Shown here: one piece after another, positions 1 through 64,000 of the stretch | Layout of the letters: each line of letters opens with the position of its first letter | How positions within the stretch are numbered: position 1 is the stretch's first letter | Sequence record: NC_028780.1 | DNA length: 64,000 nt | Reading direction: 5' to 3' (one strand) | DNA from: Escherichia phage slur07 | Notes under the pieces: model-generated | The model's input: only the letters and a program-made list of their open reading frames with translations | Database searches by the model: none | Told to the model about the DNA's origin: nothing | Position numbers and translations under genes: made by a program

Positions 1-14
1 TAGACGAAGAATAA

Positions 15-44
15 GTTTACAATCTATTAAAAACGTGATATTAT
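15..44 (+). promoter_or_regulatory. T4-type early promoter (-35 GTTTAC, -10 TATTAT)
   Basis: GTTTAC 15-20, 18-nt spacer, TATTAT 39-44, upstream of ATG at 72. Confidence 0.5.
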
Positions 45-71
45 CTAATTGTATCAACCTAAGGAAATACT

Positions 72-665
72 ATGAACACACTGAAGAAAATTGTTGAGTT
101 TATTCGCACTAAACTTGGTTCTGCTATGGCTAAAAATTTATCTGTCGAAGAACAGTATACTGCTGCAGCAGCAAAACTACTTGATAAAATTAAAGATCTA
201 AAAACTGCTTCTGTTAAATCTATTAATGAAGAAAAACGTATTCGTGAACTTATTGTCGAAAAGAATCGACAAGCCGAATCAAAAGAGCGTGAAATTCGTA
301 AACTTCTTTCCGAAGGTCAAGATGTAACAATGCATGCTAAACTCGGTTTACTATATCGTCGAACGGCTGAGCAGTTGACTACTAAAGCTGACGGTTATGC
401 TGAAATGCGAATTGAAATCGCCAAGAAAGTAGTTGAGTTAGATGATGCTCGTCAAGAACTTGCAGTTAAATTGGAATATATCCGTGAAACTCGTGCAGCA
501 AATGCCCTTGGAATTAGTACTGCAGATGATGTAGTTGAAATTGCAGCGCTGACTAAGGTTGATATTGAAGATACCCTTGCTCGAGTTGAAACCTTTAACG
601 GTAATATTTCCGGGGTTGAAACTACCTCTGCCGATGTTCAGGAATACATTAATTCTCTGAAATAA
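72..665 (+). CDS. hypothetical coiled-coil protein (e.x region)
   Basis: 197-aa ORF, heptad-rich; promoter upstream, UUCG hairpin downstream. Confidence 0.6.
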
Positions 666-671
666 TGATAA

Positions 672-685
672 GGGGCTTCGGCCCC
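672..685 (+). terminator. GC stem-loop GGGGC-TTCG-GCCCC (mRNA 3' stabiliser/terminator-like, no U-run)
   Basis: perfect 5-bp stem with UUCG tetraloop right after stop at 665. Confidence 0.45.
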
Positions 686-706
686 TATTACTTGGAGTAA
701 ATAGGA

Positions 707-1312
707 ATGAAAATGCAAAGTGATTTCAATTCAATGTTTGAAGAGTTCCAAAGACAAGTTGATGTTCCAGACCAATTACTAAATGCTCTTAAACGCATGG
801 CAGAAGGACGTAATTACTATTGGAGCTCTTCATATGAAACTGATGAAAGTCTTTCTGGATTTTATAAAGGTAAAAAGTCTTTAATACGTCCTGGAATACT
901 CATTAAAAGTATTGAATCAATTCATTCATTGACATGTGATTTTGATGTTGAATTTACTGATTTCATTTCTCCTGAATGGACAGTTTGTTATTTAAATGAC
1001 GATTATGATTATCTTGGCGTTTATAGTTTAAGTGACGCATGGTTTAAACGTAATTTACAAAAGTCAAATTTGTTCTATATTGATACTACGGTAAAATTTC
1101 AGGGAAAGAAATATTTCTTTACTCTTATAGTTGATTCTGAAACAAAACATGAAAATAAACGTATTCTTAGTAAAAAGAATATCTTGACTATTGTTGATGA
1201 TCTTTTTGATAAATTCGTGGAAAATCCCAATTTTGAAAGCGATTTATTATTAGAAAAATTTGTTAAGGAATGTAGAGAATATGTTAAAGCCATCACTATA
1301 CCTTCCAAGTAA
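707..1312 (+). CDS. hypothetical protein, member of tandem paralogue set with conserved C-terminal tail
   Basis: 201-aa ORF; C-terminus KFVKECREY resembles tails of next three ORFs. Confidence 0.6.
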   Translation: MKMQSDFNSMFEEFQRQVDVPDQLLNALKRMAEGRNYYWSSSYETDESLSGFYKGKKSLIRPGILIKSIESIHSLTCDFDVEFTDFISPEWTVCYLNDDYDYLGVYSLSDAWFKRNLQKSNLFYIDTTVKFQGKKYFFTLIVDSETKHENKRILSKKNILTIVDDLFDKFVENPNFESDLLLEKFVKECREYVKAITIPSK

Positions 1313-1673
1313 ACCTGTGAAGTATGAATTAAAGCGCCAGCTAATTCCTACTGATGTATTAATAGGTCCTGTGACAGCTATATCATTTGTAATTCTATTG
1401 ATTGTTGGAATGGTTATAGACTTTATGACTGATATTGAATCTGGCGTAATATTTTTGTTAGTATTAATTCTTCCATTAGTAGTTCCATTTTTATTGGTAC
1501 CTGTAAATTGGGTAGGATATTGGTATCAAGGAAGGCATTATCGTAAACGTGTACGTGAATGGAAAGCTCAGTGTAAAAAGATCAAAAAGGAACACCAGCT
1601 TAAACTAAATATGTATGAATTTAATGAAATTATGAAATTTGTTAAGGAATCACGATGCAAAAGCCAAAACTAA
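1281..1673 (+). CDS. small membrane protein (paralogue set)
   Basis: ATG at 1281 after AAGGAA; hydrophobic segments; tail FVKESRCK; track ORF starts at TTG 1260. Confidence 0.55.
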   Translation: MLKPSLYLPSKPVKYELKRQLIPTDVLIGPVTAISFVILLIVGMVIDFMTDIESGVIFLLVLILPLVVPFLLVPVNWVGYWYQGRHYRKRVREWKAQCKKIKKEHQLKLNMYEFNEIMKFVKESRCKSQN

Positions 1674-2029
1674 ATAAAGTCAAATATTCTTTTTCTGAGT
1701 CATTTTTAATTTTTGCTGTGGCGTTGGCTGCAGCTCTTGCTGGTAGTCTTATTGGATTAACGATTGACTGTATTATTTTAAACATCCGCAGTAACGTCAG
1801 CGGTATAGTAGATATAATAGAAGTTTGGAGTGAACTTCATTATACTATAGCAATTTCATTATTTTCATTCTTTGGTATTATTTTATATTTTCATTATGAT
1901 AATTTTAAAATAAATTGGCAAAGAAAAAAGGATTACAAAATACAATTAAAAGAATATAATAACTACATATCTTATATTGAAAATGAATCAATGAAAGAGT
2001 TTGTGAGTGATTGCAGGAAAATCAAATGA
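1655..2029 (+). CDS. small membrane protein (paralogue set)
   Basis: 124-aa ORF, AAGGAA RBS, TM helices, tail EFVSDCRKIK. Confidence 0.6.
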   Translation: MQKPKLNKVKYSFSESFLIFAVALAAALAGSLIGLTIDCIILNIRSNVSGIVDIIEVWSELHYTIAISLFSFFGIILYFHYDNFKINWQRKKDYKIQLKEYNNYISYIENESMKEFVSDCRKIK

Positions 2030-2510
2030 TTTTAAAAACTCGCTGGTATGATTTAGATGATGGGGACGATGGCATTTCAGTCGATAGAGTTGACTGGAGC
2101 GGCTGTTCTGAAGATACAAAGAAACGATTAATTAGGGAGTTTAGAATGGGATATCAAGCAGTTAAGCCATCTACTGTAACAGATGATAAATTCGTGTGTA
2201 TTCAAAATGGTCGTGCTAAGTTAACGAACGCTGATTGGTTCACAGATAAGAAGGTTATTCTGTGGTATATTATTAGTTTTCCTGTGACATCATTTGTATT
2301 TTGCTTCTTTGGAGAAAGTCCAGTAGGCAGAACGGAAGATTGGATTCTTTTAATTATACTTGTTAATATTTTTACAGCAGCAGTACTATCAGGAATATGG
2401 TGCGTGTTCATTGAAATGCCATGGCGTTTACGCAGACAGCAAAAGATTTATGATGAAAAGAAATATGCTCAAAATTTAAATAGCTTTATCACTGAATGCA
2501 GGAAATTAAA

Positions 2511-2514
<4 letters not shown>
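2026..2514 (+). CDS. membrane protein (paralogue set)
   Basis: ATG 2026 overlaps upstream stop (ATGA); TM segments; tail SFITECRKLK. Confidence 0.6.
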
Positions 2515-3755
<1,241 letters not shown>

Positions 3756-3756
3756 T

Positions 3757-3786
3757 GTTTACTTCCTCCAAGGACTTTGATACTAT
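3757..3786 (+). promoter_or_regulatory. T4-type early promoter
   Basis: GTTTAC 3757-3762, 18-nt spacer, TACTAT 3781-3786. Confidence 0.5.
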
Positions 3787-3813
3787 ACATTCATCAACTA
3801 CTTGGAGGAAATT

Positions 3814-4230
3814 ATGACTCGTATCAATTTAACACTTGTTTCTGAACTGACCGACCAACATCTTATGGCTGAGTATCGTGAATTGCCGCGTGTTTTTGGT
3901 ATAGTTCGTAAACATGCGGCAAATGGTAAGCGGGTTAAAGATTTTAAAATATCTTCCGAGTTTATTTTAGGCTCTGGTCATGTTACGTTCTTTTACGATA
4001 AGTTAGAATTTTTGCGAAAGCGTCAATCAGACATTATAACGGAATGCTTAAAACGTGGGTTTAGTATAAAAGATACTGAAGTTCCTGACATCAGCGATAT
4101 TCCAGCAGAATGGAAAAATGATTATAATCCATGCAAATCAGCTATTAAATTGAGTCAACAACGACTCGATGAAAAAATTTTAATGAAGCCACACTGGTAC
4201 AAGTATTACGGCAAAAATATTTACATTTAA
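3814..4230 (+). CDS. denV: endonuclease V (pyrimidine-dimer DNA glycosylase)
   Basis: 138 aa starting [12 protein letters not shown]...; matches T4 DenV length and sequence as recalled. Confidence 0.9.
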
Positions 4231-4239
4231 AGGAAACAT

Positions 4240-4713
4240 ATGAAAACATATCAAGAATTTATTACTGAAGCAGCTATTAATTCTCAAATTATTGCTGAAT
4301 CTTTTACTGATCTTTTGAAATTTAAAAAAGGTCAAAAAATCACTGCTGTATTGGATGATGGTACAGAAGTTGAGATGGATGTACAGGGATATAATTATGC
4401 AGTAGATGGAAAACTGTATAATAAATCTCATGCTAAATTTGATTCATTTGACGACTTTGTTAATACAGTTGAAGATGAAAAAACTCGTAGATCCATTGCA
4501 ACTGGTGATGCTAAGGTTCTTATGGCACACGGCCATGAACGCATTCGCGCTAAGCAGAATAAAATGGGCGAAGATAATTTCGCATTAGTTGGTTATCAAT
4601 CTGGTAAACAAACTTATGGTTATCAGCGTACTGCTACCATGTATAACAAAAATGGTAAAATCGCTTTCGTGAATAGTAAAGGTTCTGTTCAGTACGTCAA
4701 ATCATTCAAATAA
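4240..4713 (+). CDS. internal protein with capsid-targeting sequence
   Basis: 157 aa, N-terminus MKTYQEFITEAAINSQ (T4 IP-type CTS, ITE cleavage motif). Confidence 0.75.
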   Translation: MKTYQEFITEAAINSQIIAESFTDLLKFKKGQKITAVLDDGTEVEMDVQGYNYAVDGKLYNKSHAKFDSFDDFVNTVEDEKTRRSIATGDAKVLMAHGHERIRAKQNKMGEDNFALVGYQSGKQTYGYQRTATMYNKNGKIAFVNSKGSVQYVKSFK

Positions 4714-4866
4714 GCAAATAAGAAATATGGGAACAAGCTGGACCTCATGATTCTATGAGGGATTCCCGCCAACCTGTAATAAGGTCGAGCCCAAGTGCGG
4801 TAATGGGTAAATACAGAAATGGAAAATTCATGCGCCATGGAATGGCCCAAATTTAGAGAGAATAAA

Positions 4867-5406
4867 ATGAGAACATTTTTAACTGGTCCTTATCTATCCC
4901 TGATGAATGCTTTTACACACCATTCTGATGCTAGAGTAGAAGAAATTTGTAAAAACGATTATATCCCACCATTTGAAGACTTACTCAAGCAGTATTGCAC
5001 ACTTCGATTAGATGGTGGCAGACAATCCGGTAAATCAACTGCTGTGACTAACTTTGCTGCTAATTGGCTGTATGATGGTGGAACAGTTATTGTTCTTTCT
5101 AATACTTCAGCTTACGCTAAAATTTCTGCGGGCCACATTAAAAAAGAATTTTCTCGTTATTCTAGCGATGATATTCGATTCCGCTTATTTACCGATTCTG
5201 TCCGTAGTTTTATCGGTAATAAAGGAAGCAAGTTCAGAGGTTTATCGCTTTCGCGGATTTTGTATATAATCGATGAGCCTGTTAAATCTCCTGATATGGA
5301 TAAAATTTACGATATTCATATTGAAACTGTGCACCACTGTTGCAATAGTAAATGCTGCATTGGTGGTATTACTCGTCCACAGTTTTTCATAATCGGAATA
5401 CAATGA
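4867..5406 (+). CDS. P-loop NTPase, function unknown
   Basis: Walker A GGRQSGKST and Walker B-like IIDEP; ATG 4867 (track ORF starts 4819). Confidence 0.55.
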   Translation: MRTFLTGPYLSLMNAFTHHSDARVEEICKNDYIPPFEDLLKQYCTLRLDGGRQSGKSTAVTNFAANWLYDGGTVIVLSNTSAYAKISAGHIKKEFSRYSSDDIRFRLFTDSVRSFIGNKGSKFRGLSLSRILYIIDEPVKSPDMDKIYDIHIETVHHCCNSKCCIGGITRPQFFIIGIQ

Positions 5407-5732
5407 TGACAGACACACAGCTTTTCGAATATCTTTATTTTTCGCCAAAAACTATTAAAAATAAATTGGTGAATCATTTTGAAATTTTGGCAAATAATAA
5501 CGTCTTGAGCGAATTTTATCCTAAGCAATACAAATTACAAAAAGGCGTATTCAAAGGATGCAGAGTTTTGTGCACTGCTCCTAATGCAAGATTAATGAAT
5601 AAAATTCCATATTTTACCATGGAATTTATTGATGGACCTTTTAAAGGACTAATCACCCAAAGTTTAATGGCATATGATTCTGAGCCATTTTTAATTAAAG
5701 AACAATCTTGGATAAATTTATTTTCTAATTGA
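5403..5732 (+). CDS. hypothetical protein
   Basis: 109-aa ORF, ATGA overlap with upstream gene. Confidence 0.5.
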   Translation: MMTDTQLFEYLYFSPKTIKNKLVNHFEILANNNVLSEFYPKQYKLQKGVFKGCRVLCTAPNARLMNKIPYFTMEFIDGPFKGLITQSLMAYDSEPFLIKEQSWINLFSN

Positions 5733-5738
5733 GGTTAT

Positions 5739-6101
5739 ATGAAAGCATATCAAATTCTTGAAGGCACACATAAAGGTACTATTTATTTTGAAGATGGTAT
5801 TCAAGCACGAATTATTGTTTCTAAAACCTTTAAAGAGGACTCTTTTGTAGACCCAGAAATTTTCTACGGTTTGCATGCCCGTGAAATTGAAATTGAGCCA
5901 CAACCTACAGTTAAAATTGAAGGTGGTCAACACCTGAACGTTAACGTTTTGCGTCGTGAAACTCTGGAAGATGCAGTTAAGCATCCGGAAAAATATCCGC
6001 AGCTGACCATCCGTGTATCCGGTTATGCAGTTCGCTTTAACTCTCTGACTCCGGAACAGCAGCGCGACGTTATCGCTCGTACCTTCACCGAGAGTTTGTA
6101 A
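5739..6101 (+). CDS. autonomous glycyl-radical cofactor (GrcA/YfiD-like; T4 Y06I-type)
   Basis: C-terminal 60 aa [60 protein letters not shown] matches E. coli GrcA as recalled; includes glycyl-radical motif RVSGY. Confidence 0.85.
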
Positions 6102-6322
6102 TGGCAAAGATAATTATTGAAGGTTCTAAAGATGTGCTAAATGCTTTCGCCGAGTGGTTTAGTAATTCAGGCGAACAGCAATTTAATGAAGCGTGGACCA
6201 TGGGTGATATTGATGGAATTTATCCTACGACAGAAATTTCTGTTCAAGGATATGGCATTCATGAACCCATTCGTTTAGTTGAATATGATTTATGTACTGG
6301 TGAGGAAGTCAAATATGATTGA
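6101..6322 (+). CDS. hypothetical small protein
   Basis: 73-aa ORF, TAATG overlap. Confidence 0.5.
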   Translation: MAKIIIEGSKDVLNAFAEWFSNSGEQQFNEAWTMGDIDGIYPTTEISVQGYGIHEPIRLVEYDLCTGEEVKYD

Positions 6323-6581
6323 AGATATTAAGGGTTATAAACCACATACTGAAGAGAAAATCGGTAAAGTGAATGCTATCAAAGACGCTGAAGTTCGTTT
6401 AGGACTTATCTTTGACGCTTTATACGATGAATTCTGGGAAGCATTTGATAGCTGTGAAGATGATGAACTCGCGAAGAATTATGCTGAAAGCCTCGATCAG
6501 TTAACTATTGCTAAAACGAAACTCAAAGAAGCCAGTATGTGGGCTTGCCGTGCTGTGTTCCAACCAGAGGAAAAATACTAA
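6315..6581 (+). CDS. hypothetical small protein
   Basis: 88 aa from ATG 6315 (GAGGAAG RBS). Confidence 0.5.
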
Positions 6582-6859
6582 TGGCTCAATTAAGTGCAGG
6601 GTTTGGTTATGAGTATTATACTGCCCCTCGTCGTGTATCTGCCGCTCCTAAGAAAATTCAAAGTCTTGATGACTTCCAGGAAGTAGTCCGTAAAGCTTTC
6701 CAGGACTATGCACGCTATCTTAAAGAAGATTCACAGGACTGTCTCGAAGAAGATGAAATTGCTTACTATGAACAGCGTCTTGAACAGCTTAAAAATCTAC
6801 ATGAGGTTCGTGCAGAAGTTTCAAAGTCTATGAATAAATTGATTAGATTTAAAGAATAA
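6581..6859 (+). CDS. hypothetical small protein
   Basis: 92 aa from ATG 6581, TAATG overlap. Confidence 0.5.
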
Positions 6860-6861
6860 CT

Positions 6862-6891
6862 GTTTACTTTTCCTCTTGACTGTGGTATAAT
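6862..6891 (+). promoter_or_regulatory. T4-type early promoter
   Basis: GTTTAC 6862-6867, 18-nt spacer, TATAAT 6886-6891 with TGTGG upstream. Confidence 0.6.
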
Positions 6892-6918
6892 TTTTCTATC
6901 AGTTAAGAGGAGAACAAC

Positions 6919-7380
6919 ATGACTATCAATACAGAAGTTTTTATCCGTCGAAATAAGCTTCGTCGTCACTTTGAGTCGGAGTTTCGTCAAATTAACAATG
7001 AGATTCGTGAGGCATCAAAAGCAGCAGGGGTCTCATCGTTTCATCTAAAATATTCTCAACATCTTCTTGATCGTGCAATTCAACGGGAGATTGATGAGAC
7101 ATATGTTTTTGAATTATTCCATAAAATAAAAGACCATGTTTTAGAAGTTAATGAATTCCTGAGTATGCCTCCGCGTCCTGACATTGACGAGGATTTTATT
7201 GATGGGGTTGAATATCGTCCTGGACGTTTAGAAATCACAGATGGAAATCTTTGGCTTGGATTTACAGTTTGTAAACCTAACGAGAAGTTCAAAGACCCGT
7301 CACTTCAATGTAGGATGGCAATTATCAACAGTCGTCGTTTACCAGGAAAGGCTTCTAAAGCAGTAATTAAAACTCAATGA
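6919..7380 (+). CDS. regB: sequence-specific endoribonuclease RegB
   Basis: 153 aa; start MTINTEVFIRRNKL... and size match T4 RegB as recalled; early promoter upstream. Confidence 0.85.
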   Translation: MTINTEVFIRRNKLRRHFESEFRQINNEIREASKAAGVSSFHLKYSQHLLDRAIQREIDETYVFELFHKIKDHVLEVNEFLSMPPRPDIDEDFIDGVEYRPGRLEITDGNLWLGFTVCKPNEKFKDPSLQCRMAIINSRRLPGKASKAVIKTQ

Positions 7381-7387
7381 GGTAAGC

Positions 7388-7933
7388 ATGAGAAAAGCAC
7401 TACTCGCTGGTCTATTGGCCATTTCAATGATGGCACATAGCTCCGAGCATACTTTCAGTAATGTCCAACTCGATAACATGCGTTACGCGTATCAATTCGG
7501 GGAACAATTTTCTAAGGATGGAAAATATAAAACACATAAAAATATCCACAAGAGCGGATTAGGTCATATAATGGCAGCCATTTTATGGCAAGAAAGCTCT
7601 GGCGGAGTTAATTTAAAATCTAAACCAAAGCATCACGCTTATGGAATGTTCCAAAATTATTTGCCTACTATGCGAGCGAGAGTTAAGGAACTTGGTTATA
7701 ATATGACCGATGCTGAAATAAAAAGAATGTTGAATAAACGGTCCAATTCAGCTTCCTGGGCGTACATTGAACTTTCTTATTGGTTAAATATACATAAGGG
7801 CGATATAAGAAAAGCAATATCCTCTTATAATTCGGGATGGAATGTTAAAGCAGGTTCTAGATATGCTTCTGAAGTCCTAGAAAAGGCTAATTACCTTAAA
7901 AATAATAAACTTTTGGAAATAGTAAATGACTAA
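7388..7933 (+). CDS. secreted lysozyme-like / lytic transglycosylase-like protein
   Basis: signal peptide; ESSGG and YGMFQ motifs typical of SLT/lysozyme-like fold. Confidence 0.55.
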   Translation: MRKALLAGLLAISMMAHSSEHTFSNVQLDNMRYAYQFGEQFSKDGKYKTHKNIHKSGLGHIMAAILWQESSGGVNLKSKPKHHAYGMFQNYLPTMRARVKELGYNMTDAEIKRMLNKRSNSASWAYIELSYWLNIHKGDIRKAISSYNSGWNVKAGSRYASEVLEKANYLKNNKLLEIVND

Positions 7934-8267
7934 AATTTTGGTTTTATGTATAGGATTAATTTCATTTTCTGCGTTAGCAGATACATCATATACTGAAATT
8001 AGAGAGTATGTAAACCGTACTGCAGCGGATTATTGCGGGAAAAATAAAGCATGTCAAGCTGAATTTGCACAGAAATTAATATATGCATATAAAGACGGAG
8101 AAAGAGATAAATCAAGTAGATACAAAAACGATACATTATTAAAACGATATGCTAAAAAGTGGAATACCTTAGAATGTTCAGTTGCGGAGGAGAAAGATAA
8201 AGCCGCTTGTCATTCAATGGTTGACCGTTTGGTAGATTCTTATAATCGAGGATTGAGTACTAGATGA
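7926..8267 (+). CDS. small secreted protein (position of T4 vs)
   Basis: 113 aa with N-terminal signal peptide ending ALA-DT. Confidence 0.45.
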   Translation: MTKILVLCIGLISFSALADTSYTEIREYVNRTAADYCGKNKACQAEFAQKLIYAYKDGERDKSSRYKNDTLLKRYAKKWNTLECSVAEEKDKAACHSMVDRLVDSYNRGLSTR

Positions 8268-8731
8268 TTGTAAAATATATCAAGGGCGATATTGTCGCCC
8301 TTTTCGCTGAAGGTAAAAATATTGCGCATGGATGCAATTGTTTTCATACTATGGGTTCAGGCGTAGCGGGTCAATTAACCAAAGCTTTCCCTAAAATTTT
8401 GGAAGCTGATAAATTACAGACTGAATGGGGTGATGTAACTAAACTCGGTTCTTACTCAGTCTATGAAAAATACTTTAGGACTCATAAAGCGTATTGCTTT
8501 AATCTTTATACTCAATTTCAACCAGGGCCAAATTTTGAGTATTCCGCTTTAATGAATTGTATGTTAGAATTAAATGAGTTTGGTGAAAATAAACTGATTA
8601 AACCTACAATCTATATGCCTAGGATTGGTGCAGGCATAGGTAAAGGGAACTGGGATATTATTGAGGGGATTTTAGATACATATTCCTCTAAATTAGAAAT
8701 TGTGATTGTTGATTGGGAACCGTTATTATGA
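8264..8731 (+). CDS. macro-domain protein (putative ADP-ribose binding/hydrolase)
   Basis: KGDIVALFAEG...IAHGCNCFHTMGSGVAGQL and PRIGAGIGKGNWD glycine loops resemble macro-domain phosphate-binding loops. Confidence 0.55.
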   Translation: MIVKYIKGDIVALFAEGKNIAHGCNCFHTMGSGVAGQLTKAFPKILEADKLQTEWGDVTKLGSYSVYEKYFRTHKAYCFNLYTQFQPGPNFEYSALMNCMLELNEFGENKLIKPTIYMPRIGAGIGKGNWDIIEGILDTYSSKLEIVIVDWEPLL

Positions 8732-8940
8732 ATATACATTATCCACATCCGTATGACCCAAAGAATAAGGCAGTAATTATTCGTCAATGGGAACGCATTT
8801 GTCGTACTAAATGTCCAATTAATAGTCCACATGATGTAGATAAAGACTACATTGGAACATTCGTTGAATATACCTTTATTGATAAGAAAGGTCGTAAACA
8901 GCATGTAGAAGAATACTGCTTAAAGGTGACATGGTTATGA
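8728..8940 (+). CDS. hypothetical small protein
   Basis: 70 aa, ATGA overlap. Confidence 0.45.
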   Translation: MNIHYPHPYDPKNKAVIIRQWERICRTKCPINSPHDVDKDYIGTFVEYTFIDKKGRKQHVEEYCLKVTWL

Positions 8941-9143
8941 GCCAAACTAGTATTCTTAAAAATGCCCACTGTGAAAAGTGTAAATGGCCGGTTGTTTTTG
9001 CTTTATGCAACGATGAAATGGCTTGTGATTTCGATTATTGGTGCTATTGTTCTAATAAAGGATGCATCAATCATAAAGGTGAAGGATTTTATTCGGGATT
9101 TTATCCTTATCCAGATTTCGTTAAAGAAGGTAAACCGAAATGA
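8937..9143 (+). CDS. cysteine-rich small protein (putative zinc binding)
   Basis: 68 aa with 9 Cys (CEKC...CNDEMAC...WCYC...C). Confidence 0.45.
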   Translation: MSQTSILKNAHCEKCKWPVVFALCNDEMACDFDYWCYCSNKGCINHKGEGFYSGFYPYPDFVKEGKPK

Positions 9144-9313
9144 ATAGTTCTGAGTTACAATATGAAGTGTTACGTGAACTTGATAATTTAATTGAACTCG
9201 CTGTTAATAAAGGTTTTGCCATTGGAATTGGTCAAAAAGATACTGATCATTTAACTGTGGAAATATTTAAGCAAAAGCGAATTATTTTAAAACTTTTGGA
9301 AATTAATATATGA
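9140..9313 (+). CDS. hypothetical small protein
   Basis: 57 codons, ATGA overlaps at both ends. Confidence 0.4.
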   Translation: MNSSELQYEVLRELDNLIELAVNKGFAIGIGQKDTDHLTVEIFKQKRIILKLLEINI

Positions 9314-9495
9314 GTTTAAGCAAAGAACAAAAAGACAAACTCTTTTCTCTTATCCACGAAGTTATGGATAAAAACAGTGAATTGGAAAAAGTTTGTGATG
9401 AATGCGGTCCTTTTAATGCAAATGAATACGAAGAACTTTCTAAAGAATTCGATAATAAAGAACAAGAACTTATTAATTATATAAATTCCTTATGA
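9310..9495 (+). CDS. small helical protein (EQK-family paralogue)
   Basis: 61 aa MSLSKEQKDKLFSL...; resembles 9492, 11491, 11697 ORFs. Confidence 0.45.
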   Translation: MSLSKEQKDKLFSLIHEVMDKNSELEKVCDECGPFNANEYEELSKEFDNKEQELINYINSL

Positions 9496-9680
9496 TTACT
9501 CGCGAACAAAAGAACGAAATATTATTTTTAGTTGGTGAAATTATTAGTTTAGAAAAGGATTTGTCTTTTGAAATATCTTCTGAATATGGAGATGCCGAAA
9601 CATATTACGAATTAGTAAAATCTATCGATAAAGTTGAAAATGATTTAGAAACATATTTAGAAAATTTAACTAAGGACTAA
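9492..9680 (+). CDS. small helical protein (EQK-family paralogue)
   Basis: 62 aa MITREQKNEILFLV... Confidence 0.45.
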   Translation: MITREQKNEILFLVGEIISLEKDLSFEISSEYGDAETYYELVKSIDKVENDLETYLENLTKD

Positions 9681-9681
9681 G

Positions 9682-10263
9682 ATGGCGAGTTTAATTTTTA
9701 CTTATGCAGCAATGAATGCTGGAAAATCTGCTTCTCTTTTGACTGCTGCACATAATTATAAAGAACGTGGAATGAGTGTATTAGTTCTTAAGCCTGCTAT
9801 TGATACTCGCGATTCTGTCTGTGAAGTCGTTTCTCGCATTGGAATTAAGCAGGAAGCGAATATTATTACAGATGATATGGATATTTTCGAGTTCTATAAA
9901 TGGGCTGAAGCACAAAAAGATATTCATTGCGTATTTGTAGATGAAGCTCAGTTTTTAAAAACTGAACAGGCGCATCAATTGAGCCGAATTGTTGATACAT
10001 ATAATGTTCCTGTTATGGCTTATGGGCTAAGGACTGATTTCGCTGGAAAATTATTTGAAGGTTCTAAAGAACTTTTAGCGATTGCAGATAAACTTATTGA
10101 ACTAAAGGCAGTTTGTCATTGTGGTAAAAAAGCGATTATGACAGCTCGATTAATGGAAGATGGATCACCAGTTAAAGAAGGTAATCAAATCTGTATTGGT
10201 GATGAAATTTATGTTTCTTTGTGTAGAAAACATTGGAATGAATTAACTAAAAAGCTCGGTTAG
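9682..10263 (+). CDS. tk: thymidine kinase
   Basis: 193 aa; P-loop AMNAGKSASL, zinc ribbon CHCGKKA...C; matches T4 Tk. Confidence 0.93.
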   Translation: MASLIFTYAAMNAGKSASLLTAAHNYKERGMSVLVLKPAIDTRDSVCEVVSRIGIKQEANIITDDMDIFEFYKWAEAQKDIHCVFVDEAQFLKTEQAHQLSRIVDTYNVPVMAYGLRTDFAGKLFEGSKELLAIADKLIELKAVCHCGKKAIMTARLMEDGSPVKEGNQICIGDEIYVSLCRKHWNELTKKLG

Positions 10264-10272
10264 TGCAAAAGT

Positions 10273-10280
10273 TATAAATA
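10273..10280 (+). promoter_or_regulatory. T4 late promoter box TATAAATA
   Basis: perfect TATAAATA 25 nt upstream of ATG 10306. Confidence 0.5.
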
Positions 10281-10305
10281 GGTTTATCTAACTAAAGGGG
10301 TATAT

Positions 10306-10518
10306 ATGCTACAATTAACTGAAAAGCAACTTCGCAATCTTACTGTTCTTCAATTAGATGAAATTCGTAGGGAAGTTGGAAATATCATTTCAGCTTTGCG
10401 TCGAGAAGTATCACTCAACCAATCTCCGGCAGACTATACTAGATTGCGAAATTTTGAAAAATACCTTGATAAAGTTAAGGCCGTGCATCGGCATAAAGTA
10501 AATACAGGACAAAAATGA
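10306..10518 (+). CDS. hypothetical small protein
   Basis: 70-aa ORF after late promoter. Confidence 0.5.
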
Positions 10519-10530
10519 TAGGAGGCCTTT

Positions 10531-10824
10531 ATGGCCTTAAAAGCAACGGCACTTTTTGCCATGCTAGGATTGTCATTTGTTTTATCTCCATCGATTGAAG
10601 CGAATGTCGATCCTCATTTTGATAAATTTATGGAATCTGGTATTAGGCACGTTTATATGCTTTTTGAAAATAAAAGCGTAGAATCGTCTGAACAATTCTA
10701 TAGTTTTATGAGAACGACCTATAAAAATGACCCGTGCTCTTCTGATTTTGAATGTATAGAACGAGGCGCGGAGATGGCACAATCATACGCTAGAATTATG
10801 AACATTAAATTGGAGACTGAATGA
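10531..10824 (+). CDS. rI: lysis-inhibition regulator RI
   Basis: 97 aa with signal-anchor MALKATALFAMLGLSFVL...; matches T4 RI length and N-terminus as recalled. Confidence 0.85.
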   Translation: MALKATALFAMLGLSFVLSPSIEANVDPHFDKFMESGIRHVYMLFENKSVESSEQFYSFMRTTYKNDPCSSDFECIERGAEMAQSYARIMNIKLETE

Positions 10825-11207
10825 AATTCAGCGACTTTTCACAAAGTGGAAAACCTTCAAAGGCAGATGAATACTTAGGTTTATTAATGGCTGCACAAGC
10901 TTATTTTCATTCTGCACATTTTGAAACTAAAAGTTATGCTAGACACAAAGCATACGATTTTATTTTCTCCGAGTTGCCAGATTTGATTGATAAATTTGGT
11001 GAGCAATATTTGGGGTATTCTGGTAGAAAATACACACCTTCAATTCCAGATGCCAGTAAACTTCCTACCGACACAATTAAAATGATTGATCACATACTAG
11101 ACCAATCTAACAGCATTTATAAAGAAATGCCTCCAGCCATCCAAAGCACGATAGATGATATTACTGGAATGTTTTACCAGAGTAAGTATCTTCTTTCCCT
11201 CGAATAA
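10821..11207 (+). CDS. hypothetical protein (rI.1 position)
   Basis: 128-aa ORF overlapping rI stop. Confidence 0.55.
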
Positions 11208-11211
11208 CATT

Positions 11212-11236
11212 AGTCTCCTTCGGGAGACTTTTTTCA
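11212..11236 (+). terminator. rho-independent terminator-like hairpin
   Basis: AGTCTCC-TTCG-GGAGACT followed by TTTTTT. Confidence 0.55.
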
Positions 11237-11244
11237 TTTTACCG

Positions 11245-11275
11245 GTTTACTTTCCGTTTGAGCTGTGGTACTATA
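11245..11275 (+). promoter_or_regulatory. T4-type early promoter
   Basis: GTTTAC 11245-11250, TACTAT near 11270. Confidence 0.55.
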
Positions 11276-11302
11276 CAACTATCGGATAAAGAGGAGAACA
11301 TC

Positions 11303-11491
11303 ATGAAAATTGAAGCACTTAATCAAGAAGGAAATATCTACGTCATCATTAATGGTGATTTTTTCGTCGACATGGATGAAGTTACTAGTGAAGAACTTGT
11401 AGAATTTCTTAAGAAACGTTATAATATGTGTGATGAAGTTGCAACTCACATGGCGTGTGCAATATTCTCTCTTTCATATGTGGTGGAATAA
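11303..11491 (+). CDS. hypothetical small protein
   Basis: 62 aa, GAGGAG RBS. Confidence 0.45.
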
Positions 11492-11694
11492 TGATTAGTA
11501 TCGAACAAGCGGATAAAATTAAGGAATTGGTAGCTTTAATTCGTAAAGCAGATGAGGAACTTAGTGACTTTGCTTGGTTTTCGTCAGGCATTGCAAATAA
11601 AAGTATTGAAGAACTTGAAGATAAAGTTAATAATGCTGTAGAAGCGTTAGATATGTTTCTTGATGAAATTATCGATCATAATACGAGAGTTTAA
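11491..11694 (+). CDS. small helical protein (EQK-family paralogue)
   Basis: 67 aa [14 protein letters not shown]... Confidence 0.45.
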   Translation: MISIEQADKIKELVALIRKADEELSDFAWFSSGIANKSIEELEDKVNNAVEALDMFLDEIIDHNTRV

Positions 11695-11696
11695 GT

Positions 11697-11891
11697 ATGC
11701 TAACACGCGAACAGTTTGAAAAAATCATTAAATTAGCACGTGATATTGAAATAGATTCATATCAATTAGCAGTTGAGCATTGTGAAGGATATTCATACGA
11801 CGGTATAGAAGCAGCTAAAAAGGATTTGGATAAATCCAAAGCTAAGTTAGTTCAATATCTTGAAATGATTAGGTGGAATAATGAAAACTGA
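11697..11891 (+). CDS. small helical protein (EQK-family paralogue)
   Basis: 64 aa MLTREQFEKIIKLA... Confidence 0.45.
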   Translation: MLTREQFEKIIKLARDIEIDSYQLAVEHCEGYSYDGIEAAKKDLDKSKAKLVQYLEMIRWNNEN

Positions 11892-12054
11892 AAAGCAGAT
11901 GTTTTTAATGAAGCTAATTGAAGAATATGCTAATGCAGTTTCTGACTATGAATGTTCTTCTCGTGAAAGAGGTACAGCTTTCGCAAAGGAAGAAATGAAA
12001 ATCATGGTTGATGCTCATACAAAGCTTCAGAATTTTATCGAAAACGTCATTTAA
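11881..12054 (+). CDS. small helical protein (possible EQK-family member)
   Basis: 57 codons MKTEKQMFLMKLIEE... Confidence 0.4.
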   Translation: MKTEKQMFLMKLIEEYANAVSDYECSSRERGTAFAKEEMKIMVDAHTKLQNFIENVI

Positions 12055-12056
12055 TG

Positions 12057-12086
12057 GTTTACAAGTTGGCAAGGTTATGGTATAGT
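12057..12086 (+). promoter_or_regulatory. T4-type early promoter
   Basis: GTTTAC 12057-12062, TATAGT 12081-12086. Confidence 0.5.
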
Positions 12087-12218
12087 AATCTTGTCAACTG
12101 CCAAGGAGAAGAGAATGAAAGTTTTGTTTGTTGTGTATGTGGTGATTCAATATAATTACCCAATGTTTACTTATAATCTGGTGAACAACATTATTGATAT
12201 GATTCAGAGGAGTATGTA

Positions 12219-12764
12219 ATGACGGTAGCGGCGAAACGATTAGTATTAGAAGTTAGTTCACTTTTTGGTGAATTGGCTATAGAAAAAGTAAATAATATGT
12301 ATCGTTTGACACAAGAAGACGATATGCTATATTTTACGCCTAGTGAAATCATTCATTTAACCCAAATTGAAAATCCTTATACTGATAAAATTGTAAGCAT
12401 TAATGATGAGCATAAAATTCATTTTTATTCTTCATGCCCAGGATTTAATATTGAAAGCGAGTCAATATGCTTATCAGTTATCCATTGGGATAGTTTTATA
12501 GATAAGATTAAATATTTTTATTATTCTAATGAAAGAAAACACAGTTTAAAATGGTTTAAAAATTGCAATGCTATTATTACTAACGCTTGCAATCAGAATG
12601 ATGAAACTGTTTTAAACGTATCAAAATGTTATGAAGATGGAGATGTCTTAACTATTCGTCAAATTGATGATTTTCGAGCACATATTGTCACATTTACCAA
12701 AGACGAAGCTATTGCACTAAAGACTTATCTTGATTCTGTTATTCCAACTATGATTTCAAAGTGA
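12219..12764 (+). CDS. hypothetical protein (paralogue pair with 12771)
   Basis: 181 aa; C-terminus KTYLDSVIPTMISK vs IKYLTTITPSMKG of next ORF. Confidence 0.55.
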   Translation: MTVAAKRLVLEVSSLFGELAIEKVNNMYRLTQEDDMLYFTPSEIIHLTQIENPYTDKIVSINDEHKIHFYSSCPGFNIESESICLSVIHWDSFIDKIKYFYYSNERKHSLKWFKNCNAIITNACNQNDETVLNVSKCYEDGDVLTIRQIDDFRAHIVTFTKDEAIALKTYLDSVIPTMISK

Positions 12765-12770
12765 GGAAAT

Positions 12771-13292
12771 ATGTTTATTTCAAGTGAAAGTGGTTTAATT
12801 CGTGTTGAATTTAAAAATGACATCTTCCTTAGTCAAGGAGATGATATTATTAAAATGAGTTATGACGAAATCAAGAAAATTTGTCATACTCTTGAAAGCC
12901 GTGGAAAAGTAAATGCTGTTATTGACATCGGTGATTTATGGGTAACGCTTTATGAAGTATCCGAAGGATTTAACATTGAAGATGAAAATAACATTTTAGC
13001 TATTGATAAAAGAACTGATTTGTTTGATGTATTAAAAGCCTATGAACAGTCAAATGGTGGAAGAAAAGCTGCATTGATTTATCAAAAACCACATTCATGT
13101 GGAACTGCTTCAATCATTTCAAATATTGAAGGTGAAGTTGATACTTATATGTGTGTTTTAAAAGCTGGTGGTGACCGTCATCCGGATTTTATTTCTATTC
13201 GTCAAAACAATGGAGAAATTTCATTATCAAAATCAGAAGCTGAAGCTATGATTAAGTATTTAACAACCATTACGCCTTCAATGAAAGGATAA
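12771..13292 (+). CDS. hypothetical protein (paralogue pair with 12219)
   Basis: 173-aa ORF. Confidence 0.55.
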   Translation: MFISSESGLIRVEFKNDIFLSQGDDIIKMSYDEIKKICHTLESRGKVNAVIDIGDLWVTLYEVSEGFNIEDENNILAIDKRTDLFDVLKAYEQSNGGRKAALIYQKPHSCGTASIISNIEGEVDTYMCVLKAGGDRHPDFISIRQNNGEISLSKSEAEAMIKYLTTITPSMKG

Positions 13293-13294
13293 TT

Positions 13295-13756
13295 ATGATT
13301 ATTAATGAAAACTCTTGGCACTATAAATTATTCAAATTGTTTAACGATGAATGGCAACGACCTAAGACATTATGCGCATATTTTTGGTCTATTGCCATTC
13401 CTACATTTTTCGTTTCTATTTTTGGGTGTGCTATACTCGTAGGGTTAACAATTATTTGTGCAGAAAGCCTACAACGTTGGCTTATTTTCGGTAGTTTATG
13501 GACTCTTCTTCCATCGGCATTTATACTTGCACTTTTGGTTGTTTTACTTATTATCGGTTCATTTGTTATTCCTGCACATTTGCGTGAAAAATATAAAGAT
13601 TATAAATGGAAAAAGGATTATGCTTTACACGTAGAAAATATTGATAGAGCGTATAAAGGTTTACCTCCTATTCAACCCAAGAAATCGATTATCGTCGAAT
13701 TTTTAAAAGCTCGTAAAGCTAAAGTATGTCCTGTTATTGAATATAAGGCTGAATGA
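13295..13756 (+). CDS. membrane protein
   Basis: 153 aa, two to three hydrophobic helices. Confidence 0.55.
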   Translation: MIINENSWHYKLFKLFNDEWQRPKTLCAYFWSIAIPTFFVSIFGCAILVGLTIICAESLQRWLIFGSLWTLLPSAFILALLVVLLIIGSFVIPAHLREKYKDYKWKKDYALHVENIDRAYKGLPPIQPKKSIIVEFLKARKAKVCPVIEYKAE

Positions 13757-14765
13757 TGAAAACAGTAATGAAAAGCTATTTTGGTAGTCATCTTTATGGA
13801 ACTTCTACCCCAGAATCTGATGTAGATTTTAAAGAAATTTTTGTTCCTCCTGCTCGCGATATTCTTATCGGAAATGTCAAAGAGCACATGAGTAAAAACA
13901 CTAACAACACATCATCTAAAACACTAAAGATGATATTGACCATGAACTATACAGTCTTAAATATTTCTTTAAATTAGCAGCAGATGGTGAAACTGTAGCA
14001 TTGGATATGCTTCACACTCCACCTGAACTAGTGGTTAAATCTGATTTGCCTGATGTGTGGAAGTTTATTCAAGACAACCGTTCTCGTTTTTATACGACTA
14101 ACATGAAATCCTATTTAGGATATGTCCGCAAGCAAGCTTCTAAATACGGCGTCAAGGGTTCTCGTTTGGCTGCATTACGTGATGTATTGAAAGTAGTTAA
14201 TCAAATCCCTGAGCAATGGGTTGATTACCAAGAAGACGGTTCCATTAAGCAGCGTCGTACTAAAGTTGAAGATATTAAGCATCGTCTTCCAGAAAACGAA
14301 TTCTGTGAATGGGTGTTCCATAATCATGAGAAAACAGGTCCACAAACGTTCTATACAGTGCTGGGTCGTAAATATCAGACAACGCTTTCTCTTATTGAGC
14401 TTAAGCAGTCACTGAACAAATTAGATGCTGAATATGGTGAACGTGCTCGTAAGGCCGAAGCTAATGAAGGTATTGATTGGAAAGCACTAAGTCATGCTTG
14501 TCGTGGTGGACTTCAACTATTGGAAATTTACAAAACTGGCGACTTGATTTATCCACTCCAAGATGCTCCATTTATTCTCGACGTGAAGTTGGGTAAACAT
14601 CCATTTAAAACAGTTCAAGAGTTTTTGGAAGATGTGGTCGATCAAGTAGAAGCAGCATCTACTGAAGCTTCTAAGAATGGTATGCCTAAAACAGTAGACA
14701 TGAGTTTCTGGGATGACTTCCTTGAGAAGGTCTATCTTGAAAACCACCGAAGTTATTATAAATGA
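13753..14765 (+). pseudogene. nucleotidyltransferase-fold gene split by a frameshift (two ORFs 13753-13977 and 13920/14001-14765)
   Basis: N-terminal ORF carries GS...SDVD NTase motif (FGSHLYGTSTPESDVDF); second frame opens at 13920 and overlaps end of first. Confidence 0.5.
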
Positions 14766-14767
14766 TA

Positions 14768-14792
14768 GGGAGCCTTCGGGCTCCCTTTTTTA
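14768..14792 (+). terminator. rho-independent terminator
   Basis: GGGAGCC-TTCG-GGCTCCC followed by TTTTTT. Confidence 0.6.
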
Positions 14793-14815
14793 TTTCAAAA
14801 ATTTTTCACAAAACT

Positions 14816-14845
14816 GTTTACAAGCATAAAGCTTTATGGTACTAT
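14816..14845 (+). promoter_or_regulatory. T4-type early promoter with A/T UP element
   Basis: GTTTAC 14816-14821, TACTAT 14840-14845; upstream AAAAATTTTTCACAAAACT. Confidence 0.6.
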
Positions 14846-14889
14846 ACAACTATCAACTGATACGGATTTGGAGAATAAAATGAAAACTG
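14837..14889 (+). repeat. promoter-leader-start cassette, near-identical copy at 42058-42110
   Basis: 53 nt identical except 2 positions, runs from -10 through RBS into first 3 codons. Confidence 0.8.
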
Positions 14890-15848
14890 TAACTATCAAT
14901 AAGGGTATCTACTTCGGTAAAGAAATCTCTGGAACTTTTGAGCTCTTAGGTGAATGGTTCCCAGATAATGCTCCGGTAGATGCGCAAGGAGATGGTAAAG
15001 TTTTTGTTGAAATTGACGGTAAACGTCGCGGTGTTTGGGTTTACAAATCAGACATTTCATATGATGGTGTAAAAGTTGAAGAAGTTAAAGAATCGTATGA
15101 AGATATGAAAACCCGCATTAATAAAAGATTTAATGTTATGGGAATGATGACGAATGGTATTATTAATGGAAATATTCGTTCATTAATTATCTCTGGTGCG
15201 GCGGGTATTGGTAAAACGTATTCTTTAGATAAAGCTTTAAATAAAGCAAATGATATTGGATACATTGAATATAAAAGCATTAACGGTAAAATCTCCGGTA
15301 TCGGTCTTTATGAACAGCTTTGGAATAATCGTGAAGAGAATTCTGTCCTTTTGATTGATGATGTGGATGTTTTCTCTGATATGGACATTCTTAATCTTCT
15401 GAAAGCTGCTCTGGACACTGGAGAGACCCGTAAAGTCTGCTGGAGCACCGCATCTTCTTACTTAGAAGAAAAAGGCATTGAGCGTGAGTTTGAATTTAAA
15501 GGAACGATTGTTTTTATCACAAACGTTGACATTGACCGCGAATTAGACCGTGGTACTAAACTTGCTCCACATTTACAAGCATTAGTGTCCCGCTCAGTTT
15601 ATTTGGATTTGGGTGTTCACACTAATGAAGAAATTATGGTCAGGGTTGAAGATGTTATTCTTTCAACTGACATGATGCAAAAGCGCGGTCTTTCTGATGA
15701 AGAAACTTATAAAGCATTATCATGGATGAAAGTCAATGTTAATCGTTTACGCAATGTTTCACTGCGTACTGCTCTTTATCTTGCTGACTTTATTATGACC
15801 GACAAAAATGGTTGGGAAGAAATTGCTGAGGTTACTCTTCTGAAATAA
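14880..15848 (+). CDS. AAA+/P-loop ATPase, function unknown
   Basis: Walker A GAAGIGKT, Walker B LLIDDVD; 322 aa. Confidence 0.65.
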   Translation: MKTVTINKGIYFGKEISGTFELLGEWFPDNAPVDAQGDGKVFVEIDGKRRGVWVYKSDISYDGVKVEEVKESYEDMKTRINKRFNVMGMMTNGIINGNIRSLIISGAAGIGKTYSLDKALNKANDIGYIEYKSINGKISGIGLYEQLWNNREENSVLLIDDVDVFSDMDILNLLKAALDTGETRKVCWSTASSYLEEKGIEREFEFKGTIVFITNVDIDRELDRGTKLAPHLQALVSRSVYLDLGVHTNEEIMVRVEDVILSTDMMQKRGLSDEETYKALSWMKVNVNRLRNVSLRTALYLADFIMTDKNGWEEIAEVTLLK

Positions 15849-15946
15849 TTCATAAGAGGCCTTCTATGACAAAAAGGCAGTTCAGAAATAGATTATATGG
15901 ACTGCCATCAAAAAGATGACTAGAATTAAACTGGTAAATGGAGGTA

Positions 15947-16252
15947 ATGATGTTATACTCAAAGGCTCGTGAAATTTATGAAACTAAAATTAAAGAAGCA
16001 GTATTTCAGTTCGCAACAACGATGCGATGGACAAATGATTGGGAGTATTCAAAAAATCATAAGAAGTCCTTGGTGACAAGAAAGGCTCATATGTTAGTGT
16101 TAATAGACCGTGAGCAGATTAAAGCCCGAGAAGCCCTCCAGAATCATAAAAAGGCTGCCTTTGAATGGTTTATGGATAACACTGCTCCTGAGACTAAGAA
16201 AGCAGTGAGCGCGTGGTTCAGTGGAAAAAATTGTGAAAGAAGTTTCTTTTAG
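15947..16252 (+). CDS. hypothetical protein
   Basis: about 100 aa; GGAGG RBS; start could be ATG 15950. Confidence 0.5.
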   Translation: MMLYSKAREIYETKIKEAVFQFATTMRWTNDWEYSKNHKKSLVTRKAHMLVLIDREQIKAREALQNHKKAAFEWFMDNTAPETKKAVSAWFSGKNCERSFF

Positions 16253-16254
16253 TT

Positions 16255-16298
16255 GTTTACAAGACCGTTCCTCTGTGGTACTATACAACTATCAACTA
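16255..16298 (+). repeat. early-promoter core cassette, 43/44 identical to 42037-42080
   Basis: GTTTACAAGAC(C/T)GTTCCTCTGTGGTACTATACAACTATCAACTA; includes -35 and -10. Confidence 0.8.
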
Positions 16299-16312
16299 CG
16301 GAGGAACAGAAA

Positions 16313-16840
16313 ATGAATGCTAAAGATATTTTCAACTTGGTAAACTACAATGATGGTAAATTTAAATCTGAAGCTCAAAGCAAGTTCTTTAATGACATCT
16401 CAATTGGAGGTGAAATCACTGTTGATGGAGGACAAATTTACAAATCACGTTGGAATTGGATCGTTATTATTGATGAGATTGGTATTGTAGAAATTTACAA
16501 AAATACGAATAAAAATCGTACATTACACTGGTCTCGTGATACTAACGAACAGTACAAAAAGGATAAAGCATCTAAATTATCTCGTGTAACTCAAGAAGAT
16601 ATTGAGTTCATCAAGAAAGATATTTTGATGTATGATAACTTAATTGCTGAAGAGCAAGCTGTTATTGATAAATTTGATGAGATTAAAGCTTCTCGTGAAA
16701 TTCCTGATTTTATGAAAGAATCAGTAAATGAACGATACACTCTCATTTCAGAGCGTATTGAAACTTACAAAAAGCAAAGAGCTGAACGCCAGAATACTCT
16801 TCGGAAGTTTGAAGAACGGTTAAAGACGGTACTCGCATAA
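16313..16840 (+). CDS. hypothetical protein
   Basis: 176 aa from ATG 16313 (GGAGGAA RBS). Confidence 0.55.
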   Translation: MNAKDIFNLVNYNDGKFKSEAQSKFFNDISIGGEITVDGGQIYKSRWNWIVIIDEIGIVEIYKNTNKNRTLHWSRDTNEQYKKDKASKLSRVTQEDIEFIKKDILMYDNLIAEEQAVIDKFDEIKASREIPDFMKESVNERYTLISERIETYKKQRAERQNTLRKFEERLKTVLA

Positions 16841-16841
16841 C

Positions 16842-16866
16842 CGCTTTATACCAAGGATGGTATAAT
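16842..16866 (+). promoter_or_regulatory. MotA-dependent middle promoter-like element
   Basis: MotA-box-like CGCTTTA 16842-16848, 12-nt spacer, TATAAT 16861-16866. Confidence 0.4.
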
Positions 16867-16895
16867 GGTTCTAAGCCCTTTTAATTGAGATTATT

Positions 16896-17303
16896 ATGAA
16901 ACAGTTGATAATTAAAAGATTGAATTTATTGATATGTTGTTTATGTATAGTAATTGCATATGGTTATTACGCAATTAATGATTATATGCATTATAAAGAT
17001 TATGATGTTACTGTAGTTAATACCTTTACAGGAACTCAAGGAAAGGGGTCTAGTTTATCGTTTATTGCCGTATATGAACTAAATGACGGTTATAGATTTA
17101 GCGAATATATTTCACTGGAGATGTATTCTTCAATAGAAAAAGGTGATAATATTACTGTAAGTTTACGTCCTTTCGACGTAAAACAGACATTGTTTGATAA
17201 TATTGTTTGGTTCTTTGGAATGGTATTAGTTCAATCTGTGTGTGGTGCTTATATAGTCTGTTCCATCTTATTCTGTATATTTAGTAAAATTGAAATTGAG
17301 TGA
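16896..17303 (+). CDS. membrane protein
   Basis: 135 aa, N- and C-terminal TM helices. Confidence 0.55.
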   Translation: MKQLIIKRLNLLICCLCIVIAYGYYAINDYMHYKDYDVTVVNTFTGTQGKGSSLSFIAVYELNDGYRFSEYISLEMYSSIEKGDNITVSLRPFDVKQTLFDNIVWFFGMVLVQSVCGAYIVCSILFCIFSKIEIE

Positions 17304-17310
17304 GGAAAAT

Positions 17311-18198
17311 ATGTCAGTAGTAATTAATAATGTCAATGCAGTAATTAAATCTTTAGTTAATAAAAAATTGAATGAATGGACTGTACTTCGTCGTGGAGAG
17401 CCAGATAAATTTTTTCATAGATTTAACCCAACTTTGGATTTGAATGTTATTGACAGAGATGTTCATGCTGAAATATTAGATAAGTTTAAAGTTGATATTG
17501 GGTTTGGATTAGATAAACATTTACAACGAACAAACGGGTCTGGAATGGGTTTATCTAATCGCATCATGAAAGCCCTTAATAAAATTGGAGCGTTGTCTCG
17601 TATTAATGCGAGTGAAATCCTTCGCAATTATAATAAAGGATATGACCTTTATGGTCGACTAATGCCGAAATTATCATTCGATCAAATGATTGCGGATTTG
17701 TGGGAAAATCAACGACGATTATTAGCATTAGGCGCTCGATTAGCTAAAGGTCTAGATAAACAAATGATTTTTAAGACCAATAATACAGAAGACCTTAAAT
17801 GCTTTAAATTTAGTATTCGCGGCGATGATTATTATATCAGAGCTCGCTCTACAGATTATGTTAATATGGGGCATCATCTCTGTTTAGCTTTTGAAGTTTT
17901 AAAAGAAGCTGGAACGTTAGAATATTCATCTGGTGCTAAATGCCCGATTGGTTCAAATTGCATTTTAATTTATCGCCCGGATGAATCCAGTTTAACTAAA
18001 TTTCCTACAAAACCTGTACCAGTTCGTAGTAATGAAAAACATTCTGAGCAAATTGATTATTTTAATAAGCAAATTGAAGAGCTGAATATTTCTATTCAAC
18101 AATATGACGATGAAATTTTCAGACTATCTGGACTGAGTAGTAAAGCTAAATCTGAACGTGAAAAATTAATTAAAATTGTTGATTTACTTAAATCTTAA
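17311..18198 (+). CDS. hypothetical protein with C-terminal coiled coil (array member A)
   Basis: 295 aa from ATG 17311 (GAGGAAA RBS); C-terminal heptads. Confidence 0.55.
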   Translation: MSVVINNVNAVIKSLVNKKLNEWTVLRRGEPDKFFHRFNPTLDLNVIDRDVHAEILDKFKVDIGFGLDKHLQRTNGSGMGLSNRIMKALNKIGALSRINASEILRNYNKGYDLYGRLMPKLSFDQMIADLWENQRRLLALGARLAKGLDKQMIFKTNNTEDLKCFKFSIRGDDYYIRARSTDYVNMGHHLCLAFEVLKEAGTLEYSSGAKCPIGSNCILIYRPDESSLTKFPTKPVPVRSNEKHSEQIDYFNKQIEELNISIQQYDDEIFRLSGLSSKAKSEREKLIKIVDLLKS

Positions 18199-18206
18199 GG
18201 AACACC

Positions 18207-19226
18207 ATGAAAACTCGTTCTCAAATTGAAGATATGGTTCGTAATGCCAGCTATACTCGTGATGTTATGACATTTTTGTGCCAAAATAATTTAGACCCTG
18301 ATAAAGTTAATCGTGATATTCACTTTAAATATATGAATAGCAGTGAATGGTTACGTCATTTTAGTAAAGCGGGGTATATTACACAAATGACTGCTCGTGA
18401 GCAGCTCACCGATTTCTGTAAAACTATTGATTATAAAAATCCTCTATTTGTTCAAGGTGTTGGTCAGAGTAAGGTCGATTTATCATCTGGATTTTTCAAT
18501 CCAAATCATTATCGTATTGAATGGAGATTTATTGCTCTATTCCGTAAACAATTAAAGCAAATTTTGTCGACGGCTAGTCGATTAAAAGGTTCTGATATTA
18601 ACTTAAAGAATCTGAAATTTGATGGTTATACTCTTCAGATGGAAGTAAGACCATTAAAAGAAAATAATAGAACTGCACGAATTAGCTTTAAACCTAATAC
18701 AAAAAATTCTCTTTCAATTTGTGAATGCCTTAAATCACAGTTGACAGAAGCATTTAAGTATATGGATGTTGTTGCTGCTGTTCAATCTAAGATTTTACCT
18801 CGTTTTGAACGATTTAAGTTAGATACAACATCATATGAACTTGATATGATCGTTTCATTTAAATACGATTTTTTGAGAAAGGACGAAGTCCCGCAAGAGA
18901 AAAAGCAGGAAGTGCAAGATAACTTAAATTTATCCAATTACTTATCAAACGATCCTAAATTTTGGATGTATAGTTCAGGTAATAATGATGCATGGAAATT
19001 CAATAAAGTGAATTTTCTTCCTGTTGAAAATCCGAGTCTTAAACCTGTTGAAAAATGGCACGCGGATGCGATTGAGAAGTCTATCAAGGCAGTAGATGAT
19101 GAACTCGTTAAAGCGACCAATGAAGTGCTAGAAGCTGAAAAGGCGTTAGAACAAGCTCAAGAAAAAGTAAAAAATCTCACGAAGCAACGTTCTAAACTGA
19201 ACAATGCACTAAATGCACTGAACTAG
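18207..19226 (+). CDS. hypothetical protein with C-terminal coiled coil (array member B)
   Basis: 339 aa, starts MKTR like member D. Confidence 0.6.
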   Translation: MKTRSQIEDMVRNASYTRDVMTFLCQNNLDPDKVNRDIHFKYMNSSEWLRHFSKAGYITQMTAREQLTDFCKTIDYKNPLFVQGVGQSKVDLSSGFFNPNHYRIEWRFIALFRKQLKQILSTASRLKGSDINLKNLKFDGYTLQMEVRPLKENNRTARISFKPNTKNSLSICECLKSQLTEAFKYMDVVAAVQSKILPRFERFKLDTTSYELDMIVSFKYDFLRKDEVPQEKKQEVQDNLNLSNYLSNDPKFWMYSSGNNDAWKFNKVNFLPVENPSLKPVEKWHADAIEKSIKAVDDELVKATNEVLEAEKALEQAQEKVKNLTKQRSKLNNALNALN

Positions 19227-19255
19227 TTTACTTTGCCACAAGGATGTGGTATAAT
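19226..19255 (+). promoter_or_regulatory. T4-type early promoter
   Basis: GTTTAC 19226-19231, TATAAT 19250-19255. Confidence 0.55.
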
Positions 19256-19283
19256 GTTCTTACTTTCTACTGAGGAGATTATT

Positions 19284-20285
19284 ATGACTCGTAACGAATA
19301 TATCAAATCATTCAATAGCGTTATTGATGATAAAGCTATACCGATGTTTGGTCAAAATATCGTTCTTTCTATTATCAATCAATGGCTCAATAGTGTTGAT
19401 GCAAGTATTGTTTCTTCTACTAAATTTATTCATGAAATTCGTAAAATTTCTAGCCGTGTAGATAAAGATGTTATCAAGAAAACTTTTAAAGAGTCTCGTC
19501 TTCTTTCATATTTGGTTAATCGGGATATTCTTGGTAATTTTGGGAAAGAAATTAAACGAACCAAAGATGTAGTAGGATATAATTGGTTCGGTGATGTTAA
19601 TTCTTATCATCTTAATAATAAAGAAGACCCTGAGAATATTTTTACTCGTCGTTGGATTAGTAATTTCAGACTTTTCAAAGGACAAATTCTAAAATCAGCT
19701 TCTAAATTATGTTATGGCGATTATCGTCAAATTCATCCTTTGGCTTCTGATATGATTATCGTAAAAGAATATGAGCTTGATGAAAATAAAGTAGCTATTT
19801 TTGTGAATTATGGATTTTTTACACCAAACGCTAACCAAAAGAATATTAATAAATTTTTCTCAATTGCTAGCACTATAACTCGTCAGTTAGAGACTGCATT
19901 ACTTTGTATGGAAACAGTAGAAAATATTCATACATATCCTTTTAAGAATATATGCGGATGGGAAGGATATAAAATTGTAATTAGTCTTCGTGAAGTGAAA
20001 TGTGCTTATTCACCGACTGATAAAGAAATTTACCAACAAAAATGTGAAGAAATTGTGAATACTCCTAAAGAAGAAACTACACTTGAGGAACTAATGGATA
20101 ATCTTGATGATTCGCCTGAATCGGTAGAAATTCGTCCAGAAGTTATTGCATTAGAAAAAGCTTATAAAGAAGCTCTAGAAATTTCTAATAAAGCGCAGAA
20201 AGAATATGAGCAGGCTAAAAAGATTTGGGAAGAATCCGTTAATCGTCTTGATCGTCTTGAACAAGCTTTACAGTTAATTAAGTAA
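19284..20285 (+). CDS. hypothetical protein with C-terminal coiled coil (array member C)
   Basis: 333 aa from ATG 19284. Confidence 0.6.
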   Translation: MTRNEYIKSFNSVIDDKAIPMFGQNIVLSIINQWLNSVDASIVSSTKFIHEIRKISSRVDKDVIKKTFKESRLLSYLVNRDILGNFGKEIKRTKDVVGYNWFGDVNSYHLNNKEDPENIFTRRWISNFRLFKGQILKSASKLCYGDYRQIHPLASDMIIVKEYELDENKVAIFVNYGFFTPNANQKNINKFFSIASTITRQLETALLCMETVENIHTYPFKNICGWEGYKIVISLREVKCAYSPTDKEIYQQKCEEIVNTPKEETTLEELMDNLDDSPESVEIRPEVIALEKAYKEALEISNKAQKEYEQAKKIWEESVNRLDRLEQALQLIK

Positions 20286-20337
20286 TTTAAAGCCAAGGAT
20301 GGCTCGGAGTATAAACCATTAACCAAGTGAGAAGAAT

Positions 20338-21267
20338 ATGAAAACTCGTAAACATTATATTGATTATTTTGACAGTCTTATTACTAAACATCGTAATTAT
20401 CAGATAGGACACAGAGCAGTAATCAATAATATTCTTCGTGATTTCCTTCAATATGTTGGTCAGGAAAATCATATCTGTAAAGATACTCAAACCGCTTATT
20501 CTCATTCGTTAGGCAATTTGCTTGAATGGTTTAAACGTTCTCGTATGTTATCTTCTACTGTAGCTCATGAGAACATTAAAAACTTTATGAAGCCGAGCTT
20601 CATTAAATCTGAGACATCTATAACCGATTTGGTTGAATTTACTATTGTTAATGATGTTAAAAAGACTCATTTGGCTGATTGGTTTTCTACCATTCCTGAA
20701 ACTAAATTTGCTGATAAATTTGCTTGTCAATTCAATGACCAAGTGAATATGCTTTTTAAGCATGCTCGCAAACTATTTACCGCGGGCGATGACCGTACAA
20801 ATACAGTTCATGTTAAGGACTGGGTTATTGCTGATGAAGTAACACACAAGCCAGGTGGTTCATCAGTATTAATTAATATCCAGGTTCCTTATTATTACTC
20901 ACGTAATCTTGGCACCATGACAGCTAAAGAAATTAATAAGCACAACAAAACTATTCGTTCGTTGTCTTATAAACTCCGCATGATGTTAAAAATTATGGAC
21001 GTAGTGGAAATGTATGACGAAACCGAAGATAATGGTTCAATGTTATACAGTTCACGCATTCTAATTAAACTGAAGAACCCTAATACATATAAGACAGTTG
21101 TAAAAGAGCCTAAAGTAGAAAAGGTTGATAATCTGAGTGAAGAACGTGAATATCTCAATGCCCGTTTGATTGAAGTTGAAGCCCAAATTACAGAACACGC
21201 CAAATTGTTAAAAGCTCTTAATGCAAAAGCAAATGGTTTACGTAATGCTATTGAGGTATTGAAATGA
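20338..21267 (+). CDS. hypothetical protein with C-terminal coiled coil (array member D)
   Basis: 309-aa ORF. Confidence 0.6.
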   Translation: MKTRKHYIDYFDSLITKHRNYQIGHRAVINNILRDFLQYVGQENHICKDTQTAYSHSLGNLLEWFKRSRMLSSTVAHENIKNFMKPSFIKSETSITDLVEFTIVNDVKKTHLADWFSTIPETKFADKFACQFNDQVNMLFKHARKLFTAGDDRTNTVHVKDWVIADEVTHKPGGSSVLINIQVPYYYSRNLGTMTAKEINKHNKTIRSLSYKLRMMLKIMDVVEMYDETEDNGSMLYSSRILIKLKNPNTYKTVVKEPKVEKVDNLSEEREYLNARLIEVEAQITEHAKLLKALNAKANGLRNAIEVLK

Positions 21268-21653
21268 AAAAGCGTTTATTAGAAGACATTGCAGCTTCAA
21301 GTAATTCCAGTTTAATTAAAATTATTATGGCTGGTGAGGAAGATGATATGGAAATGCGTGGAAAGATTCATGGCTGCGACGATTTAGATTTTAAACCTCC
21401 AGCATGGGATGCTATTATGGCTATGGTTGAACGACGTGAAAGAGCTTCTAAAAACGTTCCTAATTGCCCTGAATGCGGTACTGAACAAGTTCAATTGATT
21501 AACTGGCGTAAACCAGAGCTTGAATATAAATGCCGTCAATGTAAACATAAATTCAGTAAGCATGCTCCGGAAATGGTTAAATTGCCTGACTCTACTGAGT
21601 TCTTTAAAGAACTTGTGAGTGTTCAACCAATGCCTAATAATATTTTGGATTAA
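21264..21653 (+). CDS. zinc-ribbon protein
   Basis: CPECG...CRQC motif; 129 aa. Confidence 0.55.
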
Positions 21654-21655
21654 AA

Positions 21656-21898
21656 ATGACCAAGCGTAAAGAATATATGGAGGCTGCTGAAAAGGCAGTC
21701 CGTGAATTAGCAATAGCTTATTATAATGAACATGGTAAATTTCCTGATAGATACAGCGTGCTTAAATCTGCTTTAACTCGTTCATATAAAAATATGCTAT
21801 CAGAAGTAAGTGATATTATATACAAACATAAAGAACAAACGGGCCAAAGTCTTGATTACGACGAGACTTTTAAACAAGTACTAGGAATTAAGGAATAA
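21656..21898 (+). CDS. hypothetical protein
   Basis: 80-aa ORF. Confidence 0.5.
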
Positions 21899-21900
21899 AT

Positions 21901-22164
21901 ATGTTTAAAGTATATGGTTATGATAGCAACATTCATAAATGTGTGTATTGCGATAATGCAAAACGTCTTTTGACCGTGAAGAAACAGCCGTTTGAATTTA
22001 TCAACATTATGCCGGAAAAAGGTGTTTTTGATGATGAGAAAATCGCTGAGCTTCTGACTAAACTAGGTCGTGATACTCAAATCGGCTTGACAATGCCCCA
22101 GGTATTTGCTCCCGATGGAAGTCATATTGGTGGATTTGACCAACTGCGAGAATATTTTAAATGA
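21901..22164 (+). CDS. nrdC: thioredoxin/glutaredoxin (T4 NrdC)
   Basis: 87 aa, active site CVYC; matches T4 thioredoxin as recalled. Confidence 0.9.
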   Translation: MFKVYGYDSNIHKCVYCDNAKRLLTVKKQPFEFINIMPEKGVFDDEKIAELLTKLGRDTQIGLTMPQVFAPDGSHIGGFDQLREYFK

Positions 22165-22376
22165 TGCTCGAAGGAACTGACTATATTCATGATTACCGCG
22201 GAAGCGCGGTATATGTAGGTGATGAAGTTGCAGTTTATTATGGGTATGGAACTTTGATGACAGCCAAGGTTATTCAAATTAAAAATAATCGTGCTAAACT
22301 CGAAGTTTATTATTCTAATGGTGAAAAGTCTATTTCTAAGTGGAAATACGGCGATTGTATGGTTAAATTGGGGTAA
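22161..22376 (+). CDS. hypothetical small protein
   Basis: 71-aa ORF, ATGA overlap. Confidence 0.5.
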   Translation: MMLEGTDYIHDYRGSAVYVGDEVAVYYGYGTLMTAKVIQIKNNRAKLEVYYSNGEKSISKWKYGDCMVKLG

Positions 22377-22378
22377 AT

Positions 22379-22549
22379 ATGATTTACGATATTAATGTAT
22401 CACGAGCTCCGTCAATGGTTACTATTCCAGCCGAAGAACTAGATCGTCTTCAGAAAATTGAAGAACTTCTTTGGGAAATTGAATGTGACCTGCCATCAGG
22501 ACTAGAATCCTGGATTGATGATGAAGAACTTAATAAATTGCGAAATTAA
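22379..22549 (+). CDS. hypothetical small protein
   Basis: 56 codons directly after upstream stop. Confidence 0.35.
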   Translation: MIYDINVSRAPSMVTIPAEELDRLQKIEELLWEIECDLPSGLESWIDDEELNKLRN

Positions 22550-22559
22550 TTGGTGAAAA

Positions 22560-22880
22560 ATGACTATTGAAAATAAATTAGATGTTGATGCAGTTCTGAG
22601 CGAAATCATTGAAGACCATGATGCATTTTCGGAAAACTATGATTTCGATTTTTCCGATTATCTTAAACCTGTCGAAATAGAAGACTGGGTGCAAGATGGT
22701 AAATGTCAATATCGTCAGTGTGTTTACTTTAGTCCAAAACATAATGTACATGTGGCTGTAAATGAATCTCGGTCAGGTTCTTATCATTCTGACTGGTATT
22801 ATGCAGTTCCGACTGTTGAACTAGTCGAGCCCCATGAACGTGTAGTAACTCAGACAGTACGAGAATGGATTACGCTATAA
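22560..22880 (+). CDS. hypothetical protein
   Basis: 106-aa ORF. Confidence 0.5.
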   Translation: MTIENKLDVDAVLSEIIEDHDAFSENYDFDFSDYLKPVEIEDWVQDGKCQYRQCVYFSPKHNVHVAVNESRSGSYHSDWYYAVPTVELVEPHERVVTQTVREWITL

Positions 22881-23003
22881 AACCTTGGTGGGCGGCTAGA
22901 TGGGAAACTGTAGAGCCAGAGCCGGAAGAACCGGTTTACACTGATGAAGAAACGGTGTATAATGAACCTACAATAAATGACATAATTGATATGGAGATGG
23001 GAC

Positions 23004-23423
23004 ATGATTACAGTAGATAAGTGGTTTAGAATTAATCGTGCTGATACAGGGCTGTGTAATTACTGGCCGGAACTTAGTGCAGGTAATGTCTTTAAAGTTC
23101 GTGAACTTGCAAAAGAATGTGAAGATGATATAGAGCCTGATACTGGAATTATTGAAATTGAACTTTCTGATGGAAAGATTATTAACATCTACGATAAGCC
23201 AATTACGTATTGGTGCTTGTGGAATACTGAATCAGTAGAAAATGGCGAAATTGAAGAAGTTGTAGAGCGAACTAATCAAGTTGTTCAGAAGCCTAAAGCC
23301 GATTTTCAAGGTGAACGTATTTCATATGCATTAGCTAAATTAGCTGCACAAGAAAATAACGATGGCTATGAAGGAAATTTGATGCAAGCTGCGGCAGAAT
23401 ATATTGAATGGCTTGAAACCTAA
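23004..23423 (+). CDS. hypothetical protein (49-nrdC interval)
   Basis: 139 aa from ATG 23004; track ORF starts at TTG 22986. Confidence 0.45.
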   Translation: MITVDKWFRINRADTGLCNYWPELSAGNVFKVRELAKECEDDIEPDTGIIEIELSDGKIINIYDKPITYWCLWNTESVENGEIEEVVERTNQVVQKPKADFQGERISYALAKLAAQENNDGYEGNLMQAAAEYIEWLET

Positions 23424-23500
23424 ATTTCTTTTTCTGACCAAAAGATTCGGCAATATAAGCGATTGAATCAAATGTTTTACAATACTTGAAAATAATAAAT

Positions 23501-23525
23501 ACCCTTATCTATTTAAGGTAAGGGT
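23501..23525 (+). promoter_or_regulatory. stem-loop sequestering the gene 49 ribosome-binding region
   Basis: ACCCTTA...TAAGGGT inverted repeat, 5 nt before ATG 23531. Confidence 0.5.
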
Positions 23526-23530
23526 TTATT

Positions 23531-24004
23531 ATGTTATTGACTGGCAAATTATACAAAGAAGAAAAACAGAAATTTTATGATGCACAAAACGGTAAATGCT
23601 TAATTTGCCAACGAGAACTAAATCCTGATGTTCAAGCTAATCATCTTGATCATGACCATGAATTAAATGGACCAAAAGCAGGAAAGGTACGTGGATTGCT
23701 TTGTAATCTCTGCAATGCCGCAGAAGGTCAAATGAAACATAAATTTAATCGCTCTGGTTTAAAGGGACAAGGCGTTGATTATCTTGAATGGTTAGAAAAT
23801 TTACTTACTTATTTAAAATCCGATTACACCCAAAATAATATTCACCCTAACTTTGTTGGAGATAAATCAAAGGAATTTTCTCGTTTAGGAAAAGAGGAAA
23901 TGATGGCCGAGATGCTTCAAAGAGGATTTGAATATAATGAATCTGACACCAAAACACAGTTAATAGCTTCATTTAAGAAGCAGCTTAGAAAGAGTTTAAA
24001 ATGA
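23531..24004 (+). CDS. 49: recombination endonuclease VII (Holliday junction resolvase)
   Basis: 157 aa, zinc-binding CLIC...CNLC, histidine motif DHDHE; matches T4 gp49. Confidence 0.9.
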   Translation: MLLTGKLYKEEKQKFYDAQNGKCLICQRELNPDVQANHLDHDHELNGPKAGKVRGLLCNLCNAAEGQMKHKFNRSGLKGQGVDYLEWLENLLTYLKSDYTQNNIHPNFVGDKSKEFSRLGKEEMMAEMLQRGFEYNESDTKTQLIASFKKQLRKSLK

Positions 24005-25818
24005 CAATTGAAAAAGAAATTGAAGGATTGATTCATAAAACTAATAAAGACCTTTTAAACGAGAATGCTAATAAAGATTCTCGTGTTTTTCCAACTCAAC
24101 GGGACCTTATGGCTGGTATTGTGTCTAAACACATTGCCAAAAATATGGTCCCGTCTTTTATTATGAAAGCGCATGAAAGCGGAATTATCCATTTCCACGA
24201 TATTGATTATTCCCCTGCTCTTCCATTTACTAATTGCTGTTTAGTAGATTTAAAAGGAATGCTTGAAAACGGATTTAAGCTAGGTAATGCACAGATTGAA
24301 ACTCCTAAATCAATTGGCGTTGCTACTGCAATTATGGCACAAATTACTGCACAGGTTGCTTCTCACCAATACGGCGGAACGACTTTTGCGAATGTAGATA
24401 AAGTACTTTCTCCTTATGTTAAACGCACCTATGCAAAACATATTGAGGATGCAGAAAAATGGCAAATCGCCGATGCGTTGAATTATGCTCAATCTAAAAC
24501 AGAAAAAGACGTATACGATGCATTCCAAGCTTATGAATATGAAGTAAATACTCTCTTTAGTTCAAACGGACAGACTCCTTTTGTAACAATTACATTTGGT
24601 ACGGGAACTGACTGGACTGAACGAATGATTCAGAAAGCAATTCTGAAAAATCGTATTAAAGGTCTTGGTCGTGATGGGATAACTCCTATTTTCCCTAAGC
24701 TTGTTATGTTCGTTGAAGAAGGTGTTAATCTTTATAAAGACGATCCGAACTATGATATTAAGCAGCTTGCTCTAGAGTGCGCAAGCAAAAGGATGTATCC
24801 TGATATTATTTCAGCTAAGAACAATAAAGCTATCACTGGTTCATCTGTTCCTGTTTCTCCAATGGGTTGCCGTAGTTTCTTGAGCGTATGGAAAGATTCG
24901 ACTGGTAATGAAATTCTTGATGGACGTAATAATCTTGGTGTTGTAACATTGAATCTTCCTCGCATCGCGTTAGATTCTTATATTGGAACACAGTTCAATG
25001 AACAGAAATTTGTTGAATTGTTCAATGAACGAATGGATTTGTGTTTTGAAGCTTTGATGTGTAGAATTAGTTCCTTAAAAGGAGTTAAAGCGACTGTTGC
25101 TCCTATTCTTTACCAAGAAGGTGCATTCGGGGTTCGTCTTAAACCTGATGACGACATAATTGAGTTATTTAAAAACGGTAGAAGTTCAGTGTCTTTAGGA
25201 TACATTGGTATTCACGAATTGAATATTCTTGTCGGTCGTGATATTGGACGAGAAATTTTAACTAAAATGAATGCTCATCTTAAACAGTGGACTGAAAGAA
25301 CCGGATTTGCTTTTAGTTTATATTCGACTCCTGCTGAAAACCTTTGTTATCGCTTCTGTAAACTCGATACAGAAAAATATGGAAGCGTAAAAGATGTTAC
25401 CGATAAAGGTTGGTACACTAACAGTTTCCATGTTTCAGTAGAAGAAAATATTACTCCGTTTGAAAAGATTTCCCGTGAAGCGCCATATCATTTCATTGCG
25501 ACAGGTGGTCACATTTCTTATGTTGAACTTCCTGATATGAAAAATAACTTAAAAGGTCTTGAGGCCGTGTGGGATTATGCTGCACAACATTTAGATTATT
25601 TTGGTGTTAATATGCCAGTAGATAAATGTTTTACATGCGGAAGTACCCATGAAATGACTCCTACTGAAAACGGATTTGTTTGTTCTATTTGTGGAGAAAC
25701 TGATCCTAAAAAGATGAATACCATAAGAAGAACATGTGGTTATTTGGGAAATCCGAACGAACGCGGATTTAATCTCGGTAAAAATAAAGAAATCATGCAT
25801 AGGGTTAAACACCAATGA
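24001..25818 (+). CDS. nrdD: anaerobic ribonucleoside-triphosphate reductase, uninterrupted
   Basis: 605 aa; C-terminal zinc ribbon CFTCGS...CSICG and glycyl-radical region RTCGYLG. Confidence 0.95.
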   Translation: MTIEKEIEGLIHKTNKDLLNENANKDSRVFPTQRDLMAGIVSKHIAKNMVPSFIMKAHESGIIHFHDIDYSPALPFTNCCLVDLKGMLENGFKLGNAQIETPKSIGVATAIMAQITAQVASHQYGGTTFANVDKVLSPYVKRTYAKHIEDAEKWQIADALNYAQSKTEKDVYDAFQAYEYEVNTLFSSNGQTPFVTITFGTGTDWTERMIQKAILKNRIKGLGRDGITPIFPKLVMFVEEGVNLYKDDPNYDIKQLALECASKRMYPDIISAKNNKAITGSSVPVSPMGCRSFLSVWKDSTGNEILDGRNNLGVVTLNLPRIALDSYIGTQFNEQKFVELFNERMDLCFEALMCRISSLKGVKATVAPILYQEGAFGVRLKPDDDIIELFKNGRSSVSLGYIGIHELNILVGRDIGREILTKMNAHLKQWTERTGFAFSLYSTPAENLCYRFCKLDTEKYGSVKDVTDKGWYTNSFHVSVEENITPFEKISREAPYHFIATGGHISYVELPDMKNNLKGLEAVWDYAAQHLDYFGVNMPVDKCFTCGSTHEMTPTENGFVCSICGETDPKKMNTIRRTCGYLGNPNERGFNLGKNKEIMHRVKHQ

Positions 25819-26285
25819 ATTATGATAGATTTTATCCTTGCGATTTTGTTAATGGCCCTGGTTGCAGGGTTGTTCTTTTCGTTACAGGTTGTTTGCATAA
25901 ATGCGAAGGGTGTTATAATAAATCAACATGGAATGCTAGAAATGGTATTCCATTTACTGGTGAAACACTAGAACAATTGATTGAATGTTTGAATAATGAT
26001 TATATAGAAGGATTAACTATAACCGGAGGTGACCCTCTTTATCCTGATAACAGAGACGTGATTCACTCTGTGGTTCAAACAGTAAAAAATCTTTATCCCA
26101 ATAAAAGCATTTGGTTGTGGACAGGATATAAGTTTGAAGATATTAAACAACTAGAAATGCTTAAATATGTTGATGTTATTATTGATGGGAAGTATGAGAA
26201 AAATCTTCCGACTAAAAAGCTGTGGCGAGGATCAGATAATCAGCGACTTTGGTCAAATACCGATGGGGTGTGGAAACATGATTAA
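25815..26285 (+). CDS. nrdG: anaerobic RNR activating enzyme (radical SAM)
   Basis: CLHKCEGC radical-SAM CxxxCxxC motif; 156 aa. Confidence 0.9.
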   Translation: MNYDRFYPCDFVNGPGCRVVLFVTGCLHKCEGCYNKSTWNARNGIPFTGETLEQLIECLNNDYIEGLTITGGDPLYPDNRDVIHSVVQTVKNLYPNKSIWLWTGYKFEDIKQLEMLKYVDVIIDGKYEKNLPTKKLWRGSDNQRLWSNTDGVWKHD

Positions 26286-26400
26286 ATTGAATTATATTAT
26301 GGACACTATAAATGATATGATTTTTCATTTTGGTCCAGAATTTTATTCGCAATATAGTTTAGTGCTTATCAATGCTTGGTTAATCAATTAAGGGTAAAAT

Positions 26401-26613
26401 ATGTATAAATTTCGTAAAGGTTTAGCTGATTTTCTTACAACTGTAACGTTCTTTCTGTTTATGGCAGTTGGAGCTATTTTTCTTATTCCTTTTATTGTTG
26501 TATTTTTCGTGATTAGTTTAATTTCTCCAGAAAAGGGCTTATCTTCTAGTGAGTTCAATGAGCGTCTGGATAAAATTACTAACAAGCTGAATGCTGCTCT
26601 TAGTAAGGAATAG
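26401..26613 (+). CDS. small membrane protein
   Basis: 70 aa with long hydrophobic core. Confidence 0.5.
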   Translation: MYKFRKGLADFLTTVTFFLFMAVGAIFLIPFIVVFFVISLISPEKGLSSSEFNERLDKITNKLNAALSKE

Positions 26614-26615
26614 TT

Positions 26616-26924
26616 GTGAAACAAAATAAGATTGAAGTCTATGGAATTCCAGATGAAGTAGGTCGTTGTCCTGGATGTCAATCAGTTACAAAACTTCTAA
26701 AGGAGCTCAATGCTCCTTTTACTTTCTATAAAGTTCTTACAAATAATGGTAAGATTGAGTATGATCGTCCACTGATTGTATCTCTTGCTAAACGCGCTGG
26801 ATTCACATCTCTTAACATTCGTTATCCAGTCATTTTCATTAATGATTCTAGACAAAAGAACATTAAACACTTCAAAGAAACTCTCATTTCACTTGGATAT
26901 GATAGAGATATCATAGAAGATTAA
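26616..26924 (+). CDS. nrdH: glutaredoxin/thioredoxin-fold protein (NrdH-like)
   Basis: CPGC active site; GTG start with AAGGAA RBS. Confidence 0.6.
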   Translation: MKQNKIEVYGIPDEVGRCPGCQSVTKLLKELNAPFTFYKVLTNNGKIEYDRPLIVSLAKRAGFTSLNIRYPVIFINDSRQKNIKHFKETLISLGYDRDIIED

Positions 26925-26928
26925 GACG

Positions 26929-26950
26929 GGCCCTCTGGGCCTTTCTTTCT
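26929..26950 (+). terminator. GC hairpin followed by T-rich tract
   Basis: GGCCC-TCT-GGGCC then TTTCTTTCT. Confidence 0.4.
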
Positions 26951-27022
26951 CACATTCTGTATATTACCATTCTAAGCTATCGTTCCTTTCTTATCATTCC
27001 CTAAAATATTTTTCACAAAGTT

Positions 27023-27052
27023 GTTTACAACAAGTTCAAACCGTGGTATTAT
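27023..27052 (+). promoter_or_regulatory. T4-type early promoter
   Basis: GTTTAC 27023-27028, TATTAT 27047-27052, upstream TTTTTCACAAAG UP-like element. Confidence 0.55.
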
Positions 27053-27082
27053 TAACATATGAATTGCCTTTGAGGAATTGAT

Positions 27083-27265
27083 ATGGTTATGATTGATAAA
27101 GAAATTAAAAGGGGACAGTATTATCTTATTAATGGTAATGCTGTTCGCGTTACTCATGTAAATAGTTTTGAAGTTTGCTATATTATACTCAAGTTACATA
27201 AACGCATGATTTGCGATCGTGCTGCATTTAGTTCAGTTGCTAAGGAAATTAAACTCCATGGGTAA
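27083..27265 (+). CDS. hypothetical small protein
   Basis: 60-aa ORF after GAGGAA. Confidence 0.4.
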   Translation: MVMIDKEIKRGQYYLINGNAVRVTHVNSFEVCYIILKLHKRMICDRAAFSSVAKEIKLHG

Positions 27266-27551
27266 AACGTATCGTCGTAAAGACTTGAAAGTGCGTGATT
27301 ATGACTATTTCGGAAAGCGTAAAGCTCCTGACGGTGTAAGTCATAAAGATATGGTTGAAAACATTTTTCGCTCAGATAAATGGCGTAGAATGAAAGGTAT
27401 TGATTCAGAAGTTAAAGATGAGTTAAATCGTCAATTACGCGGTGAAGTAAGAAAGTTGAAAAAATCAGTTTACATTGACGATGATTTTGATTATAATACT
27501 TCTCAACGAGTTGCTAAACGTAAATCAAACGAGTGTTATCGTTACAGCTGA
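27258..27551 (+). CDS. basic small protein
   Basis: 97 aa, Lys/Arg-rich. Confidence 0.45.
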   Translation: MGKTYRRKDLKVRDYDYFGKRKAPDGVSHKDMVENIFRSDKWRRMKGIDSEVKDELNRQLRGEVRKLKKSVYIDDDFDYNTSQRVAKRKSNECYRYS

Positions 27552-27558
27552 GGAAAAT

Positions 27559-27690
27559 ATGAATATCAAACGCATGCTTTTTAAGCAAGGGCTATACACT
27601 TTAAATGTTACTCCAAAGGGTGATACAACTAAGTGGTCAGTAAATGACTGGATTAAATTTATTGATGAAAACGGTAATTGGGAAATTTAA
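27559..27690 (+). CDS. hypothetical small protein
   Basis: 43 codons, AGGAAAA RBS. Confidence 0.35.
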   Translation: MNIKRMLFKQGLYTLNVTPKGDTTKWSVNDWIKFIDENGNWEI

Positions 27691-27891
27691 ATGAATCCTG
27701 AATCTAAATTATCGCAGCGAATTGCCGAAGCTCGTCGTCAGTTCTTTGAAAATATGATAGCACAAGGTATTGATGACGAAGTTTTTCTAAACTGGTTTTG
27801 GAATCACAAATATTCAAGTTGCTCAGGAGCAATATTAATATCAGCCGCAATGATGTATGAAGGCTGGAAGGGTGCCAAAAAGTTTAGCTAA
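27691..27891 (+). CDS. hypothetical small protein
   Basis: 66-aa ORF. Confidence 0.45.
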   Translation: MNPESKLSQRIAEARRQFFENMIAQGIDDEVFLNWFWNHKYSSCSGAILISAAMMYEGWKGAKKFS

Positions 27892-27909
27892 GGGCTTCGG
27901 CCCTTTTTG
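27891..27909 (+). terminator. rho-independent terminator
   Basis: AGGGC-TTCG-GCCCT followed by TTTTT. Confidence 0.55.
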
Positions 27910-27943
27910 GATAATAAAATTTTAACGTAATTGAGGATAATGT

Positions 27944-28270
27944 ATGACTATTCAAATTAAAAACGTCATTAATTCTTACGCATATGATAAAGTAGTTTCT
28001 TTGCTAGAAAAAGGCGATATTGTAACTCCTCAAATTTTGGATAAATGGGAAAAAGAGCTTCATCAGACGATGAAACAGAATGATCAGAAGATTGGACGCA
28101 ATACTGTCCGTGAATTGTTGGTTCAATATATCTTGTCAGAATTTGATGTTAAAGCTTTTGGTGTAGAATCTAAAGCTTATCAAAAGCATGAAATTTCCGA
28201 TAAAACTATTCGTCGCATGAAAAATCAACGCAAGAAAAAATTTGCAGACCTGAAAATTACTAAGGTATAA
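27944..28270 (+). CDS. hypothetical protein
   Basis: 108-aa ORF. Confidence 0.5.
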   Translation: MTIQIKNVINSYAYDKVVSLLEKGDIVTPQILDKWEKELHQTMKQNDQKIGRNTVRELLVQYILSEFDVKAFGVESKAYQKHEISDKTIRRMKNQRKKKFADLKITKV

Positions 28271-28272
28271 TT

Positions 28273-28488
28273 ATGAACGAAGCTCTTATTAACGATTTGC
28301 GTCTTGCCGGATATGAAGTAAATACAAACGGCAATGGTTTAACTCAAATTGAAGGAAATGGATTCATCCTTGAGTATGAATTTAGCCAATGGTGGTTATA
28401 TGGCAATTATGGCGAATTGATTGAATATGTTGACCAATTTGATTCACTAGATGCAGCTCTTGAAGCGGCTAAGTTGATGAATGTATGA
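28273..28488 (+). CDS. hypothetical small protein
   Basis: 71-aa ORF. Confidence 0.45.
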   Translation: MNEALINDLRLAGYEVNTNGNGLTQIEGNGFILEYEFSQWWLYGNYGELIEYVDQFDSLDAALEAAKLMNV

Positions 28489-28754
28489 AATTTATTAATA
28501 TTTCTATTACTATTGAAAATTATGGCATTTTCTATGTTGACCAATACATGAAAATTTCATTTTTCCCAAATAAAACTGGTGTTGGATATTGGGAAAGTCA
28601 TGTTTCTGAATTAAATGAAAGTGAATATGTTAGTACACATGAAAAGTTTTTAGACTTTTTATATCATGCTGATTTAACTAGTCATTATATAGATATTCAT
28701 GAATTTAAAAAGATGATGGAAAAAGTATTCCAAGCATACTGTTTACTTAGATAA
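28485..28754 (+). CDS. hypothetical small protein
   Basis: 89-aa ORF. Confidence 0.45.
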   Translation: MKFINISITIENYGIFYVDQYMKISFFPNKTGVGYWESHVSELNESEYVSTHEKFLDFLYHADLTSHYIDIHEFKKMMEKVFQAYCLLR

Positions 28755-28832
28755 CTGATATCCTCTATGCTTTAAGATAGATCTTCAAATATTATGATAT
28801 AATAGATCTATGAATTGAGCTAAGAGGTGAAA

Positions 28833-29390
28833 ATGTCAGAAACTAAGCCTAAATATAATTACGTAAACAATAAAGAGCTTTTACAAGCTATTATTGATTG
28901 GAAAACAGAATTAGCAAATAATAAAGACCCAAATAAAGTAGTTCGTCAGAATGATACTATCGGATTAGCCATTATGCTTATTGCAGAAGGCTTATCTAAA
29001 CGTTTCAACTTTTCAGGATACACCCAGTCTTGGAAACAAGAAATGATTGCAGATGGTATAGAAGCTTCTATTAAGGGGCTTCACAATTTTGATGAAACGA
29101 AATATAAAAACCCGCATGCGTATATAACTCAAGCTTGTTTTAATGCATTCGTCCAACGTATTAAAAAAGAACGTAAGGAAGTTGCAAAGAAATATAGTTA
29201 CTTCGTTCACAATGTCTATGACAGTCGTGACGACGATATGGTTGCGTTAGTAGATGAAACTTTTATTCAAGACATCTACGATAAAATGACGCATTACGAA
29301 GAATCAACCTATAGAACACCGGGGGCTGAAAAGAAAAGTGTTGTAGACGATTCTCCTAGTTTGGATTTTTTATATGAGGCTAACGATTAA
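28833..29390 (+). CDS. 55: late-transcription sigma factor gp55
   Basis: 185 aa starting [17 protein letters not shown]...; size and sequence match T4 gp55 as recalled. Confidence 0.9.
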
Positions 29391-29592
29391 CCTCTCCGGA
29401 TTCTTGGAAGAAATACCTGAAGTTGAAGCTATTCCCTATTTACTTAAAATGTATCTCAGGGAAGTTTTAGCTCTTGACATTGATATTGATCCAGAAAATC
29501 CGTATGATACCGCTTTTAAATCTAATGGTGTAGAATTAAATTACAGGTATCATTTAACAGATGATGATTTTTATTTTATATTAGAGAAATAA
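29374..29592 (+). CDS. hypothetical small protein
   Basis: 72-aa ORF. Confidence 0.45.
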
Positions 29593-29593
29593 T

Positions 29594-29911
29594 ATGACTG
29601 ATAAACCCGAAATTAATGATGAAGTGGAAAAGCTTATTTCTTCTATTGAAGAAAAGAACCGTCTTGAAGCAGAAAGAAAAGCAAATAAGTTATTGTCTAA
29701 AAACAAACGCGAACTGAATCGTCTTTATAAGCACGCTCAGACTGCAGCTGAAAACAATAATTTTGCTCAATACGAATATGCTATCAAGAAAAGTCGGGAT
29801 ATTCTAAAACAGCCATATAACGATGAACTCATCAGTATTCTTTGGAAGACTACTAGATCGCAAATTGAGGATATGATTGATGCTTACACACGTAAAATTC
29901 AAGCGTCTTAA
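29594..29911 (+). CDS. hypothetical protein
   Basis: 105-aa ORF. Confidence 0.5.
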   Translation: MTDKPEINDEVEKLISSIEEKNRLEAERKANKLLSKNKRELNRLYKHAQTAAENNNFAQYEYAIKKSRDILKQPYNDELISILWKTTRSQIEDMIDAYTRKIQAS

Positions 29912-30083
29912 AATTAATGCAGGATTTACTGAATCTTTGAATGGTCATCTTTGTGTGAAAATTTCTGAAAAAGAATACCATGATAGTTCAATTAAAGAAG
30001 TTAATCCTCCTATTGTAAGAGCAGACCCTAATATGAAAGTGTGGGTTGATTCTTATCAAGTCAAAAAATGGTGGCAGTTATGA
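29880..30083 (+). CDS. hypothetical small protein
   Basis: 67 aa from ATG 29880 (GAGGA RBS). Confidence 0.4.
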   Translation: MLTHVKFKRLKINAGFTESLNGHLCVKISEKEYHDSSIKEVNPPIVRADPNMKVWVDSYQVKKWWQL

Positions 30084-30259
30084 AAGATGAACACCCAGAC
30101 TTCTGAAATAGATTATAATAAAATTCGTTCCTCTAAAGAGGAAATGATGAGACTCTTTAAAGCGTCTCATGATAAAGCTAAAGCAGAAGGAACTATAAAA
30201 TATAAGCGCATAAAATTTAAAAGTTCTAACGAGCCTCTGTATGGCGTATTATGTGGATA

Positions 30260-30302
30260 GGAGCTTCGGCTCCTATATTGCTTTATAAATTTTTGGTAAA
30301 AT
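30260..30302 (+). promoter_or_regulatory. UUCG hairpin followed by MotA-box middle promoter
   Basis: GGAGC-TTCG-GCTCC 30260-30273; TGCTTTA 30279-30285; 11-nt spacer; TAAAAT 30297-30302. Confidence 0.45.
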
Positions 30303-30326
30303 AAACCAAAACAAAGAGGATATTAA

Positions 30327-31529
30327 ATGAAAGTATGTATTTTTATGGCTCGAGGTCTTGAAGGTTGTGGTGTAACTAAATTTTCTCTTGAGCAACGTGA
30401 TTGGTTTATTAAGAATGGTCATGAAGTAACTTTGGTTTATGCTAAAGATAAATCATTTACTCGTAATTGCGCGCATGATTATAAATCATTTTCAATTCCG
30501 GTTTTATTGGCAAAAGAATATGATAAAACACTTAAGCTGGTAAATGATTGTGATATTCTAATTATCAATTCAGTTCCTGCTACTTCGGTTGAAGAAGACA
30601 CTATTAATAACTATAAAAAAATTATTGATAACATTAAACCTTCTGTTCGTGTTGTAGTTTATCAACATGACCATTCTTCTCTTTCTTTGCGCCGAAATTT
30701 GGGATTAGAAGAAACTGTTCGTCGAGCTGATGTTATTTTTAGCCATTCTGATAATGGTGATTTTAATAAAGTTCTGATGAAAGAATGGTATCCTGAAACA
30801 GTTTCTCTGTTTGATGATATTGAAGAAGCACCGACAGTATATAACTTTCAGCCTCCTATGGATATTGCGAAGGTTCGGTCAACCTACTGGAAAGATGTTT
30901 CTGAAATTAACATGAATATCAACCGTTGGATTGGTCGTACGACTACATGGAAAGGTTTTTATCAGATGTTTGATTTTCATGAAAAACATCTTAAACCTGC
31001 AGGACTAAGTACTATTATGGAAGGTCTGGAACGTTCTCCAGCGTTCATTCCTATTAAAGAAAAAGGAATTCCATACGAGTATTATCGTCTTCATCAAGTA
31101 GACCAAATTAAAATTGCTCCTAATTTGCCAACGCAAATTCTTGACCGTTATGTAAATAGCGAAATGCTTGAACGTATGAGTAAATCCGGTTTTGGTTATC
31201 AGTTGAGTAAGTTGGATAAAAAATATCTACAACGTTCTTTAGAATATACTCATCTCGAGCTTGGTGCATGTGGAACAATTCCGGTATTTTGGAAATCTAC
31301 TGGCGAAAATTTAAAATTCCGTGTTGATAATACTCCTTTGACCTCGCATGATAGCGGTATCATTTGGTTTGATGAAAATGACATGGAATCAACATTTGAA
31401 CGTATTAAAGAACTGTCATCTGACCGAACTCTTTATGACCGCGAACGCGAAAAAGCTTATGAATTTTTGTATCAGCATCAAGATTCAAGCTTCTGCTTTA
31501 AAGAACAGTTTGACATTATTACAAAATAA
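30327..31529 (+). CDS. a-gt: DNA alpha-glucosyltransferase
   Basis: 400 aa; size and order (between 55 and 47) match T4 alpha-gt. Confidence 0.85.
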   Translation: MKVCIFMARGLEGCGVTKFSLEQRDWFIKNGHEVTLVYAKDKSFTRNCAHDYKSFSIPVLLAKEYDKTLKLVNDCDILIINSVPATSVEEDTINNYKKIIDNIKPSVRVVVYQHDHSSLSLRRNLGLEETVRRADVIFSHSDNGDFNKVLMKEWYPETVSLFDDIEEAPTVYNFQPPMDIAKVRSTYWKDVSEINMNINRWIGRTTTWKGFYQMFDFHEKHLKPAGLSTIMEGLERSPAFIPIKEKGIPYEYYRLHQVDQIKIAPNLPTQILDRYVNSEMLERMSKSGFGYQLSKLDKKYLQRSLEYTHLELGACGTIPVFWKSTGENLKFRVDNTPLTSHDSGIIWFDENDMESTFERIKELSSDRTLYDREREKAYEFLYQHQDSSFCFKEQFDIITK

Positions 31530-31570
31530 AGGGCTTCGGCCCTTTAGCTTTATACGGAGTTTGATATAAT
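31529..31570 (+). promoter_or_regulatory. UUCG hairpin plus MotA-box-like middle promoter
   Basis: AGGGC-TTCG-GCCCT 31529-31544; AGCTTTA 31546-31552; 12-nt spacer; TATAAT 31565-31570. Confidence 0.45.
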
Positions 31571-31709
31571 GATATTTCTTGGATATGTGATACTTTTTCT
31601 TGCATTTTATCTATTCACTAGAGCATGTTGGATTGGGTTCTTTAGCACGCCAGATGGGTTTATTTCAATAATTTTATTTTGCATTTCAATGACGGTTCTT
31701 GATATATGA
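31569..31709 (+). CDS. small membrane protein
   Basis: 46 codons, hydrophobic; ATGA overlap with gene 47. Confidence 0.35.
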   Translation: MIFLGYVILFLAFYLFTRACWIGFFSTPDGFISIILFCISMTVLDI

Positions 31710-32725
31710 AAATTTTAAATTTAGGTGATTGGCATTTAGGCGTTAAAGCCGATGATGAGTGGGTTCAATCCATTCAGTTGGATGGAATTAAACAAGCAAT
31801 AGAATATTCTAAGAAAAATGGAATTACTACATGGATTCAATACGGCGATATTTTTGATGTGCGAAAAGCAATCACGCATAAAACTATGGAGTTCGCTCGT
31901 GAAATAGTTCAAATGCTTGATGATGCTGGTATTACCCTACATACTGTTGTAGGAAACCATGATATGCACTTTAAAAATACTTTAACTCCAAATGCCTCTA
32001 CTGAGCTTTTGGCTAAATATCCTAATGTTAAAGTATATGATAAGCCTACTACAGTAGATTTTGACGGATGTTTAATTGATTTAATTCCTTGGATGTGTGA
32101 AGAAAATACTGGTGAAATTCTTGAGCACATCAAAACTTCATCTGCTTCTTTTTGTGTTGGTCACTGGGAACTGAATGGATTTTATTTTTATAAAGGAATG
32201 AAATCTCACGGTCTTGAACCTGATTTCCTTAAGACTTATAAAGAAGTGTGGTCTGGTCACTTCCATACTATCTCTGAGGCTGCTAACGTCAGATATATTG
32301 GGACACCATGGACACTAACTGCAGGTGACGAGAATGACCCTCGCGGGTTCTGGATGTTTGATACAGAAACAGAACGAATGGAATTTATTCCAAACAATAC
32401 TACCTGGCATCGTAGAATTCATTATCCATTTAAAGGAAAAATTGACTATAAAGATTTTACAAATCTATCAGTACGTGTTATAGTAACTGAAGTAGACAAA
32501 AATCTAACGAAGTTCGAATCTGAACTAGAAAAAGTTGTGCATTCATTACGAGTTGTGTCAAAAATTGATAACTCTGTCGAGTCAGATGAAAGTGAAGAAG
32601 TTGAAGTTCAATCTCTTCAGACGTTGATGGAAGAATACATTAATGCAATTCCAGACATCACTGATTCTGACCGTGAAGCACTTATTCAATATGCGAATCA
32701 GCTATATGTAGAGGCAACACAATGA
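31706..32725 (+). CDS. 47: recombination nuclease subunit (Mre11-like)
   Basis: 339 aa; phosphoesterase motifs DWHLG, GDIFD, GNHD, GHWE. Confidence 0.9.
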   Translation: MKILNLGDWHLGVKADDEWVQSIQLDGIKQAIEYSKKNGITTWIQYGDIFDVRKAITHKTMEFAREIVQMLDDAGITLHTVVGNHDMHFKNTLTPNASTELLAKYPNVKVYDKPTTVDFDGCLIDLIPWMCEENTGEILEHIKTSSASFCVGHWELNGFYFYKGMKSHGLEPDFLKTYKEVWSGHFHTISEAANVRYIGTPWTLTAGDENDPRGFWMFDTETERMEFIPNNTTWHRRIHYPFKGKIDYKDFTNLSVRVIVTEVDKNLTKFESELEKVVHSLRVVSKIDNSVESDESEEVEVQSLQTLMEEYINAIPDITDSDREALIQYANQLYVEATQ

Positions 32726-32985
32726 CTTTTGATGAATTTAAAAATGTTATGATGAGTCAGCATTTTGAATGCGAAGTAAAAGATGATATTGGGCATAAAG
32801 AAATTATTGAATATTGGTTTGAACCGTTAGAGGTTGAAGATAATTGTATTAAAAAGGTTACAGTCTGCACTGACTGGGCTGTATCTTTTAACTTCAACAT
32901 TTTAGATAATGACACACCTAAATCATTACAAGATATGGCTGTATCTTGTATTAAGGATGCATACTGTGAAGTTTTCGACATTTGA
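32722..32985 (+). CDS. hypothetical small protein
   Basis: 87-aa ORF. Confidence 0.45.
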   Translation: MTFDEFKNVMMSQHFECEVKDDIGHKEIIEYWFEPLEVEDNCIKKVTVCTDWAVSFNFNILDNDTPKSLQDMAVSCIKDAYCEVFDI

Positions 32986-33172
32986 CATTAATGATGAATT
33001 CATAGCAAACATTGATTATACCGAAGAAGATTCTAGATATGTTGGAATAATTTACATTACATCAAAAACAGCACAAGGCGTTGTTTGCATGGCTGAATTT
33101 GACGAATACTTTTTAGATTATGATGATATGATAGAATGGTCTAAAAGATACATTAAAAGGAATCTTTTGTGA
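32966..33172 (+). CDS. hypothetical small protein
   Basis: GTG start after AAGGA. Confidence 0.4.
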   Translation: MKFSTFDINDEFIANIDYTEEDSRYVGIIYITSKTAQGVVCMAEFDEYFLDYDDMIEWSKRYIKRNLL

Positions 33173-34857
33173 AGAATTTTAAACTAAATCGAGTTAGGTA
33201 TCAAAATATAATGTCAGTAGGTGGAAATCCTATTGACATTCAATTAGATAAGGTTCAAAAAACTCTTATTACTGGACGAAATGGCGGTGGTAAGTCTACT
33301 ATGCTAGAAGCCATCACATTTGGGCTTTTTGGCAAGCCATTTCGTGATGTAAAGAAAGGTCAATTAATAAACAGCACAAATAAGAAAGAACTTTTAGTTG
33401 AACTGTGGATGGAATATGATGAGAAAAAGTACTATATCAAAAGAGGACAAAAACCGAACGTTTTCGAAATCACCGTTAACGGTACACGTCTTAATGAATC
33501 TGCCAGCAGTAAAGATTTCCAAGCAGAATTTGAACAGCTTATCGGAATGTCATATGCCAGTTTCAAGCAGATTGTTGTCCTTGGTACAGCAGGGTATACC
33601 CCTTTCATGGGTTTGTCGACCCCTGCACGAAGAAAGCTTGTGGAAGACCTGCTTGAGGTAGGAACATTAGCTGAAATGGATAAGCTTAATAAAGCACTAA
33701 TACGTGAATTAAATTCACAAAACCAAGTGCTTGATGTTAAAAAAGATAGTATTATCCAACAAATTAAAATATATAATGATAACGTTGAACGCCAGAAAAA
33801 ATTAACGGGTGACAACCTTACTCGTCTGCAAAATATGTACGATGATTTGGCAAAAGAAGCTAGAACGCTAAAATCGGAAATAGAAGAAGCTAATGAAAGA
33901 TTAGTTAATATTGTTTTGGATGAAGACCCGACTGATGCATTTAATAAAATCGGTCAAGAAGCAGTTTTAATTAAATCAAAAATTGACTCATATAATAAAG
34001 TCATTAATATGTATCACGAAGGTGGATTATGTCCAACCTGTTTGTCGCAATTAAGTTCCGGTGATAAAGTTGTTTCTAAAATTAAAGATAAAGTTTCTGA
34101 ATGCACGCATTCGTTTGAACAGCTTTCAACACATCGTGATAATTTAAAAGTTCTTGTTGATGAATACCGAGATAATATTAAAACCCAACAGTCGTTGGCA
34201 AATGATATTCGCAATAAAAAGCAATCTCTAATCACGACGGTAGATAAAGCTAAAAAAGTTAAAGCGGCTATAGAAAAAGCATCTTCTGAGTTTATTGACC
34301 ATGCTGATGAAATAGCACTGCTTCAAGAAGAACTTGATAAAATTGTTAAGACAAAAACTAATTTAGTAATGGAAAAATACCACCGAGGAATTTTGACTGA
34401 TATGCTCAAAGATTCTGGTATTAAAGGTGCTATTATTAAAAAGTACATTCCATTATTTAATAAGCAGATTAACCATTATCTTAAAATAATGGAAGCGGAT
34501 TATGTGTTTACATTAGATGAAGAATTTAATGAGACAATTAAATCCCGTGGTCGTGAAGATTTTAGTTATGCTTCATTCAGTCAAGGTGAAAAAGCACGAA
34601 TTGATATTGCTCTTTTATTTACTTGGCGTGATATTGCTGAAAAAGTTTCAGGTGTTAAAATAAGTTGTTTATTTCTTGATGAAGTGTATGACGGTGCATT
34701 TGATGCTGAAGGTATTAAAAATGTAGCTAAAATTTTAGATGGTTTGAAGGATACCAACTTCTTCATAATTTCGCATAAAGACCATGACCCACAAGAATAT
34801 GGTCAGCATATTCAGATGGAAAAAGTTGGTAGATTTAGTTTAGCTAAGATTAGCTAA
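33169..34857 (+). CDS. 46: recombination ATPase subunit (Rad50/SbcC-like)
   Basis: 562 aa, GTG start; Walker A GRNGGGKST, central coiled coil with CPTC zinc hook, signature SQGE, Walker B LFLDE. Confidence 0.92.
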   Translation: MKNFKLNRVRYQNIMSVGGNPIDIQLDKVQKTLITGRNGGGKSTMLEAITFGLFGKPFRDVKKGQLINSTNKKELLVELWMEYDEKKYYIKRGQKPNVFEITVNGTRLNESASSKDFQAEFEQLIGMSYASFKQIVVLGTAGYTPFMGLSTPARRKLVEDLLEVGTLAEMDKLNKALIRELNSQNQVLDVKKDSIIQQIKIYNDNVERQKKLTGDNLTRLQNMYDDLAKEARTLKSEIEEANERLVNIVLDEDPTDAFNKIGQEAVLIKSKIDSYNKVINMYHEGGLCPTCLSQLSSGDKVVSKIKDKVSECTHSFEQLSTHRDNLKVLVDEYRDNIKTQQSLANDIRNKKQSLITTVDKAKKVKAAIEKASSEFIDHADEIALLQEELDKIVKTKTNLVMEKYHRGILTDMLKDSGIKGAIIKKYIPLFNKQINHYLKIMEADYVFTLDEEFNETIKSRGREDFSYASFSQGEKARIDIALLFTWRDIAEKVSGVKISCLFLDEVYDGAFDAEGIKNVAKILDGLKDTNFFIISHKDHDPQEYGQHIQMEKVGRFSLAKIS

Positions 34858-35566
34858 GTTTATATTTACAGTTATCATTATGCCACCTTGATAAATTTCC
34901 GAAAGTGGTAACTTTACCGCAATGGACGCAAGTACCAGTCTTTTCAGTTTTCTTGCGTCCATTTGGATTTTTCTTGCAGAAATTTCTATGCGCTGCGATA
35001 ACGCATTTCTTGCCTATCATTCCGCAGAATTCGCAGGATGTTTCTTCAAGAACGATTGCTTTAAGCCCGTTTGAGATATTATTTCTGTGTTCTTTAGACA
35101 TTGGTGGTCTAACTTTAGGATTGGGGTGATTTGGGCAGTTATCAAAATGCCAACGATTCATATTCCCGCTTAATCCAGACTTACCGCAATGAGGACAAGT
35201 TAGTCTTGCTTTATTAGCTACTGCATCAGACATTTTCTTTCGTGTCTCCTGGGAGAATTCTTTATTCTTTTCTATTTCCCAGAGTTTACGACGAATCCAA
35301 CCGAAAGTTTTATTGTTGCGTTTAGCGTATTTTGTGGAAACTGTCATCATGTTAGCAGCATAGACTAATTTTGGTTCAGAAGGATAAATTTTTACTAAAA
35401 GTTGATGAGCTACATAGTGCTCTTCTGGTGTTAAATCTACTAAGTTTGAGGCATCATCGCTGCCATTTAAACAGCGTGGTATAATGTGATGAGATTCAGT
35501 ATAGCAATCAAGTTTTCGAGATTTAGCATTAGAGATTAACTTTTCATAAATTAGTTTATAATTCAT
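34850..35566 (-). CDS. free-standing HNH homing endonuclease with three C-terminal zinc-finger repeats
   Basis: HNH motif ESHHIIPR...NLVDLTPEEHYVAH; repeats CPHCG..WHFDNC, CEFCG..HRNFC, CVHCG..WHNDNC; AAGGA RBS. Confidence 0.8.
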   Translation of the reverse strand: MNYKLIYEKLISNAKSRKLDCYTESHHIIPRCLNGSDDASNLVDLTPEEHYVAHQLLVKIYPSEPKLVYAANMMTVSTKYAKRNNKTFGWIRRKLWEIEKNKEFSQETRKKMSDAVANKARLTCPHCGKSGLSGNMNRWHFDNCPNHPNPKVRPPMSKEHRNNISNGLKAIVLEETSCEFCGMIGKKCVIAAHRNFCKKNPNGRKKTEKTGTCVHCGKVTTFGNLSRWHNDNCKYKLS

Positions 35567-35599
35567 AACATATCCTTTTGATACAGCGAGTGATAAACA

Positions 35600-35607
35600 T
35601 ATTTATA
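35600..35607 (-). promoter_or_regulatory. late promoter box TATAAATA on minus strand
   Basis: forward TATTTATA is the reverse complement; about 33 nt upstream of minus-strand ATG at 35566. Confidence 0.5.
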
Positions 35608-35617
35608 CGGAGGAACT

Positions 35618-35809
35618 GTGGCAGAATATTCAACTGGACAGCATCTATTAACTATTCCTGAAATAAAACGATATATTCTGAGAAATAATTTTTCTAATGA
35701 AGAGCATATAGTTACTGAATCTATGCTTAGGAATGCATTTAAATCAGAATATACAAAAATAATGTCCAATAGAAATGAAGCTTGGACTGTTACTGATTAT
35801 TATGACTAA
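35618..35809 (+). CDS. hypothetical small protein
   Basis: 63 aa, GTG start after GGAGG. Confidence 0.45.
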   Translation: MAEYSTGQHLLTIPEIKRYILRNNFSNEEHIVTESMLRNAFKSEYTKIMSNRNEAWTVTDYYD

Positions 35810-35818
35810 AGGTGTATT

Positions 35819-36208
35819 ATGACTAAAATTACTGTGAATTATACTGTTGACGTAAAAGATATTCAGCCAAAACACGTGCGTTCTGAATCAAATCCACAAA
35901 ACCAAAATAAAATTCGTCGAGCATGGGTTTTGTCTCTTTCTGATAACGCAATGGAAGTTATTCAGAACAAAATTAAATCTGCACCTGCTCGTCATGCGTA
36001 TTATGAAGCTATCGATCGTGAAGTAAGTAATAAATGGATTGAACTAATGCGCAAACATACTACAGAATCCCTAAACGCCGGTGCTAAATTTATTATGACT
36101 TCATGTGGTGAACGCCTTGAAGATGATTATTGTGGTAATGCAGATGAACGTCTAATTGTTGCTGCTCAAATTGTTGCGGAAACAATTGCGGCTGATTTTA
36201 ATCGTTAA
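35819..36208 (+). CDS. rpbA: RNA polymerase-binding protein RpbA
   Basis: 129 aa; size and position upstream of gene 45 as in T4. Confidence 0.75.
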
Positions 36209-36263
36209 TTGCTTTATTAAATTAGTTATAAAATTAAATCTCATTTGAATTGAAGGAAATTAC

Positions 36264-36950
36264 ATGAAACTGTCTAAAGATACTACTGCTCTGCTTAAAA
36301 ATTTCGCTACTATTAACTCCGGTATTATGCTTAAATCCGGTCAATTTATTATGACTCGCGCAGTTAATGGTACAACTTATGCGGAAGCAAATATTTCTGA
36401 CGTTATTGATTTTGATGTAGCAATTTACGATTTGAACGGTTTTCTCGGTATTCTGTCTCTAGTTAATGATGATGCAGAAATTTCCCAGTCAGAAGATGGA
36501 AATATTAAAATTGCTGATGCTCGTTCAACAATTTTTTGGCCAGCAGCCGATCCGAGTACAGTAGTTGCTCCTAATAAACCAATTCCATTCCCGGTAGCAT
36601 CTGTTGTTACTGAAATTAAAGCTGAAGACCTTCAACAACTGTTGCGTGTATCTCGTGGTCTGCAAATTGATACAATTGCTATCACGGTAAAAGAAGGTAA
36701 AATCGTAATTAACGGTTTTAATAAAGTAGAAGATTCTGCTCTGACCCGTGTTAAATATTCTTTGACTCTTGGTGATTATGATGGTGAAAATACATTTAAT
36801 TTCATTATCAATATGGCAAATATGAAAATGCAACCAGGAAATTATAAACTTCTGCTCTGGGCAAAAGGTAAACAAGGTGCTGCTAAATTTGAAGGTGAAC
36901 ATGCGAATTATGTAGTAGCTCTTGAAGCTGATTCCACCCACGATTTTTAA
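36264..36950 (+). CDS. 45: sliding clamp
   Basis: 228 aa; matches T4 gp45 size and position. Confidence 0.95.
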   Translation: MKLSKDTTALLKNFATINSGIMLKSGQFIMTRAVNGTTYAEANISDVIDFDVAIYDLNGFLGILSLVNDDAEISQSEDGNIKIADARSTIFWPAADPSTVVAPNKPIPFPVASVVTEIKAEDLQQLLRVSRGLQIDTIAITVKEGKIVINGFNKVEDSALTRVKYSLTLGDYDGENTFNFIINMANMKMQPGNYKLLLWAKGKQGAAKFEGEHANYVVALEADSTHDF

Positions 36951-36954
36951 TAGA

Positions 36955-36966
36955 GGGCTTCGGCCC
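36955..36966 (+). terminator. UUCG hairpin GGGC-TTCG-GCCC
   Basis: immediately after gene 45 stop. Confidence 0.45.
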
Positions 36967-37001
36967 TTTATAATTTACACTAAAACTTGAATGAGGAAAT
37001 T

Positions 37002-37961
37002 ATGATTACCGTAAATGAAAAAGAACACATTCTTGAACAGAAATATCGTCCATCTACTATCGATGAATGTATTCTTCCCGCCTTTGATAAAGAAACCTTT
37101 AAATCTATTACAAGTAAAGGTAAGATTCCACATATTATTCTTCATTCTCCTTCTCCAGGAACAGGTAAAACAACTGTAGCAAAAGCATTGTGTCATGATG
37201 TAAATGCTGATATGATGTTTGTGAATGGGTCAGATTGTAAAATTGATTTCGTTCGTGGTCCTTTAACTAATTTTGCCAGCGCCGCTTCATTTGATGGTCG
37301 TCAAAAAGTAATCGTTATTGATGAATTTGACCGCTCAGGTTTAGCAGAATCTCAGCGACATCTTCGTTCCTTTATGGAAGCTTACAGCTCAAACTGTAGT
37401 ATTATTATTACTGCTAACAATATTGATGGTATTATTAAACCGCTTCAGTCACGCTGCCGAGTTATCACATTCGGTCAACCGACCGATGAAGATAAAATTG
37501 AAATGATGAAGCAGATGATTCGTCGGTTGACCGAAATCTGTAAACATGAAGGTATTGCTATAGCTGATATGAAAGTTGTAGCAGCTTTGGTTAAAAAGAA
37601 TTTTCCTGATTTTCGTAAAACTATTGGCGAGCTCGATAGTTATTCATCTAAAGGTGTTTTGGATGCTGGTATTTTATCACTGGTTACTAACGATCGTGGT
37701 GCTATTGATGATGTTCTTGAGTCTCTCAAAAATAAAAATGTTAAACAACTCAGAGCTTTAGCACCAAAATATGCAGCCGATTATTCGTGGTTCGTGGGTA
37801 AACTTGCCGAAGAAATCTATTCACGTGTAACTCCACAAAGTATTATTCGTATGTACGAAATTGTCGGCGAAAATAATCAGTATCATGGTATTGCAGCTAA
37901 TACTGAATTGCATTTAGCTTATCTTTTCATTCAATTAGCATGCGAAATGCAGTGGAAGTGA
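37002..37961 (+). CDS. 44: clamp-loader large subunit (AAA+)
   Basis: 319 aa starting [17 protein letters not shown]; Walker A SPGTGKTT. Confidence 0.95.
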
Positions 37962-37962
37962 T

Positions 37963-38526
37963 ATGAGCTTATTTGAAGATGATATTCAATTAAACGAGCA
38001 TCAAATTGCTTGGTATTCAAAAGATTGGACAGCTGTCCAATCCGCTGCTGATTCTTTTAAAGAAAAAGCTGAAAATGAATTTTTTGAAATAATTGGAGCT
38101 ATCAATAATAAAACTAAATGCTCAATTGCTCAAAAAGATTATTCAAAATTCATGGTCGAAAATGCATTATCACAATTTCCAGAGTGCATGCCAGCTGTAT
38201 ATGCTATGAATTTAATTGGATCAGGCTTAAGTGATGAAGCTCATTTTAATTATCTAATGGCTGCAGTTCCTCGTGGTAAAAGATATGGTAAATGGGCAAA
38301 ACTGGTTGAAGATTCCACCGAAGTATTGATTATTAAGTTACTTGCTAAGCGGTATCAAGTTAATACAAATGATGCAATTAACTATAAATCAATTCTTACT
38401 AAAAATGGAAAACTACCTTTAGTATTAAAAGAACTTAAAGGATTAGTCACGGATGATTTTTTGAAAGAAGTGACTAAGAACGTAAAAGAACAGAAACAAC
38501 TCAAAAAACTAGCATTGGAATGGTAA
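37963..38526 (+). CDS. 62: clamp-loader small subunit
   Basis: 187 aa, position between 44 and regA. Confidence 0.9.
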
Positions 38527-38527
38527 A

Positions 38528-38896
38528 ATGATTGAAATTACTCTTAAAAAACCTGAAGATTTTCTGAAAGTAAAAGAAACTTTGACTCGTATGGGAATTG
38601 CTAATAATAAAGATAAAGTTCTGTATCAGTCCTGTCATATTCTTCAGAAAAAAGGACTATACTATATCGTTCATTTTAAAGAAATGCTTCGTATGGATGG
38701 CCGTCAAGTTGAAATGACAGAAGAAGATGAAGTTCGTCGTGATTCGATTGCATGGCTATTAGAAGATTGGGGACTGATTGAAATCGTTCCTGGTCAAAGA
38801 ACTTTTATGAAAGATTTAACTAATAACTTCCGAGTTATTTCTTTTAAACAAAAACATGAATGGAAACTCGTTCCTAAATATACGATTGGTAATTAA
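38528..38896 (+). CDS. regA: translational repressor RegA
   Basis: 122 aa; size and position match T4 RegA. Confidence 0.9.
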   Translation: MIEITLKKPEDFLKVKETLTRMGIANNKDKVLYQSCHILQKKGLYYIVHFKEMLRMDGRQVEMTEEDEVRRDSIAWLLEDWGLIEIVPGQRTFMKDLTNNFRVISFKQKHEWKLVPKYTIGN

Positions 38897-38906
38897 GGTA
38901 AATTAT

Positions 38907-39143
38907 ATGACACAATCAGAGATTCAGTTTACCGAAGCTTTTCTAATATTCGAAAATCTAAAACAAACATATGGTCTGTCTTCTACCCAACTGGTTTTTG
39001 ACCTCCCGGAAGATAAACAAATAGAATTCCAAAAAGAATTCCAACGATTAGTTTACCCACGCCAACGCGCATTTCATGCGATTATCAAAACCACAAATAC
39101 AGATGGCAAGTCCGTTATATCGCGTCGTACAATAGAAATTTAA
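38907..39143 (+). CDS. hypothetical small protein
   Basis: 78 aa from ATG 38907. Confidence 0.45.
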   Translation: MTQSEIQFTEAFLIFENLKQTYGLSSTQLVFDLPEDKQIEFQKEFQRLVYPRQRAFHAIIKTTNTDGKSVISRRTIEI

Positions 39144-39149
39144 AGCAAA

Positions 39150-39163
39150 GGGGCTTCGGCCCC
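39150..39163 (+). terminator. UUCG hairpin GGGGC-TTCG-GCCCC
   Basis: same motif as 672-685. Confidence 0.45.
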
Positions 39164-39187
39164 TTATTTGGAGTATAATATATCAAG

Positions 39188-39226
39188 AGCCTAATAACTC
39201 GGGCTATAAACTAAGGAATATCTATG
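39188..39226 (+). promoter_or_regulatory. gp43 translational operator hairpin with SD and start codon
   Basis: AGCCT-AATAACTC-GGGCT 39188-39205 (5-bp stem, 8-nt loop) followed by AAGGAA and ATG 39224. Confidence 0.7.
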
Positions 39227-41920
39227 AAAGAATTTTATATCTCTATTGAAACAGTCGGAAATAATATTGTTGAACGTTATATTGATGAAAATGGAAAGGA
39301 ACGTACTCGTGAAGTAGAATATCTTCCAACTATGTTTAGGCATTGTAAGGAAGAGTCAAAGTACAAAGACATCTATGGTAAAAACTGCGCTCCTCAAAAA
39401 TTTCCATCAATGAAAGATGCTCGAGATTGGATGAAACGAATGGAAGACATCGGTCTCGAAGCTCTCGGTATGAACGATTTTAAACTCGCTTATATCAGTG
39501 ATACATACGGTTCAGAAATTGTTTATGACCGAAAATTTGTTCGTGTAGCTAACTGTGACATTGAGGTTACTGGTGATAAATTTCCTGACCCAATGAAAGC
39601 TGAATATGAAATTGATGCTATCACTCATTACGATTCAATTGATGATCGTTTTTATGTTTTCGACCTTTTGAATTCAATGTATGGTTCAGTATCAAAATGG
39701 GATGCAAAGTTAGCTGCTAAGCTTGACTGTGAAGGTGGTGATGAAGTTCCTCAAGAAATTCTTGACCGAGTAATTTATATGCCATTCGATAATGAGCGTG
39801 ATATGCTCATGGAATATATCAATCTCTGGGAACAGAAACGACCTGCTATTTTTACTGGTTGGAATATTGAGGGATTTGACGTTCCGTATATCATGAATCG
39901 CGTTAAAATGGTTCTCGGTGAACGTAGTATGAAACGCTTCTCTCCAATCGGTCGAGTAAAATCTAAACTTATCCAAAATATGTACGGTAGCAAAGAAATT
40001 TATTCTATTGATGGCGTATCTATTCTTGATTATTTAGATTTGTATAAGAAATTCGCATTTACTAATTTGCCGTCATTCTCTTTGGAATCAGTTGCTCAGC
40101 ATGAAACCAAAAAAGGTAAATTACCATACGACGGTCCTATTAATAAACTTCGTGAGACTAATCATCAACGATACATTAGTTATAACATCATTGACGTAGA
40201 ATCAGTTCAAGCAATTGATAAAATTCGCGGGTTTATCGATCTAGTTTTAAGTATGTCTTATTACGCTAAAATGCCTTTTTCCGGTGTAATGAGTCCTATT
40301 AAAACTTGGGATGCTATTATTTTTAACTCATTGAAAGGTGAACATAAGGTTATTCCTCAACAAGGTTCGCACGTTAAACAAAGTTTTCCGGGTGCATTTG
40401 TATTTGAACCTAAACCAATTGCTCGTCGATATATTATGAGTTTTGACTTGACGTCTCTGTATCCGAGCATTATTCGTCAGGTTAACATTAGTCCTGAGAC
40501 TATTCGCGGACAGTTTAAAGTTCATCCAATTCATGAATATATCGCAGGAACAGCTCCTAAACCGAGCGATGAATATTCTTGTTCTCCGAATGGATGGATG
40601 TATGATAAGCATCAAGAAGGTATCATTCCAAAGGAAATCGCTAAAGTATTTTTCCAGCGTAAAGATTGGAAAAAGAAAATGTTCGCTGAAGAAATGAATG
40701 CCGAAGCTATTAAAAAGATTATTATGAAAGGCGCAGGGTCCTGTTCAACTAAACCAGAAGTTGAACGATATGTTAAGTTCAGTGATGATTTCTTAAATGA
40801 ACTATCGAATTATACTGAATCTGTTCTCAATAGTTTGATTGAGGAATGTGAAAAAGCAGCTACACTTGCTAATACAAATCAGCTGAACCGTAAAATTCTT
40901 ATTAACAGTCTTTATGGTGCTCTTGGTAATATTCATTTCCGTTACTATGATTTGCGAAATGCTACTGCTATCACAATTTTCGGCCAAGTTGGTATTCAGT
41001 GGATTGCTCGTAAAATTAATGAATATCTGAATAAAGTATGCGGAACTAATGGTGAAGATTTCATTGCAGCAGGTGATACTGATTCGGTATATGTTTGTGT
41101 AGATAAAGTTATTGAAAAAGTTGGTCTTGACCGATTCAAAGAGCAGAACGATTTGGTTGAATTCATGAATCAGTTCGGTAAGAAAAAGATGGAACCTATG
41201 ATTGATGTTGCATATCGTGAGTTATGTGATTATATGAATAACCGCGAGCATCTGATGCATATGGACCGTGAAGCTATTTCTTGCCCTCCACTTGGTTCAA
41301 AGGGCATTGGCGGATTTTGGAAAGCGAAAAAGCGTTATGCTCTGAACGTTTATGATATGGAAGATAAGCGATTTGCTGAACCACATCTAAAAATCATGGG
41401 TATGGAAACTCAGCAGAGTTCAACACCAAAGGCAGTGCAAGAAGCTCTCGAAGAAAGTATTCGTCGTATTCTTCAGGAAGGTGAAGAGTCTGTCCAAGAA
41501 TATTACAAAAACTTCGAGAAAGAATATCGTCAACTTGACTATAAAGTTATTGCTGAAGTAAAAACTGCGAACGATATAGCGAAATATGATGATAAAGGTT
41601 GGCCAGGATTTAAATGTCCGTTCCATATTCGTGGTGTGCTAACTTATCGTCGAGCTGTTAGTGGTCTGGGTGTAGCTCCAATTTTGGATGGAAATAAAGT
41701 AATGGTTCTTCCATTGCGTGAAGGAAATCCATTTGGTGACAAGTGCATTGCTTGGCCGTCGGGCACAGAACTTCCAAAAGAAATTCGTTCTGATGTACTA
41801 TCTTGGATTGACTACTCAACTTTGTTCCAAAAATCGTTTGTTAAACCGCTTGCGGGTATGTGTGAATCGGCAGGTATGGACTATGAGGAAAAAGCTTCGT
41901 TAGACTTCCTGTTTGGCTGA
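39224..41920 (+). CDS. 43: DNA polymerase (family B)
   Basis: 898 aa; exonuclease and polymerase motifs (SLYPS, YGALG, DTDS); matches T4 gp43. Confidence 0.97.
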   Translation: MKEFYISIETVGNNIVERYIDENGKERTREVEYLPTMFRHCKEESKYKDIYGKNCAPQKFPSMKDARDWMKRMEDIGLEALGMNDFKLAYISDTYGSEIVYDRKFVRVANCDIEVTGDKFPDPMKAEYEIDAITHYDSIDDRFYVFDLLNSMYGSVSKWDAKLAAKLDCEGGDEVPQEILDRVIYMPFDNERDMLMEYINLWEQKRPAIFTGWNIEGFDVPYIMNRVKMVLGERSMKRFSPIGRVKSKLIQNMYGSKEIYSIDGVSILDYLDLYKKFAFTNLPSFSLESVAQHETKKGKLPYDGPINKLRETNHQRYISYNIIDVESVQAIDKIRGFIDLVLSMSYYAKMPFSGVMSPIKTWDAIIFNSLKGEHKVIPQQGSHVKQSFPGAFVFEPKPIARRYIMSFDLTSLYPSIIRQVNISPETIRGQFKVHPIHEYIAGTAPKPSDEYSCSPNGWMYDKHQEGIIPKEIAKVFFQRKDWKKKMFAEEMNAEAIKKIIMKGAGSCSTKPEVERYVKFSDDFLNELSNYTESVLNSLIEECEKAATLANTNQLNRKILINSLYGALGNIHFRYYDLRNATAITIFGQVGIQWIARKINEYLNKVCGTNGEDFIAAGDTDSVYVCVDKVIEKVGLDRFKEQNDLVEFMNQFGKKKMEPMIDVAYRELCDYMNNREHLMHMDREAISCPPLGSKGIGGFWKAKKRYALNVYDMEDKRFAEPHLKIMGMETQQSSTPKAVQEALEESIRRILQEGEESVQEYYKNFEKEYRQLDYKVIAEVKTANDIAKYDDKGWPGFKCPFHIRGVLTYRRAVSGLGVAPILDGNKVMVLPLREGNPFGDKCIAWPSGTELPKEIRSDVLSWIDYSTLFQKSFVKPLAGMCESAGMDYEEKASLDFLFG

Positions 41921-41932
41921 TAGAATAAATCT

Positions 41933-41955
41933 AGGGACCTCCGGGTCCCTTTTTC
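41933..41955 (+). terminator. rho-independent terminator
   Basis: AGGGACC-TCCG-GGTCCCT followed by TTTTT. Confidence 0.55.
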
Positions 41956-42036
41956 ATACAAGTAATATAAATCTATACTTATGAAAAACAGATGATTCTG
42001 GACCTTTAGAATTCCCTAAAAAATTTTCACAAAACT

Positions 42037-42066
42037 GTTTACAAGACTGTTCCTCTGTGGTACTAT
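42037..42066 (+). promoter_or_regulatory. T4-type early promoter (cassette shared with 14816 and 16255)
   Basis: GTTTAC 42037-42042, TACTAT 42061-42066. Confidence 0.6.
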
Positions 42067-42110
42067 ACAACTATCAACTAATACGGATTTGGAGAATAAA
42101 ATGAAAATTG
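42058..42110 (+). repeat. promoter-leader-start cassette, copy of 14837-14889
   Basis: 51/53 identical. Confidence 0.8.
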
Positions 42111-42337
42111 TTTATGGTTGCTTAGCAGTGTGTTTAGTTGCATTAGCCGCTGTTCCATTTATTGATATTGAAAATGATACTCAGAATGTGATTGAATCTA
42201 ATACTGTTATTCACATGAATGGTAAAGTATCAACAAAAATTGATGATAATCTTCATATGAATACTAATGGAACGCTGGGTGTTCAATTAGGTAATACCTG
42301 TGTAAGCACTACTGGAGTAATTACTACTTGTATTTGA
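42101..42337 (+). CDS. small secreted/membrane protein
   Basis: 78 aa with signal peptide. Confidence 0.5.
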   Translation: MKIVYGCLAVCLVALAAVPFIDIENDTQNVIESNTVIHMNGKVSTKIDDNLHMNTNGTLGVQLGNTCVSTTGVITTCI

Positions 42338-42347
42338 GGAAATTATT

Positions 42348-42728
42348 ATGAAAATCGCTATTTTGATTATTGCATTAGGTCTTACTGGCTGTGTAGCTCA
42401 AGGACCAGTAGTAAATCAGTCTGATGCAGGAAAAATTGTAAACTGTTCAAGCAAGTTTTATAATCCTAATGTCAAGTGTTATAAAGAAGCTCCAAAACAG
42501 ACAGTAGAACAAATGCAGGCGAATTTTGACGAAGCTATTCGTCCAGATGAATCTGCTCAAGCATATCGTAATTCGGATGTAATTACACGCGAAGAAAAAA
42601 TTGAAAACTACTGCGCCGAAATTTGGGCTAATTGGGCTAATAATTACCAATGGCGTACTGGTAAAAATGCTCCGATGGAGTATGTAGTGAATTCTTATAA
42701 TTCATGCGTAAAAAATTTGACTAAGTGA
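42348..42728 (+). CDS. lipoprotein
   Basis: signal peptide with lipobox LTGC. Confidence 0.55.
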   Translation: MKIAILIIALGLTGCVAQGPVVNQSDAGKIVNCSSKFYNPNVKCYKEAPKQTVEQMQANFDEAIRPDESAQAYRNSDVITREEKIENYCAEIWANWANNYQWRTGKNAPMEYVVNSYNSCVKNLTK

Positions 42729-42735
42729 GGAAAAG

Positions 42736-42987
42736 ATGGAAACTTTAGTAGCAGGTTCAATTTTTATGGTTTTAGTTTCAGGCGTGTTGGCTATTATTAT
42801 ATACATGCTTCCATGGTTCATTGCCTTGATGCGTGGGTCAAAATCAACAGTAGGAATCTTTTTCACGTCTTTACTGTTTAACTGGTCAATTATTGGTTGG
42901 TTTATTACATTTATTTGGTCAATTGCGGGTGAAACCAAAAAGTCTGCACAGCCAAATCAGGTAATTATCATCAGAGAGAAGGAATGA
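42736..42987 (+). CDS. imm: superinfection-immunity membrane protein (Imm-like)
   Basis: 83 aa, two TM helices, location between 43 and 42 as in T4. Confidence 0.6.
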   Translation: METLVAGSIFMVLVSGVLAIIIYMLPWFIALMRGSKSTVGIFFTSLLFNWSIIGWFITFIWSIAGETKKSAQPNQVIIIREKE

Positions 42988-43133
42988 AAAGCAAAATTAT
43001 AGCAGCATTGCTTTTAATCTTGATGGTTATAATAAGTATATACTATAGTGTAACGGTTCCTCTTATGATTCCAACTATTATTTTAGGTTGGGGTTTATTA
43101 CTGTTACAAGTTAAATATGAATGTATCAATTGA
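42984..43133 (+). CDS. small membrane protein
   Basis: 49 codons, hydrophobic, ATGA overlap. Confidence 0.4.
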   Translation: MKSKIIAALLLILMVIISIYYSVTVPLMIPTIILGWGLLLLQVKYECIN

Positions 43134-43140
43134 GGTTTAA

Positions 43141-43881
43141 ATGATTAGTGACTCTATGACAGTTGAAGAAATCCGTCTTCATTTGGGGCTTGCATTAAAG
43201 GAAAAAGATTTCGTAGTTGATAAAACTGGCGTTAAAACTATTGAAATTATTGGCGCATCATTTGTAGCAGATGAACCGTTTATTTTTGGCGCTCTTAATG
43301 ATGAATACATTCAGCGTGAACTTGAATGGTATAAATCTAAGAGCTTGTTCGTTAAAGATATTCCGGGTGAAACACCGAAGATTTGGCAACAAGTAGCATC
43401 TTCTAAAGGTGAAATTAACTCGAATTATGGTTGGGCTATCTGGTCAGAAGATAACTATGCCCAGTATGATATGTGTTTAGCTGAACTTGGTCAAAATCCT
43501 GATTCTCGGCGCGGTATCATGATTTATACTCGTCCATCTATGCAGTTTGACTACAATAAAGATGGTATGTCAGATTTCATGTGTACGAATACAGTACAAT
43601 ACCTGATTCGTGATAAGAAAGTCAATGCAGTAGTAAGCATGCGCTCAAATGACGTGGTCTTCGGATTCCGTAATGATTATGCATGGCAAAAATACGTATT
43701 AGATAAATTAGTATCTGATTTGAATGCAGGCGATTCAACTCGTCAATATAAAGCAGGTTTTATTATATGGAATGTTGGAAGTCTTCATGTATATTCTCGT
43801 CATTTTTATTTGGTTGATCATTGGTGGAATACTGGCGAAACTCATATTGTGAAAAAAGACTATAAAGGTGAGTGGAAATGA
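43141..43881 (+). CDS. 42: dCMP hydroxymethylase
   Basis: 246 aa; thymidylate-synthase-like; size and position match T4 gp42. Confidence 0.93.
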   Translation: MISDSMTVEEIRLHLGLALKEKDFVVDKTGVKTIEIIGASFVADEPFIFGALNDEYIQRELEWYKSKSLFVKDIPGETPKIWQQVASSKGEINSNYGWAIWSEDNYAQYDMCLAELGQNPDSRRGIMIYTRPSMQFDYNKDGMSDFMCTNTVQYLIRDKKVNAVVSMRSNDVVFGFRNDYAWQKYVLDKLVSDLNAGDSTRQYKAGFIIWNVGSLHVYSRHFYLVDHWWNTGETHIVKKDYKGEWK

Positions 43882-44720
43882 TTCAATTCGTAATTCCAAG
43901 TTATCAGCGTGTAGGGGCAGTTTCTGCCCTTGATATGTTTCCGACTGATTATGAACCGCATATTGTAGTGCGTGAACACGAAGAAAAAGCTTATTATGAT
44001 GCCTATGGGTCTAGAGCTAAAATTATAACTATTCCTGATGATGTAAACGGAATTGCCGGTACTCGTAAAGCAATTACTGATATGTATGCAGGTCAACGAA
44101 TCTGGATGATTGACGATGATACTACTATTCGTATGAGTTCAATGCGAAAAAGAGATGACCGTCGTTGTGTAGATAAAGTCAATCAATTAACCCGTGAACA
44201 GTTCTATGAATTGATTCAATACGTCGAAGATGCCATGGATTGTGGGTATTATCATGGTCATGCTCGTCTACCTATTTTTAAAATTACTTCATCTTGGGGT
44301 AATTATCGTGAAAATTCATATGGATTCACGAATACATGGTATGACCTTGGAAAACTTACAACAGAACAAATTGGGTATGGAAAAATTGATTTATGCGAAG
44401 ATATGTATGCATTTCTCAATTTAATTAATCAAGGTTATCCGCATTTGGCCTTGTTCAAATATCTGGTTGTATCTGGAAAAGCACAAGCTCCTGGCGGATG
44501 TAGTTCAATTCGTAGTAATTCTAAACATAATAGAGCGCTTGAACAAATCAATAGAGAGTTTCCAGAGCAAGCTCGTTGGAAAACTTCTAATATTGAAAAA
44601 CGAAAATCGTTGGGTGAAGAAGACGAGCCATTAAAGGTTCTTCGCATGTGTGTTTCTCGTAAAGAAAAATCAGAAGCATTTCATAAGTTTAATGCTATTC
44701 ATCCAATAGCAGTTGATTAA
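43878..44720 (+). CDS. GT-A type glycosyltransferase in the T4 beta-gt position
   Basis: DxD motif IWMIDDDTTI; 280 aa; not the T4 beta-glucosyltransferase sequence as recalled. Confidence 0.65.
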   Translation: MIQFVIPSYQRVGAVSALDMFPTDYEPHIVVREHEEKAYYDAYGSRAKIITIPDDVNGIAGTRKAITDMYAGQRIWMIDDDTTIRMSSMRKRDDRRCVDKVNQLTREQFYELIQYVEDAMDCGYYHGHARLPIFKITSSWGNYRENSYGFTNTWYDLGKLTTEQIGYGKIDLCEDMYAFLNLINQGYPHLALFKYLVVSGKAQAPGGCSSIRSNSKHNRALEQINREFPEQARWKTSNIEKRKSLGEEDEPLKVLRMCVSRKEKSEAFHKFNAIHPIAVD

Positions 44721-44797
44721 TGCCTAAATTTATTGTGTTATAATTACTCTATCTTTAACCAGTGAGGAAAATATAATGATGCCTATGGAAAAAATGA

Positions 44798-45979
44798 ATG
44801 TCTATTGCAGATTTAAAATCCCGTTTGATTAAAGCTTCCACTTCTAAAATGACTGCTGAACTGACTACATCTAAATTCTTTAATGAAAAGGATGTAATCC
44901 GTACAAAAATCCCAATGCTTAATATTGCTATTTCTGGTGCGATTGATGGCGGTATGCAGTCTGGTTTAACTATTTTCGCAGGGCCTTCTAAACACTTTAA
45001 ATCAAATATGTCTTTGACTATGGTTGCGGCATATTTGAACAAATATCCTGACGCGGTTTGTCTATTCTATGATAGCGAATTTGGTATTACTCCAGCTTAT
45101 TTGCGATCCATGGGAGTTGACCCGGAACGAGTAATTCATACGCCAATTCAGTCAGTTGAACAGCTGAAAATTGATATGGTGAACCAGCTTGAAGCTATTG
45201 AGCGTGGTGAAAAGGTTATTGTATTCATCGACTCAATCGGTAATATGGCTTCTAAGAAAGAAACTGAAGATGCCTTGAATGAAAAATCTGTGGCAGATAT
45301 GACTCGTGCTAAATCACTGAAGTCATTATTCCGTATTGTTACTCCTTATTTTAGCATTAAAAATATTCCGTGCGTTGCGGTTAACCATACAATTGAAACC
45401 ATTGAAATGTTTAGTAAAACCGTGATGACAGGTGGTACAGGCGTAATGTATTCGGCTGATACTGTATTCATTATCGGTAAGCGTCAGATTAAAGATGGTT
45501 CTGATCTTCAGGGGTATCAATTTGTTCTAAATGTAGAAAAATCTCGTACCGTTAAAGAAAAAAGTAAATTCTTTATTGATGTTAAATTTGACGGTGGTAT
45601 CGATCCTTATTCTGGATTGTTAGATATGGCTCTAGAATTAGGATTTGTAGTAAAACCTAAAAATGGCTGGTATGCTCGTGAATTTCTTGACGAAGAAACC
45701 GGCGAGATGATTCGCGAAGAAAAATCTTGGCGTGCAAAAGATACCAACTGCACTACATTCTGGGGTCCTTTATTTAAGCATCAACCATTCCGAGATGCTA
45801 TTAAACGTGCTTATCAGTTAGGTGCTATTGATAGTAATGAAATTGTTGAAGCTGAAGTTGATGAATTGATTAACTCAAAGGTTGAAAAATTTAAATCTCC
45901 AGAAAGTAAAAGTAAATCAGCAGCTGATTTAGAAACTGACCTCGAACAGTTAAGTGATATGGAAGAATTTAATGAATAA
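44798..45979 (+). CDS. uvsX: RecA-like recombinase UvsX
   Basis: 393 aa; matches T4 UvsX throughout. Confidence 0.95.
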   Translation: MSIADLKSRLIKASTSKMTAELTTSKFFNEKDVIRTKIPMLNIAISGAIDGGMQSGLTIFAGPSKHFKSNMSLTMVAAYLNKYPDAVCLFYDSEFGITPAYLRSMGVDPERVIHTPIQSVEQLKIDMVNQLEAIERGEKVIVFIDSIGNMASKKETEDALNEKSVADMTRAKSLKSLFRIVTPYFSIKNIPCVAVNHTIETIEMFSKTVMTGGTGVMYSADTVFIIGKRQIKDGSDLQGYQFVLNVEKSRTVKEKSKFFIDVKFDGGIDPYSGLLDMALELGFVVKPKNGWYAREFLDEETGEMIREEKSWRAKDTNCTTFWGPLFKHQPFRDAIKRAYQLGAIDSNEIVEAEVDELINSKVEKFKSPESKSKSAADLETDLEQLSDMEEFNE

Positions 45980-46316
45980 AGATGATTTAGATTTAGATCT
46001 AGAAATTATCGATGAATCCCCCTCTTCGGAGGGGGAAGAAGAAAGAAAAGAACGTCTTTTTAATGAATCTCTTAAGATAATTAAATCTGCCATGGAAAAT
46101 GTTATCCAGGAGATTGTCATTAAACTAGAAGATGGTTCTACACATATAGTGTATGTAACTAAACTGGATTGGGTTGATGGAAAGGTTGTAATGGACTTTG
46201 CTGTTCTTGACCAAGAAAGAAAAGCTGAGTTAGCTCCTCATGTAGAAAAATGTATTACAATGCAACTGCAAGATGCATTTAATAAAAGGTCAAAGAAAAA
46301 ATTTAAATTCTTTTAA
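45972..46316 (+). CDS. 40: head vertex assembly chaperone gp40
   Basis: 114 aa from ATG 45972; position between uvsX and 41. Confidence 0.7.
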   Translation: MNKDDLDLDLEIIDESPSSEGEEERKERLFNESLKIIKSAMENVIQEIVIKLEDGSTHIVYVTKLDWVDGKVVMDFAVLDQERKAELAPHVEKCITMQLQDAFNKRSKKKFKFF

Positions 46317-46325
46317 GGAGTAAGT

Positions 46326-47753
46326 GTGGTAGAAATTATTCTTTCTCATCTCATATTTGATCAAGCTTATTTTTCAAAAGTTTGGCCATATATGGATTCA
46401 GAATATTTTGAAAGTGGTCCAGCTAAAAATACATTCAAATTAATTAAATCTCATGTTAATGAGTACCATAGCGTTCCATCTATTAATGCGTTAAATGTTG
46501 CATTAGAAAATAGTTCATTTACTGAAACAGAATATTCTGGTGTAAAAACACTTATTTCAAAACTGGCTGATTCTCCGGAAGACCACAGCTGGTTAGTAAA
46601 AGAAACAGAAAAATATGTTCAGCAAAGGGCGATGTTTAATGCTACGTCTAAAATAATCGAAATTCAAACTAATGCTGAGCTTCCTCCGGAAAAACGAAAT
46701 AAGAAAATGCCGGACGTTGGTGCTATTCCTGACATTATGCGACAAGCATTATCAATTTCATTTGATAGTTACGTTGGTCATGATTGGATGGATGACTACG
46801 AAGCACGTTGGCTATCTTATATGAATAAAGCTCGTAAGGTTCCATTTAAACTCAGAATTCTAAACAAAATTACTAAAGGCGGAGCTGAGACTGGAACACT
46901 GAACGTTTTAATGGCTGGAGTTAACGTTGGTAAGTCATTAGGATTGTGTTCATTGGCAGCAGATTATTTGCAGCTCGGACATAATGTTCTTTACATTTCC
47001 ATGGAAATGGCAGAAGAAGTCTGTGCTAAGCGTATTGATGCTAATATGCTTGATGTTTCTCTTGATGATATTGATGATGGGCATATTTCTTACGCTGAAT
47101 ATAAAGGAAAAATGGAAAAATGGCGTGAGAAATCTACCCTTGGTCGTTTAATCGTTAAGCAATATCCTACTGGTGGAGCAGACGCTAATACATTTCGATC
47201 ACTTTTAAATGAATTAAAGCTCAAGAAGAATTTTGTTCCAACAATCATTATTGTCGACTATCTAGGTATTTGTAAATCTTGCCGCATCAGAGTTTACTCA
47301 GAAAATAGTTACACAACTGTTAAAGCTATCGCAGAGGAATTGCGTGCTCTGGCTGTTGAAACCGAAACTGTTCTTTGGACTGCAGCACAGGTCGGTAAAC
47401 AAGCTTGGGACTCTTCCGATGTTAACATGAGCGATATTGCAGAATCTGCTGGTCTTCCAGCAACAGCTGATTTTATGCTTGCGGTCATTGAAACCGAGGA
47501 GCTAGCAGCTGCTGAACAACAACTCATTAAGCAAATCAAATCACGATATGGCGATAAGAATAAGTGGAATAAGTTTTTAATGGGTGTTCAAAAGGGAAAT
47601 CAGAAATGGGTAGAAATTGAACAAGATTCTACTCCAACTGAAGTGAGTGAAGTAGCAGGTTCACAACAGATTCAGGCTGAACAGAATCGCTATCAAAGAA
47701 ACGAATCAGCTCGAGCTCAGTTAGATGCTTTGGCAAATGAATTAAAATTTTAG
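46326..47753 (+). CDS. 41: replicative DNA helicase
   Basis: 475 aa, GTG start; Walker A GVNVGKS; matches T4 gp41. Confidence 0.95.
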   Translation: MVEIILSHLIFDQAYFSKVWPYMDSEYFESGPAKNTFKLIKSHVNEYHSVPSINALNVALENSSFTETEYSGVKTLISKLADSPEDHSWLVKETEKYVQQRAMFNATSKIIEIQTNAELPPEKRNKKMPDVGAIPDIMRQALSISFDSYVGHDWMDDYEARWLSYMNKARKVPFKLRILNKITKGGAETGTLNVLMAGVNVGKSLGLCSLAADYLQLGHNVLYISMEMAEEVCAKRIDANMLDVSLDDIDDGHISYAEYKGKMEKWREKSTLGRLIVKQYPTGGADANTFRSLLNELKLKKNFVPTIIIVDYLGICKSCRIRVYSENSYTTVKAIAEELRALAVETETVLWTAAQVGKQAWDSSDVNMSDIAESAGLPATADFMLAVIETEELAAAEQQLIKQIKSRYGDKNKWNKFLMGVQKGNQKWVEIEQDSTPTEVSEVAGSQQIQAEQNRYQRNESARAQLDALANELKF

Positions 47754-47782
47754 TTTACAAGCTGACAAGACTATGGTATAGT
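47753..47782 (+). promoter_or_regulatory. T4-type early promoter
   Basis: GTTTAC 47753-47758 overlapping gene 41 stop, TATAGT 47777-47782. Confidence 0.55.
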
Positions 47783-47811
47783 AGTCTTGTTGGTTAAATG
47801 AGGAGATTGTT

Positions 47812-47994
47812 ATGGAATTGGTAAAGGTAGTTTTTATGGGGTGGTTTAAGAATGAAAGCATGTTTACTAAAGAAATCACAATGATGAAAGATGACGTTCA
47901 ATGGGCTACTACTCAATATGCTGAAGTTAATAAAGCATTAGTTGAAGCTTTCATTGATGACAAGAAAGTATGTGAAGTGGATTGCCGAGGATAA
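47812..47994 (+). CDS. dmd: Dmd antitoxin (inhibitor of RnlA/LsoA)
   Basis: 60 aa; size and position next to 41 match T4 Dmd. Confidence 0.8.
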   Translation: MELVKVVFMGWFKNESMFTKEITMMKDDVQWATTQYAEVNKALVEAFIDDKKVCEVDCRG

Positions 47995-47995
47995 T

Positions 47996-48253
47996 ATGCA
48001 TATTGTTTTATTTAAACCTACTCCGTATAACGTCAGGAAAAATACACAATTTAAAGCACTTATTGCAGATACGTGGGAATTGGTGTTAGATATTCCAGCA
48101 GAAGAAAGTCCTCCATTTGGTCGAGTGGAATTTATTAAGTTTGCTGTACGTCCTACGAAGCGACAGATTCGTCAGTGTAAAAGGTATTTTCGTAAGATCG
48201 TTAAGCTAGAGAAACAGTTTGTAACATGTGATTACGCAGAAGTTTTAAAATAA
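47996..48253 (+). CDS. hypothetical small protein (T4 61.4 position)
   Basis: 85 aa from ATG 47996. Confidence 0.5.
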   Translation: MHIVLFKPTPYNVRKNTQFKALIADTWELVLDIPAEESPPFGRVEFIKFAVRPTKRQIRQCKRYFRKIVKLEKQFVTCDYAEVLK

Positions 48254-48255
48254 CT

Positions 48256-48285
48256 GTTTACTTTTGTTGGAAATTGAGATACTAT
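48256..48285 (+). promoter_or_regulatory. T4-type early promoter
   Basis: GTTTAC 48256-48261, TACTAT 48280-48285. Confidence 0.55.
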
Positions 48286-48313
48286 ATAAACATAAACTAC
48301 TGAGGAGATTATC

Positions 48314-48607
48314 ATGAAAAAATTTATCTTTGCCACAATTTTTGCTTTAGCTTCTTGTGCTGCTCAGCCTGCTATGGCAGGTTATGATAAAGATTTGTGC
48401 GAATGGTCTATGACTGCTGATCAGACTGAGGTTGAAACTCAAATTGAAGCAGATATTATGAATATCGTTGAGCGCGATCGCCCTGAAATGAAAGCTGAAG
48501 TGCAAAAACAGCTTAAGTCTGGTGGTGTAATGCAGTATAATTATGTTCTGTATTGCGATAAAAACTTTAATAATAAAAATATCATCGCTGAAGTGGTAGG
48601 TGAGTAA
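48314..48607 (+). CDS. sp: spackle periplasmic protein
   Basis: 97 aa with signal peptide; size and position match T4 Sp. Confidence 0.75.
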   Translation: MKKFIFATIFALASCAAQPAMAGYDKDLCEWSMTADQTEVETQIEADIMNIVERDRPEMKAEVQKQLKSGGVMQYNYVLYCDKNFNNKNIIAEVVGE

Positions 48608-48619
48608 TTAGAGGTTAAT

Positions 48620-48976
48620 ATGTATAGTTCTGAATTTTCATATTTAAAAATGGAAAAAATTTCATACGATTTTATAGATGAAAAGGTTTATTACAGTTTC
48701 CATGAACCACGTTTTAATAGTGAGGTTGGGTTTATTGTAGTAAAAGATAATTTTATTTTAAAAATATATTCAGCATTAAAGGATTTTCATTACGAAAATA
48801 TTAACCTAAAATTTAATAAAGAAAACGTTCGTAATTGCGCAGTAACAATTACAGGAAATAAAGGTACATGTGTTATGCTATCTGATGAAATTAATGATTT
48901 GCTAAATGATGCAGAAAATATTACTGCACCATCTATTGATGACCAAATTTTTAATGCTTTTATGAATAGAGGTTAA
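48620..48976 (+). CDS. hypothetical protein (T4 61.2 position)
   Basis: 118-aa ORF. Confidence 0.5.
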   Translation: MYSSEFSYLKMEKISYDFIDEKVYYSFHEPRFNSEVGFIVVKDNFILKIYSALKDFHYENINLKFNKENVRNCAVTITGNKGTCVMLSDEINDLLNDAENITAPSIDDQIFNAFMNRG

Positions 48977-48977
48977 T

Positions 48978-49142
48978 ATGAAAACATATAAAGAATTTAT
49001 CAAAGAAGATATGGTAGCTGGAGATTCAGGTGGTAATCCTGAAAATATCTCTACTGGAACAACGTCAGGCGCTGTAGTAAATAAAGGTCCTGAACAGATT
49101 CCTAAAAAGAAAAAAGAGGAATCTAAAGAAAAAGAAGAGTAA
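48978..49142 (+). CDS. small protein with internal-protein-type capsid-targeting sequence
   Basis: MKTYKEFIKE N-terminus (IKE cleavage motif), Gly/Ser-rich middle, Lys/Glu-rich tail. Confidence 0.45.
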   Translation: MKTYKEFIKEDMVAGDSGGNPENISTGTTSGAVVNKGPEQIPKKKKEESKEKEE

Positions 49143-49144
49143 AA

Positions 49145-50173
49145 ATGTCATCAATACCTTGGATTGATAATGAGTTTGCATACCGTGCATTAGCTCATTT
49201 ACCTAAATTCACACAAGTAAATAATAGTTCAACTTTTAAATTACGGTTTAGATGTCCTGTTTGTGGAGATTCAAAAACCGACCAGAATAAAGCTCGTGGA
49301 TGGTATTATGGTGATAATAATGAAGGAAATATTCATTGTTATAACTGTAACTATCATGCACCAATCGGAATATATTTAAAGGAGTTTGAACCTGATTTAT
49401 ATCGTGAGTATATCTTTGAAATAAGAAAAGAAAAAGGTAAAAGTCGTCCAGTAGAAAAACCTAAAGAACTTCCTAAACAACCTGAGAAGAAAATAATTAA
49501 ATCTCTTCCGTCATGTGTTAGATTAGATAAACTGGCGGAAGACCATCCAATTATAAAATATGTAAAAGCTCGTTGTATTCCAAAGGATAAATGGAAATAT
49601 CTTTGGTTTACAACCGAATGGCCTAAATTAGTTAATAGTATAGCACCCGGAACATATAAAAAGGAAATACCTGAGCCTCGTCTTGTTATTCCAATTTATA
49701 ATGCTAATGGAAAAGCTGAGTCTTTTCAAGGACGTGCATTAAAGAAAGATGCTCCTCAAAAATATATAACCATCAAAGCTTATCCTGAGGCAACAAAAAT
49801 CTATGGAGTCGAACGAGTTAAAGATGGTGATGTATATGTTCTAGAAGGACCTATAGATTCACTTTTTATTGAAAATGGTATAGCTATTACGGGTGGTCAA
49901 TTAGACCTAGAAGTTGTTCCATTTAAAGATAGACGTGTGTGGGTTTTAGATAATGAACCTCGTCATCCTGACACTATTAAGCGAATGACTAAATTAGTTG
50001 ATGCAGGAGAAAGGGTTATGTTTTGGGATAAATCTCCCTGGAAATCAAAAGATGTTAATGATATGATTAGAAAGGAAGGTGCAACCCCTGAACAAATTAT
50101 GGAATATATGAAAAATAATATTGCCCAGGGGTTGATGGCTAAAATGCGGTTATCTAAATATGCTAAGATTTAA
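49145..50173 (+). CDS. 61: DNA primase
   Basis: 342 aa; zinc ribbon CPVCGDS...CYNCNYH; matches T4 gp61. Confidence 0.93.
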   Translation: MSSIPWIDNEFAYRALAHLPKFTQVNNSSTFKLRFRCPVCGDSKTDQNKARGWYYGDNNEGNIHCYNCNYHAPIGIYLKEFEPDLYREYIFEIRKEKGKSRPVEKPKELPKQPEKKIIKSLPSCVRLDKLAEDHPIIKYVKARCIPKDKWKYLWFTTEWPKLVNSIAPGTYKKEIPEPRLVIPIYNANGKAESFQGRALKKDAPQKYITIKAYPEATKIYGVERVKDGDVYVLEGPIDSLFIENGIAITGGQLDLEVVPFKDRRVWVLDNEPRHPDTIKRMTKLVDAGERVMFWDKSPWKSKDVNDMIRKEGATPEQIMEYMKNNIAQGLMAKMRLSKYAKI

Positions 50174-50370
50174 ATTAACCCAACTAAAGCAAATGCTAAA
50201 TCTACGAATGTATCAAGAGTAACTACTGGAATATTAATACCATGTGCAATTGCAACAGGTGATAAAATAAAGTTCCAGAGTAAAATTCCTACCATAGCAG
50301 AAATAGTAAAAGCTATACGTTTCTTATTACCTTTTATGGCATTAACAAGTGCCATTAATTTTTGTACCAT
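50170..50370 (-). CDS. antisense small membrane protein
   Basis: 66 aa, two hydrophobic helices; AGGAGG SD 4 nt before minus-strand ATG; stop overlaps gene 61 stop. Confidence 0.45.
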   Translation of the reverse strand: MVQKLMALVNAIKGNKKRIAFTISAMVGILLWNFILSPVAIAHGINIPVVTLDTFVDLAFALVGLI

Positions 50371-50383
50371 ATGTCCTCCTTAT

Positions 50384-50407
50384 TGCTTTATATATTTATT
50401 GTATAAT
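50384..50407 (+). promoter_or_regulatory. MotA-box middle promoter
   Basis: TGCTTTA 50384-50390, 11-nt spacer, TATAAT 50402-50407. Confidence 0.5.
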
Positions 50408-50441
50408 TAATCTACTAACCCATGAATTGAAAGGAAAAATA

Positions 50442-50960
50442 ATGGCTCACTTTAATGAATGTGCTCATTTGATCGAAGGTGTTGATAAAGCAAATCGTGC
50501 ATATGCTGAGTATATTATGCACAGTATTGACCCATTGCAGGTTATGCTTGACATGCAGCGGCATTTACAGATTCGTTTGGCTAATGATAAACCAGAAACA
50601 AATCGTCATCCTGATTCACTTGAAACTGCAGGAGAAGTTCTTGCTTGGCTGCGAAACCAAGACGATTATATCGCAGATGAAACTCGCGAGCTATATACTT
50701 CTCTTGGTGGTATGAGTAATGGTGAAAAAGAAGCTTCTGCCGTATGGAAACCTTGGAAGAAACGTTATTCTGAAATGCAATCCAAGAAAATTCAAGACTT
50801 ATCTCCTGAAGATCAACTTGAAATTAAATTTGAACTGATTGATCAATTTCACTTTTTCATGAATAAATTCATTGCTCTTGGAATGTCAGCTGAAGAAATA
50901 TTTAAACTTTATTATCTGAAAAATGCTGAAAACTTCGCTCGTCAAGACAGAGGCTATTAA
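50442..50960 (+). CDS. 56: dCTPase/dUTPase (dCTP pyrophosphatase)
   Basis: 172 aa starting MAHFNECAHLIEG; size and position match T4 gp56. Confidence 0.8.
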   Translation: MAHFNECAHLIEGVDKANRAYAEYIMHSIDPLQVMLDMQRHLQIRLANDKPETNRHPDSLETAGEVLAWLRNQDDYIADETRELYTSLGGMSNGEKEASAVWKPWKKRYSEMQSKKIQDLSPEDQLEIKFELIDQFHFFMNKFIALGMSAEEIFKLYYLKNAENFARQDRGY

Positions 50961-51163
50961 TGGCTCGTTTAAATAAACGTCAGCTTAAGAAAGCCCGCAA
51001 GAAACGTATTGACCAGCTATTTAAAGATTATGACAAGGAGCTCGTATGTGAGTTCTTATCTAATCAGCTTCGCAAAGCTTACACAATTAAAACTGGGCAT
51101 ATACCATTAGGCAAGTGGGTACATGAAGAAGCCTTAAAATTAATTATAGAGCATTCAAAATGA
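50960..51163 (+). CDS. basic small protein
   Basis: 67 aa, Lys/Arg-rich N-terminus. Confidence 0.45.
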   Translation: MARLNKRQLKKARKKRIDQLFKDYDKELVCEFLSNQLRKAYTIKTGHIPLGKWVHEEALKLIIEHSK

Positions 51164-51369
51164 AATTTAATTTTTATGCATGGCAAAAAGCCGGGAGACC
51201 GGCTAGTCGAGCATTTGGTTCTGATGGATATAATATTAGAGCCCATTGGAAATTTAATGCTCCAGACGATTATTCTCCGGTAATTATTAACGGCGATGTT
51301 GTTATATTAACTAAAATTGGATATTTTACCGTTCCGCGAGAATTTATTATAAATAATCATGTAATTTAA
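51160..51369 (+). CDS. hypothetical small protein
   Basis: 69-aa ORF. Confidence 0.45.
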   Translation: MKFNFYAWQKAGRPASRAFGSDGYNIRAHWKFNAPDDYSPVIINGDVVILTKIGYFTVPREFIINNHVI

Positions 51370-51385
51370 ATAAAAGGAGAATTAC

Positions 51386-51631
51386 ATGGCTAGTACTCGC
51401 GGTTATGTTAATATCAAAACATTTGAGCAGAAATTAGATGGAAATAAGAAAATTGAAGGAAAGGAAATTTCCGTAGCTTTCCCTCTTTATTCTGACGTTC
51501 ACAAAATTTCTGGCGCTCATTACCAGACATTCCCTTCAGAAAAAGCAGCATATTCTACAGTATATGAAGAAAATCAACGTACTGAATGGATTGCTGCAAA
51601 TGAAGATTTGTGGAAAGTAACTGGTGAATAA
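51386..51631 (+). CDS. soc: small outer capsid protein
   Basis: 81 codons starting MASTRGYVNIKTFEQKLDGNKK; matches T4 Soc. Confidence 0.85.
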   Translation: MASTRGYVNIKTFEQKLDGNKKIEGKEISVAFPLYSDVHKISGAHYQTFPSEKAAYSTVYEENQRTEWIAANEDLWKVTGE

Positions 51632-51635
51632 ATTC

Positions 51636-51662
51636 AAGGACTCCTTCGGGAGTCCTTTTTTC
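51636..51662 (+). terminator. rho-independent terminator
   Basis: AAGGACTCC-TTCG-GGAGTCCTT followed by TTTTTT. Confidence 0.6.
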
Positions 51663-51671
51663 ATTTAAACG

Positions 51672-51701
51672 GTTTACTTTCCAAAATGAGTATGGTATAA
51701 T
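51672..51701 (+). promoter_or_regulatory. T4-type early promoter
   Basis: GTTTAC 51672-51677, TATAAT 51696-51701. Confidence 0.6.
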
Positions 51702-51727
51702 AGAATTATCTTATAGAGGAGAGCACT

Positions 51728-51934
51728 ATGTTAAATCGTTGGATTAAACCAAATGAAGATTTAGATATTATCATTTCACGGCATGTAATGAAGAAATATG
51801 AACTGCAACCATGGTCTACAGAAGTTGTTGTTCATTCATTTATGATGTACGCAGATGGTTCTGTCGAATTTAATGCAGAAATTCGATATGATTATGGCGA
51901 AAAGCAAGTCGAATTCAAGAGAGGCTTTTTGTAA
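51728..51934 (+). CDS. hypothetical small protein
   Basis: 68-aa ORF. Confidence 0.45.
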   Translation: MLNRWIKPNEDLDIIISRHVMKKYELQPWSTEVVVHSFMMYADGSVEFNAEIRYDYGEKQVEFKRGFL

Positions 51935-52275
51935 TGTTTATCTTTAATTGGTTTAAAAGTTTCTTTACAGATTTTTTCTCTACAACTCCGGGAGAAGGTG
52001 TAGTTCCTATTTCAAATGACTATCTTCCTTTAACTGTAGTTGAATATGTTTATATGGGAGATGGAACAGTAGAAGCAGTTACTATGACTTATGAAGAAGC
52101 CCAAGAATATTATAAAAATCCTTGGCGCTGGTCAGTACCTACTACATCATCTAATGCACAGAATACACAGTCTAGTTCTGATTCATATGACACCAATGTT
52201 CCTGTTCATGTATGGGCAGGTGATTCATGTGGAAGTTCTTGTGATTCTAGTTGTTCATCTACATCTTGTGATTGA
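51934..52275 (+). CDS. hypothetical protein with Cys/Ser-rich C-terminal tail
   Basis: 113 aa ending [18 protein letters not shown]. Confidence 0.45.
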
Positions 52276-52283
52276 GGAAAATT

Positions 52284-52769
52284 ATGGAAGCGATTTTGTT
52301 TGAAATGTATATTAGCAGTAATAGCATGTCGTTTGCTAAAGATGTTCCAATTACTGTAGCCGTAGTGATTGATAAGGGTTATTGTAACCCTATGTATCTC
52401 GTAGAAAATTTCGTTTCAATGCCAGTTCCAGAAGATGTTGAAATAAAACTTAAAAAGATCGGAATTATTGAAACTGTGCCAAATAGTCCGTTTAGAGCAA
52501 TTGAAGCATTTACTAAATCCGAATACATTAATGTTAGCGCAGAACAATATAATGGTAATCCTTTATCTTTTTATTCGTACGATTCAGTATATGACTGGAA
52601 AATAAATGAAGGAAATAAATTTATAATTGCGAGTGAAGATGCTTTATCATACTTTATTTATTATGTATGGAATAATTTAAATCCAAAATTGCTAAAAATT
52701 CATGAATTTGACGATGCTCCTACTATTGTTTTAGGTAAAACAAATGAAAGTTCTGAAGAAAATGCTTGA
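52284..52769 (+). CDS. hypothetical protein
   Basis: 161 aa from ATG 52284 (GAGGAAA RBS). Confidence 0.5.
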
Positions 52770-52947
52770 ATGGTTCAATAGACCAAACTCAATGTATATT
52801 GACGATGGTTGGGTTGAACAGGCAAATAAAGAAATGCAGAACGAATCGGAAGAATGGATGAAATCTATGATTAAAGCTGAGCAAGAAAAGAAATTAGAAC
52901 GCTCAGCGCTTAAATTGATGAGAGATATCTATGGGGATAAATCATGA
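52744..52947 (+). CDS. hypothetical small protein
   Basis: 67-aa ORF. Confidence 0.4.
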
Positions 52948-53088
52948 ACAGAGATATGACGCTAGAAGAGGCCAAGGCTAAAGCAAATGAAGCACTGGAT
53001 TTGCTTCTTAAAATGATGGAAGAAAATGAGAAATATATCCAGGAAAACAAAATTCCTGACGGCCCATTAGTAGGCAAGAGGAAATCAC

Positions 53089-53559
53089 ATGATTGAAGTA
53101 GCAAAACATTATTCAATAGAATTTATGTCTAAAGAAGGTAAATCAGTAAATACACTTGATAAAAAGTGCTCATTAATTATTCCTTTAGCAGAAAATCCGG
53201 ATATTTTAATTAAAGATATAAAAGAAAGAAAATATCCAGAAAATGTTATTCTAATTATAAAGCATACTGAAGATATTTTGCAGAATACTGATTCACCTTT
53301 TTCTTCTTCTGAAGCTTTAACTATTAAAGGCTATAAAAGAGCCCATGAATATGGTCTTTTTGACCTGTTTGAAGACGATAAAGTTAAATTAGCGAGTCAA
53401 CCTTCTAAAAGTAAATCATTCATTATTGAAGATATTAAAGATATAAATGCATTTGTTAAGATGGTCTGGGCTCATTTTGATGTTGGACTACGCTGGAGAA
53501 TGTCCGAAGAAGAAAGAAAGATTATTGAAGCTAATCGTCAATTTGGTTTTTATCGCTAG
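53089..53559 (+). CDS. hypothetical protein
   Basis: 156-aa ORF. Confidence 0.5.
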
Positions 53560-53567
53560 GAATTAAT

Positions 53568-53750
53568 ATGGATTTATTTGAGATGTTAGAAGATAATCAT
53601 TTTACGAATAACCAGAATGATTCCAGTGATTATAAGAAAGAGTACCGTATAGTATTACAGAATTATGGAATTGAAGCCCCAGATGCTCTTCTAGAAGAAC
53701 TAGCTTCATACCATCTTGACCCTCCGCCCTGGGCTCCCTGGGCAAAATAA
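53568..53750 (+). CDS. hypothetical small protein
   Basis: 60-aa ORF. Confidence 0.4.
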   Translation: MDLFEMLEDNHFTNNQNDSSDYKKEYRIVLQNYGIEAPDALLEELASYHLDPPPWAPWAK

Positions 53751-53761
53751 TTCAAAAAGTT

Positions 53762-53791
53762 GTTTACTTTCCTTTCTAACGATGATATGAT
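53762..53791 (+). promoter_or_regulatory. T4-type early promoter
   Basis: GTTTAC 53762-53767, TATGAT 53786-53791. Confidence 0.5.
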
Positions 53792-53817
53792 AGCTTCTGA
53801 AGTATACGGAGGCTATC

Positions 53818-54441
53818 ATGATTATTAATCTTGCAGATGTTGAACAGTTATCTATAAAAGCTGAAAGCGTTGATTTTCAATATGATATGTATAAAAAGGT
53901 CTGTGAAAAATTTACTGACTTTGAACAATCCGTTCTTTGGCAATGTATGGAAGCCAAAAAGAATGAAGCTCTTCATAGGCAGTTGAATAAAATCATTAAA
54001 AAGCATTTAACTAAATCACCTTATCAGTTATATCGTGGTATATCAAAATCAACAGAAGAACTCATTAAAGATTTACAAGTTGGAGAAGTGTTTTCAACGA
54101 ACAGAGTAGATTCATTTACTACTAGTTTGCACACAGCATGTGGTTTTTCTTATGTTGAGTATTTCACTGAAATAATATTTCGCTTAAAAACTGATAAAGC
54201 TTTTAATTATTCTGACCATATCAGCGATATTATACTTTCTTCTCCTAATACTGAGTTTAAGTACACGTATGAAGATACTGATGGGCTAGATTCAGAGCGT
54301 ACTGATAACTTAATGATGATTGTGCGTGAACAAGAATGGATGATTCCAATTGGAAAGTATAGAATAACTTCTATTTCAAAAGAAAAATTACACAATTCAT
54401 TTGGAACATTTAAAGTTTATGATATTGAGGTAGTTGAATGA
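53818..54441 (+). CDS. modB: ADP-ribosyltransferase (ModB-like)
   Basis: 207 aa; R-S-E motifs (YRGIS, SxTTS, EQEWMIP); paralogue of next ORF. Confidence 0.7.
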   Translation: MIINLADVEQLSIKAESVDFQYDMYKKVCEKFTDFEQSVLWQCMEAKKNEALHRQLNKIIKKHLTKSPYQLYRGISKSTEELIKDLQVGEVFSTNRVDSFTTSLHTACGFSYVEYFTEIIFRLKTDKAFNYSDHISDIILSSPNTEFKYTYEDTDGLDSERTDNLMMIVREQEWMIPIGKYRITSISKEKLHNSFGTFKVYDIEVVE

Positions 54442-55040
54442 AATACTCAGTAATGCAACTAAAAGATTTTAAAATAAAATCAATGGATGCATCGGTGCGT
54501 GCTTCTATTCGTGAAGAATTACTTTCTGAAGGGTTTAATTTATCTGAAATTGAACTTTTAATTCATTGTATTACTAATAAACCAGATGACCATACTTGGT
54601 TAAATGAAATAATCAAATCTCGTTTGGTTCCAAACGATAAACCTCTTTGGAGAGGTGTTCCAGCTGAGACTAAACAAGTATTAAATCAAGGAATTGATAT
54701 TATTACATTTGATAAAGTCGTATCAGCTTCATATGATAAAAATGTAGCTCTACATTTTGCTTCCGGTTTAGAGTATAACACACAAGTTATTTTTGAATTC
54801 AAAGCTCCTATGGTATTCAATTTCCAGGAGTATGCTATAAAAGCTCTACGCTGTAAAGAATACAATCCAAACTTTAAGTTTCCGGATAGTCATCGTTATC
54901 GTAATATGGAATTAGTTTCAGATGAACAAGAAGTAATGATACCAGCTGGAAGTGTATTTAGAATTGCAGATAGATATGAGTATAAAAAGTATTCAACATA
55001 CACTATCTATACTCTTGATTTTGAAGGATTTAATCTATAA
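54438..55040 (+). CDS. modA: ADP-ribosyltransferase (ModA-like)
   Basis: 200 aa; WRGVP, SASY, EQEVMIP. Confidence 0.7.
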   Translation: MKYSVMQLKDFKIKSMDASVRASIREELLSEGFNLSEIELLIHCITNKPDDHTWLNEIIKSRLVPNDKPLWRGVPAETKQVLNQGIDIITFDKVVSASYDKNVALHFASGLEYNTQVIFEFKAPMVFNFQEYAIKALRCKEYNPNFKFPDSHRYRNMELVSDEQEVMIPAGSVFRIADRYEYKKYSTYTIYTLDFEGFNL

Positions 55041-55096
55041 TGGAAGGACTTAGATTCATTATACCATGAAAGTTTTAAAGCATTTTTCATAAAATT

Positions 55097-55126
55097 GTTT
55101 ACAAGCCAAGGTAAAAATGTTATAGT
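55097..55126 (+). promoter_or_regulatory. T4-type early promoter
   Basis: GTTTAC 55097-55102, TATAGT 55121-55126. Confidence 0.55.
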
Positions 55127-55161
55127 ATAGTAGTCAACCGTCCGTAAGATGTGAGAAAAAT

Positions 55162-55908
55162 ATGAAACTGTCTAATAATCAAATTCGTAAAATTAAACGT
55201 CGTCTAGAGCATACCCAGGCATCTGCAAAAAGACGTTCTAAAGATTTTAACTTAGACTTCAATTACATTAAGAACATTTTAGATCAGAAAGTTTGTGCTT
55301 ACTCAGGAGAACCTTTTGATAATCGTGTTGAAGGAGAGAAATTATCATTAGAACGTTTTGATAATAACGTTGGATACATTAAAGGGAATGTTATTGCAGT
55401 AAAGAAAAAGTATAATACATTTCGTTCTGATTATACTTTAGAAGAGTTGATTGAAAAGCGTGATTTATTTGCTTTGCGAATTGGTCGTTCATCTGCGAAA
55501 AAAGTTCATAAACTAAATTTAGATGAAAAGAAATGGGCTAAAATCAAAAAGACTTATAATCAAATTAAAGCTATACAGAAAAAACGTGAAAACCGAATTG
55601 AACACATTTCTCAGCTTTCTAAATCAAAACAGACCTCTGACATTAAGCTAAGGATTATAGCACTTAAAGCACGTATTGATGGTTCTCGCATAGCAGAAGG
55701 CGCTGAAGTTGTTAAATTGAACGTTCTTCTTAAAGGCTCGGATTGGAAAATTGTGAAAAAGCTGTCAGAAGCAGAAATGCAATATGATATGTGTGATAAA
55801 ATTATTCAAGGTGTAGAGCGGTATCAAAATTTGTCTTTTATTGATAAACTTAAACTGAAAAGAGGATACCCGCTAAATTGTTCAATTTTTAAACTTATCC
55901 GAGGATAA
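55162..55908 (+). CDS. hypothetical protein (position and size of T4 srd)
   Basis: 248 aa, basic; between modA and dda region. Confidence 0.5.
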   Translation: MKLSNNQIRKIKRRLEHTQASAKRRSKDFNLDFNYIKNILDQKVCAYSGEPFDNRVEGEKLSLERFDNNVGYIKGNVIAVKKKYNTFRSDYTLEELIEKRDLFALRIGRSSAKKVHKLNLDEKKWAKIKKTYNQIKAIQKKRENRIEHISQLSKSKQTSDIKLRIIALKARIDGSRIAEGAEVVKLNVLLKGSDWKIVKKLSEAEMQYDMCDKIIQGVERYQNLSFIDKLKLKRGYPLNCSIFKLIRG

Positions 55909-55909
55909 T

Positions 55910-56221
55910 ATGGTTTATGTATATGCGATAGTTTACCGAGACAAAGACGGATTTACAGCGCCAGTTCCACTTGATGAACATCGTCCTGCTGTATTTTTTG
56001 AATGGAATATTGCTGATAAAGTATTTACTACTCTTAAAGAGCAGTATCGACTAGCTTTAGGTAAGGGAATTCCAAGATTAGTTGAGACTCCACGTAAATT
56101 TTGGTTTAATAAAATAGAAGTTAAACATGTTAAGCCTGATGTAGACACACAAAGATTATATCAGCGAATTTTAGATACTGGGCGTATTGTTAGTATACCA
56201 ATTGCAGGGAATTTACGATGA
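55910..56221 (+). CDS. hypothetical protein
   Basis: 103-aa ORF directly upstream of dda. Confidence 0.5.
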   Translation: MVYVYAIVYRDKDGFTAPVPLDEHRPAVFFEWNIADKVFTTLKEQYRLALGKGIPRLVETPRKFWFNKIEVKHVKPDVDTQRLYQRILDTGRIVSIPIAGNLR

Positions 56222-57537
56222 CATTTGATGATTTGACCGAAGGCCAGAAAAATGCCTTTAACACTGTTATGAAGGCTATTAAAGAAAAGAAACACCATGT
56301 AACTATTAATGGACCTGCCGGTACCGGTAAGACTACTCTTACTAAGTTCATCATTGAAGCTTTAATATCTACGGGTGAAACTGGTATTATTTTAGCAGCT
56401 CCTACTCATGCAGCTAAAAAGATTCTTTCAAAACTATCAGGGAAAGAAGCAAGTACTATTCATAGTATTCTTAAAATTAACCCAGTTACGTATGAAGAAA
56501 ACGTTCTTTTTGAACAAAAAGAAGTACCAGATTTAGCTAAATGCAGGGTATTAATCTGCGACGAAGTGTCAATGTATGATAGAAAGCTCTTCAAAATTTT
56601 GCTTTCAACTATCCCACCATGGTGTACTATAATTGGAATAGGCGATAATAAGCAAATTAGACCTGTTGACCCAGGAGAAAATACTGCTTATATCAGTCCA
56701 TTCTTTACACACAAAGATTTTTATCAGTGTGAACTTACTGAAGTTAAACGCAGTAATGCTCCTATTATTGATGTAGCTACTGACGTTCGTAACGGTAAGT
56801 GGATTTATGATAAAGTTGTTGACGGTCATGGAGTACGTGGATTTACCGGTGATACCGCTTTACGCGATTTTATGGTAAATTATTTTTCAATCGTCAAATC
56901 ACTAGATGATTTGTTTGAAAATCGCGTAATGGCATTTACGAATAAATCTGTTGATAAGTTAAATAGCATCATTCGTAAAAAGATTTTTGAAACTGATAAA
57001 GATTTTATTGTCGGTGAAATTATTGTAATGCAGGAACCATTAATTAAAACATATAAAATTGATGGAAAGCCTGTGTCAGAAATTATTTTTAATAACGGAC
57101 AATTAGTTCGTATTATAGAAGCAGAGTATACATCGACGTTTGTTAAAGCTCGTGGTGTTCCTGGAGAATATCTAATTCGTCATTGGGATTTAACAGTAGA
57201 AACTTACGGCGATGATGAATATTATCGTGAAAAGATTAAAATAATTTCATCCGATGAAGAATTGTATAAGTTTAACCTATTTTTAGGTAAAACGGCAGAA
57301 ACTTATAAAAATTGGAACAAAGGCGGAAAAGCTCCGTGGAGTGATTTTTGGGATGCTAAATCACAGTTCAGTAAAGTGAAAGCACTTCCTGCATCAACAT
57401 TCCATAAAGCGCAGGGTATGTCTGTAGACCGTGCTTTCATTTATACGCCTTGTATTCATTATGCAGATGCTGAATTAGCTCAGCAGCTTCTTTATGTTGG
57501 TGTCACTCGTGGTCGTTATGATGTGTTTTATGTGTGA
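56218..57537 (+). CDS. dda: SF1 DNA helicase Dda
   Basis: 439 aa; Walker A GPAGTGKTT, Walker B CDEVSM. Confidence 0.93.
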   Translation: MTFDDLTEGQKNAFNTVMKAIKEKKHHVTINGPAGTGKTTLTKFIIEALISTGETGIILAAPTHAAKKILSKLSGKEASTIHSILKINPVTYEENVLFEQKEVPDLAKCRVLICDEVSMYDRKLFKILLSTIPPWCTIIGIGDNKQIRPVDPGENTAYISPFFTHKDFYQCELTEVKRSNAPIIDVATDVRNGKWIYDKVVDGHGVRGFTGDTALRDFMVNYFSIVKSLDDLFENRVMAFTNKSVDKLNSIIRKKIFETDKDFIVGEIIVMQEPLIKTYKIDGKPVSEIIFNNGQLVRIIEAEYTSTFVKARGVPGEYLIRHWDLTVETYGDDEYYREKIKIISSDEELYKFNLFLGKTAETYKNWNKGGKAPWSDFWDAKSQFSKVKALPASTFHKAQGMSVDRAFIYTPCIHYADAELAQQLLYVGVTRGRYDVFYV

Positions 57538-57543
57538 GGATAT

Positions 57544-57804
57544 ATGATTAACATCAATTCAAAATATTTAAATCGTCTAATAGATGGTATAAGGAAGCAT
57601 ACTAATAAGCAAGATAATCTTAATGTTATGGTAACAGGAGCTGAGCTCCTTCATAAGCTTTATCTTATAAGTGATACTATATTAGCAATTAAACGAATTG
57701 AAAAACAATCATATCACAGTAATACAGATACGGTAATTACACTAGATGAAAGTGTCTGTAAATTACTAATTAAATTTGAGGAAGCTATTCGTGGAAATAA
57801 CTAA
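57544..57804 (+). CDS. small protein (tandem paralogue 1 of 3)
   Basis: 86-aa ORF. Confidence 0.45.
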   Translation: MININSKYLNRLIDGIRKHTNKQDNLNVMVTGAELLHKLYLISDTILAIKRIEKQSYHSNTDTVITLDESVCKLLIKFEEAIRGNN

Positions 57805-58036
57805 AGATCAGTTTTATCTTCTTCAGGATAAAGTTAGCGAAATTTATGAAATTGCTCATGGTAAAAATCGTGAAACTGTAAAAATTGAATCTAGTAAGTT
57901 GATGCTTCAATTAGAAGAAATTGAACGAGATTTAATTGCGTTAGAATTCTTTTGCGGTGAAGTGAAAACTGTTACAATTAATGATTATGTTTTAGGCGAA
58001 ATTAGCTATCTTTATGAGGCGATTATTAATGATTGA
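57791..58036 (+). CDS. small protein (tandem paralogue 2 of 3)
   Basis: GTG start after GAGGAAG; LEEIERDL...INDYVLGEI shared with next ORF. Confidence 0.45.
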   Translation: MEITKDQFYLLQDKVSEIYEIAHGKNRETVKIESSKLMLQLEEIERDLIALEFFCGEVKTVTINDYVLGEISYLYEAIIND

Positions 58037-58271
58037 ATTAAGTTGGTACCAATTTAAATCTCTTATGACAAATGTTAAAGCTGTCATTAAAGAAAATCAG
58101 GGTCCTGAAAATATTACTATTCGCGAAAAAGCTTTAAAGATAGTATACAGTCTTGAAGAAATACAAAAAGACATTGAATCTATGGCAAAATTTATTGATG
58201 AGCCTATCAATAAAGTTTATATTCAAGACTATACTGTAGGTCAAATTCGTGATTTAGCGAGGAAAATTTAA
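58029..58271 (+). CDS. small protein (tandem paralogue 3 of 3)
   Basis: 80 aa; LEEIQKDI...IQDYTVGQI. Confidence 0.45.
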   Translation: MIELSWYQFKSLMTNVKAVIKENQGPENITIREKALKIVYSLEEIQKDIESMAKFIDEPINKVYIQDYTVGQIRDLARKI

Positions 58272-58954
58272 TGTTTGATTTTATTATAGATTTTGAAACA
58301 ATGGGAAGTGGTGAAAAAGCAGCGGTTATTGATTTAGCTGTAATTGCTTTTGACCCTAATCCAGAAGTGGTTGAAACATTTGATGAATTAGTTTCACGTG
58401 GCATTAAAATCAAATTTGATTTAAAAAGCCAAAAAGGACATCGTCTTTTTACTAAAAGTACTATCGAATGGTGGAAGAATCAATCTCCTGAAGCTCGAAA
58501 AAATATTGCACCATCCGATGAAGATGTAAGCACTATCGATGGTATTGCAAAATTTAATGATTACATCAATGCACATAACATCGATCCTTGGAAATCTCAA
58601 GGTTGGTGCCGTGGAATGTCGTTTGATTTTCCAATTTTAGTCGATCTCATTCGCGATATTCAACGTCTTAACGGCGTTTCCGAGAATGAGCTTGATACAT
58701 TTAAGTTAGAACCTTGTAAATTCTGGAATCAGCGTGATATTCGTACCAGAATTGAAGCACTTCTGCTTGTTCGTGATATGACCACGTGTCCTCTTCCAAA
58801 AGGAACTTTAGATGGATTCGTTGCACATGATTCTATTCATGACTGTGCGAAAGACATTCTGATGATGAAGTATGCTTTGCGATACGCTATGGGTCTTGAA
58901 GATGCTCCGTCAGAGGAAGAATGCGATCCTCTATCTCTTCCAACTAAACGATAA
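58271..58954 (+). CDS. dexA: 3'-5' exonuclease A (DEDD family)
   Basis: 227 aa; exo motif IIDFETMG; matches T4 DexA size and position. Confidence 0.85.
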   Translation: MFDFIIDFETMGSGEKAAVIDLAVIAFDPNPEVVETFDELVSRGIKIKFDLKSQKGHRLFTKSTIEWWKNQSPEARKNIAPSDEDVSTIDGIAKFNDYINAHNIDPWKSQGWCRGMSFDFPILVDLIRDIQRLNGVSENELDTFKLEPCKFWNQRDIRTRIEALLLVRDMTTCPLPKGTLDGFVAHDSIHDCAKDILMMKYALRYAMGLEDAPSEEECDPLSLPTKR

Positions 58955-58960
58955 AAAGTT

Positions 58961-58990
58961 GTTTACTTCCTCGGTTAGTTATGGTATTAT
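58961..58990 (+). promoter_or_regulatory. T4-type early promoter
   Basis: GTTTAC 58961-58966, TATTAT 58985-58990. Confidence 0.55.
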
Positions 58991-59017
58991 AACACCATAG
59001 CTACTGAGGATAATAAA

Positions 59018-59521
59018 ATGAAAATTTATCGTGTTGAATCATCATTTAGTATTCTTAATTATGAAGATGCTATAACAATACGTCGAGATCTTTGTGTTCA
59101 AATAACTCCGTACAGGAGTATAATAGATTCATGGAGTGAAGAGTGGTTATTACGCGTAGGTTATGACAGACCCAATTTTATGCATCATAGTAATGATAAT
59201 AAAAGAATTCCTGTGCCGCATGAAGACAAATTATTAGTTAAAAATGCTAATATAGCAATTAATACTAATTTTGAGAAAGAAGAATATGTAGGCGTAGATC
59301 ACTATATTCCAGGATGGTTTATAGCTCTTTATCATTTTGCTTTCGCTAGCGAATATGATATGATGAGATGGTTCACACGAGAAGAGCGTGAAGAATTAGC
59401 TTCTAAAGGATTTTATCTTGCTGTATACGAAGTTCCTGAAGATGAAGTTATCATTGGTGGGCACCAAGTAATGTTCCGCAAATCCCATGCCGAATTAAAA
59501 GGCTTTATTACCTTAGATTAA
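59018..59521 (+). CDS. hypothetical protein (motB region)
   Basis: 167-aa ORF. Confidence 0.5.
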   Translation: MKIYRVESSFSILNYEDAITIRRDLCVQITPYRSIIDSWSEEWLLRVGYDRPNFMHHSNDNKRIPVPHEDKLLVKNANIAINTNFEKEEYVGVDHYIPGWFIALYHFAFASEYDMMRWFTREEREELASKGFYLAVYEVPEDEVIIGGHQVMFRKSHAELKGFITLD

Positions 59522-59531
59522 AGAGAAAATT

Positions 59532-59969
59532 ATGATTAAAAATAATGCTGTTTATCAATTGAAAAAATTTGATGAAATTAAGAATTTTTCGGTACTGTCT
59601 AATACAGCTCATAATAAGTTTTGTGAACTTCTTGGTTTAACTGGCGGATATCCTTTTACTGTTATTAGTGTTAATAGCGGAATTCTTATCGGTATGATGT
59701 ATATTGAAATTAGAAACTATTATGGAATGGTATCACCGCTTATTATTTATGAAAAAGATTTTAGTCTATTGACAGAAATTGAAAAACCTGAAGACCCGAC
59801 TGATTTGTTGTGTAAGGCAGTTTATATTCGTCGTCCATTCGCGAATCCGATTGGCGGTTGGGTAACTGACCAGTGGATTGAAGATGGCGTTGAACTTCTT
59901 AATGTAGTTCATGCTGGAGAGTACTCCGTAGTTCCTCGCAGCGCAGTGATTAATGTTCGTGTAAGCTAG
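59532..59969 (+). CDS. hypothetical protein (paralogue pair with 60043)
   Basis: 145 aa; C-terminal VTDQWIEDGVELLNVVHAGEYSVVP shared with next gene. Confidence 0.5.
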   Translation: MIKNNAVYQLKKFDEIKNFSVLSNTAHNKFCELLGLTGGYPFTVISVNSGILIGMMYIEIRNYYGMVSPLIIYEKDFSLLTEIEKPEDPTDLLCKAVYIRRPFANPIGGWVTDQWIEDGVELLNVVHAGEYSVVPRSAVINVRVS

Positions 59970-59998
59970 TTTACAAACTCTTGGGACCAGAGTATAAT
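59969..59998 (+). promoter_or_regulatory. T4-type early promoter
   Basis: GTTTAC 59969-59974, TATAAT 59993-59998. Confidence 0.55.
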
Positions 59999-60042
59999 GG
60001 TCCCGCGGAGTATAAAATCTTTTTAACAAGTGAGAAATAACT

Positions 60043-60531
60043 ATGATTATTAATATTGGTGAATTAGCTCGTGTATCTGATAAATCCCGCTCTAAAGCAG
60101 CAGGAAAATTGGTCGAAATTGTAAGCATTCAGCTTAAACATGGCGTTAAAGATGAAGATTCTGAAGTAAAAGTGCGTATCATTCCTAAAGATGGAAAGTC
60201 TAAACCCCAGTTTGGCTATGTTCGTGCGAAATTTCTTGAATCTGCGTTTTTGAAAGCTGTTCCTGCTAAAGTAATTGAAACGATTGATACTTCACATGTA
60301 GGCGTAGACTTTAAGTGGAAACTCGGTCAAGCTATTAAGTTCATTGCTCCTTGCGAATTTAAATTTATCAAAGATGATGGAAAGGCTGCTTATACTCGTG
60401 CTATGTGTGGATATATTACCGATCAATGGGTAGAAGATGGCGTTAAGTTATACAATGTGGTATTTTTAGGAACATACAAAGTCATTCCTGAAAGTTGGAT
60501 TAAACACTATAGCAATGCTCTCTATGCATAA
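60043..60531 (+). CDS. hypothetical protein (paralogue pair with 59532)
   Basis: 162 aa; ITDQWVEDGVKLYNVVFLGTYKVIP. Confidence 0.5.
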   Translation: MIINIGELARVSDKSRSKAAGKLVEIVSIQLKHGVKDEDSEVKVRIIPKDGKSKPQFGYVRAKFLESAFLKAVPAKVIETIDTSHVGVDFKWKLGQAIKFIAPCEFKFIKDDGKAAYTRAMCGYITDQWVEDGVKLYNVVFLGTYKVIPESWIKHYSNALYA

Positions 60532-60555
60532 AGTTTAAAATTTTTTCATAAAACT

Positions 60556-60585
60556 ATATACATCAGTAGTTGATTATGGTACTAT
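60556..60585 (+). promoter_or_regulatory. early promoter-like element with degenerate -35
   Basis: TACTAT 60580-60585 inside 11-bp inverted repeat; upstream TTTTTTCATAAAACT. Confidence 0.35.
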
Positions 60586-60628
60586 ATCAATATCAACTAC
60601 TGATACAGAAAACAACTTGGAGAATAAA

Positions 60629-60898
60629 ATGGAAAACTTAATTATCATCGAGCAATCTTTCAACGATTATGGTATGGCTTACGGTTATCGTGCGATAATG
60701 GAAGATTCTCGTGGATGTGTTATCGATATTGCTGAATGTAAAGATTTACTGCAGCTTTTGAAGATTGTTCGCAAAAATTGGGATTGTGAAAACATTAAAG
60801 CTCGTGTTGTAACGGAAGAAGAAACTGTTTTTCATGATGTAAAATTTGCCAAAGGTGCTGCTACTCTTCTGAAACGCATCGCTCCACTGTTCAATTAA
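60629..60898 (+). CDS. hypothetical small protein
   Basis: 89 aa from ATG 60629; leader TTGGAGAATAAAATG as at 14880 and 42101. Confidence 0.45.
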   Translation: MENLIIIEQSFNDYGMAYGYRAIMEDSRGCVIDIAECKDLLQLLKIVRKNWDCENIKARVVTEEETVFHDVKFAKGAATLLKRIAPLFN

Positions 60899-60911
60899 TG
60901 AGGAAATTGTA

Positions 60912-61127
60912 ATGAAACGTAAAATTGTTCAGAATTGCACTAATGACGAATTTGAAGATGTATTATTTGATCCAGATTTGGTAGTAGTTCAAAAGGAACA
61001 CACCATCAAGTTTACTCACTTGACTTCGGTTTATGTGTATGAAAAGGTTGGTGATAAACAACCGATTTATGGTGTATTCCGTGAAATCACTGAAGACGGT
61101 ACAACTTACTGGAAGGAAATTTATTAA
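60912..61127 (+). CDS. hypothetical small protein (size and position of T4 cef)
   Basis: 71-aa ORF. Confidence 0.4.
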
Positions 61128-61546
61128 TGGCTATTAGATTTGAAGTTAATAAATGGTATCAATTTAAAAATAAACAAGCTCAAGAAGCTTTTATTAAAGA
61201 CCATACTGATAACGGAATCTACGCACGACGTTTAGGTATGGAACCTTTTAAAATTTTAGATGTTGACCATCTCAGTCGTCCTACTAAAATTGTGACATCT
61301 ACTGGCACGGTTGGATACGCAACAGGCGGTGATATCCTTGATGAAAACTTTATCTGGCTCTCCACGAATGAAGCAGAGTTCTTTGACGAAGTTGGAAATC
61401 CATATCAAGCGTCCGAAGAGCAAAAGCAGGAAGAGCAAGAACAAATAGAAGATTTCACAGAATTCCCGGTCATGAAAGTTACTATTGAAAATAATGAACA
61501 GGCATGGTCCTTGTATCAGATGTTGAAAGCACACTTTAAGGAATAA
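61127..61546 (+). CDS. hypothetical acidic protein (position of T4 goF)
   Basis: 139 aa, acidic C-terminus. Confidence 0.4.
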
Positions 61547-61548
61547 TT

Positions 61549-61725
61549 ATGCCAATGTATGATTATAAATGCCAATCCGAAGATTGCGGGCATGAATATG
61601 AAAAAATTAAAAAGATTTCTGAACGAGAAAATGATGTTTGTCCTAAATGTCATCGTCTGTCTACTCGTCGGCCTTCTGCTCCTAAGCATGTGAATGGCGG
61701 TTTTTACGACTTACTTAAAGGGTAA
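61549..61725 (+). CDS. FmdB-type zinc-ribbon small protein
   Basis: MPMYDYKCQSEDCGH...CPKCH. Confidence 0.5.
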   Translation: MPMYDYKCQSEDCGHEYEKIKKISERENDVCPKCHRLSTRRPSAPKHVNGGFYDLLKG

Positions 61726-61727
61726 TT

Positions 61728-62099
61728 ATGTTTAAAATCGGTAAGAAGTATCGCATTCGTGAAGGTGAAGAACAGAAATATCTATTTTCTGCTAGTAATA
61801 GGAATAGTTCTATTAATGCTGTAATATTGACTAGTGAATTTATCGTTGAAGATATGAAAGGTCATAATGTTACAATGATTAGTACAGCATCTGGAAATGA
61901 TGGAAAAATTCTTCATAGTTGTCAGAGTAATGTTCTAATTTATGATGAAGAATTTGACTTCTTCAAAGAAGTTTCCGAAGATTTTGATTTTGAATGTACT
62001 ATTACTATGAAATCTGGTGACCCTCTTTCTTTTACAGTTAAAGATGAAAGAAGTCGCTTGAGAATTATTAGTCTTCTTCAAGCCATTAAATTTGAGTGA
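61728..62099 (+). CDS. hypothetical protein
   Basis: 123-aa ORF. Confidence 0.5.
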   Translation: MFKIGKKYRIREGEEQKYLFSASNRNSSINAVILTSEFIVEDMKGHNVTMISTASGNDGKILHSCQSNVLIYDEEFDFFKEVSEDFDFECTITMKSGDPLSFTVKDERSRLRIISLLQAIKFE

Positions 62100-62365
62100 A
62101 AATTATGAAATATATTAATCGTTCTATCGCTGCATTAGTATTAGCAGTGTCTTTAGCAGGATGTACTGATGCTGATAATGCAACCAAAGTTTTATCTTCA
62201 AGTGGTTTTACTAATATTGAAATCACTGGATATAATTGGTTTGGTTGTTCTGAAAATGATTTCCAACATACTGGATTTCGTGCTATTGGACCTACTGGGC
62301 AGAAAGTAGAAGGAACAGTATGTTCTGGTCTATTCTTCAAAGATTCGACTATCCGTTTTAAATAA
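62096..62365 (+). CDS. lipoprotein
   Basis: signal peptide with lipobox LAGC. Confidence 0.5.
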   Translation: MKIMKYINRSIAALVLAVSLAGCTDADNATKVLSSSGFTNIEITGYNWFGCSENDFQHTGFRAIGPTGQKVEGTVCSGLFFKDSTIRFK

Positions 62366-62407
62366 AAGGCCTTCGGGCCTTTAGCTTTATGATTACCGGA
62401 GTATAAT
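62365..62407 (+). promoter_or_regulatory. UUCG hairpin plus MotA-box-like middle promoter
   Basis: GGCC-TTCG-GGCC 62368-62379; AGCTTTA 62383-62389; 12-nt spacer; TATAAT 62402-62407. Confidence 0.45.
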
Positions 62408-62434
62408 ATTCCCGAAACCAAACGAGGATAAGTG

Positions 62435-64000
62435 ATGATTAAGAATGAAATTAAAATTCTGAGCGATATTGAACACATCAAAAAGCGTAGTGGCATGTAC
62501 ATTGGTTCTTCAGCTAATGAAATGCATGAGCGCTTTCTGTTTGGTAAATGGGAAAGTGTTCAGTATGTACCTGGTCTTGTTAAGCTTATTGATGAAATTA
62601 TCGATAACTCAGTAGATGAAGGTATTCGTACTAAGTTTAAATTCGCAAATAAAATTAATGTTACTATTAAAAATAATCAGGTAACAGTTGAAGATAACGG
62701 TCGTGGTATTCCACAGGCTATGGTTAAAACACCTACTGGTGAAGAAATTCCTGGTCCTGTTGCTGCATGGACTATTCCAAAAGCAGGTGGTAACTTTGGT
62801 GATGATAAAGAACGCGTCACTGGCGGTATGAATGGTGTTGGTTCTAGTTTGACAAACATTTTTTCTGTGATGTTTGTCGGTGAAACTGGTGATGGTCAAA
62901 ATAATATTGTAGTTCGTTGTTCAAACGGCATGGAAAATAAATCATGGGAAGATATTCCTGGAAAATGGAAAGGAACTCGTGTTACTTTCATTCCTGATTT
63001 TATGTCATTTGAAACTAATGAGCTGTCCCAAGTTTATCTTGACATTACACTAGATCGTCTCCAGACACTTGCAGTAGTTTATCCTGATATTCAATTTACC
63101 TTTAATGGTAAAAAGGTTCAGGGCAATTTTAAGAAATATGCACGACAGTATGATGAACATGCTATTGTTCAAGAACAAGAAAATTGTTCTATTGCGGTTG
63201 GTCGTTCACCGGATGGTTTTCGTCAATTAACATACGTCAATAACATTCATACTAAGAATGGTGGCCATCACATTGACTGTGTTATGGATGATATTTGTGA
63301 AGACCTTATTCCACAAATCAAACGTAAGTTCAAAATTGATGTAACTAAAGCACGCGTTAAAGAATGTTTGACTATCGTTATGTTTGTTCGTGATATGAAA
63401 AACATGCGATTTGATTCTCAAACTAAAGAGCGTTTGACTTCTCCATTTGGTGAAATCCGTAGTCATATTCAGCTTGATGCTAAAAAGATTTCACGTGCTA
63501 TTCTAAATAATGAAGCAATTCTAATGCCGATTATTGAAGCTGCCTTGGCTCGTAAATTGGCAGCAGAAAAAGCAGCTGAAACTAAAGCAGCTAAAAAGGC
63601 CTCTAAGGCAAAGGTTCATAAACATATTAAAGCGAATCTTTGCGGTAAAGATGCTGACACTACTCTTTTCTTGACTGAGGGTGATTCTGCTATCGGATAT
63701 CTTATTGATGTTCGTGATAAAGAACTTCACGGTGGTTATCCATTGCGTGGTAAAGTTCTTAATAGCTGGGGTATGTCATATGCCGATATGCTTAAAAACA
63801 AAGAACTATTTGATATTTGCGCAATCACTGGTCTAGTTCTTGGTGAAAAAGCTGAAAACTTGAATTATCATAATATTGCTATTATGACTGATGCTGACCA
63901 TGATGGTCTAGGAAGCATTTATCCTTCTCTGCTCGGGTTTTTTAGTAATTGGCCAGAATTGTTTGAGCAAGGAAGAATTCGCTTTGTCAAAACTCCTGTA
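62435..64000 (+). CDS. 39: DNA topoisomerase II large (ATPase/toprim) subunit, 3'-truncated by window end
   Basis: GHKL ATPase motifs (DNGRGIP, GGMNGVGSS), toprim EGDSA and DADHDG; open to position 64000. Confidence 0.9.
   Translation, partial: MIKNEIKILSDIEHIKKRSGMYIGSSANEMHERFLFGKWESVQYVPGLVKLIDEIIDNSVDEGIRTKFKFANKINVTIKNNQVTVEDNGRGIPQAMVKTPTGEEIPGPVAAWTIPKAGGNFGDDKERVTGGMNGVGSSLTNIFSVMFVGETGDGQNNIVVRCSNGMENKSWEDIPGKWKGTRVTFIPDFMSFETNELSQVYLDITLDRLQTLAVVYPDIQFTFNGKKVQGNFKKYARQYDEHAIVQEQENCSIAVGRSPDGFRQLTYVNNIHTKNGGHHIDCVMDDICEDLIPQIKRKFKIDVTKARVKECLTIVMFVRDMKNMRFDSQTKERLTSPFGEIRSHIQLDAKKISRAILNNEAILMPIIEAALARKLAAEKAAETKAAKKASKAKVHKHIKANLCGKDADTTLFLTEGDSAIGYLIDVRDKELHGGYPLRGKVLNSWGMSYADMLKNKELFDICAITGLVLGEKAENLNYHNIAIMTDADHDGLGSIYPSLLGFFSNWPELFEQGRIRFVKTPV

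Follow-up and report, generated by a model that had tools for sequence, protein, structure and literature searches.

Positions 4728–4848 (+ strand) of the Escherichia phage slur07 window hold a T4-type member of a widespread RNA family that is confined to phages and has no entry in Rfam. The window is the whole 64,000-nt stretch of record NC_028780.1 that was analysed, and unless another source is named all positions refer to it. The identity and the structure of the family, both established by sequence comparison, can be taken as close to certain, and on the same grounds the family is new and present in T4 itself.

The spacer between ip4 and vs.8

The window belongs to a Tequatrovirus (T4-like) genome, in an orientation antisense to the T4 map, and the records closest to it are 98–99% identical. 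The genes e (2989–3477) and denV (3814–4230) are separated by an internal head protein gene. Following denV are ip4 (4240–4713, with the stop codon TAA at 4711–4713), a spacer of 153 nt at 4714–4866, read directly from the sequence, and vs.8 (4867–5406, + strand), which encodes a P-loop protein of 179 aa (PHROG 1488) from the conserved start codon ATG at 4867. By gene order, vs.7 and the remaining vs cluster lie downstream of vs.8.

An earlier note had drawn attention to this spacer as an unusually long, GC-rich and non-coding gap containing nested inverted repeats. Direct reading confirmed the hairpin formed by CCTCAT (4743–4748) and ATGAGG (4755–4760) with the loop GATTCT, as well as the repeat GGGAA (4729–4733) and TTCCC (4763–4767) that encloses it. 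Also the GC-richness holds: the GC content of the spacer is 0.425 compared with a window mean of 0.343, which places it in the top 3.6% of the 153-nt windows, and the RNA proper (4728–4848) reaches 0.488 (top 0.23%). A gap of approximately 150 nt between the genes does exist, but it is not free of open reading frames, as an ORF of 33 aa is present at 4755–4856 (+ strand). This ORF overlaps the RNA and was judged not to be a gene. In addition, an in-frame ATG at 4819, upstream of the vs.8 start, would extend vs.8.

Folding of the spacer as a single sequence gave no signal (MFE z-score −0.24 for the + strand and −1.39 for the − strand), and a perfect hairpin of at least 6 bp arises in 13% of shuffled sequences. 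Since the lone sequence folds no better than chance, the significance of the structure is carried wholly by comparative evidence.

Fold and covariation of the RNA

The RNA element (4728–4848) consists of a universal core (4728–4825) and a 3' extension to approximately 4848 that is present in T4-likes only. From 5' to 3', the members of the family have a helix P1a of 4–6 bp, a 5' internal loop (a hairpin loop in some lineages), the variable helix P1b, which is missing in some lineages, and the 3' strand of P1a. Immediately 3' of P1a lies Pc (3–5 bp), closing a three-way junction composed of AA, hairpin A (CCU-GUnnnA-AGG), UC, hairpin B ((G)AGC-loop-GC GG) and UAA, with the overall consensus A-CCUGUnnnAAGG-UC-(G)AGCC..GCGG-UAA. 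The strand leaving Pc pairs, after 0–8 nt, with the internal loop of P1 and forms a pseudoknot. P1, the junction domain and the pseudoknot together make up a compact nested double pseudoknot, as judged from base-pair covariation. The + strand, on which also the genes and tRNAs lie, is the functional one, as is shown by the frequent G–U pairs.

In slur07, the P1a strands are GGGAA (4729–4733) and UUCCC (4763–4767), and P1b is the directly read hairpin CCUCAU-GAUUCU-AUGAGG (4743–4760). The pseudoknot pairs CUG (4738–4740), situated in the 5' internal loop of P1, with CAG (4814–4816); these correspond to columns 11–13 and 107–109 of the alignment A1 described below. The Pc strands are GCC (4768–4770), which is followed by the junction residues AA (4771–4772), and GGU (4806–4808), the latter supported by covariation. 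Hairpin A, CCUG-UAAU-AAGG (4773–4784), has an invariant stem and a variable loop and is closed by the pair A4772–U4785. UC and hairpin B, the latter with GAGCC, the loop CAAGU and GCGG, extend over 4785–4800, the inner pair C4790–G4797 being the one that covaries, and the junction strand at 4801–4805 consists of the invariant UAA and of UG. All these parts are on the + strand. The two hairpins of the earlier note are real, but they represent only the variable 5' domain P1, and the invariant three-way junction at 4768–4810 and the pseudoknot had been missed.

Conservation is focused in the junction and in stem residues, while the hairpin loops and the peripheral helices vary freely. The stem of hairpin A is constant in all members found, with loops such as GUAAUA, GUGAAA, GUAGCA and GUAACA among others; since its stem pairs never vary, hairpin A is a predicted pairing. 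The loop sequence of hairpin B is unconstrained. GGUAA is present in every member, yet it was demanded by all the search patterns; it is retained also in second copies detected by the covariance model only, for example at 5077–5169 of L035. P1b takes the form CCUUAU/AUAAGG in L065 and CCUCA/UGAGG in L023, and the long-type T4-likes have a larger insert at its position.

Every variable helix covaries, with approximately 92–96% of the alignment cells paired in comparison to 26–47% in slid controls. A1 is an ordinary MAFFT alignment of long-type T4-likes, with 25 distinct copies; of its cells, 92.9% were paired (26–41% when slid), and ten pairs altered on both sides. The covariation score of A1 was 0.251, with at most 0.062 in the slid controls, and it was matched by none of the 500 shuffles. 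In the cross-lineage alignment 92.4% of all cells were paired, P1a being 100% paired with 3–5 pair types, and among the divergent members the proportion was 95.7%. The cross-lineage alignments were fitted to the model and are biased towards the structure; A1, made by MAFFT only, agrees with them.

Considering the helices separately, the four pairs of P1a were 100% paired in both sets of distinct sequences, of 36 and of 16, and had 2–5 pair types each; in L023 this helix reads GGGAG/CUCCC. One pair of Pc was CG in 16 and GC in nine copies of A1 and another had three pair types, and in the alignment A2 one pair was CG in 31 and GC in five sequences and a further pair had five types. The inner pair of hairpin B was CG:35/UA:1 in the cross-lineage comparison and UA:8/CG:4/GC:2 among the divergent members. 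A greedy helix search offered an alternative register for Pc (CCCG/UGGG in T4, ACUCA/UGAGU in group C), which needs wobbles and fails in L079. The model with P1a and Pc was preferred because it shows true compensatory changes.

The three central pairs of the pseudoknot were 100% paired in A1, with two, four and two pair types, respectively. The pseudoknot was tested also independently of any alignment by permuting the partners among 22 lineage representatives. Duplexes between the P1 loop and its own 3' strand had a mean of −6.65 kcal/mol compared with −3.90 ± 0.41 kcal/mol for permuted partners, and none of the 20,000 permutations was as good. The pseudoknot of the window itself is the weakest in the family (3 bp, −3.2 kcal/mol).

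A covariance search, proposed as a check in the earlier note, was run with the model R1, which was built from A1 without the pseudoknot and has 117 positions. In the 64-kb window R1 produced a single match, at 4728–4825 (54 bits, E 4e-13, model positions 1–117), and it matched every other lineage at full length. P1a, Pc, hairpins A and B and the pseudoknot CUG/CAG, by which the family of R1 is recognized, were all found in the slur07 element.

The 3' extension of the T4-likes (4820–4848, + strand) includes AUGGA (4820–4824) and the hairpin GCCAUGGAAUGGC (4834–4846), followed by CC. Every T4-like copy has the conserved block GCCAWGGAAUGGCCC; the hairpin that it contains, GCCAWGGAAUGGC, ends 16–23 nt before the vs.8 start codon and showed no covariation. 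Another helix of the extension, UACAU/AUGUG, is replaced by the compensatory UACAA/UUGUG in L036 and in PG7-type copies and is poorly formed in the window. The nucleotides of the extension are kept between T4-like genera with vs.8 proteins only approximately 37% identical, and the T4-type copies have them in another frame than the JS98-type copies. As the nucleotides are conserved and the frames differ, the constraint on the extension acts on the RNA. Two invariant GGA motifs, approximately 20 nt apart and one of them in a hairpin loop, are present in all T4-like copies. Their arrangement may resemble that of CsrA-binding sites, for which at least two GGA motifs in loops, 10–60 nt apart, would be expected.

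Distribution and genomic context

A sensitive BLAST search with the spacer found matches in 1,113 phage records, and those in phages unrelated to T4 were 86–95% identical over the central 30–45 nt. The matches in the unrelated phages, including rV5-like phages of 137 kb and one phage of 44.9 kb, were almost always situated in unannotated DNA. The 47-nt core alone was found in 1,092 phage records, T4 itself being among the carriers. Scans with the core pattern CCTGTnnnAAGGTC(n)AGCC(n3-7)GCGGTAA detected 43 stretches in IMG/VR and 30 in metagenomes, and relaxed patterns together with the covariance model added further divergent members. The strict core pattern matched none of the genomes of 185,579 bacterial and archaeal species, each represented by one genome, and for this reason an origin in the host, or mimicry of it, was rejected.

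The members verified by the model or by eye come from Straboviridae of several genera, Vequintavirus naswa, Phapecoctavirus DE16, the N4-like Klebsiella phage Pylas (Schitoviridae), Vibrio phage F93, a 360-kb jumbo phage contig and phages of approximately 45 kb such as Ivi. Vibrio phages of approximately 60 and 130 kb are members by BLAST only, and matches in Campylobacter phages were seen in BLAST summaries only. Tandem double copies are present in some Karamvirus genomes and in L089.

None of the 4,227 models of Rfam 15 matched as a family, including when the element alone was searched with lax filters, and the best overlapping matches had 9–10 bits against gathering thresholds of 80. Neither was any description of the motif found in the literature searched. 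A catalogue published in 2023 reports approximately 10,000 candidate structured RNAs in viruses on the basis of covariation in intergenic regions of IMG/VR (PMC10690425), which is the same type of evidence as that used here. Its main text describes no T4, rV5 or tRNA-array motif of this kind; the motif may correspond to one of the unnamed 'DNAVirus_n' entries.

In the T4-likes the element is flanked by vs.8 on one side and, on the other, by denV or by an ip gene inserted there, and in T4 it begins at the denV stop codon. Outside the T4-likes it was on the same strand as the tRNA genes, and inside tRNA arrays or at most approximately 1.2 kb from them, in approximately 19 of the 29 loci examined, and further cases of this kind were seen. 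It lies between tRNA-Thr and tRNA-Gly in DE16, downstream of tRNA-Glu in the 360-kb contig, and just upstream of the tRNA array in several phages. In L043 it follows tRNA-Ser by approximately 5 nt and is itself followed by a hairpin and a U-run, an arrangement read from the sequence that the scanner missed, and in L044 it is bracketed by two sites, one resembling a promoter and the other a strong terminator. The upstream tRNA was approximately 5, 15, 21 and approximately 100 nt away. The T4-like copies have no adjacent tRNA, and ARAGORN detected no tRNA or tmRNA gene anywhere in the window.

No neighbouring protein gene was shared among the 25 non-T4 lineages, the only synteny being that of terminase and spanin genes within related phages, and Pfam and PHROG searches of the flanking proteins were uninformative. 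According to tblastn, vs.8 occurs only in T4-like records. As the neighbours are not shared and vs.8 is limited to the T4-likes, the RNA is a module in its own right rather than a leader belonging to one gene.

Possible roles and comparison with known RNAs

The explanation considered best overall combines membership in the family, the fold and a role as a stable RNA that binds a partner, and as a whole it is somewhat favoured. Its mechanistic part, a trans-acting stable RNA with a bound partner, is a tentative proposal with a chance rather below even. According to it, the double pseudoknot would serve as a rigid, nuclease-resistant scaffold displaying the almost invariant junction, and the junction would be the active part, its partner being a conserved protein, of the host or of the phage, or perhaps a small ligand. 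In most phages the RNA would be cut from tRNA-array transcripts by tRNA-processing nucleases, or be produced from a promoter and terminator of its own, and, once free, it would persist as a stable small RNA that works in trans. In the T4-likes it would be contained in a polycistronic early/middle mRNA, after the stop codon of the preceding gene and ahead of the ribosome-binding site of vs.8, and would either stay in the denV–vs.8 mRNA or be processed from it. In these phages the RNA, which has the extra 3' module there, may have an additional effect in cis, either on vs.8 or on how stable the flanking mRNA is. The classical catalogues of low-molecular-weight stable RNAs of T4 are not known to include any besides the eight tRNAs and species 1 and 2, which all derive from the tRNA region, and this argues against an abundant accumulation of the T4 copy as free RNA. 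An invariant junction combined with free loops is commoner among ribozymes and aptamers than among sRNAs that bind proteins, and in this respect speaks against the proposed mechanism.

Comparison of the copies indicates that the element is not translated. A small protein, encoded by the 33-aa ORF or by an N-terminal extension of vs.8, is very improbable even though the ORF exists, is annotated in some GenBank records and is fused in frame to vs.8 in the T4 reference NC_000866, giving a product of 219 aa. Of the 72 copies, 42 have this frame open, and it is only in these that an ORF covers the core from a start upstream of it; a usable start is missing, or lies inside the core, in the PG7-type, rV5-like, Ivi and L043 copies and in most of group C. 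The stops are scattered from +27 to +141 nt relative to the core CCUG, the frame of the conserved 3' block differs between T4-type and JS98-type copies, and the substitutions are compensatory for base pairing, G–U pairs included. With start, stop and reading frame all unconserved, a small coding ORF was rejected. The earlier note had regarded coding homologues as evidence against its reading, and formally the 219-aa vs.8 of the T4 reference is such a homologue; however, as starts, stops and frames are not conserved and the long ORF is peculiar to T4, this annotation does not refute the RNA reading. More improbable still is that the region is simply an intrinsic terminator, a promoter region or a spacer without function that an indel left behind. 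The region is intergenic and one GenBank record labels the core 'terminator', but no terminator-like sites were detected on the + strand in 4200–5400, promoter-like sites were no commoner there than in shuffles, and direct reading found every helix without a U-run after it. The core is 86–100% identical across unrelated phage families and covaries, which is incompatible with a neutral scar. The indel scar suggested in the earlier note was consequently rejected, while a structured RNA, in line with the small RNA that was another of its suggestions, is strongly supported by the covariation, the covariance model match (E 4e-13) and the conservation across unrelated phage families. Altogether, a coding gene or a terminator has at the most a very small probability.

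A ribozyme that cleaves itself or takes part in processing is unlikely, although several features would suit it; it would belong to a new class or be a very divergent HDV-like one, and would help to cut polycistronic tRNA-array or early transcripts. HDV-like ribozymes are defined by the strand order P1–P2–P3–P1'–P4–P2' (PMC10879173), a nested double pseudoknot with a P3 hairpin and a P4 domain, and the order P1a(5')–PK(5')–P1b–P1a(3')–junction domain–PK(3') found here is identical to it. The HDV-like theta ribozymes of gut phages adjoin phage tRNAs (PMC10879173), and they and the present family have in common that they are phage-encoded, often in tRNA neighbourhoods, with variable helices around few conserved residues. 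Also the constant junction, free loops and variable helices resemble the conservation pattern of small ribozymes, the genomic contexts are diverse, and some genomes have tandem copies. On the other hand, the catalytic C at the first J4/2 position of HDV-like ribozymes is absent: the equivalent linker after Pc has 0–8 nt, its first residue being A in the window and U in JS98-/PG7-type copies, and it is missing in naswa and in group C. There is no conserved counterpart of L3 and P1.1, and P1 is shorter than in HDV-like ribozymes (4–6 bp) and closes with G–C rather than G–U. Unlike in HDV-like ribozymes, the conserved residues are those of the three-way junction that is equivalent to P4, a part dispensable in HDV-like ribozymes. 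In the theta subgroup a tRNA lies within ±5 nt of the cleavage site, whereas here the upstream tRNA is approximately 5–100 nt away. Models of HDV, CPEB3 and other ribozymes gave no match to E = 10 (window and L043) or E = 5 (L004–L006), and the hammerhead, twister, pistol, hatchet and hairpin models were unmatched even at E 10. The topology agrees but the defining catalytic features fail, and from its sequence the element would not be filed as an HDV-like ribozyme. The junction, held by the HDV-like double pseudoknot, could be the active site of a new natural class of ribozymes or ligand-sensing RNAs that has spread horizontally with the tRNA arrays of many virulent phages and is present, unnoticed, in T4, but this is rather unlikely. 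An element acting in cis on the mRNA is quite unlikely, whether as a riboswitch-like aptamer or protein-binding leader governing how the downstream gene (vs.8 in the T4-likes) is translated, as a barrier affecting stability or processing, or in a put-like antitermination of long untranslated tRNA transcripts. It would agree with the way the element fills the intergenic space of the T4-likes from the upstream stop codon to approximately 16–23 nt before the vs.8 AUG, with the two GGA motifs of the extension, which may resemble sites for the regulator CsrA, with the three-way junction and pseudoknot as a common aptamer design, and with the position just upstream of the tRNA array in several phages. 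Against this, the downstream gene varies, vs.8 being found in the T4-likes only and an ip gene (L019), tRNAs, a promoter or a terminator elsewhere, and no neighbouring gene is held in common. L043 and L044 have a terminator-like hairpin directly after the element and no obvious expression platform, and no sequestering partner was seen for the Shine-Dalgarno sequence of vs.8.

A core identity of 86–100% across unrelated phage families implies an important role in infection. T4 is the best-studied virulent phage, and yet its reference annotation covers the element with an extended vs.8 frame. In hundreds of records the results correct the gene models of vs.8 and of spurious 33-aa ORFs, and they yield a covariance model usable for annotation.

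Resemblances to several other known RNAs were considered and rejected. A hammerhead mapping (A15.1–U16.1, with the GUC triplet at AAGG-UC) lacked, by eye, the CUGANGA and GAA strands. A K-turn, T-loop or T-arm (GGUCGAGCC) is contradicted by the covariation of hairpin B. Hairpin A has the same GUAAUA hexaloop as the 23S GTPase-associated centre, but the hairpins follow in a different order and the loop is unconserved, so that a mimic of this centre was rejected. The similarity to the SRP Alu domain (UGUAAU) was judged to be due to chance, and identity with a tRNA or tmRNA was rejected as ARAGORN found no cloverleaf. Riboswitch aptamers with a three-way junction and a pseudoknot share the design of short helices around a conserved junction, but the present family differs from them in having no consistent downstream gene or expression platform, in its tRNA-array sites and in matching no known class.

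The stable RNAs rnaC and rnaD of T4 (species 1 and 2) come from the tRNA cluster, and their function is still unexplained (PMC9697503). Like the present family, they are small structured RNAs encoded by a phage, lying within tRNA clusters or close to them and in the same orientation. The 3' end of rnaC is tRNA-like, which that of this RNA is not, and a paralogous relationship was rejected since R1 matched only the denV–vs.8 spacer in T4 63.5–74.5 kb and not rnaC or rnaD. GOLLD and ROOL are non-coding RNAs of phages and prophages, often near tRNA islands, with multiple pseudoknots and with neither a known function nor a known protein partner (PMC12286853). The Rfam search of the element gave no GOLLD or ROOL match, and these RNAs are 5–8 times larger than the present one, form homo-oligomeric cages and belong to other host groups. 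The new family joins GOLLD, ROOL and the T4 species 1 and 2 as phage RNAs linked to tRNA islands and of unexplained function. Unlike those, it is small (approximately 100 nt), has a precise core and occurs in genetically tractable coliphages, which makes the role of a tRNA-island RNA directly testable.

Gene models overlapping the RNA

In the T4 reference record, vs.8 is annotated as a protein of 219 aa whose start ATG lies within a hairpin of the RNA; other records use a vs.8 of 179 aa (window 4867-5406). The region concerned is window 4755-4866, which corresponds to 64,793-64,912 on the minus strand of NC_000866.4 and to 1294-1413 of locus L080. The TAG stop present in the window at 4854-4856 is missing in T4 only. 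The 219-aa vs.8 is probably an annotation artefact, and the same probably applies to the 102-nt CDS annotated as 'hypothetical protein' in MK327945, ON528743 and similar records.

The vs.8 protein itself includes a Walker-A-like motif, GGRQSGKS, and among the PHROG families it weakly matches the ATPase large subunit of terminase (E 5e-6). 'RegB endoribonuclease' and 'large terminase', the labels it bears in various records, are wrong.

Tandem copies of the RNA

Some Karamvirus-type genomes and one 44.6-kb phage include two copies of the RNA in tandem. These were located at 8967-9084 and 9102-9195 in L021, at 5187-5304 and 5077-5169 in L035, at about 835-975 in L089, and also in L075 and L038 (L numbers denote the sequence stretches examined). 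The second copy is the more divergent one. In L035, hairpin B of the core has the form AGUC..ACGG, and in L038 both core hairpins, A and B, are extended, with fully Watson-Crick stems. These data suggest that the RNA gene has undergone duplication and divergence.

Flanking motifs and neighbouring genes

In the Pylas-like and 46-kb phages (L012 10480-10780; L030, L037, L040, L042, L054 and L076) a long-range stem, CAGUGCUCUUAUCGUUGUGAC ... GUCACAAC ... AAGAGCAUUG, surrounds the RNA. Further copies of the stem's 5' half are repeated along the tRNA region, which hints that small RNAs in the tRNA arrays of these phages have a modular unit for their processing or packaging. The rV5-like phages have the motif CCCCUUAGAGGGCUUGAUAGUGC 5' of the RNA (L004 1400-1450, and the flanks in L016, L056 and L063), and their second subtype has a near-copy, CCCAUAGAGGGACUUGAAAGUGC, 3' of it; this motif could be a promoter or processing signal.

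The tRNA arrays hosting the RNA also include a tRNA with a CUA anticodon (amber suppressor-type) and several tRNA-like genes to which ARAGORN assigned anticodons of 4 or 2 nt (L081 1556-1631; L004 2582-2680; L079 3587-3669; L054 4505-4594; L111 2780-2853).

In the window, denV is flanked by two internal-head-protein (ip) genes, at 3459-3755 and 4240-4713, both starting with MKTY(S/Q)EF, a capsid-targeting type of sequence. In related phages, ip genes have been inserted upstream as well as downstream of the RNA, with one downstream of it in L019, and the shuffling of ip genes thus respects the boundaries of the RNA.

Family range and GGA motifs

According to the BLAST summary count, 18 Campylobacter phage records match the core, with none among the matches listed; if these matches are real, the family extends past the phages of Gammaproteobacteria.

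In every T4-like copy, two GGA motifs are invariant and lie about 20 nt from each other (window 4820-4846 and equivalents), one within AUGGA and the other in the loop of GCCAWGGAAUGGC. GGA is likewise present at the loops of downstream hairpins in the rV5-like copies. The SELEX consensus of CsrA is RUACARGGAUGU, and AUACAUGGAUGA of the JS98-type copies appears to resemble it.

Follow-up and report, generated by a model that had tools for sequence, protein, structure and literature searches.

The closest described relatives of the gene analysed here are the glycyl-radical spare-part proteins, of which Escherichia coli YfiD (GrcA) and bacteriophage T4 Y06I are the only two that have been validated experimentally (PMC8683613). 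According to the summary of Wagner et al. (2001) given in PMC8683613, T4 Y06I reconstitutes oxygen-cleaved pyruvate formate-lyase (PFL) with PFL-AE in vitro. In YfiD, the disordered residues 1–60 assist both in the binding of cleaved PFL and in activation; residues 61–127 adopt the fold of PFL residues 693–759 and carry the radical, the site of which in PFL is G734 (PMC8683613). A further described system is formed by the cyanophage auxiliary metabolic genes psbA and psbD, in which host–phage intragenic recombination has been reported (Sullivan et al., 2006; PMC1484495). Like the gene described here, these are phage copies of a damage-prone host protein, with patchy G+C content inside the gene and exchange of segments between host and phage.

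The window (the whole stretch of DNA analysed, 64 000 nucleotides of Escherichia phage slur07) contains an ATG to TAA open reading frame of 120 amino acids plus stop, which was assigned to gene vs.6 of the T2/T4-like Tequatrovirus phages (Y06I in T4). Compared with vs.6 of hundreds of Tequatroviruses, among them T2, RB32 and KAW1E185, its identity is 98.9–99.4%, and it lies in the T-even gene order vs.8–vs.7–vs.6–vs.5–vs.4–vs.3–regB–vs.1–vs–tk.4...tk. The T4 gene occupies the same locus (vs.8–vs.7–vs.6–vs.5), and its product (NP_049730) differs from the window protein at a single residue (Arg73 in the window, His73 in T4). The RefSeq product name for both T2 and T4 Vs.6 is 'autonomous glycyl radical cofactor GrcA'. 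Both gene and biochemical role have been established before, so that the annotation as such is ordinary. The coordinates of its features are given in Table 1.

Table 1. Features of the vs.6 locus (positions in the window).
Feature	Position	Strand	Basis
GAGG Shine–Dalgarno/ribosome-binding site, 4 nt before the ATG	5731..5734	+	Read from the sequence
vs.6 (Y06I-type) coding sequence, phage autonomous glycyl radical cofactor (GrcA homologue)	5739..6101	+	Open reading frame, Tequatrovirus identity and family matches
N-terminal half, codons 1–59, of phage-type composition, diverged	5739..5915	+	GC3 0.19; 49% DNA identity to grcA
Host-derived tract (169 nt) encoding the structured glycyl-radical domain	5917..6085	+	168/169 identical to E. 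coli grcA
Gly95 GGT codon in the RVSGYAV motif, predicted glycyl-radical site	6021..6023	+	Alignments to GrcA and PFL 697–759
3' tail with phage-lineage alleles, last five codons	6086..6098	+	Five synonymous differences from E. coli grcA

The GAGG motif overlaps the TGA stop codon (5730–5732) of vs.7, the gene just upstream, and the stop codon of vs.6 overlaps the ATG of the following gene. Consensus matches to a promoter or terminator belonging to vs.6 itself were no commoner near the gene than in shuffled sequence. Since no promoter-like site rose above chance there, vs.6 is probably co-transcribed with vs.8 and vs.7. A reverse-strand open reading frame of 129 amino acids (5718–6107, minus strand) spans all of vs.6; it was rejected as a mechanical frame opposite a conserved gene, with no support as a gene.

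The product was assigned to phrog_1209. Pfam Gly_radical (PF01228) matched residues 61–101 (2.8e-18), and comparison with the NMR structure of GrcA (PDB 6OWR) and with PFL residues 697–759 (PDB 1h16) gave E values of 8.6e-42 and 5e-26, respectively. The best NCBIfam match was GrcA (TIGR04365) at 153.3 bits, which is below the equivalog cutoff of 170 because the N-terminal half has diverged. Three other hallmarks of the GrcA/YfiD family (TIGR04365, IPR011140) were found: a small stand-alone protein of 120 residues with its own ribosome-binding site and stop codon, a C-terminal glycyl-radical domain that carries the RVSGYAV glycine and is homologous to PFL 693–759, and an N-terminal half homologous to that of GrcA (hhalign). 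Gly95 aligns with GrcA Gly102 and PflB Gly734. E. coli GrcA/YfiD (PDB 6OWR; TIGR04365) is likewise a stand-alone protein of ~14 kDa with a disordered N-terminal half followed by a structured glycyl-radical domain; the phage protein is seven residues shorter, and its N-terminal half is only ~28–37% identical. Vs.6 is expressed from a phage operon, whereas E. coli GrcA is expressed from the host's own grcA control region.

Several phage records label this product pyruvate formate-lyase. The label was rejected, as Vs.6 matches only positions 680–744 of TIGR01255 (the last ~65) with 88.9 bits against a cutoff of 994; a full pyruvate formate-lyase is an enzyme of ~760 residues with a catalytic barrel and the Cys418/Cys419 pair, which Vs.6 lacks.

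The spare-part function proposed in the preliminary description agrees with what PMC8683613 relates of T4 Y06I from Wagner et al. (2001). The N-terminal half of Vs.6 would correspond to the disordered half of GrcA that helps to bind cleaved PFL. The C-terminal structured domain would present the RVSGYAV glycine, on which the host pyruvate formate-lyase activase would install the radical, and the domain would then substitute for the C-terminal piece of PFL cut off by oxygen. Fermentative production of acetyl-CoA and formate could thereby be kept running in infected cells. Host gene expression is shut down during infection, and this may be why the phage supplies the protein itself. That the phage benefits from this is our inference; no in vivo benefit of vs.6 was documented in the literature consulted.

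The preliminary description also drew attention to nrdD and nrdG, which do lie in the window at 24001–25818 and 25815–26285. On this basis Vs.6 might instead serve the phage anaerobic ribonucleotide reductase, either as a spare part for cleaved NrdD or as a protein activated by NrdG, and not host PFL. A role in nucleotide metabolism was guessed in an earlier paper (PMC1524935), and a homologue adjoins nrdG in the Aeromonas phages PX29 (GU396103, 26347–26721) and phiWae14 (LC778249, 135795–136169). However, no similarity between Vs.6 and the C-terminus of NrdD could be detected (E 2.7), so that the link to these genes is circumstantial only; the match of Vs.6 is to PFL, the reconstitution summarized in PMC8683613 was of cleaved PFL with PFL-AE, and the tracking of host grcA described below fits a host partner. 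We regard a role with NrdD or NrdG as unlikely and retain host PFL as the probable partner. In the window, vs.6 and nrdG are 18 kb apart, unlike the arrangement in the T4-like phages PX29 and phiWae14, where the adjacency possibly points to a connection with the activase of the phage.

The preliminary description had noted a match between the C-terminal 60 residues and E. coli GrcA. This match proved to be complete, with residues 61–120 of Vs.6 identical to GrcA residues 68–127 at 60 of 60 positions. The matching DNA tract begins at GrcA residue 68 and covers the structured domain including Gly95; it consists of two identical runs (5917–5948, 32 nt, and 5950–6085, 136 nt) separated by a lone synonymous mismatch at 5949. 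Where the two proteins share a residue, the same codon is used at 54 of 60 positions in the C-terminal block versus seven of 14 in the N-terminal half. A blastn search matched grcA in every one of 5,426 complete E. coli genomes (96.8% over 185 nt). When the whole window was compared in three pieces with 5,426 E. coli genomes by megablast, matches were obtained only at 5917–6105, to grcA and weakly to pflB. The latter was rejected as donor of the tract, its identity being 80.6% compared with 96–99% for grcA.

The composition of the gene changes along its length. GC3 is 0.19 in codons 1–59 and 0.46 in codons 60–120, the mean for the 66 genes of the window being 0.238, and the value for codons 60–115 is reached by only 0.4% of all 56-codon segments in window genes. 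The GC3 of the tract is of host type, at 0.43–0.47 versus 0.19–0.27 upstream. CTG, CCG, CAG, AAC, ATC and ACC are strongly enriched in the C-terminal half of vs.6: CTG accounts for four of six Leu codons (7% across the 66 window genes), CCG for three of three Pro codons (15% in the window), CAG for three of four Gln codons (35% in the window), AAC for three of three Asn codons and ATC for two of three Ile codons. Of the codons previously singled out as atypical, CTG, CCG and CAG were borne out, whereas CGT is ordinary for this phage (50% of Arg codons in the window). The highest GC3 values of any 56-codon segments in the window (up to 0.48) occur in a different place, a 104-residue open reading frame at 15938–16252 (plus strand) that belongs to phrog_1931, of unknown function, and has no NCBIfam match and no E. 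coli DNA match.

The base-level comparison took in about 15 phage genes. The host-like part does not run to the end of the gene: the last five codons are TTC ACC GAG AGT TTG in the window versus TTT ACT GAA AGC CTG in E. coli grcA, the clustering of these differences has a permutation p of 0.00085, and the tail alleles are common to the window and distant T4-like phages. Because a diverged N-terminal half lies upstream and the last five codons keep phage alleles, the host-like part is read as an internal gene-conversion patch in an ancestral phage gene. The number of phage-type bases kept in the tail varies (two in T4, two in AdolfPortmann, four in T2 and five in the window), a pattern to be expected from conversion tracts with different 3' endpoints in ancestral phage sequence. 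The 3' mosaic of T4 vs.6 combines its two phage-type bases with one nonsynonymous change, whereas the window combines five tail differences with the one at 5949. In all lineages the 5' edge of the tract coincides with the point where the conserved block begins, and it is indistinguishable from an original acquisition junction. As in psbA, the tract is internal, has host composition and is nearly identical to the host gene, with its breakpoints inside the gene. An apparent extension of the identity by 7–10 nt past the stop codon in Mosigvirus was dismissed as the TAATGG stop/start overlap plus a gap and not noncoding homology.

Shigella phage JK45 (Tequatrovirus jaykay, 601–963) carries an E. 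coli-type block with nine scattered synonymous differences and a GC3 of 0.38. It looks like an older tract drifting to phage composition, and tract ages would therefore differ among lineages.

Taken together, it is very probable that vs.6 encodes the T-even GrcA/YfiD-type spare part and is an old gene in which the stretch for the structured domain was recently overwritten by host grcA. The age of the gene was judged from its N-terminal half and from its distribution. The N-terminal half retains 14 of 38 identical residues relative to E. coli GrcA. When the N-terminal halves alone were compared by hhalign, nine from phages against eleven from bacterial GrcA proteins, they aligned end to end over 60 columns (94.9% probability, E 4.2e-8), which identifies the vs.6 N-terminal half as an old, diverged but true GrcA homologue. 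Homologues were found in 1,587 phage records, ranging over Tequatrovirus, Mosigvirus, Jiaodavirus, Karamvirus, Pseudotevenvirus, Krischvirus, Aeromonas T4-like phages, T5-like Demerecviridae and jumbo phages. Most of their blocks are 70–84% identical to any sampled grcA and have no GC3 step; the values for the T5-like, Aeromonas and RB49 homologues are 72–80%, with no GC3 jump.

This evidence weighs against a domain fusion, in which an unrelated phage N-terminal peptide was joined once to a captured 3' fragment of grcA and 5916/5917 is the illegitimate junction. The 5' edge is indeed sharp and identical in all of the lineages examined, and there is little upstream DNA homology to anchor a crossover. 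Against this, the phage and bacterial N-terminal halves are homologous end to end, the same two-part architecture occurs in lineages without a host-like tract, and repeated identical fusions would be required to put tracts of E. coli type and of Klebsiella type in one and the same place. Fusion is very unlikely; with homologous N-terminal halves and homologues in so many phage records, the gene is better described as old.

Even less credible is a recent pickup of the whole gene from an enterobacterial host. Host-like codons and near-identity to grcA in the C-terminal half would be accounted for, but not the low DNA identity and GC3 of the N-terminal half, the synonymous differences from the host in the last five codons or the full-length homologues in Aeromonas Straboviridae, Demerecviridae and jumbo phages. 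The recent acquisition from the host suggested in the preliminary description consequently holds for the DNA of the 3' half and not for the gene as a whole, in view of the old N-terminal half, the phage alleles of the tail and the wide distribution. We thus treat vs.6 as an old resident of T4-like and T5-like phages that appears to have received a patch of host DNA, and not as a recent whole-gene acquisition.

The protein block is extremely conserved, so a single ancient acquisition followed by vertical descent was also considered, with the DNA identity held by selection on the protein, on codon usage or on an RNA element. In a scan of grcA in 80 other species, which did not include K. pneumoniae, orthologues encoding the same 60–61 residues were only 84–91% identical over the tract. 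Phage homologues in which all 60 residues are identical (Enterobacter phage PF-CE2 and the records L110–L112) share only 149–151 of 180 nt (83–84%) with E. coli. These phages provide a natural control in which protein constraint acts but recent transfer is absent, and they show that selection on the protein does not hold the synonymous sites; their blocks may be old, decayed conversions. Similarly, E. coli and Salmonella grcA differ synonymously at 24 of 60 codons in this block, which indicates that there is no constraint at the nucleotide level. The identity of 168 of 169 nt in the window is therefore not explained by protein constraint, given that bacterial orthologues and phage homologues encoding identical residues reach only 83–91%, and the nucleotide comparison with host grcA upholds this part of the preliminary description. 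Over the 180-nt block, the window matches E. coli at 174 positions and the best non-Escherichia genus sampled at no more than 162, and because of this difference the donor of the tract is assigned to Escherichia specifically.

The tract type was then found to follow the host lineage. In Mosigvirus RB69 and RPN187 the block is of E. coli type (175–178/180), with an N-terminal half ~10–11% diverged from that of the window; the 200-nt flanks differ by ~20–30% in ungapped comparison with offsets unchecked. Ungapped flank comparisons with T2 and T4 are offset by a 1-nt spacing difference and were set aside. In the Klebsiella Jiaodavirus JD18, the block shares 95.4% identity with the grcA of K. pneumoniae versus 87% with that of E. 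coli, and 106 phage records are 95–99% identical to the K. pneumoniae block. The K. pneumoniae reference was taken from a chromosome filed as 'plasmid' in PLSDB. The grcA genes of E. coli and K. pneumoniae can be told apart at 22 sites; of these, 21 have the E. coli state in the window and RB69, and the K. pneumoniae state is present at 17 in JD18 and 15 in PKO111. JD18 also has the Klebsiella-specific residues LLDAVEH and its own phage-type tail. Several other phage lineages show no recent host tract. The K. aerogenes copy of grcA was left out of the comparison as it is frameshifted; in K. aerogenes NCTC10006 (LR134122.1, 300–684), a chromosome fragment filed as a plasmid, the frameshift follows residue ~92 and is probably a sequencing error or a pseudogene.

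No single transfer predating the split of Escherichia and Klebsiella can give this host-specific pattern, so that at least two host-to-phage events, one of E. coli type and one of K. pneumoniae type, hit the same segment. Descent from one ancient acquisition is accordingly scarcely credible. The differing 3' mosaics suggest more than two events. The Tequatrovirus and Mosigvirus tracts may represent one event spread by phage–phage recombination rather than two host events.

Salmonella phage PSE-D1 (ON550260.1, 59561–59733), for which Salmonella is the recorded host, carries a K. pneumoniae-type tract with 97.1% identity, which may record a former or alternative host. The block of IMGVR_UViG_2706794630_000006, a 19-kb contig, matches Yersinia artesiana grcA at 164 of 180 positions (next best 158); the contig either adds a third case of host specificity or is a piece of bacterial DNA classified as viral.

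The opposite direction, with the 3' half of E. coli grcA obtained from T-even phages, is the least plausible of the alternatives: identity alone is symmetric and nothing specific favours it, while the tract has host composition and is a GC3 outlier in the phage, is present in all of the E. coli genomes searched, and belongs to a gene that diverges evenly in both halves from Escherichia sp., Citrobacter, Salmonella and Klebsiella. As the composition of the tract is foreign to the phage, and as the divergence of grcA among bacteria is even along the gene and tracks taxonomy, the direction of transfer is taken to be host to phage.

In the proposed mechanism, the ~170-bp stretch for the structured domain in E. 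coli-infecting Tequatrovirus and Mosigvirus would have been overwritten recently by host grcA through homologous recombination (gene conversion) of the phage DNA with fragments of the host chromosome. Pairing would be confined to the only block that is still similar enough (~75–85%) in unconverted phage genes, and the conversion would be carried out by the T-even phage recombination machinery. In Klebsiella phages the same event would have taken place independently, the donor there being the grcA of K. pneumoniae. Host matching may be favoured, since docking into host PFL and recognition by the host activase are both required of the domain. We consider it moderately probable that Vs.6 undergoes concerted evolution with the current host's grcA in its glycyl-radical domain, strictly lytic T-even phages repeatedly overwriting ~170 bp with host DNA.

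Unlike cyanophage psbA and psbD, vs.6 has a far younger patch (zero or one mismatch in 169 nt), which in every case lies over the same domain and follows the genus of the host, and it resides in strictly lytic coliphages that degrade host DNA. No account of a host-identical, host-tracking vs.6 tract was found in a literature search that took in few subscription journals and not the T4 genome review of 2003; the patch is possibly undescribed, and no priority is claimed.

Among phages that destroy the DNA of their host, the locus is an exceptionally clear example of gene conversion from host to phage, and one that can be dated, with the conversion confined to the domain that must fit the host enzyme and its activase. 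If concerted evolution with host grcA is true, the tract would serve as a module that adapts quickly to match the host, and at the same time would preserve a molecular record of the hosts infected recently. If such patches are general, they could reveal the recent hosts of T4-like phages, as for a 'Salmonella' phage with a Klebsiella-type tract, and the natural rate of host–phage recombination could be measured from them.

Follow-up and report, generated by a model that had tools for sequence, protein, structure and literature searches.

The question raised by the 155-aa open reading frame between vs and tk in this T4-like Tequatrovirus is whether it encodes a macrodomain that undoes a host ADP-ribosylation defence and, if so, by means of which active-site residues. 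The gene corresponds to T4 tk.4, for which both the domain and a role against DarTG2 are already known: an A1pp/macro match of tk.4 orthologues has been on record since 2006 (PMC1524935), RefSeq annotates T4 Tk.4 as 'phosphatase; contains A1pp phosphatase motif', and the role was reported in 2025 in a preprint that named the gene adfM (bioRxiv 10.1101/2025.11.20.689424). An earlier note, written from the DNA without database searches, had proposed the macrodomain and its possible action on DarT-type DNA modification and had implied that T4 has no macro domain at this position; the proposal agrees with the published record and the remark on T4 was mistaken. Sequence-only reading can thus recover a real counter-defence function, and the remaining value of Tk.4, the most widespread phage macrodomain family, is mechanistic.

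This report describes the gene, its context and the class and active site of its product. It is argued that the product of tk.4 (adfM), an orphan ALC1-like macrodomain with no second domain, probably removes the thymidine-linked ADP-ribose made by DarT2, most plausibly through a glutamine-type site.

Gene Context

The window (the whole stretch of 64,000 nucleotides analysed here) contains an ATG-to-TGA frame of 155 aa that occupies exactly positions 8264-8731 (+) in the ORF list. The two Gly-rich strings to which the earlier note had drawn attention are present in it, HGCNCFHTMGSGVAGQL at residues 22-38 and PRIGAGIGKG at residues 119-128. Upstream lies vs (valyl-tRNA synthetase modifier; 7926..8267, +), the stop codon of which overlaps the tk.4 start in an ATGA, and downstream lies tk.3 (8728..8940, +), which starts in a second ATGA over the tk.4 stop and has a product identical to T4 Tk.3. 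The genes are closely packed on the same strand in the order regB (6919-7380, +), vs.1 (7388-7933, +), vs, tk.4, tk.3, two small extra ORFs, tk.2, tk.1 and tk (9682-10263, +). The position of tk.4 behind regB, vs.1 and vs, together with the overlapping start and stop codons, suggests that it is co-transcribed and translationally coupled with these genes.

The best, and only decent, + strand promoter match upstream of the regB-vs.1-vs-tk.4 string is a sigma-70-like site at 6863..6891 (TTTACT-17-TATAAT with an extended TG), a consensus match that is suggestive at most since a promoter/terminator scan of the region returned 21 sites against 20.5 expected from shuffles, that is, without enrichment. 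A hairpin with a perfect 9-bp stem, AAGGGCGAUAUUGUCGCCCUU, is found at 8282-8302, within codons 7-13 of tk.4 and 18 nt past its start codon; the 81-nt region folds only modestly better than shuffles (z = -2.2), and the structure could influence translation of tk.4 or processing of its mRNA. A 2026 preprint on T2 reports an interaction, captured by RIL-seq, between the tk.4 mRNA and ArcZ, an sRNA of the host (bioRxiv 10.64898/2026.06.19.733364); the label 'putative thymidine kinase' given to tk.4 in that work is a misannotation.

Some neighbouring genes differ from their T4 counterparts. Vs (7926-8267, +) has two residues fewer than T4 Vs (an 'SA' repeat unit) in a signal-peptide-like N-terminus and is identical in the rest. 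Between tk.3 and tk.2 about 370 bp extra hold two small ORFs absent from T4, at 8931-9143 and 9140-9313 (both +), of which one is Cys-rich (70 aa, PHROG 2306) and the other measures 57 aa (PHROG 3452). The full stretch of both is matched in records of RB14, RB18 and T2, and the RB14 annotation there reads 'RB32ORF111c'.

Identity to T4 Tk.4 and Distribution of the Family

The protein is identical over 155/155 residues to T4 Tk.4 (NP_049723.1) and to T4 ORF 60.5 in X04567.1, and the two genes differ at 6/468 nucleotides, all of them third-position and synonymous. In T4 the gene for Tk.4, or AdfM, likewise lies between vs and tk.3 and overlaps its two neighbours at the start and stop codons in the same way. 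The identical protein suggested that the window might be T4 itself, which is ruled out by blastn against NC_000866: the collinear blocks show 75-98% nucleotide identity and several stretches are unmatched, as befits a relative of T4. Stretches with no or weak T4 match in the otherwise collinear alignment are located at about 3472-4725, 12789-13745, 34837-35624, 43863-44810 and 50923-51348; judged from their location they are the counterparts of the ipII/ipIII, mobD, gene 45.2/46, segA and segF regions of T4, internal-protein and homing-endonuclease loci at which such mosaicism is usual. Over positions 7900-9700 the best match is to Salmonella phage vB_SenS_Jbel (99.0%), followed by Shigella phage SHBML-50-1 (98.9%).

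By tblastn the Tk.4 protein was found in 2,749 phage records, and the family occurs in very different phages and hosts. Together with matches to PHROG 335 (E=1.3e-65) and to Pfam Macro (see below), and with the restriction of the differences from T4 to synonymous sites, this spread indicates that 8264-8731 is not a chance ORF. In many deposited T-even genomes the product is annotated as a 'macro domain protein', a 'Poa1p-like family protein' or a 'phosphatase'.

Fold and Class

The macrodomain assignment was borne out both by profile search and by structure prediction. Tk.4 matches Pfam Macro (PF01661) with 27.7 bits (gathering cut-off 22 bits; E=2.9e-6) over profile positions 2-113 of 118, and a sequence search of the PDB returned BT1257 (1.3e-9), Poa1p, SCO6735, DarG macrodomains and TARG1. 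An AlphaFold2 model built from a 44-sequence alignment (pLDDT 95.4, pTM 0.90), which was used in place of a discarded single-sequence model (pLDDT 38), has the three-layer alpha/beta/alpha macro fold. In Foldseek comparison with the PDB it aligns with TARG1, Poa1p, BT1257 and DarG at TM-scores of 0.71-0.81, TARG1 being the top match (E=3e-9). The nearest structural and sequence neighbours all belong to the ALC1-like class and are clearly apart from MacroD-type and viral macrodomains, so Tk.4 is a stand-alone member of the class that includes TARG1, DarG, SCO6735 and Poa1p.

Predicted Active-Site Residues

Three segments of Tk.4 make up the predicted active site. Loop 1 (residues 22-35, HGCNCFHTMGSGVA; 8327..8368, +), as delimited by hhalign alignments, contains Asn25 (8336-8338), which corresponds to Asn27 in SCO6735 and to Asn22 in T. 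aquaticus DarG. The NLYTQ motif (residues 80-84; 8501..8515, +) ends in Gln84 (8513-8515), and loop 2 (residues 119-130, PRIGAGIGKGNW; 8618..8653, +) is the Gly-rich, diphosphate-binding loop, aligned with MPRIGCGLDRLQW of TARG1 and PPLGAGNGGLPW of DarG; within it Gly126 stands at the position of TARG1 Asp125. In both MAFFT and hhalign alignments N80-L-Y-T-Q84 of Tk.4 falls on N-F-P-T-K80 of T. aquaticus DarG and L-I-T-K84 of TARG1, such that Gln84 replaces the catalytic lysine (Lys80 and Lys84, respectively) and coincides with the essential Gln85 of SCO6735. The residue numbering of TARG1 (Lys84/Asp125) follows the literature (PMC9411070).

Conservation was assessed in 119 members of the Tk.4 family, the most divergent at about 34% identity. 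Q84, Y82, G33 and A35 are present in 119/119 and N25, C26, D49 and N80 in 118/119, while P119, I121, G122 and G124 of loop 2 are invariant. Profile-profile alignment of the family with SCO6735/BT1257 (hhalign, 98.9%, E=1.9e-17) places Q84 on Gln85 and N25 on Asn27, and it was relied on for the BT1257 register around Gln84, where the phmmer and MAFFT alignments were out of register. DarG lies at much the same distance from the family (99.2%, E=1.1e-19).

The exchange of Lys for Gln is also the hallmark of SCO6735. In SCO6735, Gln85 is essential for cleavage of thymidine-linked ADP-ribose from DNA (Q85A is inactive) and is locked in place by Asn27 (N27S is nearly inactive; PMC9411070). Judged from the aligned residues, the Tk.4 site is most plausibly of this Gln type, with Gln84 positioned by Asn25, and not of the Lys type of DarG and TARG1; these two would then be the key residues of the enzyme. 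The Gln84 detail goes beyond the published accounts that were found.

Protection Against DarTG2 and Alternative Explanations

The genetic evidence comes from T4. In the HIDEN-SEQ preprint of November 2025 a T4 transposon library was grown on a DarTG2-expressing host, tk.4 was the sole significant hit, and a clean knockout of the gene sensitised T4 to DarTG2 (bioRxiv 10.1101/2025.11.20.689424). This fills a gap, since a T4 delta-adfA delta-adfN mutant remains DarTG2-resistant (PMC11825919). The identical T4 protein thus lends genetic support to the role against DarT-type DNA ADP-ribosylation that had been proposed from the DNA, and this phage may be expected to grow on DarTG2 hosts given the 100% identity of its Tk.4 protein to that of T4. 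As for the activity, the preprint notes a structural similarity of Tk.4 to M. tuberculosis DarG and considers that removal of ADP-ribose by the enzyme only 'seems likely' (bioRxiv 10.1101/2025.11.20.689424); the literature searched yielded no biochemical assay of the T4 protein.

Protection would be achieved by enzymatic removal of thymine-linked ADP-ribose, along the following lines. On infection of a DarTG2 host, the DarT2 toxin modifies single-stranded phage DNA with ADP-ribose at N3 of thymidine, which blocks replication. Loops 1 and 2 of Tk.4 most likely bind the ADP-ribose, with Gln84 and Asn25 predicted to position the distal ribose, and the enzyme most likely hydrolyses the thymine-ribose bond, which would yield free ADP-ribose and restored DNA. 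NudE, a Nudix enzyme of the phage, could then break down the released ADP-ribose. A nudE homologue is located at 2496-2951 (+), and the annotation of T4 gives ADP-ribose as a substrate of the Nudix hydrolase NudE.

Two observations count against this enzymatic model: Tk.4 has neither the catalytic Lys of DarG and TARG1 nor the longer, Lys-containing mobile loop of SCO6735, which falls in a gap of the hhalign alignment. The missing DarG-type Lys would also suit a protein that mainly binds and blocks DarT2 stoichiometrically, or shields the modified DNA, rather than hydrolysing the modification, and there are precedents for such behaviour, as DarT is inhibited in vitro by each of the catalytically dead mutants SCO6735 Q85A, DarG K80A and TARG1 K84A, most strongly by that of SCO6735 (PMC9411070), and the anti-DarT factors AdfA and AdfB are direct DarT inhibitors. 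As the principal mode of action it is nevertheless unlikely. The residues needed for SCO6735-type catalysis are all invariant across the 119 family members (save the single exception at N25), as expected for an enzyme and not for a binder of fast-evolving toxins; nothing in Tk.4, at 155 aa compared with about 346 aa for DarG, corresponds to the C-terminal domain that binds DarT; and the occurrence of the family in widely differing phages and hosts is in keeping with an activity directed at the product and independent of the toxin. A contribution of stoichiometric DarT2 inhibition to the protection is plausible.

Other substrates have lower probability than thymidine-linked ADP-ribose. That Tk.4 is a small-molecule enzyme (an ADP-ribose-1''-phosphate phosphatase or O-acetyl-ADP-ribose deacetylase) serving the metabolism of NAD or RNA-repair by-products, with a secondary anti-DarT effect, would account for the 'phosphatase' label in the databases; in the phmmer alignment with Poa1p, among the positions mutated in PDB entries (His23, Ser30 and Phe152), His22 of Tk.4 matches His23 and Thr29 matches Ser30. 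We regard such a role as quite improbable, for the label derives from domain naming and not from an assay, Phe152 of Poa1p is replaced by Gly126, and the sole phenotype reported for tk.4 is specific to DarTG2 (bioRxiv 10.1101/2025.11.20.689424). Hardly any weight is given to the idea that Tk.4 acts on the ADP-ribosylation (or RNAylation) of host proteins by Alt, ModA and ModB of the phage itself, reversing or tuning it, for which the earlier note had also allowed and for which no support was found. The same 64-kb window does contain modB (53818-54441) and modA (54438-55040), as that note had read, and Arg-linked ADP-ribose is chemically within reach of the fold, as illustrated by the arginine-specific macrodomain MavL of Legionella, which is cited in the reference list of PMC13036486. 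However, tk.4 lies about 45 kb from these ADP-ribosyltransferase genes and not next to them, the closest relatives of Tk.4 in sequence and fold are ALC1-like enzymes directed to thymine/uracil and Glu/Asp, not to arginine, and no phenotype supporting such a reversal was found in the literature searched. In the CmdTAC paper macrodomains appear only in the reference list.

Comparison with Known Macrodomains and Anti-DarT Factors

The removal of DarT2-made ADP-ribose through a Gln-type site, favoured here, would make Tk.4 a protein that works like the DarG macrodomain, although it is not a DarG. For comparison, DarTG2 operons encoding a DUF4433 toxin and a macro-domain antitoxin of about 346 aa were retrieved from Meiothermus and Haliscomenobacter plasmids by plasmid tblastn, and the DarG macrodomain sequences of T. 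aquaticus and M. tuberculosis were recovered from PDB alignments. Assignment of Tk.4 as a DarG was rejected on several grounds. The NCBIfam DarG equivalog NF048014 gives 30.3 bits, below its cut-off of 250, over profile positions 2-146 of 338 only; DarG (PDB 5m31, 5m3e, 5m3i, 7omu) has NFPTK with the catalytic Lys80, whereas Tk.4 has NLYTQ, with Gln throughout the family; the DarG proteins fetched measure 346-352 aa, with a match to PDB 7yk3 in the C-terminal part, whereas Tk.4 consists of the macrodomain only, devoid of the DarT-binding domain; and in DarG operons DUF4433 is directly upstream, whereas the neighbours of tk.4 are vs and tk.3, with no adjacent DarT/DUF4433 gene. Human TARG1/OARD1 (PDB 4j5r, 4j5s), the top Foldseek match, also removes thymine- and uracil-linked ADP-ribose but relies on a dyad of Lys84 and Asp125, positions that are occupied in Tk.4 by Gln84 and Gly126.

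The closest parallel in active-site residues is provided by SCO6735 of Streptomyces coelicolor and BT1257 of Bacteroides (PDB 5e3b, 2fg1, 2afc), which share about 22-29% identity with Tk.4. The Gln85/Asn27 pair of SCO6735 recurs as Gln84/Asn25, and both residues are conserved family-wide. The two proteins differ in the mobile loop, which in SCO6735 is about 5 residues longer, bears Lys89/Lys94 and has been proposed to bind DNA (PMC9411070), the corresponding gap in Tk.4 following Gln84, and in context, SCO6735 being the product of a cellular DNA-damage-inducible gene and Tk.4 that of a phage counter-defence gene.

Within the same phage group a functional analogue is AdfN of T4 (gp30.3), an orphan antitoxin-like ADP-ribosylglycohydrolase which, as proposed for Tk.4, erases DNA ADP-ribosylation made by DarT; its NADAR fold is unrelated to that of Tk.4, and it is specific for guanosine (DarT1) and inactive against DarTG2 (PMC11825919). 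The position of T4 gene 61.2, which encodes the other anti-DarT factor AdfA (208 aa), is taken here by a 118-aa ORF (48620-48976, +) that has no megablast match to T4. The whole of this ORF is covered by a match to PHROG 4122, and a weak match links it to the C-terminal half of the 210-aa PHROG 3781; it may be a different or shortened AdfA allele.

The name AdfM was given independently, in a Cell Reports paper of 2026, to the macrodomain protein gp104 of PhiKZ (PMC13309987). Like Tk.4, gp104 of the chimalliviruses is an orphan phage macrodomain that counters DarTG2; it is imported into the phage nucleus and removes ADP-ribose from DarT2-modified TNTC DNA in vitro (PMC13309987). It is of the DarG type (hhalign to DarG E=4e-29, 33% identity) and keeps the Lys of FPTK where Tk.4 has Gln84, and the similarity between the two is slight (BLASTP E=0.005 over 23 aa; hhalign against the Tk.4 family E=5e-10), which places the two proteins named 'AdfM' on separate branches of the class. 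On a tentative reading, to which we give somewhat less than even chances, the T4-type and PhiKZ-type proteins are independent recruitments of different macrodomain lineages against DarTG2, with Tk.4 acting by a Lys-independent, water-mediated mechanism based on Gln84 and Asn25. A Lys-independent, water-mediated Gln/Asn mechanism has so far been proposed only for SCO6735. If this reading is true, Tk.4 might, like SCO6735, act beyond DNA, for example on uracil-ADP-ribosylated RNA or on Glu/Asp-ADP-ribosylated proteins, and its family, with more than 2,700 phage records, would have a broader anti-ADP-ribosylation role than the neutralization of DarTG2 alone. The SCO6735-type mechanism may be the main one among phages, and 'AdfM' may denote two convergent enzyme lineages.

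Follow-up and report, generated by a model that had tools for sequence, protein, structure and literature searches.

Five small open reading frames around tk and rI of a T4-like phage are diverged copies of the two-helix DUF7438 protein family

The early region around tk and rI in Escherichia phage slur07 (NC_028780.1) contains several very small open reading frames (ORFs), which raises the question of whether they are copies of one gene and what their products might do. A preliminary description of the window, i.e., the whole stretch of 64,000 nucleotides analysed here, had read the ORFs starting at 9310, 9492, 11491 and 11697, and possibly another one at 11881, as a dispersed family of helical proteins sharing an N-terminal E-Q motif, and had regarded such multi-copy early small proteins as typical host-takeover or anti-defence factors. 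The window belongs to a Tequatrovirus (T4/T6-like) genome, and we found the five ORFs to be genuine, diverged copies of a single two-helix protein family of about 60 residues. Their T4 orthologues are tk.2, tk.1, mobD.4, mobD.3 and mobD.2a (copies A to E, Table 1), and among themselves they are anciently diverged paralogues, in a family filed as Pfam DUF7438 and PHROGs 653, 2758 and 4859. Being catalogued in both Pfam and the PHROGs, the family is already known, and its finding is no discovery.

All five ORFs matched the Pfam model PF24219 (DUF7438) as a single domain and over the full length of the model, with E values of 1e-13 to 3e-19 and scores of 69.4 (tk.2), 51.7 (tk.1), 56.7 (mobD.4), 64.1 (mobD.3) and 56.5 bits (mobD.2a), the gathering cut-off being 25 bits. 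The 57 positions of the model were covered from 1 to 57 in copies A to D and from 1 to 56 in mobD.2a, by proteins of 57–67 aa. The best PHROG match was phrog_653 for copies A to D (E 1e-21 to 2e-25) and its sister family phrog_2758 for copy E (E 6e-36), which is the most divergent of the five copies. Pairwise phmmer searches and leave-one-out HMMs were run against the 915 ORFs of the window. Among these, tk.2 was connected by phmmer to tk.1 (E 2e-4) and to mobD.3 (E 6e-3 to 9e-3), and no significant pairwise match to another copy was obtained for mobD.4 or mobD.2a. When HMMs were built with one copy left out, the omitted copy was always the best non-training match, with E values of 1.6e-5 for tk.2, 3.4e-7 for tk.1, 0.022 for mobD.4, 6e-4 for mobD.3 and 0.18 for mobD.2a. 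Profile-profile comparison by hhalign aligned the mobD.4 and mobD.2a orthologue sets over their full length with the profile of tk.1, tk.2 and mobD.3, at probabilities of 95.8% (E 7.8e-9) and 75% (E 2.5e-5), respectively. The sequence comparisons thus support homology without the Pfam model as well, the support for mobD.2a being the weakest. Because the Pfam matches, the leave-one-out HMMs and the profile-profile comparisons agree, we regard all five ORFs as homologous. The four ORFs grouped together in the preliminary description indeed form one family, the doubtful one at 11881 is a member, and the alignment and HMM check proposed there revealed similarity beyond chance.

Table 1. Positions of the five DUF7438 genes and of a terminator-like element in the window.
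Feature	Position	Strand	Product	Evidence
Copy A, tk.2 orthologue	9310..9495	+	61 aa, net charge -8	PF24219 E 3.3e-19; phrog_653
Copy B, tk.1 orthologue	9492..9680	+	62 aa, net charge -10	PF24219 E 1.1e-13; phrog_653
Intrinsic-terminator-like hairpin with T-run, after rI.-1	11212..11229	+		Terminator scan
Copy C, mobD.4 orthologue	11491..11694	+	67 aa, charge -9	PF24219 E 3.2e-15; phrog_653; hhalign 95.8%; T4 annotation
Copy D, mobD.3 orthologue	11697..11891	+	64 aa, net charge -3	PF24219 E 1.5e-17; phrog_653
Copy E, mobD.2a orthologue	11881..12054	+	57 aa, charge -2	PF24219 E 3.7e-15; phrog_2758; hhalign 75%

The DUF7438 genes are packed in tight, overlapping early operons. The start codon of copy A overlaps the stop codon of the upstream ORF (ATGA), copy B overlaps copy A in the same way and ends 1 nt before the start codon of tk, copy C shares one base of its start with the stop codon of mobD.5 (TAATG), and copy E overlaps copy D by 11 nt. 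They stand in two clusters around tk/rI as previously described, although not dispersed but as two tandem arrays 1.8 kb apart, flanking the genes tk-rI.1-rI-rI.-1-mobD.5. The terminator-like hairpin separates two transcription units, that of tk/rI and that of mobD.5, the latter bearing copies C to E; an early promoter has been mentioned for mobD.5 of T4 (PMC1702504). No sixth DUF7438 copy was present in the 64-kb window, and the whole T4 genome contained no further one. At the DNA level, repeats between the copies amount only to stretches of about 18–24 nt, located at the start codon and in one segment of helix 2, and so give no indication that copies were recently duplicated or underwent gene conversion.

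Some neighbouring genes were tested for membership as well. The helical neighbours rI.1 (10306-10518) and ORF 9140-9313 are non-members (hhalign probability about 1% each), and mobD.5 belongs to a different PHROG. T4 pseT.1, with an E value of 0.0085 against the family HMM, an hhalign probability of 15% and no Pfam match, and RB43ORF146c, with an hhalign probability of 19%, are possible distant relatives.

The same gene order and the same two clusters around tk/rI are present in T4 and T6. The four intact T4 copies are 90–98% identical to those of the window (93% for tk.2, with a dN/dS of 0.14, 98% for tk.1 and 97% for mobD.3), and the three T6 copies compared are 97–100% identical, mobD.3 reaching 100%. 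The phages differ only at the strain level, namely in a sixth copy of T6, which the window lacks, and in mobD.4, which codes for 67 aa here (counted from the ATG at 11491) and in T6 and for 60 aa in T4, where an indel leaves the inter-helix loop 7 residues shorter. Moreover, mobD.2a is intact at full length in the window, whereas it is frameshifted and split into two pieces in the T4 reference record NC_000866. The whole 3-kb block recurs with at least 95% identity in about 490 phage records. Among the Straboviridae sampled, the copy number falls from six (T6) and five (T4 and this window) to three, two, one and none in others, and the copy conserved across genera is the tk-proximal upstream one. 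A neighbour-joining tree contained five to six orthologous subfamilies common to Tequatrovirus, Mosigvirus, Dhakavirus and Gelderlandvirus, and the subfamilies predate the genus splits. The dN/dS values of the copies of 0.14–0.46, at dN values of about 1.3 to 3 times that of Tk, indicate that they are real genes under purifying selection. The family has a narrow range: among 1.84 billion representatives, E ≤ 1e-3 was reached by only 35 clusters (at 50% identity). Nearly all of these come from T4-like phages, and unrelated phage contigs contribute rare members.

The E-Q motif of the preliminary description was recovered in the family alignments as a shared N-terminus of the form M-(I/L)-(T/S)-x-E-Q-x-x-K-(I/L)-x-x-L, accompanied by a shared C-terminus, L-x-x-(Y/F)-(L/I)-(E/D/N)-x-(L/I), and a conserved Gly in the loop; the residues conserved in the family are T3/E5/Q6, G31 and L52/(F/Y)55/L56/L59. 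AlphaFold2 models agreed with the helical character suggested before, yielding hairpins of helices 5-30 and 37-60 for copy A (pLDDT 92.9) and 4-30 and 36-56 for copy E (pLDDT 94.1). Each copy is predicted to form one antiparallel hairpin of two helices around a narrow a/d heptad core, which contains Ala or Ser at mid-helix and widens to a broader hydrophobic cluster where the N- and C-termini come together at the open end. Strong acidity marks the surface (family median net charge -7, pI 4.4), with only mildly acidic mobD.3 and mobD.2a copies. Foldseek searches with two models against the PDB gave no match with E < 0.001, all matches having E values above 0.1 and representing generic helical hairpins such as Rop, CsoR/FrmR, ZraP and designed bundles. 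Searching BFVD also gave none below 0.001 and matched only uncharacterised phage proteins. A sequence-profile search of the PDB yielded nothing significant; its best match was 23aa_A, named 'Anti-CRISPR protein', with an E value of 0.038 and fragmented into three pieces. Neither Pfam nor PHROG searches revealed a catalytic or nucleic-acid-binding domain in the five ORFs, and the proteins most likely act without catalysis.

In T4, all four family proteins checked are made in infected cells: the RNA is early in each case, and the protein is early for MobD.3 and MobD.4 and middle for Tk.1 and Tk.2 (PMC9697503 supplement). In the laboratory, T4 can spare each gene singly: the family genes are non-essential by HIDEN-SEQ and scored as 'Not Fit' in CRISPRi-ART, i.e., without a knock-down phenotype, and the nrdC.11-mobD.3 region can be deleted (PMC9825161). 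No family member has been reported as a hit in T4 transposon screens covering RexAB, RnlAB, CBASS, DarTG1, DarTG2 and minimal medium, and no functional study of DUF7438/PF24219, the PHROG families or the named genes turned up in our literature search.

The explanation that fits best overall, to which we give about an even chance, is a diverged family of hairpin proteins acting as small acidic protein-binding modulators. Early in infection, these modules would bind to proteins of the host or the phage and modulate them, probably as dimers forming four-helix bundles, with each orthologous subfamily keeping its own partner. Their role would be accessory or conditional, in host range, counter-defence or host take-over, and the functions of the paralogues may overlap. 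We infer the mechanistic half of this explanation from size, charge, fold, timing and dispensability. The strong conservation within Tequatrovirus is unlike that of a fast arms-race gene set and speaks against it, as do the generic nature of the fold matches, the lack of family hits in the T4 screens and the mild acidity of two of the copies. As to the host-takeover or anti-defence role supposed from the outset, the multi-copy, helical and early-transcribed nature of the family is borne out by PF24219, AlphaFold2 and PMC9697503, and the role itself is no more than a plausible guess. The early, acidic and dispensable nature of the proteins and the proximity of tk.4 count for it; the lack of a screen hit, of a CRISPRi phenotype and of any search link to a characterised inhibitor counts against it. 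Paralogue redundancy could mask single-gene phenotypes, and the screens therefore do not refute the idea.

Small phage-encoded inhibitors of host proteins, such as anti-restriction and anti-CRISPR proteins, are likewise acidic, early and dispensable. The family shares with them these general properties only, along with a location in the variable early region next to a gene with a reported anti-DarTG2 function, and no homology to any characterised inhibitor was found. The paralogues might be specifically counter-defence inhibitors, i.e., acidic hairpins and possibly nucleic-acid mimics, which would each block a different immune nuclease or sensor of the host and would have been duplicated under host pressure. 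We consider this unlikely, even though the copy number varies between genera, and tk.4, reported in a preprint to encode the anti-DarTG2 factor AdfM, lies two (T4) or four genes (this window) upstream of the family genes. The name of the 23aa_A match points the same way, but the match is fragmentary and not significant. Furthermore, the five defence-system screens reported no family hit, the orthologues are stable under purifying selection instead of turning over rapidly, and Pfam, PHROG and Foldseek (PDB and BFVD) revealed no homology to a characterised anti-defence protein. A related proposal, which we hold to be quite unlikely, is that the acidic hairpins combine into homo- and heterodimeric four-helix bundles, each of which would neutralise its own immune protein or other factor of the host; overlap between the copies would then account for the neutral single-gene knockouts and knock-downs in T4.

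An adaptor tying thymidine kinase or neighbouring enzymes into a dNTP-synthesising complex, or another role in phage nucleotide or DNA metabolism, would account for the constant translational coupling of one copy to tk. Indeed, tk is directly preceded by a DUF7438 gene in T4, T6, RB69, S16, MX01, IME523 and Roth51, seven phages from six groups sampled, and the spacing in the window is as close as described above. However, T4-like early-region synteny is conserved in general, and the other four copies are not adjacent to tk. RB43, PSTCR6 and avDM3 encode Tk and have no detectable DUF7438 copy near tk, and distant members occur in phage contigs whose fetched stretches contained no gene called as tk. 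The 'helicase loader' label of phrog_4859 refers to another subfamily of this family and has no independent support. We hold this role to be very unlikely.

Rop, a 63-aa helical hairpin dimerising to a four-helix bundle, resembles the family in its size of about 60 aa and in the predicted antiparallel hairpin with an a/d heptad core, and a Rop mutant superposed on a copy model with TM scores of 0.83–0.88 (Foldseek rank 46). A role as RNA-binding or regulatory dimers like Rop, acting on phage or host transcripts, is still highly improbable: the match has a Foldseek E value of 4.5 and is only a generic helix-hairpin resemblance, Pfam and the PDB profile search revealed no sequence similarity to Rop, and Rop binds RNA, whereas net charges of -8 to -10 speak against nucleic-acid binding. 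We did not assign the family to the Rop-like four-helix-bundle dimers, there being no significant similarity to Rop in sequence or structure. Finally, a chance likeness among AT-rich, helix-prone small ORFs, or non-functional filler kept only for translational coupling, could be read from the non-significant pairwise comparisons of mobD.4 and mobD.2a within the window and from the S/T-x-E-Q start, which resembles a generic helix N-cap, but its probability is negligible and it is already contradicted by the tests run, since all three homology approaches favour common descent, the same tests exclude the helical neighbours rI.1 and 9140-9313, dN/dS stays below 0.5, the proteins are detected in infected cells and the orthologous subfamilies are retained across genera.

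Two database names were rejected. The 'helicase loader' label belongs to phrog_4859, the subfamily holding the sixth copy of T6 (E 5e-39) and the 'tk.1' of RB69 (E 4e-33), and no homology to a loader of the T4 gp59, DnaC or lambda P type emerged, Pfam searches having found no helicase-loader domain; gp59 of T4 is encoded elsewhere, by a longer gene (654 nt). The NCBI name 'molybdopterin-guanine dinucleotide biosynthesis protein MobD', attached to T4 mobD.4 and its homologues, evidently stems from the gene symbol, mobD itself being a homing endonuclease, and Pfam finds only DUF7438, with no homology to Mob-type molybdenum-cofactor enzymes. Even in T4, the most thoroughly studied lytic phage, no function has been assigned to this early-expressed family of five to six copies, which is kept across several genera, and paralogue redundancy offers a likely explanation of why nothing shows up in genome-wide screens. 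The analysis clears the misleading labels, including 'kilA', and gives a clean definition of the members, subfamilies, fold and conserved surface of the family.

The gene assignments listed below were obtained by comparing the window with the annotated T4 reference.

Genes around tk and rI in the window, as assigned by comparison with the T4 reference
Gene	Position	Strand
tk.2	9310-9495	+
tk.1	9492-9680	+
tk	9682-10263	
rI.1	10306-10518	
rI	10531-10824	
rI.-1	10821-11207	
mobD.5	11303-11491	
mobD.4	11491-11694	+
mobD.3	11697-11891	+
mobD.2a	11881-12054	+

The five small ORFs reported in the preliminary description, now identified as tk.2, tk.1, mobD.4, mobD.3 and mobD.2a, were all present as described in the ORF listing of the window. 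They form two tandem arrays, one immediately upstream of tk and the other after mobD.5, the latter being preceded by a terminator-like hairpin (11212-11229) and mobD.5 itself. Stop and start codons of the array genes overlap or abut (ATGA at 9310 and 9492, TAATG at 11491), and mobD.3 and mobD.2a overlap by 11 nt at 11881. For mobD.4, the ORF call uses an upstream GTG at 11455, which overlaps mobD.5, and some database entries, e.g. the protein P0083, likewise begin upstream. Four bases past the mobD.2a stop codon, a strong sigma-70-like promoter match at 12058-12086 (+) (TTTACA, 17-nt spacer, TATAGT and an upstream TG; 10 of 12 positions) suggests the start of a further early transcription unit. 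The region 9100-12100 is 99.5% identical to Shigella phage JK38, and it is matched at ≥95% identity over ≥80% of its length by about 490 records of Tequatrovirus, T6 and RB-type phages among them.

All five ORFs matched the Pfam family PF24219 (DUF7438) end to end, scoring 52-69 bits (cut-off 25), and four of them were placed in phrog_653 and mobD.2a in phrog_2758. Because orthologues of the five genes had probably gone into training the Pfam model, we also ran independent homology tests by pairwise, leave-one-out HMM and profile-profile comparison. Among the window's own 915 ORFs, tk.2 matched tk.1 (E 2e-4) and mobD.3 (E 6e-3) pairwise, and no significant pairwise match was found for mobD.4 or mobD.2a. 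The copy omitted from a leave-one-out HMM was always the top hit among the non-training ORFs, with E values of 1.6e-5 (tk.2), 3.4e-7 (tk.1), 0.022 (mobD.4), 6e-4 (mobD.3) and 0.18 (mobD.2a). Against a tk.1/tk.2/mobD.3 profile, the orthologue sets of mobD.4 (probability 95.8%, E 7.8e-9) and mobD.2a (75%, E 2.5e-5) aligned colinearly over their full length. The Pfam, leave-one-out and profile-profile scores thus bear out the proposed shared motif as similarity beyond chance, and the copy at 11881, which had been listed as doubtful, belongs to the family. That the five ORFs constitute one paralogue family is close to certain. Two neighbouring small helical ORFs with a superficial resemblance were ruled out at about 1% probability each in the same profile-profile test, namely rI.1, which starts with LTEKQLRNL, and the ORF at 9140-9313.

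A family HMM built from a 33-sequence alignment detected these five copies and no more among all ORFs of at least 25 aa in the 64-kb window, and it picked out the same five, and no others, when run on the complete T4 genome. The mobD.2a gene is intact (57 aa) in the window and in T6, and is frameshifted in the T4 reference (NC_000866 57993-58177) into a 38-aa annotated ORF and an unannotated C-terminal piece. Because a recent T4 re-annotation lists mobD.2a as a 174-nt gene, equal in length to that of the window (10.1101/2025.11.20.689424), the frameshift may reflect an error in sequencing or a mutation particular to the strain. The inter-helix loop of mobD.4 is a hotspot of length variation, the protein having 67 aa in the window and T6 and 60 in T4, with further variants of 62-65 aa. 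Two further ORFs are possibly very distant relatives with marginal support, T4 pseT.1 (NC_000866 134908-135135, outside the window; HMM E 0.0085, hhalign 15%, no Pfam match) and an ORF at 7643-7828 of the RB43 locus L011 (hhalign against the family only 19%); both have the N-terminal MI..(E/H)(Q/K) and C-terminal (Y/F)I(Q/D)(S/Q)L(V/I) patterns of the family.

When 1.84 billion representative proteins were searched exhaustively with the HMM, no more than 35 clusters (50% identity) reached E ≤ 1e-3. Nearly all proteins returned by indexed searches came from contigs of phage size, about 165-171 kb, with Escherichia, Shigella or related bacteria as hosts. Copies in other Straboviridae were counted over the 8 kb to either side of tk (for T6, the scan reached some 1.5 kb past the 3-kb block). 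There were six in T6 and five in T4 and the window (Tequatrovirus), three each in RB69 (Mosigvirus) and MX01 (Dhakavirus), two in S16 (Gelderlandvirus), one each in IME523 (Kanagawavirus) and Klebsiella phage Roth51 (group not given in the record), and none in RB43, PSTCR6 and Aeromonas avDM3. What stays constant is a copy of the family immediately upstream of tk, of the tk.1 type in T4, T6, S16 and MX01 and of the tk.2 type in RB69. The sixth copy of T6, without counterpart in the window, lies between mobD.2a and mobD.1 (4618-4803 of the T6 locus L001; Pfam E 1.4e-15, phrog_4859) and bears the annotation "kilA anti-repressor protein".

A neighbour-joining tree resolved five to six orthologous subfamilies common to several genera, which indicates that the duplications are old; similarity among the copies at the DNA level is almost gone. 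Gene names do not track orthology across genera, since the RB69 gene annotated "tk.1" (9797-9976 of locus L005; phrog_4859) sits downstream of rI rather than beside tk and groups nearer to the mobD.4 subfamily. Rare members occur in unrelated phage contigs, one of them encoded behind an AAA_25 primase-helicase gene in the 42-kb contig of a PolA-type phage and another carrying a 57-residue C-terminal extension. The 50-aa protein P0076 from an ENA metagenome contig is a clean chimera of the tk.2 N-terminal helix and the tk.1 C-terminal helix and looks like the deletion product of unequal recombination between tandem tk.2 and tk.1.

AlphaFold2, run with the family alignment, predicted that tk.2 forms one antiparallel helical hairpin (helices 5-30 and 37-60, pLDDT 92.9), and gave the same for mobD.2a, the most divergent copy (helices 4-30 and 36-56, pLDDT 94.1). 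According to column statistics (tk.1 numbering), the a/d heptad core comprises positions 10, 13/14, 17, 20 (Ala), 24 and 27 of helix 1 and 38, 41, 45, 48 (Ala/Ser), 52, 55/56 and 59/60 of helix 2, with small residues at the mid-helix crossing and a conserved Gly in the loop. At the open end, where the termini meet, the hydrophobic cluster is wider, and the polar residues that are conserved best (T3, E5, Q6 and E57) all lie there too. The proteins are acidic, with net charges of -8 (tk.2), -10 (tk.1), -9 (mobD.4), -3 (mobD.3) and -2 (mobD.2a) and family medians of -7 for charge and 4.4 for pI. Pfam and PHROGs detected no catalytic or nucleic-acid-binding domain in the five copies.

Searching the PDB with both models by Foldseek yielded nothing below E 0.1, and the proteins listed were generic helical hairpins or bundles (ZraP, FrmR/CsoR, Rop, Mediator subunits and designed proteins); the proteins returned by BFVD were all uncharacterised and about 60 aa long, and most belonged to T4-like phages. 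The best PDB sequence-profile match, a chain named "Anti-CRISPR protein", was fragmented (E 0.038) and treated as noise. Two functional names on family members appear to be annotation artefacts: "helicase loader", the label of phrog_4859, a DUF7438 subfamily containing the T6 sixth copy and RB69 "tk.1", has no independent basis, and [quoted passage not shown], given by NCBI to mobD.4 homologues, is evidently a misread gene symbol.

Orthologues showed dN/dS values of 0.14-0.46, with dS saturated in the deepest pairs, and their dN was higher than that of Tk in the same phage pairs by a factor of roughly 1.3 to 3. In T4, the RNAs of MobD.3, MobD.4, Tk.1 and Tk.2 all fall into the early class; at the protein level MobD.3 and MobD.4 count as early and Tk.1 and Tk.2 as middle, and MobD.2a was undetected (PMC9697503 supplement). 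A saturating transposon screen scored all five genes as "Non-essential" (preprint 10.1101/2025.11.20.689424) and CRISPRi-ART scored all five as "Not Fit" (PMC11879866), and the nrdC.11-mobD.3 block is deletable (PMC9825161). Challenging the T4 transposon library with RexAB, RnlAB, CBASS, DarTG1, DarTG2 or minimal medium gave hits in genes other than the DUF7438 copies, among them tk.4, named AdfM (10.1101/2025.11.20.689424).

The orthologue of tk.4, a macro-domain gene at 8264-8731 (+) whose T4 product was reported as an anti-DarTG2 factor in the 2025 preprint, lies upstream of the tk-side array, two genes away in T4 and four in the window. It is followed by tk.3 (8728-8940, phrog_2008) and two small genes also found in T6, 8931-9143 and 9140-9313 (+), whereas tk.3 leads directly to tk.2 in the T4 reference. 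The former codes for a Cys-rich 70-aa protein (phrog_2306) that looks zinc-binding, the latter for a 57-aa helical protein (phrog_3452) outside DUF7438.

DUF7438 is thus a genuine, old paralogue family under purifying selection, consisting of small acidic proteins with a predicted two-helix hairpin fold, expressed early, individually dispensable and essentially confined to T-even-like phages. Because the proteins are small, without catalytic residues, and carry a conserved hydrophobic/polar patch at one end of an otherwise variable acidic surface, they would most plausibly bind other proteins, probably as dimers; a role as protein-binding modulators is a tentative proposal to which we give slightly less than an even chance. 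That distinct orthologous subfamilies have been kept suggests that each may have its own partner, and these may be host defence, host house-keeping or phage proteins. Either conditional roles or redundancy would fit the absence of phenotypes for single genes. The family is already catalogued in Pfam and PHROGs, its members are long-annotated T4 genes, and it is an ordinary component of T4's accessory genome, as yet functionally uncharacterised.

Follow-up and report, generated by a model that had tools for sequence, protein, structure and literature searches.

The nrdC.11 locus and its missing base

The window, i.e., the whole 64,000-nucleotide stretch of Escherichia phage slur07 analysed here, is part of a Tequatrovirus (T4-like) genome with genes on the plus strand. 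Features of the region around nrdC.11 are listed in Table 1. The stub ORF encodes 74 amino acids from ATG 13753, or 73 from the second ATG at 13756, and contains FGSHLYGTSTPESDVDF; after residue 55 it runs through 18 out-of-frame residues (TLKMILTMNYTVLNISLN) to a TAG. The –1 frame contains a TAA at 13917–13919, is open from 13920, where it begins NTKDDIDHELYSLKYFFKLAADGETVALDML..., and ends with the stop codon at 14763–14765. Its earliest start codons, TTG at 14001 and ATG at 14007, yield an ORF of 254 or 252 amino acids, as annotated in slur07. These are the frames given in a preliminary description made from the letters of this DNA (an ORF at 13753–13977 and a –1 frame opening at 13920 and running to 14765), and their coordinates are confirmed.

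Table 1. Features of the nrdC.11 region; positions are those of the window.
Feature	Position	Strand	Remarks
Upstream gene, 153 aa, hydrophobic, no Pfam family	13295..13756	+	ORF and Pfam search
N-terminal stub of nrdC.11	13753..13977	+	Residues 1–55 authentic, including G10, S11, D22, D24
Lesion site	13918..13921	+	A4 run; A5 (TCT AAAAA CAC) in all intact relatives; alignment
Rest of nrdC.11, residues 56–336	13920..14765	+	–1 frame
T_TTA_AAT heptamer	13968..13974	+	Phased with the stub ORF by the deletion; directly 5' of its TAG
Intrinsic terminator, AGGGAGCC-TTCG-GGCTCCCT plus T-run	14767..14792	+	Closes the nrdC.11 transcription unit
T4 early-promoter-type block, TTTTCACAAAACTGTTTACAAG ... 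TACTAT	14803..14845	+	Taken to drive the next gene
nrdC.10 orthologue, intact, AAA/STAND-like ATPase	14868..15848	+	Context gene

The TGA of the upstream gene overlaps the nrdC.11 ATG (ATGATG, 13753–13756), a layout typical of translational coupling. Public annotations are split between the first and the second ATG as the start of nrdC.11, hence lengths of 337 or 336 amino acids. The terminator is annotated as such in OE5505 as well. The TTTTCACAAAACTGTTTACAAG block followed by a TACTAT –10-like hexamer occurs in four copies on the plus strand of the window (14803–14824, 27010–27031, 42024–42045, and 55084–55105), with zero to three mismatches, where none is expected by chance. The block resembles the T4 early-promoter consensus together with an upstream element, and the repeats could serve as recombination substrates for the deletion of accessory regions.

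The nrdC.11 region matches 645 phage records, the best with 99.7% identity over 1101 nt. All relatives inspected have a single gene of 1011/1014 nt at this locus, variously named nrdC.11, nucleotidyltransferase, "38.9 kDa protein", and "RNA repair pathway DNA polymerase beta", and not two separate conserved genes, the arrangement that the preliminary description had named as contrary to its reading. Alignment with four relatives demonstrates TCT AAAAA CAC in the relatives versus TCT AAAA CAC in the window; the frame breaks after codon K55 by a one-nucleotide deletion in the A5 run. The earlier reading, that a frameshift interrupts a gene for a Pol-beta-type nucleotidyltransferase, is thus upheld, as the related phages have one intact 1011-nt gene from which the window lacks one base. 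The indel had been placed near the A-run at 13893–13897; this is rejected, since that run, 25 nt upstream of the lesion, is an unchanged A5 in all sequences aligned.

When the A is restored, the resulting protein of 336 amino acids has no amino acid differences from the OE5505 protein (100% identity) and is 98–100% identical to T4/T2-type NrdC.11 orthologues; at the nucleotide level, the window gene differs from the intact OE5505 gene by one substitution besides the lesion. With 73 and 252 aa, the two window products are exact matches to the annotated slur07 proteins CUL02416.1 and CUL02417.1. The two ORFs are one disrupted nrdC.11 gene with one nucleotide missing. The public annotation of slur07 already lists the two ORFs separately, and nothing in the split amounts to a new kind of element. 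The window shares with T4 and T2 the location of the gene between the mobD-side genes and nrdC.10, and the terminator and early-promoter layout; it differs in that the gene is in two parts, a stub of 73/74 aa and an ORF of 252/254 aa, whereas T4, T2, and about 650 records are intact here.

Family and predicted structure of the repaired protein

Judging from its sequence, the nrdC.11 product is a Pol-beta nucleotidyltransferase of 336 amino acids from the RlaP family (PF10127), a family of RNA 3'-end nucleotidyltransferases. The repaired protein scores 43.9 bits against Pfam RlaP (cut-off 23) and matches phrog_388, "nucleotidyltransferase", at 3.8e-137. For the stub alone the score drops under the cut-off, to 18.8 bits; the C-terminal ORF by itself has no RlaP match in the Pfam search. 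The motif hG[GS]-x9-13-Dh[DE]h is present as F9-G10-S11 ... D22-V-D24-F25, 10 residues separating S11 from D22. Among 30 homologues with 33–55% identity, the N-terminal residues G10, S11, S21, D22, D24, N56, and D62 are invariant, and D60 is nearly so. The family comprises 3322 clusters at 50% identity (E ≤ 0.001).

The motif had earlier been described as common to minimal nucleotidyltransferases, CCA-adding enzymes, and cGAS/DncV-like enzymes. The assignment to nucleotidyltransferases stands; the family is RlaP, and not that of the CCA-adding or the cGAS/DncV-like enzymes. A cGAS/DncV-like (CD-NTase) or defence nucleotidyltransferase is rejected, with no match in PADLOC, NCBIfam, or the CD-NTase Pfam families, and cGAS/DncV is absent from the top structural matches of the nrdC.11 model. 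In the copy of the PDB searched, neither the protein on its own nor a profile picked up a homologue by sequence, and the PfRlaP crystal structure that the RlaP preprint (PMC12776372) describes did not turn up there.

The AlphaFold model, built on an alignment of the 30 diverse homologues, has a pLDDT of 91.4; an earlier AF2 run, for which the alignment was shallow and confined to T4, reached a pLDDT of 54 and was discarded. The model of the repaired protein consists of an N-terminal nucleotidyltransferase domain with the alpha/beta core fold and a C-terminal helical domain. D22 and D24 are located at the start of beta2 (23–30), followed by beta3 (44–48), a loop (49–60), and beta4 (61–67), which carries D62. 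The break lies inside the beta3–beta4 loop. The stub keeps the GS and DxD residues and loses N56, D60, D62, and everything beyond, including beta4 and the whole helical domain. The third catalytic carboxylate, D62, is encoded after the frameshift, in another frame than D22 and D24, and belongs to the same polypeptide only if the gene is repaired.

Two Pseudomonas enzymes of this family, PfRlaP and PaRlaP, add one or two NMPs to an RNA 3'-OH, preferably on damaged RNA; three aspartates are strictly conserved in them, and each has a nucleotidyltransferase domain and a helical domain (2025 preprint, PMC12776372). The authors of the preprint propose that RlaP refills the nucleotide removed by ribotoxins such as RloC, with subsequent ligation; they also note that RlaP activity may shrink the active tRNA pool after ordinary damage, and they place T4 NrdC.11 in the RlaP family, in SSN cluster 5 (PMC12776372). 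The repaired protein resembles the family in a Pfam score above the gathering cut-off, in the invariant D22, D24, and D62, and in the same two domains as in PfRlaP. It differs in that the phage clade forms cluster 5, whereas the characterised Pseudomonas enzymes belong to cluster 1a (PMC12776372), and in that the window gene is broken and has no RNA ligase gene next to it; activity of the T4 type is a prediction.

Next to nrdC.11 lie genes for a small hydrophobic protein, for hypothetical proteins, and for the nrdC.10 ATPase, with no association with an RNA-ligase or RNA-repair operon; the annotation of the collinear region of KMB23 includes no RNA ligase gene over 50 kb. The RNA-repair genes of T4 sit elsewhere in its genome. 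Many GenBank records of relatives call nrdC.11, nrdC.10, and about ten neighbouring genes "thioredoxin", which appears to be an annotation error spread from the nrdC prefix of the locus names.

Other A4 alleles and other lesions of nrdC.11

A contiguous product of the A4 type is absent from 651 GenBank phage records. None of five metagenome contigs has A4, all being A5, and in IMG/VR we find no A4 contigs versus four A5 contigs. The full-length protein belongs to a 90% identity cluster of 751 members, compared with two for the stub. In look-ups of the exact products, the 73-aa form gave a match, and the 74-aa and 252-aa forms gave none. The A4 allele is rare, with an overall frequency of roughly 1% or less.

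The allele is also seen in a Logan contig of SRR32729830, whose nrdC.11 is identical to that of a 169-kb phage contig of GCA_048639585.1, and in a separate Logan contig from ERR4089631. The A4 state is counted in three independent genomes: the window, GCA_048639585.1/SRR32729830, and ERR4089631. Searching the literature for these run and assembly accessions gave no hits. Both other phages differ from the window phage, with about 95–96% identity to the window over 3–4 kb. The nrdC.11 gene of GCA_048639585.1 differs by 6 nt from the intact gene of Ptacy1496 and by 35 nt from the window, and that of ERR4089631 by at least 40 nt from every sequence compared. In the alleles compared, no SNP near the lesion is private to A4. 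Independent slippage could account for the recurrence of A4, and so could a short patch (at most about 120 nt) passed on by recombination; since no SNP is exclusive to the A4 alleles, the sequences fit either.

In ERR4089631 (contig L011, 286–1287), the A4 run is accompanied by an 11-nt deletion (gene columns 450–460), and the flanking genes are intact. This nrdC.11 looks like a decaying pseudogene. A locally divergent stretch beside the 11-nt deletion encodes ...WVDYQEGIPDRLRR...; the two lesions sum to –12, so that the C-terminal third is again in the original frame, although a stop codon comes in between. In GCA_048639585.1 (L017, ABYEWA010000010.1, 4125–5145), genes for a Mod-like ADP-ribosyltransferase and a DUF4031 protein lie between nrdC.11 and nrdC.10, T2 has an "RNA polymerase ADP-ribosylase" gene at this place, and the window has neither an ADP-ribosyltransferase nor a DUF4031 gene there.

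Different lesions of nrdC.11 are found in other phages. Shigella phage pSs-1 (P0013/P0140) loses the frame after ...LDAEYG, resulting in fragments of 244 and 81 amino acids; Yersinia phage fPS-65 (P0147) has an 81-aa C-terminal fragment; Escherichia phage BYEP02 (P0148) has a 252-aa ORF; and assemblies of E. coli and Shigella contain phage contigs that encode fragments of 235 and 199 amino acids. The gene seems to have been repeatedly lost in T4-like phages.

Origin of the frameshift and its consequences

Of the three alternatives raised in the preliminary description, a real pseudogene is the best supported, a sequencing indel is possible, and programmed frameshifting is unsupported. We consider it likely that the lesion is a genuine replication-slippage deletion that inactivates a dispensable gene, nrdC.11, and not a case of programmed recoding. 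Replication slippage of the Streisinger type would delete one A from the A5 run. Translation from the normal start would then give 55 correct residues, 18 wrong ones, and a stop; the downstream frame has no proper start. Neither fragment should be catalytically active, because the stub lacks N56, D62, and the helical domain, and the downstream frame has neither a start nor an RlaP match. Streisinger-type frameshifts at A-runs are the classical hot spots of T4 rII. The similarity is that a T-even phage has lost one base from a short A homopolymer, with the same run affected in independent genomes; the difference is that the nrdC.11 lesion is found in natural isolates, in a non-essential accessory gene, and outside any genetic screen, and that we infer the mechanism.

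That the phage truly has A5 and an intact gene, one A having been dropped from the consensus by sequencing or assembly, is unlikely, although a one-base change of homopolymer length is a classic type of error, repair yields exactly the protein of an intact orthologue, and the lesion is found in none of about 650 GenBank phage records. Runs of A5 are not error-prone on Illumina, and no other coding frameshift is present in 48 kb of the window. The slur07 genome comes from Illumina MiSeq reads (2x250), and its SPAdes assembly was checked by mapping the reads (PMC4698387). Furthermore, the identical lesion occurs in two unrelated assemblies, in one of which nrdC.11 has a second lesion while its neighbours are intact, which shows that the A4 allele exists in nature.

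A generally error-ridden assembly is rejected: all other indels with lengths not a multiple of three, relative to KMB23 (window 46–48608), are intergenic or fall in last codons, hence the assembly is not generally prone to homopolymer errors. One such difference is at 17293–17303, where the window has A3 and KMB23 has A4, three codons before the stop of ORF 16896–17303; it alters only C-terminal residues of a small membrane-like protein.

It is improbable that the A5 run at codons 55–56 is a recurrent on/off switch, with loss of NrdC.11 positively selected in some hosts, for example as an escape from a host defence that senses NrdC.11, or due to the cost of wrong nucleotides on RNA ends or of tRNA mis-repair. 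Such a switch is suggested by the lesion at one site in three allele backgrounds, whose closest alleles are intact in each case, by the other nrdC.11 lesions in pSs-1, fPS-65, BYEP02, and the E. coli and Shigella phage contigs, and by the possible reduction of the active tRNA pool by RlaP (preprint, PMC12776372). However, five bases are short for a contingency tract (usually seven or more), and the two states are not both common: A4 occurs in three genomes, whereas the gene is intact in about 650 GenBank records and in 751 cluster members. The intact gene contains five homopolymer runs of length five; three hits in one of them are suggestive of a hot spot, although only weakly non-random, and a short recombination patch may explain the shared lesion. 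The frequency of the allele fits neutral loss of a dispensable gene, and PADLOC gives no link to a defence system. If nonetheless the switch were selected, alleles of the slur07 type would be natural knock-outs from which the role of NrdC.11 in infection could be learned.

Least credible is programmed or leaky recoding, i.e., a –1 ribosomal frameshift or transcriptional slippage at the A-run that restores the full-length active enzyme; it is rejected on slippery heptamers, RNA structure, and conservation. A –1 slip of tRNA-Lys on AAA (13918–13920) would give the exact wild-type SSK-NTKDD, with the junction peptide SSKNTKDDIDHELYSLK, but the base before AAA is T (13917–13921, T AAA A), so that the slipped tRNA-Lys would face UAA with a first-position mismatch; no X_XXY_YYZ heptamer is present at 13917–13921, and the favoured slip, which keeps re-pairing perfect, goes +1 and enters a closed frame. 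Slippage of RNA polymerase needs runs far longer than A4, which is too short for it. Within the stub ORF, a single X_XXY_YYZ heptamer is in phase, T_TTA_AAT at 13968, just 5' of the stub stop codon; a –1 slip here would produce a full-length protein, but with residues 56–73 scrambled and without D60, D62, and H63, and we regard the heptamer as a chance feature. No stimulatory RNA structure is seen at 13910–14010 (MFE –14.7 kcal/mol, z = –0.25 versus shuffled sequences). The locus shares with known programmed –1 frameshifting (dnaX A_AAA_AAG; phage tail-chaperone G/GT) two overlapping frames, the downstream one at –1; unlike these, nrdC.11 has no functional slippery heptamer at the restoring site, no stimulatory structure, and no conservation of the two-frame layout, the relatives having a single frame with A5.

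Returning to a slippage deletion in a dispensable gene, T4 tolerates deletion of the region nrdC.11–mobD.3 (PMC9825161). Since the gene is dispensable in T4, its loss is tolerated on laboratory E. coli K-12. The recurrent lesions and the tolerated T4 deletion together fit relaxed selection on an accessory gene. For the annotation of slur07, the 73-aa "nucleotidyltransferase" and the 252-aa "hypothetical protein" should be labelled as one nrdC.11 pseudogene. The identical deletion in three unrelated T4-like genomes, together with the other lesions, fits NrdC.11, an RlaP-family enzyme whose link to RNA repair is recent, being dispensable outside particular hosts, and the A4 alleles, as natural knock-outs, could be controls in tests of NrdC.11 against anticodon nucleases such as RloC or PrrC.
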